NCBI GenBank assembly: GCA_946965045.2
Contig: OX337232.1
Span: forward strand, 1,054,001 to 1,118,000
Origin: Epithemia pelagica
Lineage: Eukaryota; Protista; Bacillariophyta
Length of the DNA stretch: 64,000 bases
Direction: 5' to 3'
The notes below the pieces were generated by a model. It was not told the DNA's origin and did not search any database. It saw nothing but the letters and a program-made list of their open reading frames with translations. The translations under genes and the position numbers were made by a program. Numbering within the stretch: the first letter of the stretch is position 1; each line of letters begins with the position of its first letter. Positions 1 to 64,000 of this stretch are shown piece after piece.

Positions 1-2
1 GT

Positions 3-365
3 CATGTCGCTGCCCTCAATCACTTGTACCAGCAACAAGAACAAGACAAGGGGTCCTGCCAAGCGGTCAATTTGGGCACCGGACAGGGCGTTTCCGTCTT
101 GGAATTGGTGCAAGGCATGAGCGAAGCGACGGGACGGCCCGTGCCATATGAGATGGCACCTCGACGCCCGGGCGATGTCGCAACCGTATACGCCGATGCT
201 AGTTTGGCGGAATCCTTGTTGCATTGGAAGGCAACCCTAGGAGTTCAAGCCATGTGCGACGATACCTGGAATTGGCAAAAGAACAATCCACTCGGATATC
301 AAGAACAAGAGACTGAAGCAATCACGTCTCCACCGGTAGCCACTGTCACTTCGACGACCGAGTAG
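3..365 (+). CDS. GALE: UDP-glucose 4-epimerase, C-terminal part (5' end outside the window)
   Basis: Frame open from base 3: HVAALNHL...AVNLGTGQGVSVLELV...RRPGDVATVYAD...MCDDTWNWQKNNPLGY, a typical GalE C-terminus; stop TAG at 363-365. Confidence 0.9.
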   Translation, partial: HVAALNHLYQQQEQDKGSCQAVNLGTGQGVSVLELVQGMSEATGRPVPYEMAPRRPGDVATVYADASLAESLLHWKATLGVQAMCDDTWNWQKNNPLGYQEQETEAITSPPVATVTSTTE

Positions 366-1034
366 GAGCAAGAATTTTGTGACAAACCAGATACGCTAAT
401 ACAGGGTAAACTAACGCGCTAACCAATGATGCCAAATGAGCAAGAGCACTAGCTGTAGGATAGATATGAATCAATGGGTGTTTCGTTCTTTTGGTTGTTA
501 GAAGAGAGTGAATTAGAGGAATGTGTTTCACTTGAAGTACTACTACCGAATGATATGTTGCCTAAACCAAGTAGTGGTATTTTGAGAGGTCATTTGGGAC
601 TACTTATTTTCGGGGATGGAACATTACCTTTTGTTGGCTTCCCTCAATGCGTTGGAGATGCATGGAAAATCACCTACGAAACTTGGGAACCAATCCGACT
701 TATCCTAGGAGCTTGGATTCTAATCGCCGTTGTCGTCGTGGTGGAATTTGTTGCGCACGAGACACCGGGGCGTCTATGGCACGCAAGTTCCTCTTTGTGG
801 TTATGTTATAATTTTCTATACTATATTTGATGACTCTTTCGGTAGGAACTAGGAACGTGCGTTCGAGACATGTTCCAAGAAAGTAATAGAGGAATCGTCT
901 CATATGCCACAAACATGGATGTTTGTCGACAGAGTCCTATTCGGTCCATCACGTTCCAGGCGTATGGGCATATGGATGAATCAAGGAGTTTCTGGTTTGG
1001 AAGGACTCCAGGGCAAAGGAATCTTTCAACAAAA

Positions 1035-2695
1035 CTACCGATGCTCAGAGAGCCACTTGGTAATGTAGTCTTGCCATGTCATTTGTGGGCTTATCACCCA
1101 AATGTTCGTGGAATTCCACATTGCCTGAAGTCGCAATGAAGGGACTTTGACCGCCTCTGTAAATTGAAGATCGATGTCAAGGGAACCTTGCAGAAAGTCA
1201 TCTTTCGTCAGGGACGCATACGAAGCTGCCAACATGTCGTCTTTTGACGGACACACAATATAGATATCGACAATTTGGTCATCTGCGATGTTCATATGAC
1301 AGATTCGCAGATCGTACAGCGCCAGAATTGTAAGGGGGTGACGACTCTGCCATGTGCATAGGAAAGACACAATGGGACCATTCCCTGTGAATGAGTACAC
1401 AAAATCAACTACAGGAAATCTTGTTTTTGTTGGTGCAATAGTCAAACCGGGTTGGTTGAAATTTGCAGCGAGGGTGTAAGTGCGTTGGATGGTCCTCTTG
1501 CTCGTTGCGAATGAGACCCAGTGAGCTGTTCCAACCTGACATGACTTCCAATCGTAAGCACGTCCTTGCGATGGCAATTCCATTGCGACATCTTCAAGCA
1601 TTTTCCCCGATATGTCCAGTATTTCATCATCAAGTCGCTTCAGGACGGCTTGCATTTTCTCTTTCAATGGCTTCGTTTGCAGTCTGCTCGCCACTTCTAG
1701 TTCTACTTGTAGACTTGTGTACTCCAAATTCTTGGTCGAGAAGCGGTTCTCCTCAATCAACCTGTTGTCATAACAGATAAGGTATCCACTCATCGTGTTT
1801 TTTTCAGTTTTTCGGTCGACATTGAGCGCAATTGAGGTCAAAACCTCAAGAGAAATTCCCTCCAAACGGGCAGTCAGCTGTTCGTGCGCATCGGTCTGCT
1901 CTCCCAACACGTGGCGAAGGATACCACCAAATTTGTTATATCGCCTCTGAAATTCGACAAGATCAATTGAAATGCCAGAATTACAAACAACAGCCCACAT
2001 CTCCCCAAATGACCATGGCCAAAAATAGGCAAAAGTGCAGAATCTCTTCCGGTACTCTCTAATTCTATCCTCAAACGGAGAAAGAGTTGTAAGACTTGGT
2101 ATGCCGACTTCAAGTGGGGACATGGTTGAGTCTCCTCCGGGCTCAAAGAAGTAGAGAGTCTTCTTCATTTTTCTCGAAATAGCTTCAATGACCTTGGTTG
2201 CTACCATCCAGTTGTACACTTTTGCCTCTACCAGATCGAAGACTTCAACGTTTGACTTTACTTGTCGAATGACAATGTCATATTTCCGTTCCACATCATC
2301 CAGCAGTTGCTTCAAAGCATAGACCTGGAACCAGCTTTTTCCAGTGCCAGCATTTCCCTGCAAAATGACACGGAATTTCTTTTCGCTCCATTTGCACGCG
2401 ACATGTTCGTAAAGTCCACGATATCCGCTACGCGCAAAGAAGACCTCTGATTCACAAGCAAGATCCAAGAAAAAGGACTGTCTGTCATGGAGACATCATA
2501 GCGATAAACTTGTGACTCTGCCGTTCCTACATTTTCACTGGCATCCACGCGATACGGCTGCGCGTTCCGGAGACTCCGCAACTGCTCCGTGTGTACTTCC
2601 AGCAGTTCAAATGATCCTCGAATCCTCGCGCGGCCTGCAAGATTCTGAATCTTTTGTCTAATGCTATCAGTTGACGCTTCATGAGCGTCTTCCAT
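1035..2695 (-). CDS. Crinkler/RHS-type P-loop NTPase plus C-terminal restriction-endonuclease-like domain
   Basis: FARSGYRGLY, Walker A GNAGTGKS followed by WFQVYALKQLL, FGGILRHV, and C-terminal PTKTRFPVVDF..SFLCTWQSRHP. The 5' part (ORF from 2695) joins in frame through a putative 53-nt GT-AG intron at 2478-2530, giving 535 aa; otherwise the gene is frameshifted. Confidence 0.7.
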
Positions 2696-2946
2696 GGAAT
2701 GATCATCGTCGTCAGTAATCGTTTTCGTTTGGTTTTCAGATAATACGGGACCGGTTGGCGCTCAAATTAGGTGGAGGCGGTCTCTCCGTGGTCCGCGTAG
2801 TCTGCAGTGCGTGCCGGGATTACAGTAAAACCTGAACCGAGTATCACCATGAATGATCCCTTTCTTACGAGGAAAGGAAGAAGCAACCACTCAGGCCAAT
2901 AGTAGCCCACCATAGTGGTAAGACCAACCGCGGTACCATATGAACC

Positions 2947-4416
2947 ATGGACGACACCAAAGTGGACCCGCTTGCAGAAGTTCCTGATTTCATCCGCGGA
3001 AGGTCAATGAGCCGTAGAAACAACATGTTATATCAATCGTACATTCAGGATGTCCAAGCTGGAAAAGAGCATGCCATTGACTATCTCAAGGAATTCCTCG
3101 TGGAACAAGGTGCCTATTTCTACTCCATCGACGAAGTGTTGTCGGAGGATCACCTTGATAAATTGAAACTTTATGATATCACGAAGCGGGAAGATGGATC
3201 CGTACAAACCGATTTGGCTGACGCCTTTCGCCGCGTTGATCAGGTGCCAAATTACAATGCCCAGGGGCAAGTGCAAGAGTTTCAAGTGACGCGCCGTGGC
3301 GTACTGGATGGCTTGCAGACCGCGCCGTCGAACTGTTCCAGTGATGGATCCAACACGAAGAAAACAATTTGGAATGTAGACATTTTTGGCCGCCCATTTG
3401 AGGAGGTAATATCAAGTGAGGTTGCACATTTGCTGCCGGATGCGGCTGCCGAGTCGGTAGAGTGGTACGACGTCGCCTGTTGGGCCATGGGATACGACCC
3501 ACGGGTCGCTCGGTGGGAAGATATATTTCGTCTACTACATGGAACCAAACCAGGACAGAAGCGAACGTTTGGTTCAGGAATTTGTCAGTTTGTAGCAAAC
3601 AAGGCTCGGATCAACCAGCAAGAGAGGCTGATCGAAAAGAATGACCCTCAGCTATTGTTGCTTCCGATTATGTCTCGACAGCAATGTCTGGACTGGAATG
3701 GTGATGACTACGATGTCATTGTGTTAGTCGGTACGGACGAGGATAAAGGTGGCTATAAATGGGTGGTGAAAGAAGTGGGCATGACCCACATCGCATACTC
3801 TCGTATGGGAGATGCTTCCAAGGATGAGTTTTTAAAAGCGATGAGTCTTCTACGAGAATGCACAATTGCCATGGTTCAAGCCTTGGTCAATTTTGAACCA
3901 CCACCTGTCGAAGAATATGCGACAGAAGAACAGAAGAAGAAAATGCGGGATGCTGTCCAAGCACGAAAGGATCGGCAAACCGATTTTCTCTCCCTTGTCG
4001 GACAAAGTTACGTTACCGTCCCCAACGTTGAGAACAAAATGTTCTCAGTTGATAATAATCCTTTTCGTGGGATATGCAAAGTGTCCTTCAGCAACGACAA
4101 AGACAAAAATCTTCACCCTGCTCCAGATCCGTTGTTGCTGGTGTCTCGAGCTTCTGTTGTGTGGTCTGTCAGGCAAAAGTTTCGACTCCGGGCATCTACC
4201 ATTGGTGCAGATGATTCATACTCTGAATGGGAGGAAGATTTGAGGCAGATGGAACTTCTTCACCAGGCTCATCGTGACCAAAGTTTGCGGGCTATCTTTT
4301 CGGAGACTGCCCTATCCGTGAAAAAGCATGACATGGAAGAGGACAACAGCACCAACGACGGTATGTCTGATCTGTCCACAGAAATGGACTCCTCAACTGG
4401 CGCAATGTCCAGTTAG
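2947..4416 (+). CDS. HNH-endonuclease-like protein (CR-HNH type), 489 aa, intronless
   Basis: DIFGRPFE..EVAHLLP (AHxxP core), NKARI...PQLLLLP, and C-terminal LHPAPDPLLL..RASVVWS; family assignment is from motif recall. Confidence 0.55.
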   Translation: MDDTKVDPLAEVPDFIRGRSMSRRNNMLYQSYIQDVQAGKEHAIDYLKEFLVEQGAYFYSIDEVLSEDHLDKLKLYDITKREDGSVQTDLADAFRRVDQVPNYNAQGQVQEFQVTRRGVLDGLQTAPSNCSSDGSNTKKTIWNVDIFGRPFEEVISSEVAHLLPDAAAESVEWYDVACWAMGYDPRVARWEDIFRLLHGTKPGQKRTFGSGICQFVANKARINQQERLIEKNDPQLLLLPIMSRQQCLDWNGDDYDVIVLVGTDEDKGGYKWVVKEVGMTHIAYSRMGDASKDEFLKAMSLLRECTIAMVQALVNFEPPPVEEYATEEQKKKMRDAVQARKDRQTDFLSLVGQSYVTVPNVENKMFSVDNNPFRGICKVSFSNDKDKNLHPAPDPLLLVSRASVVWSVRQKFRLRASTIGADDSYSEWEEDLRQMELLHQAHRDQSLRAIFSETALSVKKHDMEEDNSTNDGMSDLSTEMDSSTGAMSS

Positions 4417-4767
4417 ATTGTAAATTTTTCATTGAGCTCTGCATTGCATTTAGGCAGTGATGGTTATGCCCCAGTATTTTAAGATGTCTTTGTGCAACTG
4501 ACGATGGCATCGAATACCTTCGTTCCGGGATGTTATGGGTTTTTGGCCTTTCTTCACTTCCTTTTTTTCGTCCTTGGGCCAGCCGTAACATTGTCGTTTT
4601 CAACCAACGCAACACTGTAAGGACAGTTTGCAAGTTGCTTCTTCTGCTTGTGGTTGTGTTTCTCCTGGATGGACTCAATTGAATGCGCCTTGTTGGACCA
4701 CCTCTCGCGTGAAACGGGGCATGGAATCTATGACCATGAGAGATTGGTGTATTGATTCATTCCTTCG

Positions 4768-6385
4768 TCAATCCAGTCCTAGTTTGTCAACTACTTCCTG
4801 AATGCAGTGATATCCACAGCCGGAATCGATCCACAAACAATCCTTGTGTTTGTGATTCGGGTGTCCGTCTCTTGTACACGGGAAAACGTTCCGGTGTCCA
4901 CACTCCCGTTGAACAACGGTTTGGACTGCCCGAAACTGTTGCAATCGTTGACCAAACGCTTGGGTTCCCAGTCGAGCAATTGTGGCATCCAGGGAGGCAT
5001 TGGCAAGTTGGTACAAGACTCGATCCCAATATATAGCACGTTGCCAGCTGGGACTGTGCAAAAAGGCTTGCATGTCTGGAGTCAAGACCGGAGATGGTAC
5101 AAAACGACACATGTCATCGTAACTCCCATGTCCCTTGACAATCGGCAGATGCAAGATATCAGCCAAGGTCCCATTCACCAACATGTTAAAGGCCACTGCT
5201 GTTTCCTCCATGCGTTCCGTAACTCCAATAAAGTCGTATTCCTCCCATACAATGGAATGTACAATATCGGCCGCAATGCGATCACTCAAGACGTTGCTAT
5301 TGGATTCCAACCCATGTTGTTGTTGGTTTCGGAGAAGTCTGTCTGTTCTTAGGTGTCGCCTCAAGGCTTGAATGCGGCTGATATTGGTGTGCAATTCGGT
5401 CAAATAATAGTATTCCACGTGCTGCGTCTTGTGAAAATAGGATTGGAAATCGTTCAAGGTGGGTGTCGCATTGTGGATGGAGACGGCAAAGTGAAAAAAT
5501 TCACTTACGGCTCGTGCGGTCGGATCCCGGACAATGGTCCACAAAAAGGACAGATGGTGCTGCTGTTGTTTCCAAGTGGTTCGATAGGGATGGACCTTGG
5601 AGGCTTTTCCATGATCAAAGCGACCCATACAATTGACGTACCGCTTTTGATACAAGGTCTTTTCGGTTAATCCTCGTCGTTGTGCCAACCGATGCGAGAA
5701 TCGGACATGCAACCTGGAATAGATATAGCGTTGTTGTATGCCAAGCATTCCAAAAAAAAAGTTGGCAACGAGTTGGGTATCAGACACAGCGGTTCCGATG
5801 TAAACATGCACGAGTGTTTGCTCCTTTGTGCGCGGTTTTTCTGTTCAACATTGCTACGTACCCAGCCGCCGTACTGCCTCCAACTTTGAGGGGTTTGAGA
5901 AACAAGAGGCCTTGACGTACAGGTTCCAATCGTTCTTTGGGCGGAACCCATGGATAGCAGGGTACAGGGCCACCTCGTTCCGTCTCATTCCATGCCGCAA
6001 AGGTACGAGGAACAAGAGGAAGGAGAAAATCGCTGCTGCTACTGTTGGTTGTTGCATCCCAGGAACGATTGGAGTGAAAGGAACGACTTTTCTTTTGTGG
6101 TGGTTGTCGTAGGAAAGAAGAAACAGTCAACGTCATGTTTTGAGGATGAGGAACCATTTTCAGATTGAGCACTGACACATTGAGGACCATCAAAGCAACC
6201 ATACACACACAAGCTACAATTCCAAACAAGGCATACGGTCGTCTTGAAATGGAAGCGACGCACTTGTCCTTTTGTCTCTTGTTGTTGTTGTTGTTACTTC
6301 TGCTGCTGATCCGATGGTCACTTGGACCATGTCGTTGTCGATGGGATGGGGTCTCGGTCTCCTTCTTTGGGGTGACGACGGCCAT
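4768..6385 (-). CDS. Type II membrane (Golgi) sulfotransferase, 2 exons
   Basis: N-terminal TM segment; 5'-PSB motif FLKPLKVGGSTAAG; 3'-PB motif TIVRDPTARAVSEFFH; YDFIGVTERMEET. Intron 5714-5861 (GTACGT...TTCCAG) joins ORFs 5780..6385 and 4768..5811 in frame. Confidence 0.85.
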
Positions 6386-6769
6386 GATCGAAAAATACCG
6401 GTCATTCTCCCATCATGGTGTCGTCGTTTTTTTTGTGCAGGCGCAGATGATATTCTTCGGGATGACGGACGACGGACTTACGTCCCAGTAAAGCGACCAA
6501 TCCCTTTTGAGTCGCTCAAGAGAGTCAAATGCTTCGCAGATTTTCGAGTGAAAAAGAAAACAAAATTACCCCAAAGCCTCTATCGAATGTGACTGCTGAA
6601 TTCCTCGTATGCGAGATCTTCCCAAGGCTGATCACCTTTGGAGGATAATCCTCTGAAATGAATTGATGATTAGAATAGTATGGACGAGCAAAACCATCAT
6701 AATGCCTCACGACCCTTCATTCGTTGCGTGTAGTATGATTGTCCTGCTGATCCGTACTGGTGGAAAACG

Positions 6770-9082
6770 CTATGTCAATTCAATCGAAACACTGCGTCGA
6801 GCCGATGACTCGTGACCACCCGAGGGACCAATTCCATCGTAGGAGTAGAGGGACCCATCCGCACCCGTTCCAGAAAGTTGACGTCCACGTCTCCAACGAT
6901 TCCTCACGTTCCACACAACCAAGAGAACCAATCCACTTATTACAATAGTCAAGAACAACAACATGGGCAAGGAAAAGTGATACAAAATGGTTTGGTCGTC
7001 AAAATTCACATCATTCTCGTTGGTTTCGGACACTGTTTCCATGGTGCTGGTATCGCCACTTTGCGGCGAAGTCGACGACCATGGATGTGAATCCGTCGGT
7101 TCCATGCTTGGCCATGATTCAACAACGGACGGACCAGGAGTGGGTATTGGTTGTGTCGTTGGAACTGACGTGGGGGGTTGCGAATCATCATGATTGGAAT
7201 TCCAAGAATCATAGTCTTGTGCTCGTTGAAAGCATTGTGTGACAATGTCGCCATACTTTTTGGCCGTATCCTTCACGCGTTCTTGTAAAAAGGCGAGGGG
7301 ATCAGCCGCTGTCACGTGTGTATACACGGCCTTGTCTCCAATGGTAATGGTAACATCATTGGAATCATCATTTTCTTGCTTGCGAGGTCGTGGTATATGA
7401 ATATAGGTGGATGCTAAATGTCCCGACGAGGACGTGGTTTGATCATTGACATTTAACCAATGTTGATGCAAATCACGGGTCCAAAAGAGGGGAGCCAACA
7501 TGCGCAGTTCGAGCAACAAAGTTGAGGATGACGAAACAGGATTATTTTCGGTTGAGGCAGAAGGCGAATCGTCCTTTTGGGGATGCAAGGACAAGTACAG
7601 AGCCGAACCGGGTGGTGTATCGTACCATTGGGGTCTGGTTTGGTACCGATAATCGGGATAGGGAGGAGGCAATTCCCACGACATGTCCCACGCGGTCGCA
7701 ATCGATTGCAACATGGACTCGTCTCCAATCATAATGGTCACGACATGAACGTGATGGTGGCGAGGTTTGTCCTTGTTTTCGTCCAGAAGAGGATTGGTGG
7801 TCGTGGTAGGAGGTGGTTGCTGTAAGGCTTGAAGAATTCGAGATATCAAAACGACTCCGTCAGTCGCGGCTTGGACATTGCCAATGTATGTGACCGTCTT
7901 GAGCCAATAGGACCAAGACAACCAATCCATGAGATGCGACAAGGTCAACTGGGGCAAAAAGTCACTTCTACGTCTCTTGTCATTGGCGTCGTCAGTGGCA
8001 CCAAAGGAAGCCTTGAAGTGTAAGGCCCATTCCGCTACCATGGACAAGATTTGAATGGGACCCTGCACTTGCAGTAGGGTGGGATTCAAGGTTGGTGTCC
8101 ACGCATCCCTGTTACTAGCATTCCCCCCACTAGAACCGCCGCCTTGTTCCGACTGCAAGTAGTGCTCGTTCCACATGTATACCAAGGACTGACAACTCCA
8201 GCTTCCGTAACCCGTTTGATTTTGTAGTTGATCCAAAGCTTGAGGCAAGGTCAAAGAATGCGGCATTTTAATGCTTTGCACTTGGCGCAGTCGAGTAGAG
8301 TAAATGTCTTGTGAAGATGGTGCTTCACACCACAAGACCTTTTTGGATGAGTTGTTCTTGTTGTCGGTAGTAGCAAGTGTTGAGGTCGGATGAAACAAGG
8401 CATGATCAAAGTGGAGGCCATTTTCCTGCTTGCTGAGGTTGCTGGTTTTTGGTGATGTTGTGGTTTGAAAGTGCAGTTGAACAGTGGCTGTATAATCGTT
8501 GGGAAATTCCTCATGCAAGTCTTGTTGTTGTCGAGCCGCCATTTCCATTCCTTGCATCAAGGCTACGGCCGACGAGACATGACGCGAGGCAGTATCCACC
8601 ACAAAATTAACGTAAATGTCGTGATGTTCCTCTTCTTTTGTTTGTTCTTGTTCTTTTTGAGGAGGCAGCAGGTAAGTGGCCAAAATGTGTTGTCCAATGG
8701 CATGGAAATGATTCCAACCCGTTTCGGTACACCACTGACGCGGTGTCTGCCACTCTGGTAACGGAATGGTCATGTAATGGGACAAGTGGGTCGGAAAGTT
8801 GGATCCGTGGAAGGTTGAGACATCGTACAAATTCACCCAATCCTCGTCTTCTCCACTCGTCATGTCTTCGTCAGTGTTTGCCTCGTGGCTGTTATTGTCA
8901 TCCGGAGGCCTTTCACCTCCTGGATGATACAGACAATGTCGAAACGCGAAAACATGATTGTGGCGATGAACCTCTTTCGAAGAAGAGTATGTCGCAGCAA
9001 TCGTTTGTGATGAAACCACAATAGCAGCGAACAACGCCATCTCCGCCATGTTCACTCTCTTTATGGTGCCATGCGATTTCAT
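6770..9082 (-). CDS. Histidine acid phosphatase-like type I membrane protein with degenerate motifs
   Basis: Signal-like N-terminus; FRHC at the RHG position; FVVDTASRHVSSAVALMQGM; IGDESML at the HD position; P/T/S-rich stalk and C-terminal TM helix. An alternative ATG lies at 9106. Confidence 0.6.
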   Translation of the reverse strand: MKSHGTIKRVNMAEMALFAAIVVSSQTIAATYSSSKEVHRHNHVFAFRHCLYHPGGERPPDDNNSHEANTDEDMTSGEDEDWVNLYDVSTFHGSNFPTHLSHYMTIPLPEWQTPRQWCTETGWNHFHAIGQHILATYLLPPQKEQEQTKEEEHHDIYVNFVVDTASRHVSSAVALMQGMEMAARQQQDLHEEFPNDYTATVQLHFQTTTSPKTSNLSKQENGLHFDHALFHPTSTLATTDNKNNSSKKVLWCEAPSSQDIYSTRLRQVQSIKMPHSLTLPQALDQLQNQTGYGSWSCQSLVYMWNEHYLQSEQGGGSSGGNASNRDAWTPTLNPTLLQVQGPIQILSMVAEWALHFKASFGATDDANDKRRRSDFLPQLTLSHLMDWLSWSYWLKTVTYIGNVQAATDGVVLISRILQALQQPPPTTTTNPLLDENKDKPRHHHVHVVTIMIGDESMLQSIATAWDMSWELPPPYPDYRYQTRPQWYDTPPGSALYLSLHPQKDDSPSASTENNPVSSSSTLLLELRMLAPLFWTRDLHQHWLNVNDQTTSSSGHLASTYIHIPRPRKQENDDSNDVTITIGDKAVYTHVTAADPLAFLQERVKDTAKKYGDIVTQCFQRAQDYDSWNSNHDDSQPPTSVPTTQPIPTPGPSVVESWPSMEPTDSHPWSSTSPQSGDTSTMETVSETNENDVNFDDQTILYHFSLPMLLFLTIVISGLVLLVVWNVRNRWRRGRQLSGTGADGSLYSYDGIGPSGGHESSARRSVSIELT

Positions 9083-10039
9083 ATTTGTGCGACCTTCTGT
9101 ATCCATCAATCAGGAAAGTTGTAGTGACATTCTTGGAAGAAGCAACGCTCTCCATAGACTCGTTGTCGTTGTCTTTGGGAACAGAGCGGACTTCCACACG
9201 AATGAATGAGGGCGAATCTTCCAAAGATTTTCGCGACACCTCCCAAAAGATATCATTACGAGCGACTGATAATGACCCATCCGCGGCTTTCAGTCGTGGG
9301 TGGTCGGCAATTGTTCGCATTCGGAAGTCGTGGGTCCGATTGACTGTACCATCTAGTACACTATCATAGCGCAACTTCCGTCCACGCAAACTCGGCCCCG
9401 GATTTAGGTGTGATCGTCCGTTTTGCGAATCTTGAATGGTACAGATATACATACAAGAGTGTTGTGCATGAATGTCAAGCAATGGCCAAACAATGACAAC
9501 TCTAATGTCAAATACAAAAGGATGAGAAGAGGAGGAGCACGATCAGCACAGATGGAGCATCAAAAACTACGATTCAATCGGTCCAATTTGGCACGAATGA
9601 TACTGCCGGATAGTGTTGCTGACAACCTCAATCATTGTGAGCATATTCAATTTGCCACTGCTCTGCAATCAATGAATGAGTACATCCTACATGACCCAAC
9701 TGTATTGCAGGAATGTGGATGTGCCAGACAAACCTCACTGCCTGGGGGGCTGCCTGTCAACACATCACAACATATGGACACATACATGGGGGGTTGGCTT
9801 GCTACGATGCTATACTGCTTTTTCCAAAGAAGGAAACATTCTGTGTCAGCTTGTATGCTTGGGGGGCTTCAAAGTCATGACACATACATGGGGGACCTGG
9901 ATGCCTGCCATTCGGAAGTAACATGAATCGTTCCAAATCATTTCTTCCGGTGGTGGATGGAAACATTGTTGTTCTCACAAAAACAAAAAACAGTGTCGAA
10001 ACCAAAATCCACTCCTCAAGTTTACAACGTTCACCAATC

Positions 10040-12559
10040 ATGCTATTGGACCGATTCTTGTCTCGCAGTACTCTGGTGCTCATCCTCCAGTTACCCCTGG
10101 TCGTGACCACAGCAGGTAAAACCGAAACTGGAGTTTCTCACGACAATGGCCATCAGTCGAACGCGGCCAAGAATCGAAACCTTCGCTTCTTGTCGTCCAA
10201 CAACAAACAGTTCGATTCGCCTCCCCGTGCGGATCCTGCCGTGCCACACCATAAGCTCATGCAGGAACAAGATCCTGCCCAGGCTCTTGACGAATGTCAG
10301 AATGGAGGTTCCTGTGACGCCGTGATGGACCAGATTACCAACCCTCAAGCCAAAAGCCTCACGATTCCTCCTCTTGACATGACTCATCCATTTTGCATTG
10401 ACTTTGAGACTTTGGATGATACCGAGGGATTCGCTCCCTGTCCGGGACACTACGACAATATCGCGGTCAATGTCTTTGATTCTCCACCCAACCCCGATGA
10501 TCCCATTAATCCACTCCGAAATGACTACTACTTGCATCTTTCCGATCGTTCGGGATCTTCGTTGGCCTGTGGAACCGGATCCGAGTACACAGGAGATTGG
10601 ACTCGTGTCATGAATGACGGATGCTACCAGCTGTGCTTTGACATTAATCTGTTTCATGATGGATGCACCAGTTCTCAGCCCAACTGTGAGCCTAACGCTG
10701 GAGGAGGATACTTTGTGAATGTTCAACCCAAGATTATTCTGCAAGGGGGACCACCGACGTATTTTCGAGCCGTGTTCACAGCAACGGAGTACATGACTGA
10801 TCGAGATGGAGACAGTCCGGGCTGGCGACGTGTATGTGCCCCGCTGGCACCCCTCGATTCGAATGGGAACCTACCAGAAAACGAAGTTGGAAAATGGAGC
10901 ATGGCCGCCCCCAACAATATTCTTTCGGGTCTTCCAGGAGTACCGGGGTTGCCATCGCCCAACACGGCCTGGTCAGATCTCTTGTCCAATGTGGCCGCTA
11001 TTCAGTTACCAGTGGATTTCACTTCCAATCCCGCCGAGCGCGTAGGGTACGATCATATTTGCTTGGAAGAGGGAGAATGCAACGATTCTTGTACCCCCGA
11101 ACCCCTTTGTTATTGGAAACATGAATGGTCATGCCAAACAGTGAAGCAGGAAGAGTGGTATCAAGATTTTCAGTCGATTCTCGAATGGATCAATACCTTT
11201 GATAGCAAGAGCTTTTGCCTTTGCAGTGTCTTGAACGAATGCTGCCCGGACTTGTGTAAACTTGCGGAACAAGAATTTGCTGCCCTCCTTCTCAATATTG
11301 CTTCTGGCCTGGTGAACCCGGACTGTGGAGTCAAAGAATGTGACGATTGCATCCATACCATCAAAGACATGGTCTTAATGGTCGATAACCTGCTGGCGTC
11401 TTCTGCCCGCAGCGATTATCAGTGCTCCAAGGCCCTTCATTACTTGACTGGAATCAATCAAGACGAGCTTTTGTGTGACAGCACGTTGGGAGCATGTCCA
11501 CAAACCGAGAGATGCAAGGCACGCGGTGGCAAATGCGTCAAGAAGGATTATTGTGACCATGCCGTGGCTCAAGGGCAGAATCTACTGTGCCTCCCGGAAA
11601 TATGCGAACGCGACGATTGCACGTGCATGGTGGAAGAGCACACAGCACCTCCCTCCCCGGCGCCGACGCCTAGTCCTACCCAACCCTGTGAACAAACCTC
11701 ACTATGCAAGGAGAACAAGGGAAGATGTGTCAAGAAATCCGATTGTGTGGGAAATTGCGTGGATCGATACTGCTTGGGACATTTGAATTGCACATGCCAG
11801 ATTAACGACACGCCACCCCGTTGCGAGACCAACAAGCAATGTTACCACCTTGGAACTGGAGGAGTTTGTGATCGTGACTGCATCCCTATTCCCGGCGTTG
11901 TTCAATGTGCCAGCAATGTTTGTCCACAAGGTACCGATTGTTCGTGCAAGAATTGTCTCCAAAATGACACACAGTGTACTCGACGTGGTGGAAAGTGCAT
12001 GCTGCTTGACCGCTGTCAGAAAGAAGCTGAAACAGCAAACAATAATCCGGATGGCACTGCTATGAACTTGTCTTGTCGCAGGGATCTTTGTGGTGATCCT
12101 GATACCGAATGTGCCTGTCTCCTACCGGAACCTGCCTGTCCCTTGACACGGGCTTGTCTCGCAGCAGATGGTGCATGTGTGAAGAAATGCCAAGAAACGG
12201 ATTCTGTCTTTTGCGGAGACGAATGCAACATGATTGCCATGCCGAATGACGATCCGTCTGCCTGGTTGCAAGCGCCAACCTACGACCGTCCCGTCGATTG
12301 TCAATGCCTCAAATGCAAACAGAATGATGACCTTTGCGAACGACGCAATGGTGTGTGTACGCCCTTTTGTGTCGCGGGTCCAGGTGAAGTCTGTGATACC
12401 AGTCTTTGCAACGGTGGTGGAGACATTACTGACCTGACTGGTATCGTTGGAAACGAATCAGCCATTCCACTTGCCAGCCCTTGTGCTTGCAAATACCGTC
12501 GCGTGTTGCCTCCCCCGATTGTCGGGAATTATACCGCAGTGGCTCCTGCGGTTCCCTGA
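10040..12559 (+). CDS. Secreted Cys-rich protein: laminin-IV/B-like domain plus six 8-Cys repeats
   Basis: Signal peptide MLLDRF...LVVTTAG; WSDLLSNVAAIQLPVDF..ERVGYDHICLE resembles the laminin B domain end; repeated C-x5/6-C-x4-G-x-C...C-x-C units; single long ORF (open from 9923). Confidence 0.65.
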   Translation: MLLDRFLSRSTLVLILQLPLVVTTAGKTETGVSHDNGHQSNAAKNRNLRFLSSNNKQFDSPPRADPAVPHHKLMQEQDPAQALDECQNGGSCDAVMDQITNPQAKSLTIPPLDMTHPFCIDFETLDDTEGFAPCPGHYDNIAVNVFDSPPNPDDPINPLRNDYYLHLSDRSGSSLACGTGSEYTGDWTRVMNDGCYQLCFDINLFHDGCTSSQPNCEPNAGGGYFVNVQPKIILQGGPPTYFRAVFTATEYMTDRDGDSPGWRRVCAPLAPLDSNGNLPENEVGKWSMAAPNNILSGLPGVPGLPSPNTAWSDLLSNVAAIQLPVDFTSNPAERVGYDHICLEEGECNDSCTPEPLCYWKHEWSCQTVKQEEWYQDFQSILEWINTFDSKSFCLCSVLNECCPDLCKLAEQEFAALLLNIASGLVNPDCGVKECDDCIHTIKDMVLMVDNLLASSARSDYQCSKALHYLTGINQDELLCDSTLGACPQTERCKARGGKCVKKDYCDHAVAQGQNLLCLPEICERDDCTCMVEEHTAPPSPAPTPSPTQPCEQTSLCKENKGRCVKKSDCVGNCVDRYCLGHLNCTCQINDTPPRCETNKQCYHLGTGGVCDRDCIPIPGVVQCASNVCPQGTDCSCKNCLQNDTQCTRRGGKCMLLDRCQKEAETANNNPDGTAMNLSCRRDLCGDPDTECACLLPEPACPLTRACLAADGACVKKCQETDSVFCGDECNMIAMPNDDPSAWLQAPTYDRPVDCQCLKCKQNDDLCERRNGVCTPFCVAGPGEVCDTSLCNGGGDITDLTGIVGNESAIPLASPCACKYRRVLPPPIVGNYTAVAPAVP

Positions 12560-12895
12560 GTTTTGCCATTGATACGTATCCCTCCACCAACCCTTTCGTC
12601 TCCTTCTTCTTGAAAATGATTATGAGTGCTTGTTTCTTCCACGAGACTATGTGAAACAAGCTGTGGCTCACTGCATGTGCGCAATTACACCAGATGATAA
12701 CACAAAGATATAAACCAGAATGCATATGAACTTTGCAGTCCATCCAGGGATACTCCAGCGACAGTTTTGTGCCCTGTTTCTGTCTTTATCAGGATCAGAG
12801 CTGACAAATTGCCTTGGCGAGGAGGATCGGACCCTTTCTTGAAAGCTTGCAATTTGTTCAATCCTTTTTTGCTGTGGAAGTAAAATTTTAGCGTG

Positions 12896-14704
12896 TCACA
12901 AGTTGGTCACAATCGTTCCATGTGGATTGATCCGCTGTGCCAAAACACAAGAGGATTCCATGTGAGCGATTTGAGGATGGTATAACGACACGTTGCCGCC
13001 GACGCTCCAATTTCCCTTGTGTTCTTGTCGCTGTTGCCGTCGTTGAATCTGATGACCCTCCTGAATGGCCCGTTTCAACAAGGCCAAAAGATGCGGAATG
13101 GAAGGTTCTAGGACCGACAAGGCTCGCTGTGTTTTGCGTTGGTCGGGGTCATGACAACTCTTGCGGTAATCATAAAACAAATCCATGGCCCGTTCGGCGG
13201 CACGTCGCTGTTGCTGTTGCTGCTGTGTACCATTCGTGTGGTTGGTTTCGTATAAAATGGGAAAGTATCCATAATGACGGACCTGCGCCGATTGGGCCAA
13301 TTTCCAAAATCCCCACCAATAATAATGGGGTGGAAAGAGTTCAATCACAGCTCCACTACTTGTACCACCAACACCAGCAGTGCTTGGAATGGACGGCAAA
13401 AACAGGAGATTGGCGGCGGCCGCACCATGACTTAGAATCACAATGCTTTGTTGAGACCACCAGGTAAATTGTTGCATGGGTTTCCATCCTTCCATGGAGA
13501 CACGATCCACCACGGCGTGTGGATAGGCCTTTTGTATCGCGTGTTGCAAGGCGGCAATGTTGCCAATGCGACGAGTGGACAAGCGATCCACCAATCCAAT
13601 CCGAAGCAATGACGGCTTGTCCATATTATGGTTGGCAACCATTGTATTGGTGTCGTTGCTGGTTGGTGTGTCGTTGTTCGGGTTGTGGAGTAACCCTGTA
13701 TCAGTTTGGTGCTGGTTCTTGTGGAGATACTGAACCAGCCGATTCCGCAATTCCTCTGCATGTTGCGGTTGCCAAAAGAATCGAAATTGTCGAACTTGTT
13801 TTCGATACGGTCGATACAGGTAATGAATGTTGGTCGTATCATTGCGTGGGACAAACTTTATGGTTTCACCACCATGACGATTCTTGGGGGAGGAAACTGG
13901 CGAGAATGAGTTTGCATCCAAAACTCCCTGTGTCCAATAGGACAGATTATAGGGACGGTACGAATAGGTACATTGCATCACTTTCACCAGCAAGGCTGCT
14001 TTCCAATCGTCCTCGACCGATCCCAACCCCGAAAGTTTGTCCATGTTGACATGACACTGATGAGAATACGAAACAGACGAATACTGGGATTCATTGTCGT
14101 TATCCTCACGAGACATGTCCTTGATGCGTTCCTTTTGGGATTGAAAGAAACTCCAACATTGGCTCAATGCTTGAAGGGCATGAGGGAAATGAAAAAAGCT
14201 AATGGTATTGACCGAATCCAAAAAACACCATGACGTCACAACAATGGTTTGGTTCGGGTTCTTTGTGGTGGTGCTTGGATGGGTGGTTGTAACGGCGTTG
14301 AAAGACGACCCTGTCTGGTTGTTGTGGTTGTCATATAGCGGAGCGCTCTGTAGAGTCTCAGTCCCTGTCACGTCCATTGGCCTGTCCCTGTGTTCCGGAC
14401 TGGTGGTATTTGGGGACACTAATGTTTCGATTGTCGCTGGGGTTTCTTCTTCTTTCCTTGTCGATGCGGTTGCCACAGAGTCCCTGATCGTGTGGTCCTC
14501 CTTGCCCTGGCGTTCTAAAAGGAGGACAAAATGGGAGGGATCTACCCTGTCATCCTTGGAGTGCACGGAAGTTAACAGTCGCAAGGTCCAAAACCCATTC
14601 ACTGCCAGAACCAGAACAACGACACCCATTCTCCCCAGAAAGGCGGATCGGTGACAGTAGTGCGGATGGGTCACTACTGTTGGTGATGCGACACTCGATA
14701 CCAT
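12896..14704 (-). CDS. Glycosyltransferase family 61 (DUF563) type II membrane protein
   Basis: N-terminal TM; LRIGLVDRLSTRRIGN; QQFTWWSQQSIVILSHGAAAANLLFLP; AVIELFPPHYY. Confidence 0.8.
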   Translation of the reverse strand: MVSSVASPTVVTHPHYCHRSAFLGRMGVVVLVLAVNGFWTLRLLTSVHSKDDRVDPSHFVLLLERQGKEDHTIRDSVATASTRKEEETPATIETLVSPNTTSPEHRDRPMDVTGTETLQSAPLYDNHNNQTGSSFNAVTTTHPSTTTKNPNQTIVVTSWCFLDSVNTISFFHFPHALQALSQCWSFFQSQKERIKDMSREDNDNESQYSSVSYSHQCHVNMDKLSGLGSVEDDWKAALLVKVMQCTYSYRPYNLSYWTQGVLDANSFSPVSSPKNRHGGETIKFVPRNDTTNIHYLYRPYRKQVRQFRFFWQPQHAEELRNRLVQYLHKNQHQTDTGLLHNPNNDTPTSNDTNTMVANHNMDKPSLLRIGLVDRLSTRRIGNIAALQHAIQKAYPHAVVDRVSMEGWKPMQQFTWWSQQSIVILSHGAAAANLLFLPSIPSTAGVGGTSSGAVIELFPPHYYWWGFWKLAQSAQVRHYGYFPILYETNHTNGTQQQQQQRRAAERAMDLFYDYRKSCHDPDQRKTQRALSVLEPSIPHLLALLKRAIQEGHQIQRRQQRQEHKGNWSVGGNVSLYHPQIAHMESSCVLAQRINPHGTIVTNL

Positions 14705-15310
14705 CCTTCTTCTGTGGCCATGGTCGTTCTGTGTTGACTGGGTTTGAAAAAATGGGTAAAGAGTAAAGACCACAAACTATTGTTCCCAATAAGATGTCTT
14801 CGGCAACATGGTCATGGCAACCATAGATATAACTCCCGCTACCAAAAATCCCAGGATTGCATGCTCTCTCCGTTTTCGGCAGTCGGCACCACCGGCGCGC
14901 GAGCGGTGGCCGGGCGGACGTGCTGTCACTGTGAGACCTAGACTCAGTCACGGATTACACGTCATACACGACCGCAGGCATTCTCAGATTTTCAAGTGAA
15001 CACGACAAACGACTTCTTCGTGCCTCTTTGCGAGACACTCGTTCGGTTGCGGCCGTGCAGCGCTTTCACAGGAGTCACAACCTACTGCCCTTACTACGTT
15101 TCCGCTACTAGGGAACAGGATATGGTCACTGGTATTGTTCCGATCGTCTTGGAGGATCTCATTAGTGACTTGAAACCAGTGAACATGACTTGGTTTCAAA
15201 ATGTATCATGCGCCTCGGGATTTCGAGATCATGATGTGGACTCCCTGCGGGATTGCGTTCATGGGGCCAAGCCATTTGAGACTGATCAAGAGAAGGAACA
15301 GGTACGCATT

Positions 15311-15577
15311 GGCATGACCCGATATGGGAATGCTCAAGTCAATTTGGCTCTTTTCCAGTCTAGGGGAACCGCATGTAGAAGCAACTTTGTAGAGCGGAAA
15401 AACATGGACTTGAGCCAGTGCGTCTCCTGAACTGTATGAATCTTTTTTCCGTACTTTGCCTCTACGAGTTATCGATTTCTTTTTTCCCTCAATCGCTGAA
15501 GTGAAAAAAACACCGTAGGTGGCGACAAACAAATGACAATGCCACCGATTCAACACATATCCACTGTGGAGCAACAG
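15311..15577 (-). pseudogene. Relic copy of the NCKX 3' end and 3' flank
   Basis: Direct, diverged match to 17452-17794 (e.g. aagtcaatttggctc, cgtctcctgaactgtatgaatc, gacaaacaaatgac). Translates LLLHSGYVLNRWHCHLFVATY versus LLLQSGFVLYRWHGHLFVVTY, with an internal deletion. Confidence 0.8.
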
Positions 15578-16139
15578 AGATGAGCTCCTCCTGTGAAACG
15601 ACAAGGACTCCAAACAACTCGTCCTCATTGTTGATGCAGATCTCCTAGATGAACTCTTTTATATCAATTATATTTTTTGCTTTCTGTCGTTGACATTAGG
15701 AATGTCCTACCAAATTGAAGGTCTGCCACCACAACCTACCATACGCTTTGAAACGTTTGTCTCATTGTGAAGGAGTTTTCCGTTCCACCCGATGAGTTGT
15801 TCGTAGAATGTCCGAATGAGGCGGCCGTTCCGTTGAGGGAGGTTCCCATGGTCATTCGGAGGAGTTCCGGTTTGCAGTCTGTGGATACTGCTAGGGACGA
15901 ATGTAAACTGTAGTGCAGATTTTGTTACTTCTCAAATTATGGCTAGTTTCTAAGTTGGGTGTAGTGTGAGATCGATATTTTTGAGTGTGTGTGCTGAAGG
16001 GACATGGTGGAGGCGCATGACCGCTGATAGTTTGTATGTTCCTTGCGAAATCGTGGAAGTCTTAATTTGCCTGTTCACGTCCGTTTGCCTCCTGTAAACC
16101 GCTGTCTGAACCACACAAGAAGAAGAAGCTGATTGGAGG

Positions 16140-17323
16140 CTACATTATTTCACATATTTGATCGGCCAGAAGCTCGGGTCCATTGACCATGGAAATGATC
16201 CAGTTGGTATTGTGAGTGTGACAGTCATCCTTGCGAACATGAACATATGCCGAATTTTCGTCTCGCTGATCGCCGTCATAGTGATTGTGAAGTGCGAGGA
16301 GCTCACCAGTGTCAGACAACTGTATCTTGAAGGTTCCATCATCGCTGGAAACAATCTTCCATGTTTTTCCATCCGTATGAGGGTCTTGAGTAGGTCGTGC
16401 ATGCACATACCAGGAGGCTTGATCTCTCTCATCTCCTAGATGAGAAATTTTGTGGACAGTGAGCACGCCATTTTCAAATGGATCTTGAGCATTGCGGGAA
16501 TTCTGGAACAACTGTATCCGATAGCTGCCATTCCCCATTGGAACAAATTTCCAACATACACCCGGGTACTGAACACGATCCAGCGGATGACGTAAATGGA
16601 CAAATCGAGATGATTCATCTCGTATGTCTCGATCATGGTATGGGGCTTGCATGGCCAAAATTCCATTGTCGTAGCCAAACGAATGCTCGCCCTTAACTTC
16701 GGCCAGTTTGATCTGATAGATGCCATTCTCGAGTGGTTTAAACGTCCTGTTTGTCTCGCGTCTATTGACCATGGAAATTATCCAGTTGGTATTGTGAGTG
16801 TGACAGTCATCCTTGCGAACATGAACATATGCCGAATTTTCGTCTCGCTGATCGCCGTCATAGTGATTGTGAAGTGCGAGGAGCTCACCAGTGTCAGACA
16901 ACTGTATCTTGAAGGTTCCATCATCGCTGGAAACAATCTTCCATGTTTTTCCATCCGTATGAGGGTCTTGAGTAGGTCGTGCATGCACATACCAGGAGGC
17001 TTGATCTCTCTCATCTCCTAGATGAGAAATTTTGTGGACAGTGAGCACGCCATTTTCAAATGGATCTTGAGAATAGCGGGAATTCTGGTACAACTGTATC
17101 CGATAGCTGCCATTCCCCATTGGAACAAATTTCCAACATACACCCGGGTACTGAACACGATCCAGCGGATGACGTCAATGGACAAATCGAGATGATTCAT
17201 CTCGTATGTCTCGATCATGGTATGGGGCTTGCATGCTGGCCAAAACTCCATTGTCGTAGCCATACGAATGCTCGCCGGCCAGTTTGATCTGATATATGCC
17301 ATTCTTCAGGGTGTTTCAACCAT
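16140..17323 (-). pseudogene. Double beta-trefoil-like repeat protein, disrupted (nonsense codon plus probable 1-nt deletion)
   Basis: Two 194-aa units, each of three sub-repeats G-x-(Y/F)-x-I-x-L...L...D-x-RD-x2-S-x2-VH...W. TGA at 17175-17177 corresponds to TTA in the other unit; ATG at 17323 is out of frame by one base in a C-run. Confidence 0.6.
16182..17300. repeat. Tandem direct repeat, period 582 bp (two near-identical units)
   Basis: attgaccatggaaat.atccagttggtattgtgagtgtg starts at 16182 and 16764; the units are almost identical over about 480 bp. Confidence 0.95.
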
Positions 17324-17686
17324 AAAATTTCAGCCGGGTCTTATAAAATTGTGGTTTCATCTGAATGTGTTGAAAAGAGACTGCACAAAGCCACCCAAAC
17401 ATCTTTCTGTGTGTTTTGCAGCCGTAACATCTAGTCGTTGCGTTTGTCAGTGGCATGATCGGATATGGGACAGCTGAAGTCAATTTGGCTCCTTTCCAGT
17501 CAAGGGGAACCTCATGTAGAAGCCACTTTGTAAAGCGGAGAAATATGGACTACCAAGAACGAGAGCGTCTCCTGAACTGTATGAATCTTTTTCTATACTT
17601 GCCTCTATGAGTTATCAAATTTCTTGTTCCATCAATCGCTGAAGAAAAAACCAAAACACTGTGCTTGTTGTTGTTGTTTCGGGCGA

Positions 17687-19111
17687 TTACCAAAAATACA
17701 CTTCCCCAATGACATAGACCAAATAGCCAATGTAGGTGACGACAAACAAATGACCATGCCACCGATACAGCACAAATCCACTCTGGAGCAACAGCACTAC
17801 GAGAAGTAGCAGGACCAGTCCCAAAATTAGCACTCCCTTGGTAATGCCTTCATTGCGCAAGTCGTGGTATGGTTCAAATCCAGTCCCCCAACTGGTATAC
17901 AAAAGCCAGGGCAATCCCAATCCAATCATAATGTTAAAGGTATTGCTTCCCAAAGCATTAGAAACCGCCATGTCACCCAAGCCGTTCCGGGCGGCCACCA
18001 CCGAGGCCACATAATTGGGAAGAGACGTCCCGGCCGCCGAAATGGTGTAGCCAATCACAGCATCGGGAATATTCAACAGAGCTGCCAAGGCTTCCAAGGA
18101 CGCGACCATGGCATAGGATCCCATGACCAACCATATCAAGCACATTGCACTGGATAAACTTGCCAGGGCCAACGACGACGAGGACGACGACTCGTGGGTA
18201 GTATTGTTGTTGTCACCATTGTTGGATGTTCGTACATCGGGAATGGTAAAGTGAATCAAGACACGGAATGGAAAAATCAAATAAAACAACACGATCATGA
18301 TTGTGTTGGATTCATCCTTGGAGGGGAGTTCGATCAAGGACTCGGCCGCCGCCATGGGCGGATGTTGTTCTGGTTCGTTTATGGTAGGAGTTTTCGTTCC
18401 CACGGCCTGTTCTTCATCTGCTCCGTTCGGCGCAGTTGACTTCATGATATAAAAGTCTCCATTGTGCGCGTCGTCCAATGTGCACGTTGGATCCTCCAGG
18501 TGGTTCGTGTTACTGCTGATCGTTGTGTTGTTGTTTGGGGGATGGAATGTTTGTTGACAGAGGTAGACAATGGAATCCATATGAACAAAGACAATGACAT
18601 AGAGGATATATCCACCAAAGACCAAGAGAGCATCGGGAAAACTGATAAAGACATGTTCGATTCCACTGGGATCGTCGTCGACGGGTGCGGTATCCCGCAG
18701 GGCCCAATAGAGGGAACCAATGCCCAAGGCATAAAAAGACACGTCTCGAATCACCACGGCCCGGTTCAAGGTCAAGTGTCCCGTTTCCGACGCATACACG
18801 GCTCCGGCACAAATGATTAATTGATTAAACACTTCCGATCCAAAAATGGTCCCCAATCCCAAACTGGAATGGGTGATAAAGAGAGCGACAAAGCTGCTAA
18901 ACAATTCGGGAGAAGAGGCACCGGCTGCCATGAGTGTGGCACCGGCAATGTCATGAGGAATGCGGAGTTTGTGGGCAATCACGGTCAAGGCGGGAACAAA
19001 GCGTTCTTCGGTCACGGTGGCTTGACACCAAAAGGATACCGACGCCACAAAAATCAAGAGCAACCACATCCACCAGGGAGCCGTCGGTACTTCATCTTGA
19101 TCATTCTCCAT
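17687..19111 (-). CDS. NCKX: K+-dependent Na+/Ca2+ exchanger (NCKX/SLC24 family)
   Basis: alpha-1 repeat GATLMAAGASSPELF; alpha-2 repeat AAGTSLPNY...GDMAVSNALGSNTFNI; multiple TM helices. Confidence 0.9.
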   Translation of the reverse strand: MENDQDEVPTAPWWMWLLLIFVASVSFWCQATVTEERFVPALTVIAHKLRIPHDIAGATLMAAGASSPELFSSFVALFITHSSLGLGTIFGSEVFNQLIICAGAVYASETGHLTLNRAVVIRDVSFYALGIGSLYWALRDTAPVDDDPSGIEHVFISFPDALLVFGGYILYVIVFVHMDSIVYLCQQTFHPPNNNTTISSNTNHLEDPTCTLDDAHNGDFYIMKSTAPNGADEEQAVGTKTPTINEPEQHPPMAAAESLIELPSKDESNTIMIVLFYLIFPFRVLIHFTIPDVRTSNNGDNNNTTHESSSSSSLALASLSSAMCLIWLVMGSYAMVASLEALAALLNIPDAVIGYTISAAGTSLPNYVASVVAARNGLGDMAVSNALGSNTFNIMIGLGLPWLLYTSWGTGFEPYHDLRNEGITKGVLILGLVLLLLVVLLLQSGFVLYRWHGHLFVVTYIGYLVYVIGEVYFW

Positions 19112-19723
19112 TCATGCAAATTCAATTCAAGGATGGTAGGTAGGGGCTTCTAATCTGGATAATCCTCCTGGTTGTTGTTGACAACGAACGTACGTTTTCC
19201 CTTTAAGCACAGTTGCAACCACTCGAAAAGAACTCCAAAACACAAAAGGAATGGCCACCCGACGAAAGCTAAACCATACCATGGGCGATTTTCATGCCGC
19301 CAACACTCCACCCGACGAAATCTCATCTCGCTCGCTCTTTTTCGTTCGCCGGCGTGACGCAACGCAGCTAGTGCCGATAGAAATACATATGCTTTTTTCC
19401 CCCAATGAAGCGTTGACTGCTCTAAGTAAACTTTGAGAGAATTGGCTCGCGCGGATCTCTCGCTCGCCGCGGATTGATTTTGGGGGAGCGATCATCCCTT
19501 CCAACACGTCAGTCGGCACCATCAGCCATCCAATAGCTACAAGTACCATAGTAATTTTCTCTCGACAACGGGTCGGTGATGGGTGACTCATTCTCGCTGG
19601 TGTCATGACAATGGAAGCCTTTACGAAACTTCTACGTCGACCGATGAATGTAGAACTCTTTGTCTTGCTGTGAAGGGTATATTGCAAACAATAAGGCTGA
19701 CAGAACGACAAGGATACGGTATC

Positions 19724-20788
19724 ATGACAATGGTTCGATGCGGAAAACATGCTCTTTGGCTCCTGCTTGTTGGTTGTTTCATGACATTACGAGAACGTTC
19801 GATTGGAGCTGCCATGGCGTTCTCATTCCACCATAATGAGCGTCCTTGTCGAACGATCCTCCATCGTGGCGACACTACACGGTTCTTCAATGACTTTGTA
19901 CAGCAGCAGGTTCCCAAACGATTCGCGTCGTCTTCTTTGAAACTGTTTGGTTCCTCCCATCACGATGACCCAAGCTTGGCGGACCACCAAAGAGACAACA
20001 AGTCTTCCTCCCCTGATACTCAACGACGTGACTTTTTATTCACACACAGTCTCGGACTCTTGTCTGGAATGGCAACCGCTCCAACCAAGGCGGAGGCTGC
20101 CGACAATGCCTTGTTTCGTAAAAATCCCTTGACCAATCCGCTCTTGGAACAAGTACGGATTTGGGATCAAGCCCAAGCCGATGAGTACAAGTATGGCGGG
20201 GAATTGGAACAGGGAAATGCCGAACAACAAGGCATGACCAACAATAACAACAACAAGGGTACCTACTATGCTCGCTTGTTGGTACCCATTTTGGGAATGG
20301 CTACCGAATTGCAACAAGTCCATCAACTCGTCCAACAAACCACAACCATGGACACGACACAACAGCAACGAGAATCTCTGTTGCGACAGGTCCAACAGGT
20401 CTTGTCGCAATCCAAATACGATGCGACGGAATTCAAAAAGGTGTTCAATGCCTTTGGAGACAATATCTATTACACCGATCCCGATCGAGCCAATTTGTAT
20501 TTGGGAGGAGGTGCGACACCCAAATCCTCGCAGTCCATGGCCTATTTGATTCGCAATGACATTTTGACCAATGTGCAAGATATGCGTGCCGAAGTGGCCT
20601 ATCTCCTTTCGTCGTCGTCGTCGAGCAGCACTGCTACGACGACTTCGAGTACGGATGATTTGGTGCAAATGGCCGCCACGGCCAACCGTGCCATGACGCA
20701 ATATCTCAACCAAGTCGTACCTCCGAGTGAATTGGAACTGGCTCGCACGCTCATGGCATCCACAGAACAACCACAACAATATAGATAA
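19724..20788 (+). CDS. Probable thylakoid-lumen protein of unknown function
   Basis: Tripartite targeting: signal peptide, AAMAF plastid motif, twin-arginine RRDFL plus hydrophobic stretch and AEA cleavage site; helical mature domain. Confidence 0.7.
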   Translation: MTMVRCGKHALWLLLVGCFMTLRERSIGAAMAFSFHHNERPCRTILHRGDTTRFFNDFVQQQVPKRFASSSLKLFGSSHHDDPSLADHQRDNKSSSPDTQRRDFLFTHSLGLLSGMATAPTKAEAADNALFRKNPLTNPLLEQVRIWDQAQADEYKYGGELEQGNAEQQGMTNNNNNKGTYYARLLVPILGMATELQQVHQLVQQTTTMDTTQQQRESLLRQVQQVLSQSKYDATEFKKVFNAFGDNIYYTDPDRANLYLGGGATPKSSQSMAYLIRNDILTNVQDMRAEVAYLLSSSSSSSTATTTSSTDDLVQMAATANRAMTQYLNQVVPPSELELARTLMASTEQPQQYR

Positions 20789-21033
20789 TACTTGCCCGTA
20801 GATGGCACAGTCTGGAAATGATGACAATGAATGATAACACAGTTGTTTACTTTGATTTATTCTTCCCCCCCTGAATCGTCGTTACAAAGTGGGTAGATAT
20901 TCTGTATATCCTCTCCCACATGGAACTACCCTCTTACGTAAATGGTTGGTATTCCTCCTCCTCTCGGTCGACTTGACTTTTTGTACTGATGATACCGACA
21001 GTTGTCGTCATCCAACCAAGTATGACTCGGGGC

Positions 21034-23323
21034 TTAGTCAAAGAGGAGGGAGGTATGGTTGTCAAACAACAACAACAAGTCCCCCTGTGGATGCGTACTA
21101 TTACTCATGCTGCAGAAATGGTGTGATTTGCCATTCTTATTGTTGTTGCCTCGCGTGGCTTGTAAAAACGAGTCTTGTAGCAACAGATCCTCCACAAATA
21201 TGCGTGGAGGATCCAAGCACTGTACCAAACGGGCATGAATCTGTTGGAGTGCTTGATCGTATTCGTCGTCATGGTCGTCTTTTGGGACGTTGCTGTTGTT
21301 GGGGACACCATGGTCGGTATGGTTTTGCAATTGTCGTCGTCGTCGCCGCCGCAGAACAAGGCGTTGTTTTTTGCACCATTTGCGCAAGGCTCGCACTTGG
21401 GTCAATTGGGAAAGACAGGGCCAGGTTCGAAAGGGTACTGTCGCCGTCCGATCCCAAGGTGTTGTTTGAATGTATTGTTGTTGCTGTGGTTGGAGGAGCC
21501 TGTGTGCCACGGCAGCGGCCACCCACGCATCGCGTGCGGCATAGACGACTTGTTCGTGGGACAAGGGGACCCGATGCCAGGGTGACCGTGTCACTCGATG
21601 GGATTTGGGCAGGTCCAATCCCAAAATGAGACGCGTGACTGTCTGGAGACTGGATCGTTGGTGTGGGCCTGAGGAGAAGGACGACGAACGAGATGGGACA
21701 ATTCCACCCAAGTCCCATCGAGCAGCCGTCGTCCACGGTCGTTCTTGTCGTGGATCGGAGGAGCATGTGGTGTGTTGTGTGTTGCTTCTTCTTCTTCTTT
21801 GGTTTCGTGCCCAAAGGTTGTGCACTTGAAGAAGATCATACTCATTATCACATCCAGTCAAAACGACATTCTGGTTCTTGTTCAAACTCTCATGCAATCG
21901 ATCCAGACAGGTCAATTGGGGACGACCCGAGGCATCGGCGAGTTGTATCACCAAGGCATGTCCACTGGGAGTAGCCAATTGAACGACGGCCACCTGTTTC
22001 AAAATCCAGTGGGATCTTGAATACACGGATGGAGCGGCCTGATCAAAACGACAAAACAAGAAACGATACCTTGTGAGAGAGAAAATCACAGAGCCACTGT
22101 AGAGTTCTAAAACAACAAACTGTGGACACGATTGGTGGTGTGCGGGGCAGCTCACGATTGGTCTCCGGAAAGAGGATCCCAAGAAATACATGTGGTTGTT
22201 TGACATGTGGAAATGGGGCGACTAAACCCCTTACAAAGTAGCTGGTTGAGCATCCTTGCTGCCACGCAATTGTTAGAGTGTGCATGTTGTTCCAAATCAT
22301 GCAGGCATCCAGGTGTGTGTGACTCGGAAGTAAAAGTGATTGGTGTGATTGTATAATTCTCGACACGGTGTATACTTCCGAGTCTGGTTACTACAAGGTT
22401 CCCTCATTGTCACACACACGGGAGATTGACACATGGCACACGGGCACTCCACGATCACACACATTCACTACACACGACATTCAACAGTGGACACTTACTT
22501 CACTATCAAACCCCAACACAATGGGCTCGGGCGGTTGCTGCGTTGTTGGGGGAAGGACGACATGACGATCCATCCAGGCTTGAACCGTCCACGGATTGTT
22601 GGTATAGGTAATGGACAGGCATGGAGTGGCATGGTCGTTGTCCAGCAAAGGACGAGGAGTGCGCAACAACCACAACGAGTCCTTTTGTGGTGGTGATACG
22701 GGCGACAAGGGCGGTGCCACCAAGGACACGGTAAACCAAGCATTGGAAGGAGCCCCACGCTTCTTGGATGGTCGTTGTCGTTGTGGGTGTCCTTGGCGAT
22801 GGGATGGCGACGGTGCGGTCCACCCCGAAACAAAAACCGGCGCAAGACCACGCTGTGAACACATACTCGTTCTAAAGAGAAGAAGAAGAACAACAACAAG
22901 GAGGCGGTCCACCAGCCGGCGCCGGCGCACAAAACGACGAGCTTCGGGTAGTTGGTGATATCGCTCTTGTTGCCACGTCGAACGATTGCCATGTAGTAGT
23001 AGTAGTGATGGTGATAGGGAGTGTCTTGTTGTTGTTGGGGCGAATCTTGCAGTTGTTGTTGTGCTGGTTAGACGAGCAGTGTCGTCGGACGAACTGCGGA
23101 ATTGTCGGAACGACAAGACATTGGACTTAACAGGGCACCACCACTGCGACGGCTGGACGTTGTACTGGTCGAGGAGGAGGAGGAGGGTGACGACAAGAGG
23201 GAATTTTGACGTTGGGCATGATAGGGGTGTGACTTCCTCCTCCGTCGTCGTCGTCGTGTGGACGGGGAATCGTCGTCGTCGTCGTCCAACGTATTGTCGA
23301 CGGCACACGTACAGGAATCCCAT
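21034..23323 (-). CDS. WRN-type DEDDy 3'-5' exonuclease, multi-exon
   Basis: Exo I VLGFDSE directly before the GTAAGT donor at 22498; VAVVQLAT; Exo III LSHEQVVYAARDAWV. Internal exon boundaries between 22.0 and 22.5 kb are not fully resolved. Confidence 0.8.
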
Positions 23324-23902
23324 AATTGATCGCCGTACTTTTGATGCAAGGCCGTAGCGGCCGAGATCACAAGCAAGGTGGTGAGAATAACCATTGTGGT
23401 GATGGATGGATGGAATAGAGAATTGGAATTGTGTATGCCAGCTGCAATTAGCACCTGCTTTTTCACCAGCACAAAAGTATGGCGAGTAAAAAATTTTATG
23501 GACCTACAATAGCGTGACAACTGACAACCGAAATGGATTCGGCTCGCAAAAAAGGCACGCGCGGGCCACTTTGCTTCTCTCAAAAGTCAAAACACTCCCG
23601 AGAACTGGCGAGGACGGTCATCCGGTCATCCGCAATAATCGGATGCGCCCCCAAGATCGGGAGGACTTCTACGCGCGCGCGCCCCTTCGAGTCTTGTGAA
23701 AAGGTACACCTTGATGTACAGTCGTACTGAAAATAGAGAGAGTGACATCGTATACAAATTTTATTGTAGACTCCCCGGCGAGAAGCGAGAACCCCACTGC
23801 CCCACACGACTGAAGTACACGTCGCCAAAACAGCCGCACAGTCGCGGAACCTCCGTTCTTCTTCCGAATGGACATCAGACAAACACATTCTCTGCACATT
23901 GG

Positions 23903-26900
23903 ATGACAGCCGTGGACCGTGGACCGTGGACCGTGGAGGACGGTCCATGGTCCATGTATGTATGGTATGCACAAAAGTCTTATCAAGGTGAGCACAAAAG
24001 TCTAATGAAACACTGTACGGTACTGCAAGAAGTGACAGGCCTCCTCCTCCTTGAGCGCAATGATTGCCGAGACCAAACTATCAAATCTAACTAACGAGAC
24101 GGCGGATTCATCATTTCATAGCAAGATGACGCTGAAAGAGCTGGTTGCTCAGCGCAAGGAGGAACTCCAAGAAGAAGCCAAAGAAGCGGAGAGACTTTGG
24201 AGAAATAAGAAAAGCGCCGCATTCATCGACCGCTTGATCAAACACGGAGATCTTCAAGCCGCAAAAGATGGTCGTTCCATCCCAGATCCAACTCCCATGG
24301 AATCAGCGGGAAATAATTCAAAGATTGTCTCAGAAGAAATCGCTCTTGATACAACTGGGAATTTTTCAACCATGGAGGATCTGATTCGATTTGCGGCCCA
24401 GTGTTCCAAAACGAATGAGGACACCATATTCTTTCGCGTACGCTGGGGAGAACAAACTTTTGCAAGGCACGACGAAGACTACATCAACGATGAACTCAGT
24501 CGTAGCAAGAGCAAGCCGACTGTGATCAGTGCTAAGTGGCGATGCAAAGGTGCGGAGAAACCTACCTCCACCGAATTCGAGTTAGAGGAAACAACAAAGG
24601 AGGAAGTGGAAGATTTCTTTGGCCTTAGAGACGACATAGTGGCCGTGAAGACTTTTCTAGATGCGGGGCTCGTCCCCTTGAAAGAGAAAGACACAAAAAG
24701 CTCTTTGAATATTGCAAAAGTGGATACGAGCTTCGTCGAGACTGACCCACCAGATGCCGTCCACTACTTCCGTACCACGAGAGCACTCGATAAAAGCTAC
24801 GTAATCGTCGTTACTGGCGAATCAGGAAGCGGCAAATCCGTGTTTGCATGCCAGCAGGCGCTTGACCTCGAATATTATGTCCTCTATCAGGCGCTGACTG
24901 CTGACATCTTCAAGACTGCCTATCCAAATCCAAAAAAGCAGTTTCCTGCGCTGAATGCCCTGCTCCAATCTGTCATTGACGACATTGAAGAAAAAGATGA
25001 TCTTGTCACTACAGATCAAGATGATCTTGATGTGCTTTTTGACCTGAAAAAGCAACTGAAGATTTCTCGAAACTCTTGGGCTCGGAGTGTTTTCAAAGCA
25101 GCCATTGACTCTGTCAAGGCTAGAGCCAGGGAAGTTGATGCTGCGGACAAGTGGCTATCTGGAAGATGGAAATCCAACAACAAGCCTGACAACGTAGCCA
25201 TTGTCATTGATGAAGCTACGGATATTGATCTTGTTTCGGGTCTAATCGCAGTTGGGCAAGAGATCATGGGCGAATATTCCTACTTGGCAAGACATGGTGG
25301 TAATGTGCAGCTGGTGTTGGCTGGTGTCGGCCTGGATGCAATCGAAATACCAGACCGCGTCGGAACCAACCCTAAACCCGCCAAGCTTGTTACCATGAAA
25401 GGCCCTATTGTCGAGAAGGTAATCAAACGGGAAATCGTGTCAGAGGAGGTCCAGAAGGCACTTGAGCGAGGAGTCTTTGCCCGTGTCCTCAAAACAAACA
25501 CGAGGATGTTCTTTCGATCGGTACTGCCGATACTACAATTGGATGTGCACGTAGAAGACGCAGAGTATGAAGACGAGCCGGACAAGAAAAAAGCTCGCTT
25601 GGAAGATCGTTTGGTTGAAGTTGGGTCGTTCCGAGCTCTAATGGACCATGCGCCAAGATTTTATGTTACTCAAAACACGGTAGGGGATTTGCAGAAGAAA
25701 GGATCACTGAATGGTCTTTTGCTGCAGTCTTTTTCGGTCCACCTGATAAAGTCTATGGAAAGCCACGAACCCAACGATGAAGTGCTGAAGGAGAATTGGG
25801 AGCAAGAGCTTGCTCTTGTTCGCGGGTTCAAATGCTATAAGGATTTCGACCAGTGTTCAGAACACCATATCTACTCGAAGGGACTAGCAAGCCGCCACGG
25901 GACGTCAAATGCGCTGAAGTTTCTTGCCTGTTTCGGGTTGACATGTCAGCTTCGAGCAACGTTCGGTGATGAATTTGAGGAGATGACAGCGCTACACTTT
26001 ATGCGTTACATGCAAACCCAAGGATACGAGCCTCGTCGTGTTATCTTGAAACATGCATGGCCGCCAAAGCGCACGAAAGGTGACATTGCAGGCCAAATTA
26101 CGAGACTCGGCAACATTTTGGAGGAGCAAGGGGAAACGGAAAAAGAGTGTTTGTTGCAGCTTCAGTCACAACCGGCCGCAGGTCAATGGTGCTACTTGTT
26201 TTCCCAGGGCACAGCAAGTGCTCAAGGCGGTCATGTTCTTGCATTAATTCTGGATATGAGAATTAAGGAAGAGACAGGTGAACTCACAGGGATAGGTGAG
26301 CTCGAGACCATTCAGTGCAAGCACTTTGCTAGCTCGCCGAGCCCAAAAGTTTGTCGCGGATGGTGGCATTCTTTGGGTGTCGACTTTGACGAGAATGGAG
26401 ACTTCAACCTGAGTCCAGAGCGGGGTTCTGCCGGATACTCGTACATGGGCCTCACGGCATTCAGAAAAGTACTCAGTCAGTGGTTGCCGGGGGTGGACAT
26501 CAAAATTGGAAAGCGTACTCTTGCACTGTCGTTTGAGACTCCTTCTAGTTTTCCAATTCCCAAAAGCGAAAGTTGCCGAGCATGGTTTCGCGAAATGTTT
26601 GCACCCACCATTTCAGTGCTTCCCCTCAAGGAGGCTACAGAATGTACGGACGAGGAACGTTAAGTGTGTAACTCACTGACTTCGGGACACTGAGCGCCTC
26701 CACTTATAATTCGGTTGTATCGAAACAGAATCAATCACATGATCTATGATATAATTCCTTTTGCGAGTGAAATCCTTCAATGACTTTGCTTCCACTGGAT
26801 ATCGAACCTCCATCTCTTGTCAGTGATAGTAACTAGTAAGATAATTCTTTGATTGTGTTTCATCCCGGGCGATCTTCTCCCTTATTACCTCTTTAATGAT

Positions 26901-27220
26901 ATTCGATTGTGATATGATCTTGTTAAGAAAGAAGGGTTTGCCTCCAGTGCTTCCGTATCTAACCTTCTTTTACAGATCATTGTAGAGATACAGCACGACA
27001 GCTTTGATGTCGGCGACGTGTGTCGTCATGGCCAATCCCTCCCCTTCCAATTCTATAACGTCTTTTGAATTCATCGGTTGCTCGTTGGTAGACACATCTT
27101 GTTAACCTTAGTGATGTGGCGTGATACCATTTGGTAAACTACCTAGTGAAGATGATTGATAGCTCCCTGGAGTATAGAGGTTAATAAACCAAAGTAAACT
27201 TCAATTTCTTTCACGTCTCT
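23903..27220 (+). repeat. Left arm of a 3.3-kb inverted duplication (partner 30284-33585)
   Basis: Reverse-complement match from atgacagccgtgg (23903) to tttcacgtctct (27220), covering promoter, CDS and about 550 bp of 3' flank. Confidence 0.95.
24126..26663 (+). CDS. CR-type P-loop NTPase with putative C-terminal REase-like region, copy 1 (845 aa)
   Basis: Walker A VTGESGSGKS; Walker B AIVIDEATD; C-terminal SAQGGHV...ETIQCKH; intronless. Start taken at MTLKE because the upstream extension is not conserved in copy 2. Confidence 0.7.
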   Translation: MTLKELVAQRKEELQEEAKEAERLWRNKKSAAFIDRLIKHGDLQAAKDGRSIPDPTPMESAGNNSKIVSEEIALDTTGNFSTMEDLIRFAAQCSKTNEDTIFFRVRWGEQTFARHDEDYINDELSRSKSKPTVISAKWRCKGAEKPTSTEFELEETTKEEVEDFFGLRDDIVAVKTFLDAGLVPLKEKDTKSSLNIAKVDTSFVETDPPDAVHYFRTTRALDKSYVIVVTGESGSGKSVFACQQALDLEYYVLYQALTADIFKTAYPNPKKQFPALNALLQSVIDDIEEKDDLVTTDQDDLDVLFDLKKQLKISRNSWARSVFKAAIDSVKARAREVDAADKWLSGRWKSNNKPDNVAIVIDEATDIDLVSGLIAVGQEIMGEYSYLARHGGNVQLVLAGVGLDAIEIPDRVGTNPKPAKLVTMKGPIVEKVIKREIVSEEVQKALERGVFARVLKTNTRMFFRSVLPILQLDVHVEDAEYEDEPDKKKARLEDRLVEVGSFRALMDHAPRFYVTQNTVGDLQKKGSLNGLLLQSFSVHLIKSMESHEPNDEVLKENWEQELALVRGFKCYKDFDQCSEHHIYSKGLASRHGTSNALKFLACFGLTCQLRATFGDEFEEMTALHFMRYMQTQGYEPRRVILKHAWPPKRTKGDIAGQITRLGNILEEQGETEKECLLQLQSQPAAGQWCYLFSQGTASAQGGHVLALILDMRIKEETGELTGIGELETIQCKHFASSPSPKVCRGWWHSLGVDFDENGDFNLSPERGSAGYSYMGLTAFRKVLSQWLPGVDIKIGKRTLALSFETPSSFPIPKSESCRAWFREMFAPTISVLPLKEATECTDEER

Positions 27221-27539
27221 TTACTTCGAGACAGCGAAGGAGAGATAAGAATGAACCAAAAACAAATCGTTATTGAACCAATTTTGGTTCAATAACCCAT
27301 TAAGGGACAGAGATCGTTTGAATGCCAGAATGGTATCAACATTCGTCGTATATGCACAGGGAGAAAACAGTCCCAACAGCACCTAAAGGCTAGAATGTCA
27401 ATAGATGGGGAGATTGACAACGAAAGATACTATATAGGAGCAAAGTGTATTAGTTTCCAGCTCGTACAACACTGCTGAAATAGGTAGTTTTGTCTGGTAT
27501 ATAAATACCCAAGAATCATGTAGATATGCACGAACAGAA

Positions 27540-29958
27540 TCACCCACCACCGCACCCACCACCACATCCGCCGCCGCCACATCCACCCCCGCCGCATCCT
27601 CCTCCACATCCTCCACCACCCCCGCAACCACCGCCGACATCTCCCGCCGTAACGGCACCACATCCACCGCTACAGCCTCCACCACCACCACAGGTTGCAC
27701 CAGCACCAAGATGATGGTTGTTCCCTCTACATGCTCCTCCACTAACCATGAAATATAAGAATGGATGAATAAATCATCATCAGCCACGACAAGACAAATA
27801 CACATTCGGGTTAGAGACGACGCAACCATGTCCCAGAAACCGTACGCAAGAACCAACAAGCACTATAGAAGGGTTCTCCAACCTGCTGTACGTACCATGT
27901 TCCTCCTCCACATCCGGCCGCCTCTTGTGCTTGAGCCAGAATCGCGTCTGTGCTCGAAGGCCCGTGGTGATGTGCCGTGCTGCTGGTAGCCGTGCCAAGT
28001 GGCACGAAATGGGTTGGAGCCCAATCCTTGTCTTGTTGTTGTTTGTTGGTGCTGGTGGAGGAGGACGAGGACGACGGATTCCACAAGGGAAACTGCCGTG
28101 CTCCTATCGCCCGACAGTGTTTCACCGTTGCTTCGGACAAGGGTACTCGGGGACCCGTGGCTGCTTGACGGGCTTGCACGTAGGCCAACAACTCCAAGGT
28201 TTTGGTCAATTCCGTTTCATAAGCCTCTTGTTGAGGATCTGCAGTCGTAGTACGGCGGGATGCATCCTCCGTCAAAGCCTCACTCGTACTGCAACACAAG
28301 GACGAAGTTCCACAGAGCGAAGCGAGAGCCATGTACGAATCGTACGTGCTATACTGTCGTTGGGCCTGTACCAAGAGTCGTCGCGACAAAATTTCCATGC
28401 CTTGCTGCGTATCCAAGGAATAATATCCGACCCCGCAACAAGCTGCCTTTCCAAAGACATGACCACGCTTTAAGGGATTGGCTAAATCGAATCGCAATCC
28501 CCAACCACCGGGCAATACGGGAGGAATAAAGGTGGAATCGGATGCCTTGGGTTCTTTCCACAGCATATCCTTGTCGTTGTCCTCGTCCTCCTCCTTGGCT
28601 TCTTTTGTTGTGTTGCTGTCCTGGTTGCCCCCCTCTGTTGCTAATCCCCTTGCATGAAATGGGGATCCCTGCTGATGCTCCTCTAGCAACAGTGCTGTAT
28701 TGTCGACGAGGCTCGTCGTCGTCGTGTGGTTGTCAAGAGTCCACGAGGGATCCCAAAATTCCACAGGTGCCGGTCCTCGATACATGGCCCCGGCCACGAT
28801 ATAGTCGTCTTGATTGGGATAGGCCTGTTTCCACAAACGGCAGGTTTCCCGAAAAGCCACATCCAACGAGGCACCGGGAGATCGATCGTCTCCCAAAGAA
28901 TCGTCATGAGACAACCAAGATCCGCGAATGGCTTGACAATCGTTCAAATATTGCGAGACGGACAGGGCAATGTGCGTATGCCAAATCCAATCAATTTGGT
29001 ACGTGGGTACTAAAATTGTAGAATGTTTGGTGTTGTTGTTGTTGTGCTGTTTGTCACTGTCTGGTTGTTCCACCAAGGCCAGGAAATGACCATATCGTTC
29101 AACGCCTTGACGCAAAAACGTTGGGTCGTCAAATTGTGGTTGCGAAATGTGCCACCACAAGGAAGCTTGACGACTGGCACTGGCCAACAGGTCCAATCCT
29201 TGGAGGAGTCGTTGTTGTTGTCGTTTGTGCTGGGAGTCTGCACCCGCAAAAGGTTCGTTTGGTGTGGTCGTTGTTGTTGTTGTTGTCAAATCCAGGAAAA
29301 AGGGCGTGTGGGGATAGCGTTGGTGCCACAAGTGTTGTGTATACTTGGTAGCAGTTGCTGCGTCCTGGTCGTGTTGTTGTTCTGATTGGTTTGCAGTAGC
29401 CGCCACTCCAAAGGGTACCGTGGCCTCCATGATTGTTCCATAGCGTTGTCGACAATAACTCCGATAGGAGAGAGGTGACAATCGATGGCAGTGCCACAAC
29501 CATGCACAGTCGGGTGGAGGCATCAGGGCAGACGACAAGTCTTGTGGTTGTTCGATGGTCTTTTTTTCGTCCTTTTCGTCGTGCAACGACGACGACGACG
29601 ACGACGACGACGAGTGGGCAGCCACCAAGGGAAGCCAATGGTCCAGGTAGCGATCCAGCATTCGTTGCAACAGTACTTGATCCGGGTCGTCCTCCTTATC
29701 CTGGCGTCGTTGCTCGTTGGGACTCGTCTCCTCGTCGTGCGGAGCAATCATCTGCCACAAGAAGAGTGTTGTGATCCCCGAAGCATGCATGTGTCGTAAA
29801 AAGGCTCGATGACATTGAGCTTGTTCCACCAACTGGGTCGCATTCAAGACGGTCAATGCCACGGCGGCATTTCGTTGACTGCGAGTCGTCGTCGTCGTAC
29901 TCCCTCGCCCGGAGGAGGGGTCGGTCCACCATTGATTGCTTTTAATCAATGGTTTCAT
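27540..29958 (-). CDS. Glycine-rich domain protein (GRDP/DUF1399-like) with Gly-Cys tail, 2 exons
   Basis: PPPDCAWLWHCHRLSPLSYRSYC; LVPTYQIDWIWHTH..HDDS. Intron 27742-27895 (GTACGT...TTAG) links AAGCGGGT-C to a (GGGC)n exon ending in TGA at 27540. Confidence 0.85.
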
Positions 29959-30283
29959 GATACTATGATACACCACTCCGAGTTTTCTGGGACCAAAGTG
30001 TCCAGAAAATGAAAATGTGACCGGCGAGAGTCCATATCTACTGCCGCGCGGACCCACTCTACAATGACGCCTGGAGTACCGTCGACCGACGCGCCCGGCC
30101 TGAGAGACAGGCGAGGTCGAAAATGTCGGTAATGATTGTCACAATTTAGAATTTAGTAGCCCCTCTAAAAAATGAAGGAAGCGTTCCTCTGATCTCTGAT
30201 ACTCCTATCGATAGCCCCAAACATAGCACTACTGAGGTAATCCAGAGCAGATCTATCAACGCGTCCTTTAAGAAAAGGCGGTT

Positions 30284-33200
30284 AGAGACGTGAAAGAAAT
30301 TGATGTTTACTTTGGTTATTAACCTAGGAGTAAATCTATTAACGGGGAGCTATCAATCATCTTCACTAGGTAGTTCACCAAATGCCACATTACTAAGGCT
30401 AACAAGATGTGTCGACCAACGAGCACCCGATGAATTCAAGAGACAATCATAGAATTGAAGGGGAGGGAGTGACCATGACGACACACGTCGTCGACATCAA
30501 AGTTGTCGTGCTGTATCTCTACAATGATCTGTAAAAGAAGGTTAGATACGGAAGCACTGGAGGCAAACCCATATAACAATCGAATATCATTGAAGAGGTA
30601 AGTAGAGGGCCTGAGGGAGAAGATCAACCGGGATGAAACACAATCAAAGAATTATCTAATTAGTTACTATCACTGACAAGAAATGGAGGTTCGATATCCA
30701 GTGGAAGCAAAGTCGTTGAAGGATTTCACTCGTAAAAGGAATTATATCATAGATCATGTGATTGATTCTGTTTCGTTACAACCGAATTCTAAGTGGAGGC
30801 GCTCAGTGTCCCGAAGTCAGTGAGTTGCACACTTAACGTTCCTCGTCCGTACATTCTGAAGCCTCCTCGAGGGGAAGCACTGAAATGGTGGGTGCAAACA
30901 TTTCGCGAAACCATGCTCGGCAACTTTCGCTTTTGGGAATTGGAAAACTAGGAGGAGTCTCAAACGACATTGCAAGAGTACGCTTTCCAATTTTGATGTC
31001 CACCCCCGGCAACCACTGACTGAGTACTTTTCTGAATGCCGTGAGACCCATGTACGAGTATCCGGCAGAACCCCGCTCTGGACTCAGGGTGAAGCCTCCA
31101 TTCTCCTCGAAGTCGACACCCAAAGAATGCCACCATGCGCGACAAACGTTTGGGCTCGGCGAGCTAGCAAAGTGCTTGCACTGAATGGTCTCGAGCTCAC
31201 CTATCCCTGTGAGTTCACCTGTCTCTTCCTTAATTCTCATATCCAGAATTAATGCAAGAACATGACCGCCTTGAGCACTTGCTGTGCCCTGGGAAAACAC
31301 GTAGCACCATTTACCTGCGGCCGGTTGTGACCGAAGCTGCAACAAACACTCTTTTTCCGTTTCCCCTTGCTCCTCCAAAATGTTGCCGAGTCTCGTAATT
31401 TGGCCTGCAATGTCACCCTTCGTGCGTTTTGGCGGCCACGCATGTTTCAAGATAACACGCCGAGGCTCGTATCCTTGGGTTTGCATGTAACGCATAAAGT
31501 GTAGCGCTGTCATCTCCTCAAATTCACCACCGAAAGTTGCTCGAAGCTGACATGTCAACCCGAAACAGGCAAGAAACTTCAGCGCATTTGACGTCCCGTG
31601 GCGGCTTGCTAGTCCCTTCGAGTAGATATGGTGTTCTGAACACTGGTCGAAATCCTTATAGCATTTGAACCCGCGAACAAGAGCAAGCTCTTGCTCCCAA
31701 TTCTCCTTCAGCACTTCATCGTTGGGTTCGTGGCTTTCCATAGACTTTATCAGGTGGACCGAAAAAGACTGCAGCAAAAGACCATTCAGTGATCCTTTCT
31801 TCTGCAAATCCCCTACCGTGTTTTGAGTAACATAAAATCTTGGCGCATGGTCCATTAGAGCTCGGAACGACCCAACTTCAACCAAACGATCTTCCAAGCG
31901 AGCTTTTTTCTTGTCCGGCTCGTCTTCATACTCTGCGTCTTCTACGTGCACATCCAATTGTAGTATCGGCAGTACCGATCGAAAGAACATCCTCGTGTTT
32001 GTTTTGAGGACACGGGCAAAGACTCCTCGCTCAAGTGCCTTCTGGACCTCCTCTGACACGATTTCCCGTTTTATTACCTTCTCGACAATAGGGCCTTTCA
32101 TGGTAACAAGCTTGGCGGGTTTAGGGTTGGTTCCGACGCGGCCTGGTATTTCGATTGCATCCAGGCCGACACCAGCCAACACCAGCTGCACGTTACCACC
32201 GTGTTTTGCCAAGAAGGAATATTCGCCCATGATCTCTTGCCCAACTGCGATGAGACCCGAAACAAGATCAATATCCGTTGCTTCATCAATGACAATGGCT
32301 ACCTTGTCAGGCTTGTTGTTGGATTTCCATCTTCCAGATAGCCACTTGTCCGCAGCATCACCTTCCTTGGCTCTAGCCTTGACAGAGTCAATGGCTGCTG
32401 TGAAAACACTCCGAGCCCAAGAGTTTCGAGAAATCTTCAGTTGCTTTTTCAGGTCATGAAGCACATCAAGATCATCTTGATCTGTAGTGACAAGATCATC
32501 TTTTTCTTTAATGTTGTCAATGACAGATTGGAGCAGCGCATTCAGCGCAGGAAACTGTTTGTTTGGATTTGGATAGGCATTCTTGAAGATGTCAGCAGTC
32601 AGCGCCTGATAGAGGACATAATATTCGAGGTCAAGCGCCTGCTGGCATGCAAACACGGATTTGCCGCTTCCTGATTCGCCAGTAACGACGATTACGTAGC
32701 TTTTATCGAGTGCTCTCGTGGAACGGAAGTAGTGGGCGGCATTTGGTGGGTCAGTCTCGACGAAACTTGTATCCACTTTTGCAATATTCAAAGAGCTTTT
32801 TGTATCTTTCTCTTTCAAGGGGACGAGCCCCGCATCTAGAAAAGTCTTCACGGCCGCTATGTCGTCTCTAAGGCCAAAGAAATCTTCCACTTCCTCCTTT
32901 GTTGTTTCCTCTAACTCGAAGACTTTGTCGGCAGTTGTCTCCGCACCTTGGCATCGCCAACGAGCAGTGATCTCAGTCAACTTGCTCTTGCTTCGACTGA
33001 GTTCATCGTTGATGTACTCTTCGTCGTGCCTTGCAAACTTTTGTTCTCCCCAGTGTACGCGAAAGAATACGGTGTCCTCATTCGTTTTGGAACACTGGGC
33101 CGCAAATCGAATCAGATCCTCCATGGTTGAAAAATTCCCAGTTCTATCAAGAGCATTTTCTTCTGAGCCAATCTTTGAATTATTTCCTGCTGATTCCATG

Positions 33201-33585
33201 GGAGTTGGATCTGGGATGGAACGACCATCTTTTGCGGCTTGAAGATCTCCGAGTTTGATCAAGCGGTCGATGAATGCGGCGCTTTTCTTATTTCTCCAAA
33301 GTCTCTCCGCTTCTTTGGCTTCTTCTTGGAGTTCCTCCCTGCGCTGAGCGACCAGCTCTTTCAGCGTCATCTTGCTATGAAATATGATTGCTCCTCCGTC
33401 TCGTTATTTAGGTAGTTATGATGGTTTGGTCTCGGCAATCATTGCGCTCAAAGAGGAGGAGGCCTGTCACCTCTTGCAGTACCGTACAGTGTGTCATTAG
33501 ACTTTTGTGCATACCTTGATAAGACTTTTGTGCATACCATGCATACATGGACCATGGACCGCCCTTCACGGTCCACGGCTGTCAT
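30284..33585 (-). repeat. Right arm of the 3.3-kb inverted duplication (partner 23903-27220)
   Basis: agagacgtgaaagaaattga at 30284 through ccacggctgtcat at 33585 is the reverse complement of the left arm. Confidence 0.95.
30833..33370 (-). CDS. CR-type P-loop NTPase, copy 2 (845 aa)
   Basis: Colinear, ungapped paralogue of 24126..26663 with the same Walker A and B motifs. Confidence 0.7.
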   Translation of the reverse strand: MTLKELVAQRREELQEEAKEAERLWRNKKSAAFIDRLIKLGDLQAAKDGRSIPDPTPMESAGNNSKIGSEENALDRTGNFSTMEDLIRFAAQCSKTNEDTVFFRVHWGEQKFARHDEEYINDELSRSKSKLTEITARWRCQGAETTADKVFELEETTKEEVEDFFGLRDDIAAVKTFLDAGLVPLKEKDTKSSLNIAKVDTSFVETDPPNAAHYFRSTRALDKSYVIVVTGESGSGKSVFACQQALDLEYYVLYQALTADIFKNAYPNPNKQFPALNALLQSVIDNIKEKDDLVTTDQDDLDVLHDLKKQLKISRNSWARSVFTAAIDSVKARAKEGDAADKWLSGRWKSNNKPDKVAIVIDEATDIDLVSGLIAVGQEIMGEYSFLAKHGGNVQLVLAGVGLDAIEIPGRVGTNPKPAKLVTMKGPIVEKVIKREIVSEEVQKALERGVFARVLKTNTRMFFRSVLPILQLDVHVEDAEYEDEPDKKKARLEDRLVEVGSFRALMDHAPRFYVTQNTVGDLQKKGSLNGLLLQSFSVHLIKSMESHEPNDEVLKENWEQELALVRGFKCYKDFDQCSEHHIYSKGLASRHGTSNALKFLACFGLTCQLRATFGGEFEEMTALHFMRYMQTQGYEPRRVILKHAWPPKRTKGDIAGQITRLGNILEEQGETEKECLLQLRSQPAAGKWCYVFSQGTASAQGGHVLALILDMRIKEETGELTGIGELETIQCKHFASSPSPNVCRAWWHSLGVDFEENGGFTLSPERGSAGYSYMGLTAFRKVLSQWLPGVDIKIGKRTLAMSFETPPSFPIPKSESCRAWFREMFAPTISVLPLEEASECTDEER

Positions 33586-33897
33586 GACAGCACGCTGCTT
33601 CCTCCTACTCCGAACCGACCCATCAAAATTATACCCCTGCTACCCGGATATCGTTTGCGAGAAATCCCGAGAGTTCTGTTGCCATTTTCATCATGGTGAT
33701 GAGGGAGCGCATCGTACTTTTTGACTCCCAGACACCCGATGAGGAGTGGTAAGAAGAGCTGCCCCCTTTTCCGCCCCCTCACCATGACACACAAAATTTT
33801 CAATCGAAGAACCAGATAGACCATTGTGGCAACACAACGCGAATCCTTCTTGTCTCTCTCTCTCTCTCTCATATCATATCATATCCTACAGGCCTCC

Positions 33898-35175
33898 ATG
33901 TCGAGCTCGACATCCTCCATTGATCCTGAAAGTTGGAGGGAAGGGAATCATCCGGCGCCAGCATGTCGAAACCCTGAGGAAGCGTGTCTTGAGGAAGCCC
34001 CCATCGCTCCCTCAGCATCCCTTTCCGCTGTCCCTGCCACCAACACCAACACCAACACCACCGACCAATCCTCGTCGTCCCCACGATTGCGAGTCTGGGC
34101 CTCTCCCTGGGTTCTCATGTTGGTCGCTCTCTATGCCTTTGCGATTCCATGGATGGTGCAAGCCATTTTGTTTCGATACTTTGTCAAGCCCCAATGGGGT
34201 GCCGCCCTGCCCGGTTTGGATACGACCCTGTGGCGCAAGTGTACCATGCGAGGTCACATGGCCATGGGTGCCATTTCCTTGTTGCTGGGACCCTTGCAGT
34301 TTGTGTCCTGGATCCGACGGCAGTGTCCCACGGTCCATCGGTGGTCGGGTCGCCTGTATTGTACCTGTGCCATGCTTTCCAGTGTGTTTGGCCTAACCTT
34401 TATAGGGCTCAAGGGAACCTTGGTAGGAGGCTGGAACATGACTGTGGCATTTGCCTGTGCTGGATCGACGATTGGGATTCTGGCCTGTATGGCCTGGCAA
34501 ACGGCACGGGCTGCCGCTCAAGGAGCCTCGGCGAAAGATTGTACCAGTCATCGGAATTGGGCCATTCGCAGCTACAGTCAAATTTTGGCTCCCATGTTGT
34601 ATCGGTATTGGTACATTTGTGTGACCGTCTTTGACTTGTACCAAACACCAGTACCACCGCGCATGGGGGGAACGTGTCGGAGCGACGACATTTGTCCCGA
34701 CTATTTGAGACTGTGGGATCAAGTCCATTGTTGGACCTACTGGCTTTCCTCCCTCCTTGTCGCCGAACTCGTAATTTACAATTTGCCCCCAGTCCCTCCG
34801 AAACTGCCAGAACAAATCAACACCACCGCTACAGTGGATGCGACACTTGTCGTCGTCGCAGATGCCTCCGAGGTGGTTGCACTTCCGTCATCACACCACC
34901 ACGAAGAAGAAGAACAACAACAACAACAAGAGGACGGATCAGAAGATCCTGGTTCGACGACTTTTGTTTCGACCGAAACTCCCTTGCTCCCTCATAGGGG
35001 CGGAAATCCTTGGACGACTGCAAGAGTTCGAGAACGACACCAACAAGAAGAACAACACGTTTCAACAGACTCACCGGCCATGGTGAACCTCCTGGGGTGG
35101 TCCTTGTCGGTCGTCACGGTGGCAACCACGGTGAAATTCTACGTTTGGGCCATGAGCCAAACCGAGAATGCGTAA
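33898..35175 (+). CDS. DUF2306 family membrane protein
   Basis: GHMAMGAISLLLGPLQF..IRRQCPTVHRWSGRLY; HRNWAIRSY; several TM helices. Confidence 0.8.
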   Translation: MSSSTSSIDPESWREGNHPAPACRNPEEACLEEAPIAPSASLSAVPATNTNTNTTDQSSSSPRLRVWASPWVLMLVALYAFAIPWMVQAILFRYFVKPQWGAALPGLDTTLWRKCTMRGHMAMGAISLLLGPLQFVSWIRRQCPTVHRWSGRLYCTCAMLSSVFGLTFIGLKGTLVGGWNMTVAFACAGSTIGILACMAWQTARAAAQGASAKDCTSHRNWAIRSYSQILAPMLYRYWYICVTVFDLYQTPVPPRMGGTCRSDDICPDYLRLWDQVHCWTYWLSSLLVAELVIYNLPPVPPKLPEQINTTATVDATLVVVADASEVVALPSSHHHEEEEQQQQQEDGSEDPGSTTFVSTETPLLPHRGGNPWTTARVRERHQQEEQHVSTDSPAMVNLLGWSLSVVTVATTVKFYVWAMSQTENA

Positions 35176-35259
35176 TCCTAGTGTTGGGTGGCGGGGGAAA
35201 CCCCTCCTAGGAGCCGTCCCGAGTATTGCTCTCCCAGCGGCATACCCTACCATGGTCCA

Positions 35260-35430
35260 ACACTGGCGTGAGCTCGTTACGTTTCACAGTCACGAGAGCC
35301 ACGATTGCCGAGGCGACAATTCGGCGCATCTACATGTTCGCGGCAACAATGACTGCTACACTCACCATACAAAATACCACAGGGGTATTTCCTTGGTCAA
35401 TGGACGCTAATAGCTTCTGGATCGAAAAAG
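35260..35430 (+). pseudogene. Inverted relic of the 3' end of the beta-trefoil-like gene
   Basis: Translates ELVTFHSHESHDCRGDNSAHLHVR...ISLVNG versus ELLALHNHYDGDQRDENSAYVHVR...ISMVNG at 16160-16320 (-). Confidence 0.65.
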
Positions 35431-35628
35431 AGTCAGGAATTGACGGAAACTAATCTTTGTGTAAAGTGTGTCAAGAGAAATGTTGTAACAAACACATGTG
35501 AAATAGAGGCACTCCATGTACAGATCGTCCATCAACAACAAACACTTGCGCGAGATGTCGCATGGGATTGGTTTCCTGGGTTGATTTGCTTGCGATACCG
35601 GCTGTACCATTCAAGGTGGAACTGCAGA

Positions 35629-35900
35629 ACGAAGCAACAATGAAACACTATCACGCCATAGAAGCACGACAGTTTCCCTTGTGGAATCCTTCGTCCTTGT
35701 CGCCTCCTCCACCGCCAACAACAAACAAGACGAGGATGGGTCTCCAACCTACCACGTACCTTCGAGTGCAGACGCGATTCTGGTTCAAGCACAAGCGGCA
35801 ACAGGATGTGGAGGAGGAACATGGTATGTACAGCAGGTTGGAGAACCGTACTTTTAGAGATAGTTTTTGTTGGTTGTGTGCTTTTTCTGGGACATGGTTG
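35629..35900 (+). pseudogene. Inverted relic of the GRDP exon 1 end plus intron
   Basis: Matches the reverse complement of about 27820-28136 (cagacgcgattctgg, ggatgtggaggaggaacatggta.gtacagcaggttggagaacc, ttctgggacatggttgcgt) with a deletion and frameshift; includes intron sequence. Confidence 0.8.
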
Positions 35901-36125
35901 CGTGGTCTGAGTTCACCCCTTCTAGTCGCAAAGGTTTTGCTATTTTCGCTCAAGAACAATGGAAAAACTAGAAGATCACTCGTAGAATCAATAACTTGAT
36001 TTGAGTTACGACCTATATACAATACTCTTCTCCATCAGAACTAACAAGGAAGTGCCACTTCTAATACAACGACATGGTTTGTTGCGTGATCGTGCGAAAT
36101 TTCAGTAGCTTTCGAAATCATCTCT

Positions 36126-38731
36126 TCATACCATGGCCAGTTCGGGTTCTTTCACTTCTTCCTCTTTTTCTATTGCCACTGCCTCGTTTGTTCTTTCCTC
36201 TTGGGCTTGCACTCTCAGCGCTTTTCGAGAGGCCGAGAAGCGCTCCAGTTCTATGGGAGCATCTTCACCAGTGATGAGAGAAGCCATGCAATCCCCAATC
36301 AGCGGGCCAAACTTGAAGGCCCGACCACTTCCGCCCGAAAAGACTGCCACCTTGTCCGAAACCTTGTCCATGACAAAATACGAGTCCTCCGTCATGGTGT
36401 AGGGTGATGTGAAGGATTCGACGCGGTCTTCGACGTCCGGAAGGTGCTCGGCAACCCATCCGTCCATCAAATCAAGAATGGTTTGGGACCCCTGGTAGTC
36501 AAAGGTTTCCATGCCCTCCAAGTCTCCTCCCGACGGAAAGTCGACACCCACCTTGACGTACGTGTATTCATCCTCTTTGCCATTCTCGGTCTTGAGAGAT
36601 TCCGTGGCACTCGCGGGAAAGACGTAGTACAAACCCCCATCTTCCTTGCTTTGTCCCTTGCGAAAGTGAAAGGCCTGGGGAATCGAGGCGGCCACAGATT
36701 TCTTCACGCGGTAATGAGCCCATTGGATTTCCCACACCTTGAGGTTCAGCTTGGGGAGTCCGGCGGATTCCAGAACGCTGTTGGTCCACGGTCCAGCAGC
36801 AATGACTGCGTTATCGGCCTTGATTGTCAGGCCGTCTTCGGTGGTGGCGGTCACTCCGTCCTCGTGAACGTCCAGAGAAGTGATTTTCGTGTTTACATGG
36901 ACATCGCAAACGTCGCTAGCAATCTTCGCCATGGCGGCACAGGCCTTGGAGGCCTTGATGTGACCGGCATCGGCTTCGTAGACTCCGCTGTAGGGCATAC
37001 CCTCGCATCCCTTGAGAGAAGGATATTCCTTGGCAATCTCTTCTCCGGTTTCGAAAAAGGTGTGCTGCAGATTCAGATTCTCCATTGTCTTTTTGGCACC
37101 CAAAACAGACCCTTCAACGGTTTCTCCCGTGTCTTCTCCATAGAAGAGGAGACCATTCTTCTGTAGTAGGGTTTCACCGCTCTTGTCTTCGACGTCCTTC
37201 CACCTTTCGAGAGCGGTAGCTTGCATCTTGCTGAAGAATTCATCCGAATACATTTTGCGGTACATTCGAGAATCGCCATTGCTACTGGCCGTGGATGGCG
37301 CCAGGGATGCTCCTCTTTCGACCAAAATCGAGTTGACGTTCTTTTCCCCGAGGGCAAATGCCGTGCTGCATCCGGCCATTCCTCCCCCAACGATCAAAGT
37401 TTCGGTTTTCTTGGTATTTTCTTCGATCCATTCGGGAAAGGTCTTTCCGATGGGATCTCCCTTTCGAGAAGGAACCACATCAGCCGTGACGGATTCCATT
37501 TTATCGGCATTCTTTCCGGAGAGCTCGACCATATTCCGTGCTTTCTGTTGGCTCAATCCGCGGATCCATCCATACATGAGTGTGGGTTCGACGGTTTGGT
37601 AGAGGTCAATGTCGTACCACTCGACCGAATCGGCTAGAATGGCTCCGGCGCTCGAAATGCTCTCGGGCACGTGGAACACGCCGCGTTCGGCAAATGTAGA
37701 TTTTGCCTCGGTCGAGGCAAAGGGAGAATTCGTCGCTCCCGTGCAAAACTTGATTCCTTCGGGAAAGGTCGCAGCGACTTGTTCGGTAATGGCGAGGGAG
37801 TTGGCACACGGCACCAAGAAATCACACGGTGTGGAGGCCCAATCCTCAATGGGTGTGCATCCCGCAATGTTCGAAGCACCCTCACGAATGTCACAGGTCT
37901 GGACCTTTTTGGCACCCAAGCGAACCAGCTCCTTGGCGACGGTGGATCCAACCTTTCCACATCCCTGGACGGTAAATGTCAGGTCGGAAATCTTGACGCC
38001 ATCGTCACTGTGTGATTCGATCAATCCGAGAATACTTCCAATCACCGAGGCGGCAGTTGCAACGTTGGTATCGACAGCGGAATCTCTTCCTGCCAGAACA
38101 TATTGTTCATTGGTGGCTTCGGTAAGATAATCCATATCAATATCACAGGTATTCAAATCACATCCTGTGTAGACAGATCCAGAAAGAACTGTAGAAAGCG
38201 AGAGGGGGAAAATTGTTAAAAAAGGAATTCGGAAAATGGCAGGTAATTCGAGAAAATAAACATTGTATCCTTACCTTCGAGTGCTTTCGCAATATCTTCC
38301 ATCAGTGCTTTTCGTTTGATCTTGTCGAGAGGAATATCGGAGTTGGCCACCAATTTAGCTCCCGAGAAGCCAGTGCGAAACATGTCATGTTTGCGGGTCA
38401 TTCCTTCCGCCAATCGAACGGCATCATCAATGGCGTCCTTGTCCGATTGGTAATCGAGCAATCGAATTCCACCGTTGCCAGGACGTTCGTGGTCGAAATC
38501 CCCGTCCGTCGCAATGTACAATGTGATGCCCTCCTGCCGGACGGGTGCTTCAAAGACCTTGGCGGACCGAACCGACTCCACCAGGTGAAAGAATTCGTGG
38601 ACGGCCTGGTTAATGTCGGGAAACGACGCCGTTGGCGGCTTTCGGGCAAAGGAAGACAATCCATTCACCGAGGAGACGATTAGAACCCCGAAAACGATTG
38701 CCGAACGTATAGCAGAGCGAAACGAAACCAT
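36126..38731 (-). CDS. Fusion: Glu/Leu/Phe/Val dehydrogenase plus monomeric sarcosine-oxidase-like FAD enzyme, probable plastid presequence, 2 exons, 839 aa
   Basis: GNGGIR...RLAEGMTRKH..GFSGAKLV; intron 38189-38274 restores KALE-VLSGSVYTGCDLNT; VQGCGKVG; DFLVPCA; then IVGGGMAG, SSNGDSRMYRKMY, YTMTEDSYFVMD, GGSGRAFKFGPLIG. Confidence 0.85.
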
Positions 38732-39385
38732 GCTGTCCTTGTGGTTGTGGTTGTAGCTCTGGTTTGTCTTTTGCGGGAAGCTAACTTATGAAGAGACGCA
38801 TGGCAACGCATTGCTGAGTCCTCCTACGAGGGAACTGCCGCACATAATCTCGGATCTTTGGCATCTGTCCTGAAAAAAGTTGACTCAGATTTGTGAGCCC
38901 AACTCAACGCCAATTACGCATGTGTGGTATGTGGTGTCGCCTCGACATCCAATTTATTGGGTGGAGGAGGTCTCTCCGTAGTTCGTTTCAATCCTTTCGA
39001 GGAGGGTCGCCCGGCGTGAAAGAAGGAATAATATGCCCTCCTTGACATATGCCCTTTTCGATAGCTTAGGACGAGAATAGCGCATGCCATTGAAAACATA
39101 TGCCTGTAGAGTCATCCTCCCCATCGCGCCGGGGGACCGTCCAAAAGGAATACAATGGAGAGGACCGACCACGGCCTGTCACTCTCTCTGACGCACAAAC
39201 TATTACTCAGCGACAATAAGAATATTTGGTTCGAACGTCATTTGAAAGTCTAACACGACAACCAATGACTTTTTAGATCCAAACCTGTTTTAGTGAAAAT
39301 GTGAAGTGGGTTTGTTTCATGTGAAAGTATGAGTGGTTCTCAAAGTTCCAAAATATCAAACAATAGCTCATTCGACACTTGAATC

Positions 39386-40744
39386 ATGACAACCATAATG
39401 ACGATGAAGCCCCGCATGAAACGAATTATCAGTGCCTCGATTGCTACCATCTGCAGCACCTCTCTGAATGGGGCCACGGCGGCGTTTGCGTCGAACGTCC
39501 CGACCCCCATGGAACACGTCCACACCCCCGTCGGAACAGACGGCGAGGGTGAGTACACGGCCGCGACCAAGGGTTGTTTTGATGTGATTGAGGCAGCGAG
39601 TCCGTTAATCTTGCAACAAGTTTGTCGGCAACCGATTCGTGAAGGTCAGGCCTTTCACGTGGCGGATTATGGAACCGCCGATGCGGGGACTTCGTTGGGG
39701 TTGCTTTCCAAGGTCGTCCGTACCGTACGAGAACGAACGAATGCCGAGGAAAAAGAAGTCGTCATTCACTACGAGGACCAGCTCAACAACGAGTGGAAGA
39801 GTGTCTTTAATCATGCCCTCGGATACAAAAAAGTGACAGATGCCTATAACACGGAAATCGATACGCCGTATAATCTTGGAGGGGTATTTGTCGAAGCCAA
39901 TGGGGTCGGCTTCCACAATCAGTGTTATGCTACTGGATCGATCGATTTGGGTGTGAGTTTCACCGCCATGCACTGGTTGAGCTCATCGCCCTCGTCTCTC
40001 AAAGGATCTTTGAAATATATGCATGCGGCGAGATGCCCCGACGGGCCACCCGAGGGCGAAAAATTGCAAGCCGCACAAGACTGGTACAAGATCCTCCAGG
40101 CTCGATCCAAGGAACTCACCAAGGGCGGACGATTTGTGTGTGTCAACTTTTGCGTTTCCAAAGAAGGATATTTCTTGGGACAAACCGATGTTGGATCGAG
40201 CATGTGGGATTCGTTCCAATCGTCGTGGGACAAGCTCGCGGCCGATGGAATCATTGACGACCAAGAACAATCGGGGGTCTCCTTCCCCAACTACTATCGC
40301 ACCACAGAAGAATTCCTGGCCGGAATTGAACAATGTCCCGACTTGAAGTTGATCACCGCCGAAGAGAAAATTGTTCGGTGCCCGTACCGCGAACAGTTTG
40401 TCGCCGGTAAAACCGACATGAGTCCCCGGGAATACGCCAGGTCCTTTGTACCAGTAAGTCAAATTGCGTCTCCACGCACTTTTATTGTGTGTTGACAGTT
40501 TTTTTTTCCAAAATACAAGAACATCTCACACTCTGAATGATTTTCTTGCCAATCCAATAATTAGACAACCCGAACATGGTCGCATTCGACATTCAAGGCG
40601 GCACTGCGAGACGATAGAACCAATGACGAGAAAGAGAAGATTCTAGAGAAATTCTGGTCCAATTATGAAGACTTGGTAGCTCAATCACCGGAAACTCATG
40701 GCATGGACTATGTTCATTCGTACTTGGTCATTGAAAAGATGTAA
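39386..40744 (+). CDS. SABATH (Methyltransf_7) SAM-dependent methyltransferase, probable plastid presequence, 2 exons
   Basis: FHVADYGTADAGTS; HYEDQLNNEW; S..AMHWLS; DWYKILQARSKELTKGGRF; PNYYRT. Intron 40454-40564; exon 2 TTRTWS...HGMDYVHSYLVIEKM*. Confidence 0.85.
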
Positions 40745-41100
40745 TTCATGAACGACCGCGGTGTACCAATTGGTTGTTCGTGTCCTACGAGTTCTTATAT
40801 CTCTGCGCTTTGCTGCCAACGTGCGAAATTGTTTGTACTATGGAGCAGAAAAATACAGTAGGGTACTAGAATGATAGTCATCAGAACCATTGAATAAAAT
40901 ATCTTTTTGAATATCATTTCCCTCTCCCGCGGGTTGATCCGAACGAGAACAGGAGCAACATGCTCGAGCGCAAAAGCCGGAGAAAAATGACGATGATGAA
41001 CACGAACGCCTTCAAGGCGTTTTGCACCTCCATAATAGGAGTTGCACCTAGCGCAACCGATTGGAAGACTCTCCTGGTACCTCCCAACGGGGATCCAAAA

Positions 41101-41276
<176 letters not shown>

Positions 41277-41635
41277 AACCTTGTCGTTATCGTTCTCCAA
41301 GGAGCATATATCGGCACACATTGTGCGAGACAATATATACCGTCACGTTATCCTCGGATAATAGAAATGGGAGTAGCCAGGATAGCTACCTCATCTGTTT
41401 CCCGCGATGTTCGTAGAATGCTCGCGCAAAAATACATCCAATTCCTATCGCTCTCATATGATATCTTTATTAGAATAATGAAAAGGAAAAAAACTAGATT
41501 CGTGATGGAGCGAGAAGAAGTAGGAATGATGGTTTTCGTTTGTGATCCAAACTGTTCCAAGATACTTCACGCGATCACCATATACGCTTTCATCGTCTTT
41601 TGGGTATATCTTTGTCTCTCCTGAATCCTTGAGCC

Positions 41636-44600
41636 ATGTCGAACAGCAAAGAGAAGGAGGATGAGGCAAGCAGCCCCTCGTCCTTGCCATCCTCTTCTTT
41701 GTCTCCGTGGATCAAGACGAGTGATTTGTTGGTGGACATTTTGATTGAAGAAGGTGTCCAATGGGTCTTTGGCATTCCGGGAGAAGAAAATTTGGATTTC
41801 ACCGAAAGTTTGCGGTTGCGTCAAGATTCGATTCAACTCGTCTTGACGCGTCACGAACAAGCCGCGGGATTCATGGCCGCCACCATTGGTCGGTTGACGG
41901 GGCAACCGGGTGTGGCCTTGTCCACCTTGGGACCGGGGGCAACCAATTTTACCACGAGTGCAGCCTTTGCGCAGCTGGGGGGCTTTCCCTCCGTCTTTGT
42001 GACGGGTCAAAAACCCATTAAAGATTCCAAACAGGCCAATTTTCAAATTATCAATGTGGTGGAAATGATGAAACCCATCACCAAATATTCCCATTCGGTG
42101 GCGTCGGGACACATGTTGGCCTCCACGGTCCGACGAGCCTTTTCGACGGCCGTGACGGAAAAGCCAGGACCTGTGCACTTTGAATTGGCCGAAGATGTGG
42201 CCAGTGAACGTACGAAACGATTAATTTTTGACAAACAGACACCGCGTCGTCCTATTGCCGAACCCAAGGCCATTGCAGCCGCCGTGTCTCTCTTGAAAGA
42301 AGCACAGCGTCCCATTGTCTTGATGGGTGCCGCCGCCAATCGACAACGGGCCATTCGAGCCTTGCGCAATTTTGTGCAAGAAACGGGCATGTATTGGGCC
42401 TGCACGCAAATGGGCAAGGGTGTTTTGGATGAACGTCACGAACAGTTTTTGGGATGTTGTGCCTTGAGTGACAAGGATTTTTGTCATGGAGCCATGGACT
42501 ACAGCGATGTTATTATCCTGATTGGTCATGATGAAAGCGAAAAGCCACCCCTCTTTATGCGGCCTGGACAACGTCGTAAGGTGATTCATTTGGCCTTTAC
42601 ACCGGCCACAGTCGACAATGTCTATTCTCCCACCCTTCAAGTCATTGGTGATGTCGCCAATGCTGTCTGGCAAATTCATCAACAACTAACTGAACAAGGA
42701 ATTTCCTGGAAGAACAAGCAACCAGTCTTTCAACGCTACAAGGAGCTGGCCGATGCCAAATTGCAACAAGGCTTGGACGACGATTCCTTTCCACTCAATA
42801 TTACTCGGGTTTGTGCCGATTTGCGTCGTGTCTTGCCGGAAGATGGTATTTTGTCCTTGGACAATGGTTTGTACAAGGTTATTTTGGCTCGCCTCTTTCA
42901 AGCCTATCAACCCAATACCGTGTTGCTGGACAATGCCTTGGCCACCATGGGCGCTGGAATTCCCAATGCCATTGCCTGTAAATTTCTCTATCCCGACCGC
43001 AAAGTGATTTCCATTAGTGGCGATGGCGGAGCCCAAATGAATTTGCCGGTATGTACTTTCTGTTTTATTGCTTGCGTGTAGACTCTTGCAGTGGATTTCG
43101 GGCTAACCTTTTGGTTCTTTTCACATTTTGGTGTCCTCATCGTTGTCTCCCTTTTCTCGGTTTACCTACTGCACTTTTTTTATTCTATTTCTGCTTTACA
43201 ACTCAGGAACTTGCCACCTGCATCCAATACAATCTCAATGTGGTTCATGTTATTCTAAACGACAATGCCTTTGGAATGATCAAATGGAAGCAGGCGGGAG
43301 CTGGTTTTGAAAATTGGGGACTGGATTTGCAAAATCCCGACTTGGTGGCCTTGGCTGAATCCTATGGATGCAAGGGATACCGTGTCACCAAAGCGGACGA
43401 ATTGGTCCCTCTCTTGACGCAGTGTTTGAACGAACCAGGAACCCATGTCGTGGAAGTTCCCTTTTCCTACCAATGGGTGTCGCAGCACTTGGAAACGATT
43501 CCAGCACAAGTCCAGGAATTGCATCAGATTATTGCCCAAGAATTTGGACTCTTGCATAAGGAAGACTGTTTTCATGGCAGTACCAGTACTGTTTCAGATA
43601 CCAAAGAGTCGGAAGATAAAGGCGACAAGCAGGCCATGGAGGCAGTGTCTGTGACGGCGCCGAAGGTCACAGCAACTCCCTCCATGACTAAACCTGACGT
43701 GCCAACAGCACCGGTACCACCAGCTTCGGTACCCGCCCCAGTCGCACCTCCAAAGCAGTCTCGTGTGGCGGGACAAGCCGATTATTCGGTTCAACCCGGC
43801 AGTACCCTTCCATTCTATCTCGCGGTACGTACTAAACCCAAAACCAAAATGACAGGAAACTTTGGCATTTCATCTAAACAAGCGCGACTGTTGTTGGTTT
43901 TGATGATGCACAGGGCCAACCAGTTACACCCAACGGCGATCTTCCAGTCGTAAACAAATATACGTTGCAAGAGTTTTGCAAAGTCGCATTGGCCGACGAA
44001 GGTCATGTCAATCAGGCCACGGAAATTGCTGCAACCGTAGGAGCCCACAAGATGCGTGCCTTGCCCGCCTATGTGCGACAACAAATTTTGCAAAATGTGG
44101 CCAATGAGGCGACCAAACGTCGGGATGAATTTGGATATTACTTGGCCATTGAAGCAGGAAAACCCATTCAGGATGCTCGTGGCGAAGCCGATCGGCTCAT
44201 TCAAACCTTTCAACTCGCTGCCGAAGAAGCGACGCGTATTTATGGAGAGTATGCTGATCTTGCCATTGCCCCTCGAGCCAAGGGATATACATCTGTGACG
44301 AAGCGAGTGCCCATTGGACCCGTCAGCTTGGTATGTTCGTTTCTTGGTCTTTCCTATGACGCTTATTGGTTTGACGTAGAATGAGTGTGGTCCTTCTCAC
44401 GACTTGCCTATGCTTGTTTTAGATTGCACCATTCAACTTCCCTCTCAACTTGGCGGCACACAAAGTTGCTCCAGCCATTGCTGCAGGTGAGTTCGATACA
44501 GCATGTCCGAATGGCTAGAGACGAACTCTTTTTCTCTCAATAACTCTTGTTTGTTTTGTTTGAAAAGGATGTCCATTTGTCCTCAAGCCAGCTTCCAACA

Positions 44601-53451: not shown

Positions 53452-55746
53452 ATGTACCGTTTGGGTCGTCGCACAAGTGTCGTCACGGTGGGTGGTTCTC
53501 GAGGCGGCGGCCTTTTGGTTCCAACGCCACCACCACCACCTCGAATCACCATGCGGCAACAACCATTGCCCAATGCTGCTGCTGCCGCTGCTGCGGCTAC
53601 TCGTTGGTGGCAGTTGCCCTTTTCCACTACCGCCACTTCGGCAGTTTCGGGCTTCCATTCCCAACGCCGCCGCAGCAGCAACACTAAAACTCAGGATGGG
53701 AAATGGCACTACCACCACGGTGCTTGGAACTGGGTTCCTACCACAACCACACCACTACTGCAATACCATTCCCCAATGATTACCACCATCCAGACAATCA
53801 CCACCACCACCACATTAGCAACTCTCACAACAACAAGACGAAGAATACCAGTGCTTCCTGTACCGACACTTCTACCATCCACTCGGACCCAACCCCACCG
53901 TCCGGTGTCCATTCTTCCACCACCAAGGCAACTCCTGGGGCACTCCTCTGGGCACCACAACACCAAGAACAACCACCACCACAAATTGTCCCATTCATTT
54001 GGTTCCATGGTCCATGGATCGTCCCATCCTTTGTATGCTAGTCGTCCCAGGACCAACCACCGTCTTGTGGTACCCGTGGTGGGTGGGAATCCACACTACT
54101 CGCGGGCGATGGGGCGTCGTCCCCTGTGGCACCCATACTCGTTTTTGCCACAACCACATGCACGACCATGTGTGCACCAATTTCATTCCTCGACAGTCCC
54201 ACAAAACAACCACCACCACAAGAATGGTGACACTTCACTATCATCATCAACAACATCAACCACAGCCAAGAAGGATTCCACGGTGTCATCATCATCATCG
54301 TCGTCGTCTGGAACCAAGGAATCGCCCACGTCTTCCTCCACCACCGAAACCCCTCTTTCTCGTCGTCGCTTAATCATGGATCGAGCCTTGCAAAACATGG
54401 CCTTGGGTCGGAATCCCCATTTGGATGACTTTTTGACCGTCTCGTCCATTATTGTCTTGTTTGGCGTCTTGGCCGTGGCGCCCTATGCCAGTCGGGAAAT
54501 GCAAAAATCCAATCGCACCATGGACGACATTGGTGTCACGGACGATCCCGTGGACGATTTTCCCCAATTGGCCCGGGTCGAATGGTTGGAATTGGGTCAT
54601 TCCAATCCAAACGTCTTGGAAGATGTCTTGAAAGATGTCGTGCGCAGCAAGGCCTTGCAAGAAGCGGCGCAACAATTTGTCGTGCAAATTTTGCAATCGC
54701 CAGCCGTACAGGCCGCCTTGCACCAGTTGGTGAAGCAAGTGTGGACCGACTTGATTCAGGATCCCGAAACGTTGACGCAAATTATTCATGTCTTGCACGT
54801 GGCCATTCAAGATCCAGCAGTAAAAACAGCGGCGCAACGATTGGTGGTGGATTTGGTGCAAGACCCGGCGGTCCAACAATCCTTGATTCGTGTCATTCAA
54901 CAATTGGGACAGGCCCGCGAAGTTCAACAAGCCACGCAGGGTCTGCTCGTCCATTCGGCCCATCGATCCTTGAACGATGCCGAATTGTTGGAACATTCCA
55001 TGGAATTTGCCACGGACGTGTTGGGCGACGATGTCGTGCAACAAACGGCCGGCGAAGCGCTGCGCAATACCGTCGGTCATGCCGTCCGACCGGCCGCAAC
55101 CGTCGTGACGACGGCCACGGGCATTACCCTCATTTTGTTTGGCTTGATTGCCCTGGCCTTTGCCCGATCGTCCGATCAAGAAGTTCGCGTCTTGGAACAA
55201 GCTGCCCTCTCCCTACAAACCAATGCCGTCTTTGGATTGATGCGACTCATCAAGTGGCCCATTACCCAAGTACAGGCCCTCCTGTCGGCCCTGGTCGATG
55301 CCATTTTGTATACCCCCCTGATTGAGTCATTGCAAAGATTGTTGGAAACCTTGTATCACTTGCCAGAACGCACGGCCCAAACGGCCGTGTATTGGTTGGT
55401 CCAGGGAGCCGCCTGGGTGGGTCGAACCGTGCAATCCATGGGATACCGCCTCGTCCAATCCCTCTGGCACCTGGTCCAACGAGCACCCTCGGCCCTGGCC
55501 ACCGTCCTCGGACATTTTGGTCGGACCGTGTGGCAGACTGTCGTGTCCCGCAGTAGTAGTAGCAGCAGCAACACCACCAATCGCGGTGCTTCCGCCACCC
55601 AATCCTCTCCAGAGGGACGAGGAGGCGACCATATCTTGCCAGTGTGGATGGTGTGGGGAGGACAGGTCCTCTGGCAGAGTCTCATTACCGTGCAACAGGC
55701 TTGTACCACTTGGTGGAATCATGCCCAATCCAATCTCCGACAATAA
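53452..55746 (+). CDS. Uncharacterised helical-repeat membrane protein with a mitochondrial-type presequence
   Basis: R/S/T-rich N-terminus lacking acidic residues; TM segments; repeated L.QDP.V units; stop TAA at 55744-55746. Confidence 0.7.
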   Translation: MYRLGRRTSVVTVGGSRGGGLLVPTPPPPPRITMRQQPLPNAAAAAAAATRWWQLPFSTTATSAVSGFHSQRRRSSNTKTQDGKWHYHHGAWNWVPTTTTPLLQYHSPMITTIQTITTTTTLATLTTTRRRIPVLPVPTLLPSTRTQPHRPVSILPPPRQLLGHSSGHHNTKNNHHHKLSHSFGSMVHGSSHPLYASRPRTNHRLVVPVVGGNPHYSRAMGRRPLWHPYSFLPQPHARPCVHQFHSSTVPQNNHHHKNGDTSLSSSTTSTTAKKDSTVSSSSSSSSGTKESPTSSSTTETPLSRRRLIMDRALQNMALGRNPHLDDFLTVSSIIVLFGVLAVAPYASREMQKSNRTMDDIGVTDDPVDDFPQLARVEWLELGHSNPNVLEDVLKDVVRSKALQEAAQQFVVQILQSPAVQAALHQLVKQVWTDLIQDPETLTQIIHVLHVAIQDPAVKTAAQRLVVDLVQDPAVQQSLIRVIQQLGQAREVQQATQGLLVHSAHRSLNDAELLEHSMEFATDVLGDDVVQQTAGEALRNTVGHAVRPAATVVTTATGITLILFGLIALAFARSSDQEVRVLEQAALSLQTNAVFGLMRLIKWPITQVQALLSALVDAILYTPLIESLQRLLETLYHLPERTAQTAVYWLVQGAAWVGRTVQSMGYRLVQSLWHLVQRAPSALATVLGHFGRTVWQTVVSRSSSSSSNTTNRGASATQSSPEGRGGDHILPVWMVWGGQVLWQSLITVQQACTTWWNHAQSNLRQ

Positions 55747-56073
55747 CACACAAAAAAACAACCAATCACAACACAACAACAACAAACCCCCAGAATTGCC
55801 GGACAACGTTCGAGCAATGGGAGCAGCGTTGTGAGTCTCTCTCTCTCTCTTGGCAGGAACAAGTGCTGCTGTTGGAGAGACGGCGACGGATACAACAAGT
55901 GCCCGAATACTCTAGTGTATTGTGCGGAGAACCAAGTGTATTGTGCGGAGAACCATCCCCAGACGTTTTGCTCTCGCGAGAGCAAAGCAAAAAGTGATTC
56001 CCTACAGAGCATGGTTGTCACCGATTCTACTATCATTCTGCAACGACGATTCTCTACATGGCCGGCAAAAAGA

Positions 56074-56106
<33 letters not shown>

Positions 56107-57192
56107 ATATAGTTGCATCCCAAAGCCATTGTCTCGCTGTCTATAGAATATATGGTGAACAAACCACACAAGGTTTGGTTGTGGGGGAGACTCTCATGGC
56201 CGTCACATGGCCACGTTTGTGTCTGGGTGGTTGTGGTGAGAGCCAACAACAACAACGACGACACCTCATACTCTATATATACGAGAAGGAGGAAGTGGAA
56301 ACAGTTCCATTCCCAACCGGTCGTGTGTACAAAGAAAATCCGGTTGCGGAGCGGGTACAGTGCGAGAGAGAAGGAAAACCAGTTGTACGGGAGACTAGCC
56401 AAACGGCTGTGTGTTTGTGTCCAATGGCGTGTCAACCTACCTAGTCCAAGAATTCATTGGAGGGGGACCATGAGAATGAATGGTACCCACAATCCGTTTC
56501 ACTAGTTTCCTATCCCCCTATAACGAGTGTTTCCAATAAAGCCCTTGGGGTAGTTTAGAAAATGTGTATCATTAACAGATGATCTCCCTTGTTGTCCTGA
56601 AACGTTTCTGCTACAAGTCGATATGGGTGGTATTGTCGTTTGCCATGGATGACATTCGGTGGTCTAGGTAGGTAGTCCGGAAACAGTGATGAACCGCAAT
56701 GATCGGACCCTGTCACGTGCCTGTCAAACTGGCAACCAATCAACCCGCCCAATACAACCTAGTTCCACGCAAACAAAAAACACACACCAACGAAGTTGGA
56801 AATAATAATGCGGTCGTCTATAAATGAAACTGTTGTCACAATGGAAGCAAACATGTATATGGTAGTAGTGTAGTAGTCGTAGCCTTCCAACGTGCCGCCG
56901 CCGCCGCAGAGAACACACAAACAGAACGTGCGTGTGGCAACGACGACAAGAGGGGTAAAATGTGCAAAAGGGGATGGCCGGTGCCTGCCACCACAACAAA
57001 CGTGTATTTTTTAGAAATTTTTCGTAGTAGGTCGAATCCAGTCCGTGTACATCCGTCCACAACAACCACAACCCAGATACTGGACAGGTCATGGTCCTTG
57101 TGGAACAAGACACACACAGGGTGGACTCGAAACATACCTTCTTCTTCTTCTTCTTGAGGACCTTGAGGAACCCCAAACACACACGAGTGTCA

Positions 57193-58632
57193 TCACAGTA
57201 TGCGTTCCACATCAAAGGCCGTTTCGGCATTGATTCCACTGTAATCTCTTGCAATGGTCTGGGCGGGAACGGTTTGTTCGTAGGCTTGTAGGGAGGCTGT
57301 GAGTGGGTATTCGACGGTTGCCGTATTGACCACTCGAAAGACATTTTCCGATCCCGGCGTCTCCACCACCATGAAAAAGGGATAATCCAACCCATTTTCC
57401 GTATACACATCCATAACTTGTTTGCTATTGTTGGGCCCCTGCAACAATTCAATCCGTGCACACAAGGGCCTTCCATCGGTCTTTAATTGAATCTGAACAC
57501 TGGCGACCGTATAATCAAAGCCTTTGGTATAGACCGAGCCTCCCTGTACCAATCGAGGCGGTATGGGTGAATACTCGAGCCGTTTGGTGGCTTCTTCCAA
57601 ACCAATGTCAATATCATCCAACTCGGCTTCGAGAATGGCATTGAGGGGAAACTCCAAACTATTCGTATTGCGGACCGAAATCACATTTTGACTCCCCGGT
57701 GTTTCAATAATGGCATTAAACGGCCGTACACAACCATCTTCAATGTACACTGCCATGATTTGGGGGGAATTGTCCGGTCCTCTCCACAATTCCACATTGG
57801 CACTGAGGGGCCGACCATCGGTTCGCATCATGACATGTACCCGGTTGATCGCCCCAGTCGTAAAGGACCACGTCTTTTGGACTGTACCTTGGACTCGAAT
57901 GGAGGGCACTGTATCCCAAATGGTTCGAGCCTTTTCCGAAAGATTCACATTGCGTTGAGGAGCTGGTCGACCACGGTTTGCTCTTACCGGAGCAGCGTTG
58001 TTGTTGTTGTTACTATTATTGATGTTGTTGTTGTTGGTTGGTCTGGATCGAGCCAATGTGTTGGATGACTTTCGATTGTTGTTGTTGTCATTATTGTTGT
58101 TGATACTAAAGGGATTCTTGAAGCCCTCCCATGGTTTGGGTGAATTCATCCCCGGAACTCCTCGGTCTGCTGTTCTTACCGTATTCCGATTGTTGTTGTT
58201 GTTGTTCCCTCGTCGATTGGCCGAGTTAAAGCTTTTGTTGTTGTTGTTGTTGCGTCTGGAACTTGCCCCTCTGGTGGAAGGCGGTCTATTGCTTTGATTG
58301 TATCTTCGATACTGCCGATCGTCCGTCATAAAGGGCGCTTCCCTTCCATCGGACGGGTCAAGAAAGTTGGGTACTTCTCGTACTGTTTTGGAACCAGGAA
58401 TGGTTCGTGTTGGACTTCCACCACCACCATTCCCCATGGGTCCTCCTCCTCCTCCTCGTGTCATTCCCCGAAAGCCATCCAAAAAGGAGTCAAAGGGTGA
58501 CTTTCCGGCCTGCAGTGATACCGTATGGGTGCTTCGAACTGGGCGCGTTTTGGGTGTGGGGACCCAAAACGCTCCCGTGGACTCCAAGGTGGCGGCCACG
58601 CAACACAACGCCACGACTTTTGGGGCCTTCAT
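57193..58632 (-). CDS. Plastid-targeted uncharacterised protein with two DGRPL..LxGPxN repeats
   Basis: Signal peptide plus TGAFW; N/R-rich low-complexity region; two ~105-aa internal repeats (DGRPLSANVELWRGPDN and DGRPLCARIELLQGPNN). Confidence 0.8.
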   Translation of the reverse strand: MKAPKVVALCCVAATLESTGAFWVPTPKTRPVRSTHTVSLQAGKSPFDSFLDGFRGMTRGGGGGPMGNGGGGSPTRTIPGSKTVREVPNFLDPSDGREAPFMTDDRQYRRYNQSNRPPSTRGASSRRNNNNNKSFNSANRRGNNNNNNRNTVRTADRGVPGMNSPKPWEGFKNPFSINNNNDNNNNRKSSNTLARSRPTNNNNINNSNNNNNAAPVRANRGRPAPQRNVNLSEKARTIWDTVPSIRVQGTVQKTWSFTTGAINRVHVMMRTDGRPLSANVELWRGPDNSPQIMAVYIEDGCVRPFNAIIETPGSQNVISVRNTNSLEFPLNAILEAELDDIDIGLEEATKRLEYSPIPPRLVQGGSVYTKGFDYTVASVQIQLKTDGRPLCARIELLQGPNNSKQVMDVYTENGLDYPFFMVVETPGSENVFRVVNTATVEYPLTASLQAYEQTVPAQTIARDYSGINAETAFDVERIL

Positions 58633-59090
58633 GGTCACACGGCCACTCTGGGTGTGCAAAACACAACGTGTGCCGCACTCTCTCTCCTAGTAGTATTCTC
58701 GTTAACGAATGAATGAATGTATTGTTGAAATCAACGAAAGTGTTGGAGACAGAGAGTTGCAACTATTGCTTCTCGTACTCTCTCCTACTTGTCGTCGTGT
58801 TTGGTTGGCTTCTGTCTGTGTGGTGATGCTGATCCAAGGGGGATGCTTGGCAATAGCCTGTCAACCACCAAACCTCCTTGCCTCTCACTACTTTGCTCGA
58901 ACGAGCAGCAGAACTCTCGAGTCTCAATCGAGGCCTGCAAACAGAAAACCAAACAAAGAGAAGACGACGAGCAGAGAAGGATGATGTTGGTCGGTAGCAG
59001 TAGTACGCCAGACACTCACCAAAACACCTTGTGGTGGCTTTTTCGCGGAGAATGCTGACACGCTCTACTTCTGATAAGTCCGCATGTGGA

Positions 59091-59334
59091 TGACGTATCG
59101 CTTACCGCCCTGACGTCTCTCACTCTTTACTTAACAAAGGACAATGACTCTTCCCAAGCTGTTTCGACTGCGACATGTCACACCCTTCATGGCAGATGGT
59201 TCGTGTCTGCGACTGCATGGGAAACGTGAGACCCCGATCAATGACGTAGATCTGTCAGGGACTCAACTGTCCTCCTATAGTCACGTGCATGTCGTCAGGG
59301 TCATTTCAGTCCCGATGAAGTCGTCCTACACGTG
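59091..59334. promoter_or_regulatory. Cluster of TGACGT and CACGTG elements in the divergent promoter of the 58632 gene and RPL21
   Basis: TGACGT at 59091, 59111 and 59242; CACGTG at 59282 and 59329. Confidence 0.4.
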
Positions 59335-59487
59335 ACTGAATGAAGGATTTACCGTTCACCGCGTTACTTGGTTGCAGGACGAGGCAATCCAAGTCCACCA
59401 ACAAGACGACAAGTCTGGAAGCTGTGGAACGATCCCTTCTTCCTGTCCCTCTTTGACAACAACTCAAACAAATAAAGCTAATTCAAG

Positions 59488-59979
59488 ATGCCGCATTCGT
59501 ATGGTATTCGGGCGCGAACGCGCCACATGTTTGCCAAGAAATTCCGCACCAAGGGTCCGATTAATTTGTCGCGGTATTTGCGCAGTGTCAAGGTGGGCGA
59601 CTATGTCGATATCTTTGCCGATCCATCCGTACACAAGGGTATGCCACACAAGGGATACCACGGACGTACCGGAATTGTCTTCAATGTGACCAAGGCGGCT
59701 GTGGGAGTCCGTGTCAACAAATTGGTCAATGGACGAATCATTGAAAAGCGCATTCATGTCCGCATTGAACACGTGCGACCCTCCAAATGCCAAGCCGAAA
59801 TTCTCCGACGTAAAAAGGAAAATGAAGCCGCCAAAGAAGAAGCACGAAAAACAGGCACCCAGGTCAGTTTGAAGCGCACTCCAAAGCTTCCAAAAGCTGG
59901 ATACTTTTTGGAGAGCCCCGGTGGCGAAGGCACCGAAATTACCACCATTCAACCACTTCCATTCAGTGATTTGGTCTAA
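59488..59979 (+). CDS. RPL21: 60S ribosomal protein eL21
   Basis: [15 protein letters not shown]...[28 protein letters not shown]...[13 protein letters not shown]. Confidence 0.97.
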
Positions 59980-60134
59980 GCACAATCAATCAAATCTCAA
60001 TAAAACATCTATTTTTTACACATTGACCTATGCTAGTCAATGGATTCTACAAAATTGTTTCGTGTGGAGGGTTCGCTCATTCGAGGTTGATTCGAGGTTT
60101 TATACTCTAGACTATGTGGTTGGATGGTGGTAAC

Positions 60135-62267
60135 TCATTCTTGTGTCTCCAGTTGTTCTTCATCCTCGGGATCCGTGCTGTCGGTGCGGATTCGTTTGCT
60201 GGGTCCTTGCGTGGTGGTAGAGGACGCCTCCAGGGGAGAAGTATGGGTGGAGTCCCGTGGTGAACTAGCCAAATCATGTCGGGACAACAAGGACGGCGAT
60301 GGGGGATCCGCTCCTTGTTGCGTTTCCAGCTGCTCGACTGGTTGAGATTCTTCTTCATCATCTTCATGTTGTTTGTGGGCCATGGATCCGGGTGGATCTG
60401 GACTGGATAGACCTCCAGAATGAGGTGGTCGTTTAGTAGCAGGGCGCGGTGTTGCAAACTCCATTGCAGTAGGTTGCGTGTCCCATTCGGGTGTCTTTTC
60501 AGGACTGGGGTCTACATCAATGGGTAATTGGACCATTTCGGGTTGTTGGGTTTCCAATCGTTCATCTGGATCATCATCTTCGTCGTCGTCGTCGTAGGGA
60601 TGATGAAAAAACACTTCTGCATCGTCTTGTTCGTGGTGGTCGTCGTTGGCATTTGGTTCGGCAGTCGCAGTTACGCCTACTGCATCTTGATTCGTTCTCG
60701 TCGTCGTTGTCGTTTTCTGCTGGGTCAAATAGTCTTGGACACTCTGCGGCAAGCATATCGTATCCTCCTTCCCGTCTGCACCTTTGGTGGTACGGACTCG
60801 TCGTGTCCCCAAATGAATCCATCCTTCCGCCACATGACAGGCCAATGGTGGAGGTGGCAGACGACCACAAATCTCTTGAATGCGAGCTTTGGAGTGGACC
60901 AATGCGGCATAGGGTGGATACAACATCAAATCCGGATCGGGACGATCCTCATTGCGGATCCGACAACACCCCGCCAGTGGATCAAAGACGACGGCGTGAC
61001 AAAACATGACCACCGCCTTCAAAAACCGGTCCTCAAAGGCTCGACGAAACTCGGCTGTCAAGGTGGCCTTGTCTTGTCGAGTATGTTGAAATAATCGTTC
61101 CAGTACAATTTGCAAGGGAGGCTTGTGGATGACCGCGGAATTGCCATCCAGTCGTCGTCTTGTCGTAGTGGTGGTTGTTTTCCGACCCCCAAAGGCATCT
61201 CGAACAATGGCATTGGCGGTTTTGATTCCAATTCCAGGCAAACTAGGACAATAATCGGAGCCGGTGGCGACAAACAAGACGGCCAACATGGCCGGTGAAA
61301 AATCGAGCAAATCCAAATCTCGTGTGGCGCCCAAATCGGCCTGTCGAACCAATCGACCTCGAAAAAATTGACCATCGTCATCGTCGTAGGGATCCTCGTC
61401 GTTGTCGTTGTCGTCGTCCTGGTCGTGAGTGTTCTTCTTCTTCTTCTTTTTGGGCATCATAATCTTGAACAAAATGGGCGAAGCTCCACACGCAATCAAA
61501 TCCGAATCTTCCGTCACGACCAAATCGACCAATCCTTGTTCGGACAAGTACGCCAATTGTCCATCGGCTTCGTAGGGTGCCACCATAAAGGGCAGTTCCA
61601 TGGATCGCAGGGCGACAATCAAGGCCTGGACGACATGACCATATTCCTTGCCGGCCCCGGCTCGATGAAAGGCTCGCAACCGTTTCGTCAAGGCAGCTTC
61701 CTCCACTCGTGTGGGTTCCACTGGTGCATCCCGTTGTTGTACCAGGGTCTGTCGTTTGTCCCGACGACGTTGAATTTCGTCCCGCTTGATGGGTGGAGGC
61801 AACCCATCCAAGACGACCAAAATTTGACAGGCATTGCCATCTCCTCCCTGTTGTTGCAAGCGTTGCAACTGACGAATGACATAGCGTGTACAAGCATGAG
61901 TATAGTCTTGTAACTGGGTTCGTGGGACGCTTCTTGTTGTTGTTTTATTCTGCTGCTGCGATGGTTGTGCATTGTTGTCAGTGGAGTTCTCTTGTGAAGT
62001 TTCTTGTGAATCCTGTTGTTGGTCTTGTTGTTGTTTGTTTTGTTCTTTCAAGAGTTGCGCTCGTCCATAATTGTCCAAATGTCGATCGTCGGCCAGCAAC
62101 CCTCCAAAGCCTTGACAGGCACGATGAATCCAGACACTGACATCGACGGCAATCCGCAAGGGTCGATAGCTCCCATTCTCCCAGAGTTGGGAATACGACC
62201 GCAAATCAATCTCCCGAGCCGCCGATCCATCTTCCAACACTTTGACCAAAAATTGGGGAACGCCCAT
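60135..62267 (-). CDS. EXO1: XPG/Rad2-family nuclease, exonuclease 1-like
   Basis: MGVPQFL, IAVDVSVWIH, VLDG, APYEADGQLAYL, TEDSDL, GSDYCPSLPGIGIKTA; acidic disordered tail. Confidence 0.85.
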   Translation of the reverse strand: MGVPQFLVKVLEDGSAAREIDLRSYSQLWENGSYRPLRIAVDVSVWIHRACQGFGGLLADDRHLDNYGRAQLLKEQNKQQQDQQQDSQETSQENSTDNNAQPSQQQNKTTTRSVPRTQLQDYTHACTRYVIRQLQRLQQQGGDGNACQILVVLDGLPPPIKRDEIQRRRDKRQTLVQQRDAPVEPTRVEEAALTKRLRAFHRAGAGKEYGHVVQALIVALRSMELPFMVAPYEADGQLAYLSEQGLVDLVVTEDSDLIACGASPILFKIMMPKKKKKKNTHDQDDDNDNDEDPYDDDDGQFFRGRLVRQADLGATRDLDLLDFSPAMLAVLFVATGSDYCPSLPGIGIKTANAIVRDAFGGRKTTTTTTRRRLDGNSAVIHKPPLQIVLERLFQHTRQDKATLTAEFRRAFEDRFLKAVVMFCHAVVFDPLAGCCRIRNEDRPDPDLMLYPPYAALVHSKARIQEICGRLPPPPLACHVAEGWIHLGTRRVRTTKGADGKEDTICLPQSVQDYLTQQKTTTTTRTNQDAVGVTATAEPNANDDHHEQDDAEVFFHHPYDDDDEDDDPDERLETQQPEMVQLPIDVDPSPEKTPEWDTQPTAMEFATPRPATKRPPHSGGLSSPDPPGSMAHKQHEDDEEESQPVEQLETQQGADPPSPSLLSRHDLASSPRDSTHTSPLEASSTTTQGPSKRIRTDSTDPEDEEQLETQE

Positions 62268-62823
62268 GTTAGCATGGATTCTTGTTTGGTTCGGTTGCTG
62301 GTTGGTTTTTGGAAAGGAAAAGGGTGTGCTTCTTGAAGCCTTCCAAAGTCAGAGACTGTGTTTCCGATTGTTCCGCGCGTTTAATTTTGGGGTTCTAGTC
62401 CAGTTGTGGTTCTTGTTGTTGTTCTGGGTTCTATTGATTCGCCGCCGTCATCCGCCATGGTCCTTTCTGTTCAAAGATCCGACCCGGAAGCGAAGGAACA
62501 ATCAGCGCGACTGAAAGTGAACTTTGGTCGCCCAAATCGATCTGTCCTGAGACATCAACGCGACGTTGGGTCGTTTTCAGTCGCGAAGCATCACGACCCA
62601 TTCTCGGACACGGGAGAATCTGGCCGACACAGAAGAGACACCAGGCATTCGCGAGCTTGCATGCGCATTTAAAAACTGACGTGGTATTCTTTTTCTGTTT
62701 AAGGGTTTTGTCACATACGCACGACCGAGGGAACACACGCACGAGGGAGAGAACAGGGTGCATATGCGGATGACATCATTTCGATTGGTTGACATCACCC
62801 AAAGACACAGGGACAGGAAGTAG

Positions 62824-62908
62824 TGACGTCATGTGCAATACCAGTAGGCCCCGTACAACCGGCTGCTTCCAACGTCATGTGCGAAGGCGTCTCTGGCCAC
62901 GTCATGTG
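62824..62908. promoter_or_regulatory. Triplicated ACGTCATGTG motif upstream of the 63278 gene
   Basis: ACGTCATGTG at 62826, 62872 and 62899; the first overlaps the palindrome TGACGTCA; additional TGACGT at 62677. Confidence 0.5.
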
Positions 62909-63277
62909 TCATCCAAGTACACAATCGGACACAGTCACTACACACCTCAATTTTGCGATCGAGAAAAACTGTTTGTACACACTGCGCCATAGCGATAGTG
63001 AGAAGCTCCATCCAAACCCACCGTCGAACTCTCACACTTTACTGGGCAAACTCGAAAACGGTGGTCTTTTGGTGACAACCTGTCTATTCGACACAATCTT
63101 GAACTGCATCAAAAAGGCACACCACCAACGACCACCAACCGTCACTCCAACTGTGAAAATCAAATCAAACCTTGCGCTTCGCTTCGTTTGCTGTTGCAGT
63201 CTCTCCTTCTCTTTGTTCACAAATTCTCCTCTCTCGGCTCCTTCGCTGCAATTCTACAACAACCCCACATCATCACA

Positions 63278-64000
63278 ATGAAGTTCTTTTTCACTCTTTT
63301 TGCCCTTGCTGCCCCCGTCGCTGCCTTCAATGTGCCCCAACCTGGATATGGCAACTCCGCCTTGGGCTCCTATGTTGGAGGAATGGGTGAAGGCATGCCT
63401 GTCACTGACCGTGTCGGACGCGGCCCTGGCCCTGTCAAGGGCCCTTCTCCTGCTTCCTTGGCCAAGGGAGGCAACAACTTGTCAGAGAAGGCCAAGAGTT
63501 TGTTGCAATCCGAAGAACTCATCAAGGTCCAAGGTAACTCACTCAAGACGTGGTCCTTCCAAACACCCGCCATTGACCGTGTGCAAGTCCTCATGAAGAC
63601 AGAAGGCCGTCCCCTCAACGCCAATGTCGAACTCTGGCAAGGTCCGGACAACACTCCCCAGAAGATGACTGTCTACTTGGAAGACGGAAACGACCGCCCC
63701 TTTAGCGCCATTGTCGAGACGCCTGGTGGTCAAAACGCCATTGCCATTCGCAACACGGCCACCATGGAATACCCCTTGGAAGCTGCCGTCGAAGCCGAAG
63801 TGGGACGTGGACGTGGAATCAACGCTGGTATGCAAGAAGCCATTTTCAGTTTGACCGAAACCGCCATTCCAAGAACCATTCAAGGAGGAGCCGTGTACAC
63901 CAAGCCCTTTGCCCCCAGTGTCTCAAGTGTCCAATGTCTGCTCAAGACCGATGGACGTCCCTTGAATGCCCGTATCGAATTGTTGCAAGGTCCCAACAAC
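63278..64000 (+). CDS. Second member of the plastid-targeted DGRPL/GPNN repeat family (3' end outside the window; missing from the ORF track)
   Basis: MKFFFTLFALAAPVAAFNVP...VQGNSLKTWSF..EGRPLNANVELWQGPDN...DGRPLNARIELLQGPNN, open to base 64000. Confidence 0.85.
   Translation, partial: MKFFFTLFALAAPVAAFNVPQPGYGNSALGSYVGGMGEGMPVTDRVGRGPGPVKGPSPASLAKGGNNLSEKAKSLLQSEELIKVQGNSLKTWSFQTPAIDRVQVLMKTEGRPLNANVELWQGPDNTPQKMTVYLEDGNDRPFSAIVETPGGQNAIAIRNTATMEYPLEAAVEAEVGRGRGINAGMQEAIFSLTETAIPRTIQGGAVYTKPFAPSVSSVQCLLKTDGRPLNARIELLQGPNN

Follow-up and report, generated by a model that had tools for sequence, protein, structure and literature searches.

A dehydrogenase–oxidase fusion gene of diatoms and its methyltransferase neighbour as candidates for homarine synthesis

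The diatom Epithemia pelagica carries, in the 64,000-nucleotide stretch of DNA analysed here (the window), a single gene that joins an amino-acid dehydrogenase to an FAD oxidase and lies beside a methyltransferase gene. We propose, with a probability of roughly 55%, that this fusion encodes the first two of three enzymes leading to an N-methylated heterocyclic betaine, most likely homarine (N-methylpicolinate). The proposal builds on the architecture of the gene, its conserved catalytic residues, its linkage and fusions and its taxonomic distribution. Together with the methyltransferase gene, the fusion would be the best current candidate for the homarine synthesis pathway.

All three steps, along with the putative substrate and product, are deduced from homology and genomic context. 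The NAD-dependent ELFV domain would oxidatively deaminate the alpha-amino group of L-lysine to 6-amino-2-oxohexanoate, which would cyclise spontaneously to delta1-piperideine-2-carboxylate (P2C). The NikD-like flavoprotein, with non-covalent FAD, would then turn P2C into picolinate by two O2-dependent two-electron oxidations, and the fusion (in bacteria, translational coupling) would drive the unfavourable deamination by product removal. Finally, the SABATH methyltransferase encoded by the neighbouring gene would N-methylate picolinate to homarine. The three activities are probably plastidial in diatoms, at the site of lysine synthesis, and in bacteria a BCCT transporter would probably serve the re-uptake or exchange of the solute.

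A wider claim, to which we give even chances, is that this pair and the cyanobacterial leuDH-soxA-methyltransferase-BCCT operon are the missing homarine pathway. It would start from lysine and not, as assumed, from tryptophan/quinolinate, and would contain the first sequence-assigned L-lysine 2-dehydrogenase. After a single entry into algae, its genes would have remained physically linked or fused in the nuclear genomes of diatoms and of green and red algae.

Gene structure and presequence

The gene lies on the minus strand and has two exons (38731..38275 and 38188..36126), giving a 2520-nt CDS with a lone terminal stop and a product of 839 aa: in order, a signal peptide, a Phe/Leu-dehydrogenase-like domain and an MSOX-family FAD oxidase. 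The underlying open reading frames (38731..38216 and 38156..36126, minus strand) join via an 86-nt GT..AG intron (38274..38189), which we infer from the DNA and from the proteins of relatives. The features of the gene and of its neighbour are as follows.

38275..38731, minus strand: exon 1, 152 codons plus 1 nt; signal peptide and N-terminal substrate domain of an ELFV-type dehydrogenase
about 38651-38731, minus strand: signal peptide, aa ~1-24/27 (translation)
38189..38274, minus strand: intron, GTAAGG...CTACAG; proteins of relatives are contiguous across the site
37587..38188, minus strand: first part of exon 2, with catalytic Asp163 (YTGC162D163) and the NAD-binding Rossmann domain (PF00208, PheDH 1C1D match, family conservation)
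37413..37586, minus strand: helical linker between the two enzymes, ending ...GDPIGKTFPEW (alignment and AF2 model)
36207..37412, minus strand: MSOX-family (NikD-like) FAD oxidase domain (PF01266 1.9e-35, NikD match, Foldseek)
36126..36206, minus strand: acidic C-terminal tail and stop codon (36126-36128) (translation)
38732..39385, no strand: divergent intergenic region, 654 bp, shared by the fusion and methyltransferase genes; presumed bidirectional promoter
39386..40744, plus strand: SABATH-type (Methyltransf_7) SAM-dependent methyltransferase, 415 aa, head-to-head with the fusion gene (PF03492 7.5e-25)
39386-40453 and 40565-40744, plus strand: methyltransferase exons, separated by a 111-nt intron, 40454-40564 (tblastn and sequence)

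The splice junction (...KALE/V/LSGSVYTGCD) equals that of the transcript-derived relatives P0006 and P0010, whose numbering runs contiguously from residue 151 to 152, and in LeuDH alignments exon 1 stops near LeuDH residue 105 and exon 2 begins at 107-109. A search for RNA evidence from this diatom found the stretch in DNA-type contigs only; these include both the intron and the intergenic region, and no exon joints were reported for them. The exons were searched separately, with the natural full-length relative P0006 standing in for the whole protein in searches and folding, and were concatenated by a local script purely for the frame check and residue numbering.

The first-pass annotation had described one spliced frame with both domains, and this proves to be a real one-polypeptide fusion: exon 2 alone carries, in one open frame, PF00208 (ELFV_dehydrog, 54.5 bits, cut-off 23.4) and PF01266 (DAO, 123.5 bits, cut-off 27.9), so that the fusion does not depend on the splice. 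An artefact of the gene model, hiding two separate genes or a pseudogene, is scarcely credible. In its favour, the intron is a deduction from DNA and from proteins of relatives. Against it, the uninterrupted 2063-nt exon holds the whole oxidase and part of the dehydrogenase, complete proteins from transcripts of close relatives (MMETSP, 81-88% identity) show this architecture and this junction as well, and catalytic residues are kept in a 67-protein alignment. The AF2 model of a relative (pLDDT 89.7, pTM 0.87) argues in the same direction; in it the linker helices (353-408) have pLDDT above 90 and the C-terminal tail has low pLDDT.

The N-terminus is a hydrophobic signal peptide followed by ...NGLSS/FARKPP. 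Classic xA/F motifs occur in relatives of the fusion protein, and the neighbouring methyltransferase has an ASAFAP-like motif, ...TAA/FASNVP, in its N-terminal part. With these sites the plastid presequence suggested at first reading is plausible, and the diatom enzymes are predicted to reside in the plastid.

Dehydrogenase domain

Membership of the ELFV superfamily follows from the PF00208 match and the GxGxxG motif GCGKVG (228-233), and the best PDB relative of the domain is Rhodococcus PheDH 1C1D (3e-22). Exon 1 has no Pfam match (PF02812 is below threshold), yet aligns with LeuDH residues 21-94 (E=2.9e-6), and PF02812 is recorded for many relatives. Exon 1 carries N86 (PGNGG), K114-H115 (MTRKH) and K126 (SGAKL). 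K114 (MTRK114H) and K126 (SGAK126L) occupy the positions of the carboxylate-binding lysine and the catalytic lysine in Phe/Leu dehydrogenases. D163 likewise aligns with a PheDH and LeuDH residue, and all three are invariant in 67 relatives. An Asp at the end of beta-2 (Asp252) suggests that the cofactor is NAD and not NADP. The motif that ends the linker also terminates the separate Synechococcus dehydrogenase in the alignment.

The characterised ELFV enzymes PheDH, LeuDH and TrpDH (ScyB) resemble the fusion in the two lysines, the catalytic Asp and the Rossmann motif; the pocket is different. In place of the Ala/Leu, Met and Pro/Glu of PheDH/LeuDH (in PheDH, the region of Ala38/Met67/Pro117), Asn86, His115 and Cys162 occupy the aligned positions, near-invariant in algal and bacterial members and invariant in the 67-protein algal alignment. 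The hydrophobic side-chain pocket expected from a 'leuDH' annotation, that is, of a leucine/phenylalanine dehydrogenase, is absent; in LeuDH we take this pocket to be Leu40/Ala113/Val291/Val294. The Asn/His/Cys pocket points to a polar substrate side chain, and no acidic residue able to bind the epsilon-ammonium of lysine is evident. To our knowledge no sequence is assigned to lysine 2-dehydrogenase (EC 1.4.1.15), and this activity in the fusion would be a new specificity.

Oxidase domain

The second enzyme belongs to the MSOX family by its PF01266 score, by Foldseek (TM 0.87-0.90 to MSOX and NikD) and by the conserved Arg/Lys carboxylate clamp R460, R463 and K778. Besides the clamp and the FAD Rossmann motif VGGGMAG at 419-425 (GGGMAG, 420-425), its key residues are E511, Y674, K698, D702, S747 and R775. 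MSOX, N-methyltryptophan oxidase and pipecolate oxidase have the same fold (TM 0.87-0.90), FAD GxGxxG, the clamp and the Lys265 equivalent. Within the family, NikD is closer in sequence than MSOX (3.7e-29 vs ~1e-20) and provides the top Foldseek matches (TM 0.89, with the model of a relative). The NCBIfam models stay below equivalog level (NF008425 149.6 vs a cut-off of 257; TIGR01377 142.3 vs 479.65), and the best of them, N-methyl-L-tryptophan oxidase, is far under its cut-off.

Residues E511, D702 and Y674 align with the active-site residues Glu101, Asp276 and Tyr258 of NikD (positions from PDB alignments). These three are conserved in algal and bacterial members, as are the counterparts of NikD Arg50/Arg53 and Lys358. 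MSOX differs from the fusion in having no Glu at the position of NikD Glu101 (Glu511 here), in its covalent FAD Cys and in its His269, which, when we align the motif KIGYH with KVGVD, sits at the position of NikD Asp276, an Asp in the fusion. The oxidase may form picolinate by four-electron oxidation of P2C.

Identity to NikD is just ~25%, and several residues diverge. The flavinylated Cys of MSOX (Cys315) and NikD (Cys321) aligns with Ser747 in TSPYT, with Ser also in Synechococcus, and the missing cysteine noted on first reading is thereby confirmed. Where MSOX has GHGFK and NikD has GWAFK, the fusion has GRAFK; NikD Trp355 becomes Arg775 in algae and Gln in Synechococcus, and NikD Arg272 is Lys in the fusion, as in MSOX (Lys265). 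The motifs named in the first-pass annotation (TRKH, GAKL, two Rossmann motifs, the SPYTMTED region and GRAFK) were all found, with catalytic residues kept in both halves.

The nearest biochemical precedent is the NikC/NikD pair of Streptomyces nikkomycin synthesis, which turns lysine into picolinate via P2C (PMC4021061). The proposed chemistry is alike, lysine alpha-deamination followed by four-electron aromatisation (PMC4021061), and the oxidase is closest to NikD in both sequence and fold. NikC, however, is a PLP aminotransferase, whereas the fusion has an NAD-dependent ELFV dehydrogenase joined to the oxidase. Nikkomycin picolinate is CoA-activated for an antibiotic, whereas the product of the fusion pathway would be a methylated osmolyte.

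Partner methyltransferase and distribution in algae

The partner scores 88.2 bits with PF03492 (gathering 29.8), and its MHWLSS aligns with the SABATH xHWLS motif. Its PDB relatives are FAMT, IAMT and DXMT; a fatty-acid O-methyltransferase from a mycobacterium matches best (4e-12). The algal enzyme retains the carboxylate-binding Trp in the HW(L)S motif of SABATH enzymes, and O-methylation may take the place of N-methylation. The coffee trigonelline synthases CTgS1/2, members of the same Pfam family, are a precedent for SABATH enzymes that turn a pyridine carboxylic acid into a betaine by N-methylation (PMC8877179); they are distant from the algal methyltransferase and act on nicotinate, not on the proposed picolinate.

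The fusion is widespread in diatoms, green and red algae, with hundreds of public copies. It is probably present in haptophytes too, and among Atlas clusters the nearest one that combines these two domains (score 0.98) carries a mostly Haptophyta label. The architecture is not rare, but no enzyme with it appears to be characterised, in agreement with the first-pass annotation; the public copies are unannotated or generically annotated.

Almost always, the fusion gene adjoins a SABATH methyltransferase gene. This Methyltransf_7 neighbour is found in the window, Pseudo-nitzschia multistriata, Cyclotella cryptica, Cylindrotheca, Dunaliella, Pycnococcus and uncultured diatom contigs, and the head-to-head layout recurs in P. 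multistriata, Cyclotella, Cylindrotheca and Dunaliella. In proteins of 1083-1185 aa, one of them from Nephroselmis pyriformis, the methyltransferase is a third fused domain, and in Porphyridium and others it is fused to the oxidase alone. Conserved synteny is limited to these two genes. A three-gene cluster including the ThDP-decarboxylase::ALDH gene at 41636-45640 was considered and rejected, that gene not being beside the pair in P. multistriata, Cyclotella, Cylindrotheca, Dunaliella or Pycnococcus.

The bacterial operon

Bacteria have an unfused counterpart. Among the 80 loci mapped, out of 297 matches, at least about 40 marine Synechococcus species, some Myxococcota and Bacteroidota (Roseivirgaceae) have a Methyltransf_7-ELFV-DAO-BCCT operon whose genes overlap, and a variant, ELFV-[DAO-MT]-BCCT, also exists. 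Strains WH8102 and WH7803 are not among the matches listed. Among the matches listed, DAO relatives at 34% identity or less are without these partner genes. In the DAO tree the module-associated oxidases form one clade (SH-aLRT 86), apart from the partner-less actinobacterial relatives. Riboswitches for lysine, SAM or other ligands were sought with Rfam in 12 of the bacterial operon loci, and nothing relevant was found.

The operon was listed by Doré et al. in 2023 as the eCAG leuDH-soxA-CK_00001744, 'present in most Synechococcus genomes' and read as nitrogen scavenging (PMC10119275). The same three families are adjacent in it, its oxidase and dehydrogenase are orthologous to those of the algae, and its signature residues are common to both. 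It consists of separate genes, usually with the BCCT transporter in addition. It was published as a distribution pattern only, interpreted as ammonium release from branched-chain amino acids, and neither homarine nor the algal fusion is linked to it there (PMC10119275). The Synechococcus glycine-betaine cluster gbmt1-gbmt2-proVWX is alike in placing osmolyte synthesis genes beside a transporter of the same solute (PMC10119275), although its enzymes and transporter type are unrelated.

Evidence on homarine

The distribution of the module supports the proposal, as it occurs in diatoms and marine Synechococcus, both reported homarine producers (PMC8269262, PMC13236597). Among cyanobacteria, Heal et al. 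reported homarine in Synechococcus alone, with Prochlorococcus MED4 and AS9601 tested; in the phyletic tables of Doré et al., the operon is absent from these two strains, while Prochlorococcus MIT9515 has it. Thalassiosira (Conticribra) weissflogii carries the fusion and accumulates homarine axenically (PMC7024275). The biosynthetic genes were stated as unknown in papers of 2021 (PMC8269247, PMC8269262), and no report on the genetics of homarine synthesis was found in the literature searched, later than 2021 included.

Also on the supporting side are the mostly haptophyte Atlas cluster and the production of homarine by E. huxleyi. The main contrary evidence comes from T. pseudonana, a well-documented homarine producer (PMC12817926, PMC3476827) in which no orthologue of either gene was found, nor in T. 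oceanica or Phaeodactylum (P. tricornutum), by word-based searches that recovered other Thalassiosirales. Because the genes are adjacent, a single assembly or annotation gap could hide both in T. pseudonana; a real absence would require a second homarine route.

At the residue level, three features were counted against homarine: the dehydrogenase without an evident acidic residue for the epsilon-ammonium, the replacement of Trp355 by Arg/Gln and that of the covalent Cys by Ser. As for prasinophytes, they are said to make no homarine, with only Micromonas and Ostreococcus tested (PMC13236597), whereas Pycnococcus and Nephroselmis carry the genes.

Alternative readings

The same three-enzyme logic might yield another product, from a different cyclic imino acid or from P2C oxidised once, followed by O- or N-methylation; examples are delta1-pyrroline-2-carboxylate from ornithine, methyl picolinate, an N-methylpyrrole-2-carboxylate-type compound or an undescribed betaine. 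We regard this as unlikely, though to be taken seriously. Linkage fixes the order of the enzymes and a methylated end product and leaves its identity free, the carboxylate-binding Trp of SABATH enzymes is kept, the pocket differs from every characterised ELFV enzyme and, at Trp355, from NikD, and T. pseudonana makes homarine apparently without the module. The NikD-specific acids of four-electron aromatisation are nevertheless conserved. BCCT transporters carry betaines, and a zwitterionic betaine is favoured over an ester because this partner fits a betaine better. Finally, homarine reaches high levels in Synechococcus as well as in diatoms (PMC8269262); none of these other products is known to do so.

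Catabolic nitrogen scavenging, in which the BCCT protein would import N-methyl or branched-chain amino acids, the SoxA-like oxidase demethylate them and the 'leucine dehydrogenase' free ammonium, is improbable. It agrees with the database names leuDH and soxA, with the MSOX family of the oxidase and its best NCBIfam model, with the role of BCCT transporters as importers and with the tie of the Prochlorococcus eCAG to HNLC, amino-acid-using populations (PMC10119275). Yet an irreversible SAM-dependent methyltransferase is useless for demethylation, and it is the tightest partner, fused to the oxidase in several lineages. Moreover, the NCBIfam scores fall far short of equivalog level, other residues stand in for the hydrophobic pocket of Leu/Phe dehydrogenases, the position of MSOX His269 carries an Asp like that of NikD, and the algal proteins look plastid-targeted and come without an attached transporter. 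An inversion from D- to L-amino acids (or L to D), the oxidase making a 2-oxo acid that the dehydrogenase re-aminates, is conceivable in principle for a DAO-fold oxidase and a reversible amino-acid dehydrogenase, and is very improbable here: MSOX-family enzymes act on secondary amines, not on primary D-amino acids, and the active site has the clamp and the NikD acids but no residues of D-amino-acid oxidase. The first-pass annotation had offered demethylation with deamination of N-methyl amino acids, or D-to-L inversion, as roles; neither is favoured, as both leave unexplained the methyltransferase, which is strictly inherited together with the oxidase and often fused to it, the BCCT gene and the NikD-type acids. 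DMSP-type and auxin-methyl-ester (Trp to indole-pyruvate to IAA to MeIAA) routes were set aside, as they have no step for an MSOX-family amine oxidase.

Implications

Homarine, among the most abundant nitrogen-containing osmolytes and infochemicals in marine plankton, has been reported at millimolar concentrations from both diatoms and Synechococcus. In the surface ocean it makes up a notable pool of labile carbon and nitrogen, and it serves marine animals as a signalling molecule. Its catabolism by bacteria has been assigned to an operon published in 2026 (PMC13236597). If the homarine reading is true, the genes described here would provide the marker for synthesis, with which metagenomes and metatranscriptomes would reveal who makes homarine, where and when, and the operon so far taken for a nitrogen-scavenging one in HNLC picocyanobacteria would be re-interpreted. 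Should the product differ, the module would still be a three-enzyme route to a methylated solute, widespread and uncharacterised, with the order of its reactions recorded in its gene fusions.

Architecture of the fusion gene and its product

Both halves of the fusion belong to well-known superfamilies, that of the ELFV (Phe/Leu-type) amino-acid dehydrogenases and that of the MSOX-type FAD oxidases (DAO). Gene and protein are laid out as follows.

38731..38275, minus strand: fusion gene exon 1 (ORF listing and translation)
38188..36126, minus strand: fusion gene exon 2 (ORF listing and translation)
Between the exons, minus strand: predicted intron of 86 nt, GT..AG
Residues 1 to ~27: hydrophobic signal peptide; next comes ...LSS|FARKPP
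Residues ~60 to 355: ELFV-type dehydrogenase; nearest solved relative, Rhodococcus phenylalanine dehydrogenase (3e-22)
Between ~355 and 419: helical linker
Residues 419 to ~813: MSOX-family flavoprotein

Joined by a local script, the exons form a coding sequence of 2520 nt (839 aa) with a single terminal stop. This concatenation served only to check frame and numbering: searches used the separate exons, never the joined model, and the whole protein was represented by P0006, a natural full-length MMETSP transcript with 88% identity to exon 2. The splice junction (...KALE-V-LSGSVYTGCD...) agrees with P0006 and with P0010, another transcript-derived relative, numbering is unbroken across it, and leucine dehydrogenase numbering on both flanks agrees with the splice model. 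Exon 2 by itself encodes the complete oxidase (PF01266) together with a portion of the dehydrogenase (PF00208), which makes the fusion independent of the splice. The single-ORF fusion proposed in the first-pass annotation is thus borne out, a gene-model artefact is hardly credible, and the motifs listed there were all found, aligned as stated, in exon alignments to characterised and PDB relatives.

The four sequencing runs in which this stretch occurs are DNA-type contigs that include the intron and show apparently allelic SNPs. Contigs from three runs of the same study differ from positions 36000-40800 at about 50 single bases, some of them coding (e.g. 36411, 36420, 37914, 37971) and each present in certain runs only. 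None breaks the frame of the fusion or methyltransferase gene, and they look like allelic or strain variation.

The AlphaFold2 model of P0006, computed with 67 relatives (mean pLDDT 89.7, pTM 0.87), indicates two well-folded domains with a defined mutual orientation. With Foldseek, the N-terminal half matched PheDH and LeuDH, leucine dehydrogenases being also its next-nearest solved relatives after the Rhodococcus enzyme, while the best match was NikD (E 4.5e-33, TM 0.89), followed by MSOX and MTOX. The dehydrogenase retains K114, K126, D163 and the GCGKVG Rossmann motif, and D252 occupies the site where an Asp as a rule confers preference for NAD. In its pocket, the Ala/Leu, Met and Pro/Glu of PheDH/LeuDH are replaced by Asn86, His115 and Cys162, which would fit a polar side chain but are no proof of lysine; no acidic side chain suited to the lysine epsilon-amine is apparent. 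In PDB alignments the oxidase keeps Glu101, Asp276 and Tyr258, residues with catalytic roles in NikD, but not NikD Trp355 or the flavinylated Cys. MSOX has no Glu at the Glu101 position and, in our own alignment (KIGYH versus KVGVD motifs), carries His269 at that of Asp276.

A conserved methyltransferase partner in algae

Genomic context is the key result of this analysis. The fusion gene is divergent from the following neighbour.

39386..40744, plus strand: SABATH (Methyltransf_7) methyltransferase gene, two exons, 415 aa

The same pair lies head-to-head in P. multistriata, Cyclotella cryptica, Cylindrotheca closterium and Dunaliella salina, in tandem in Pycnococcus, and side by side in several uncultured eukaryote contigs. 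In proteins of 1083-1185 aa, one from Nephroselmis pyriformis, the methyltransferase is a third, C-terminal domain. When the oxidase domain was taken as query, exhaustive HMMER searching also turned up oxidase-methyltransferase fusions without dehydrogenase, as in Porphyridium purpureum.

The ThDP-decarboxylase::ALDH gene (41636-45640) was rejected as a cluster member: it is apart from the pair in all five algae compared (P. multistriata, Cyclotella, Cylindrotheca, Dunaliella, Pycnococcus), the two-gene pair alone is conserved outside the window, and its closeness here looks coincidental. A long (GT/CA)n microsatellite (~41095-41275) separates it from the methyltransferase gene and yields CVCV.../HTHT... 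ORFs. Just past the 3' end of the fusion gene, at ~35600-35860 (plus strand), lies an incomplete, reversed duplicate of sequence that encodes the C-terminal part of the large minus-strand ORF 27811-30057; it reads ...ARQFPLWNPSS...GCGGGTWYVQQVGEP...

The two-domain fusion occurs in Pseudo-nitzschia (85%), Corethron, Chaetoceros, Cyclotella cryptica, C. atomus, Cylindrotheca, Nitzschia, Thalassiosira antarctica, Conticribra (Thalassiosira) weissflogii and Rhizosolenia, and at ~40% identity in green algae (Dunaliella, a pedinophyte, Pycnococcus); the partner methyltransferase was detected in Fragilariopsis, T. punctigera and the bolidophyte Triparma. In the ESM Atlas, the nearest cluster (score 0.98) combines these two domains and carries mostly Haptophyta labels. 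Database names of these relatives are generic at most. The matches place the source organism among the pennate diatoms, near Pseudo-nitzschia. Diatom fusions form two divergent clades, ~50% identical (P0061-P0066 versus P0005-P0046), a Nitzschia inconspicua/Chaetoceros type and a Pseudo-nitzschia/Cyclotella type. Word-based searches detected no orthologue of fusion or methyltransferase in T. pseudonana, T. oceanica or P. tricornutum, and did find other Thalassiosirales at 57-80% identity.

The bacterial operon

The same HMMER search returned stand-alone bacterial oxidases (36-37% identity) encoded in operons with overlapping reading frames, Methyltransf_7 - ELFV dehydrogenase - DAO - BCCT transporter. 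To survey them, a profile was run against a single genome for each prokaryotic species, and the loci were then mapped with tblastn. Among the best 80 of 297 matches, the complete four-gene operon occurs in at least about 40 marine Synechococcus/Parasynechococcus species, at least 4 Myxococcota and a Roseivirgaceae bacterium, and the three enzymes without BCCT in HNLC-type Prochlorococcus (loci L051, L053 and L054 being of the HNLC clade), Scytonema, Okeania, other cyanobacteria and Entotheonella; in the same set, oxidase relatives of 34% identity or less, mostly actinobacterial, had none of the module partners. One uncultured bacterium (L095/P0259) has an ELFV-[DAO-methyltransferase fusion]-BCCT operon. 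Bacterial members and algal fusions have in common the unusual dehydrogenase signature P-x-N-G-G, K-H, T-G-C-D and the oxidase signature R..R, E, Y, K-x-G-x-D, S-P-Y, F-K-F.

A maximum-likelihood tree built from oxidase domains sets all module-associated sequences apart from partner-less ones (SH-aLRT 86) and has the eukaryotic oxidases in a single clade (support 99). Nested within the latter are L070, from a Legionellaceae MAG, and L095/P0259, which suggests transfer into bacteria from an algal or protist host.

According to Doré et al. 2023, the operon, listed as 'leuDH-soxA-CK_00001744', is 'present in most Synechococcus genomes' and occurs also among HNLC Prochlorococcus (PMC10119275). Among the strains in their tables, it is listed for WH8102-related clade III strains, CC9311, CC9605 and BL107, and the Dataset 6 entries place it in Prochlorococcus MIT9515 and not in MED4 or AS9601 (PMC10119275).

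A proposed route from lysine to homarine

Judged from sequence and context, the three-enzyme module most likely synthesises homarine (N-methylpicolinate) from lysine through delta1-piperideine-2-carboxylate (P2C) and picolinate. Read from the domain fusions, the dehydrogenase acts first, the oxidase second and the methyltransferase last; a SAM-dependent methyltransferase implies synthesis rather than breakdown; and the BCCT partnership points to a betaine-like zwitterion as product. MSOX-family substrates are secondary amines or cyclic imino acids. NikD, the member of this family closest to the fusion oxidase, aromatises P2C, obtained by alpha-deamination of lysine, to picolinate (PMC4021061), and coffee trigonelline synthases provide a SABATH precedent for N-methylation of a pyridine carboxylate (PMC8877179). 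The ELFV domain would thus deaminate lysine to P2C, the NikD-like domain would convert P2C to picolinate, and the SABATH enzyme would methylate picolinate to homarine, a sequence requiring exactly the three activities of the module. Amino-acid dehydrogenase equilibria lean to amination, and an irreversible O2-dependent oxidase would offset this, which would account for the two enzymes being fused or translationally coupled. As proposed, the route resembles that of NikC/NikD to picolinate, except that a dehydrogenase takes the first step and a SABATH enzyme methylates at the end.

The same enzyme logic could lead to a product other than homarine, O-methylation by the SABATH enzyme being compatible with the data; we consider this unlikely, though the strongest of the alternatives. 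Less probable again is nitrogen-scavenging catabolism, the reading of Doré et al. and of the database names, with which the demethylation and deamination of N-methyl amino acids suggested in the first-pass annotation is grouped; the methyltransferase, an obligatory partner, is the main point against it. The D-to-L amino-acid inversion offered beside it in that annotation keeps very little weight.

Homarine synthesis can be set against the known occurrence of the compound. It reportedly reaches millimolar levels in diatoms and marine Synechococcus and was undetected in tested cultures of Prochlorococcus, dinoflagellates and prasinophytes (Micromonas, Ostreococcus) (PMC8269262, correction PMC10134881; PMC13236597). 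In axenic T. weissflogii, which encodes the fusion, it is a major osmolyte responding to salinity (PMC7024275). E. huxleyi is a producer, and haptophytes probably carry the fusion. T. pseudonana is a classic producer (PMC12817926, PMC3476827), and its lack of detected orthologues is the most serious point against the homarine reading. Because the two genes are adjacent, a single gap could hide both; T. pseudonana may also have a second pathway. The missing NikD Trp355 and flavinylated Cys, and the lack of an evident acidic partner for the epsilon-amine of lysine, likewise tell against the homarine reading.

Significance

Genetic information on homarine synthesis has been described as lacking, and an origin from quinolinate or tryptophan is assumed, with shrimp as analogy (PMC8269247, PMC8269262). 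Phrase searches of a literature library running to October-November 2026 found no report of biosynthetic genes, and a 2026 paper on homarine catabolism mentions none (PMC13236597). The fusion itself is not newly discovered: the unfused operon was catalogued, and the fused protein lay unstudied in public proteomes. What appears new is the view of algal fusion, methyltransferase neighbour and cyanobacterial operon as one module, the Rosetta-stone fusions and BCCT link, and the specific proposal, open to test, that the module makes homarine from lysine. Prochlorococcus MIT9515, with the module, and MED4 and AS9601, without it, provide a natural experiment on its product.
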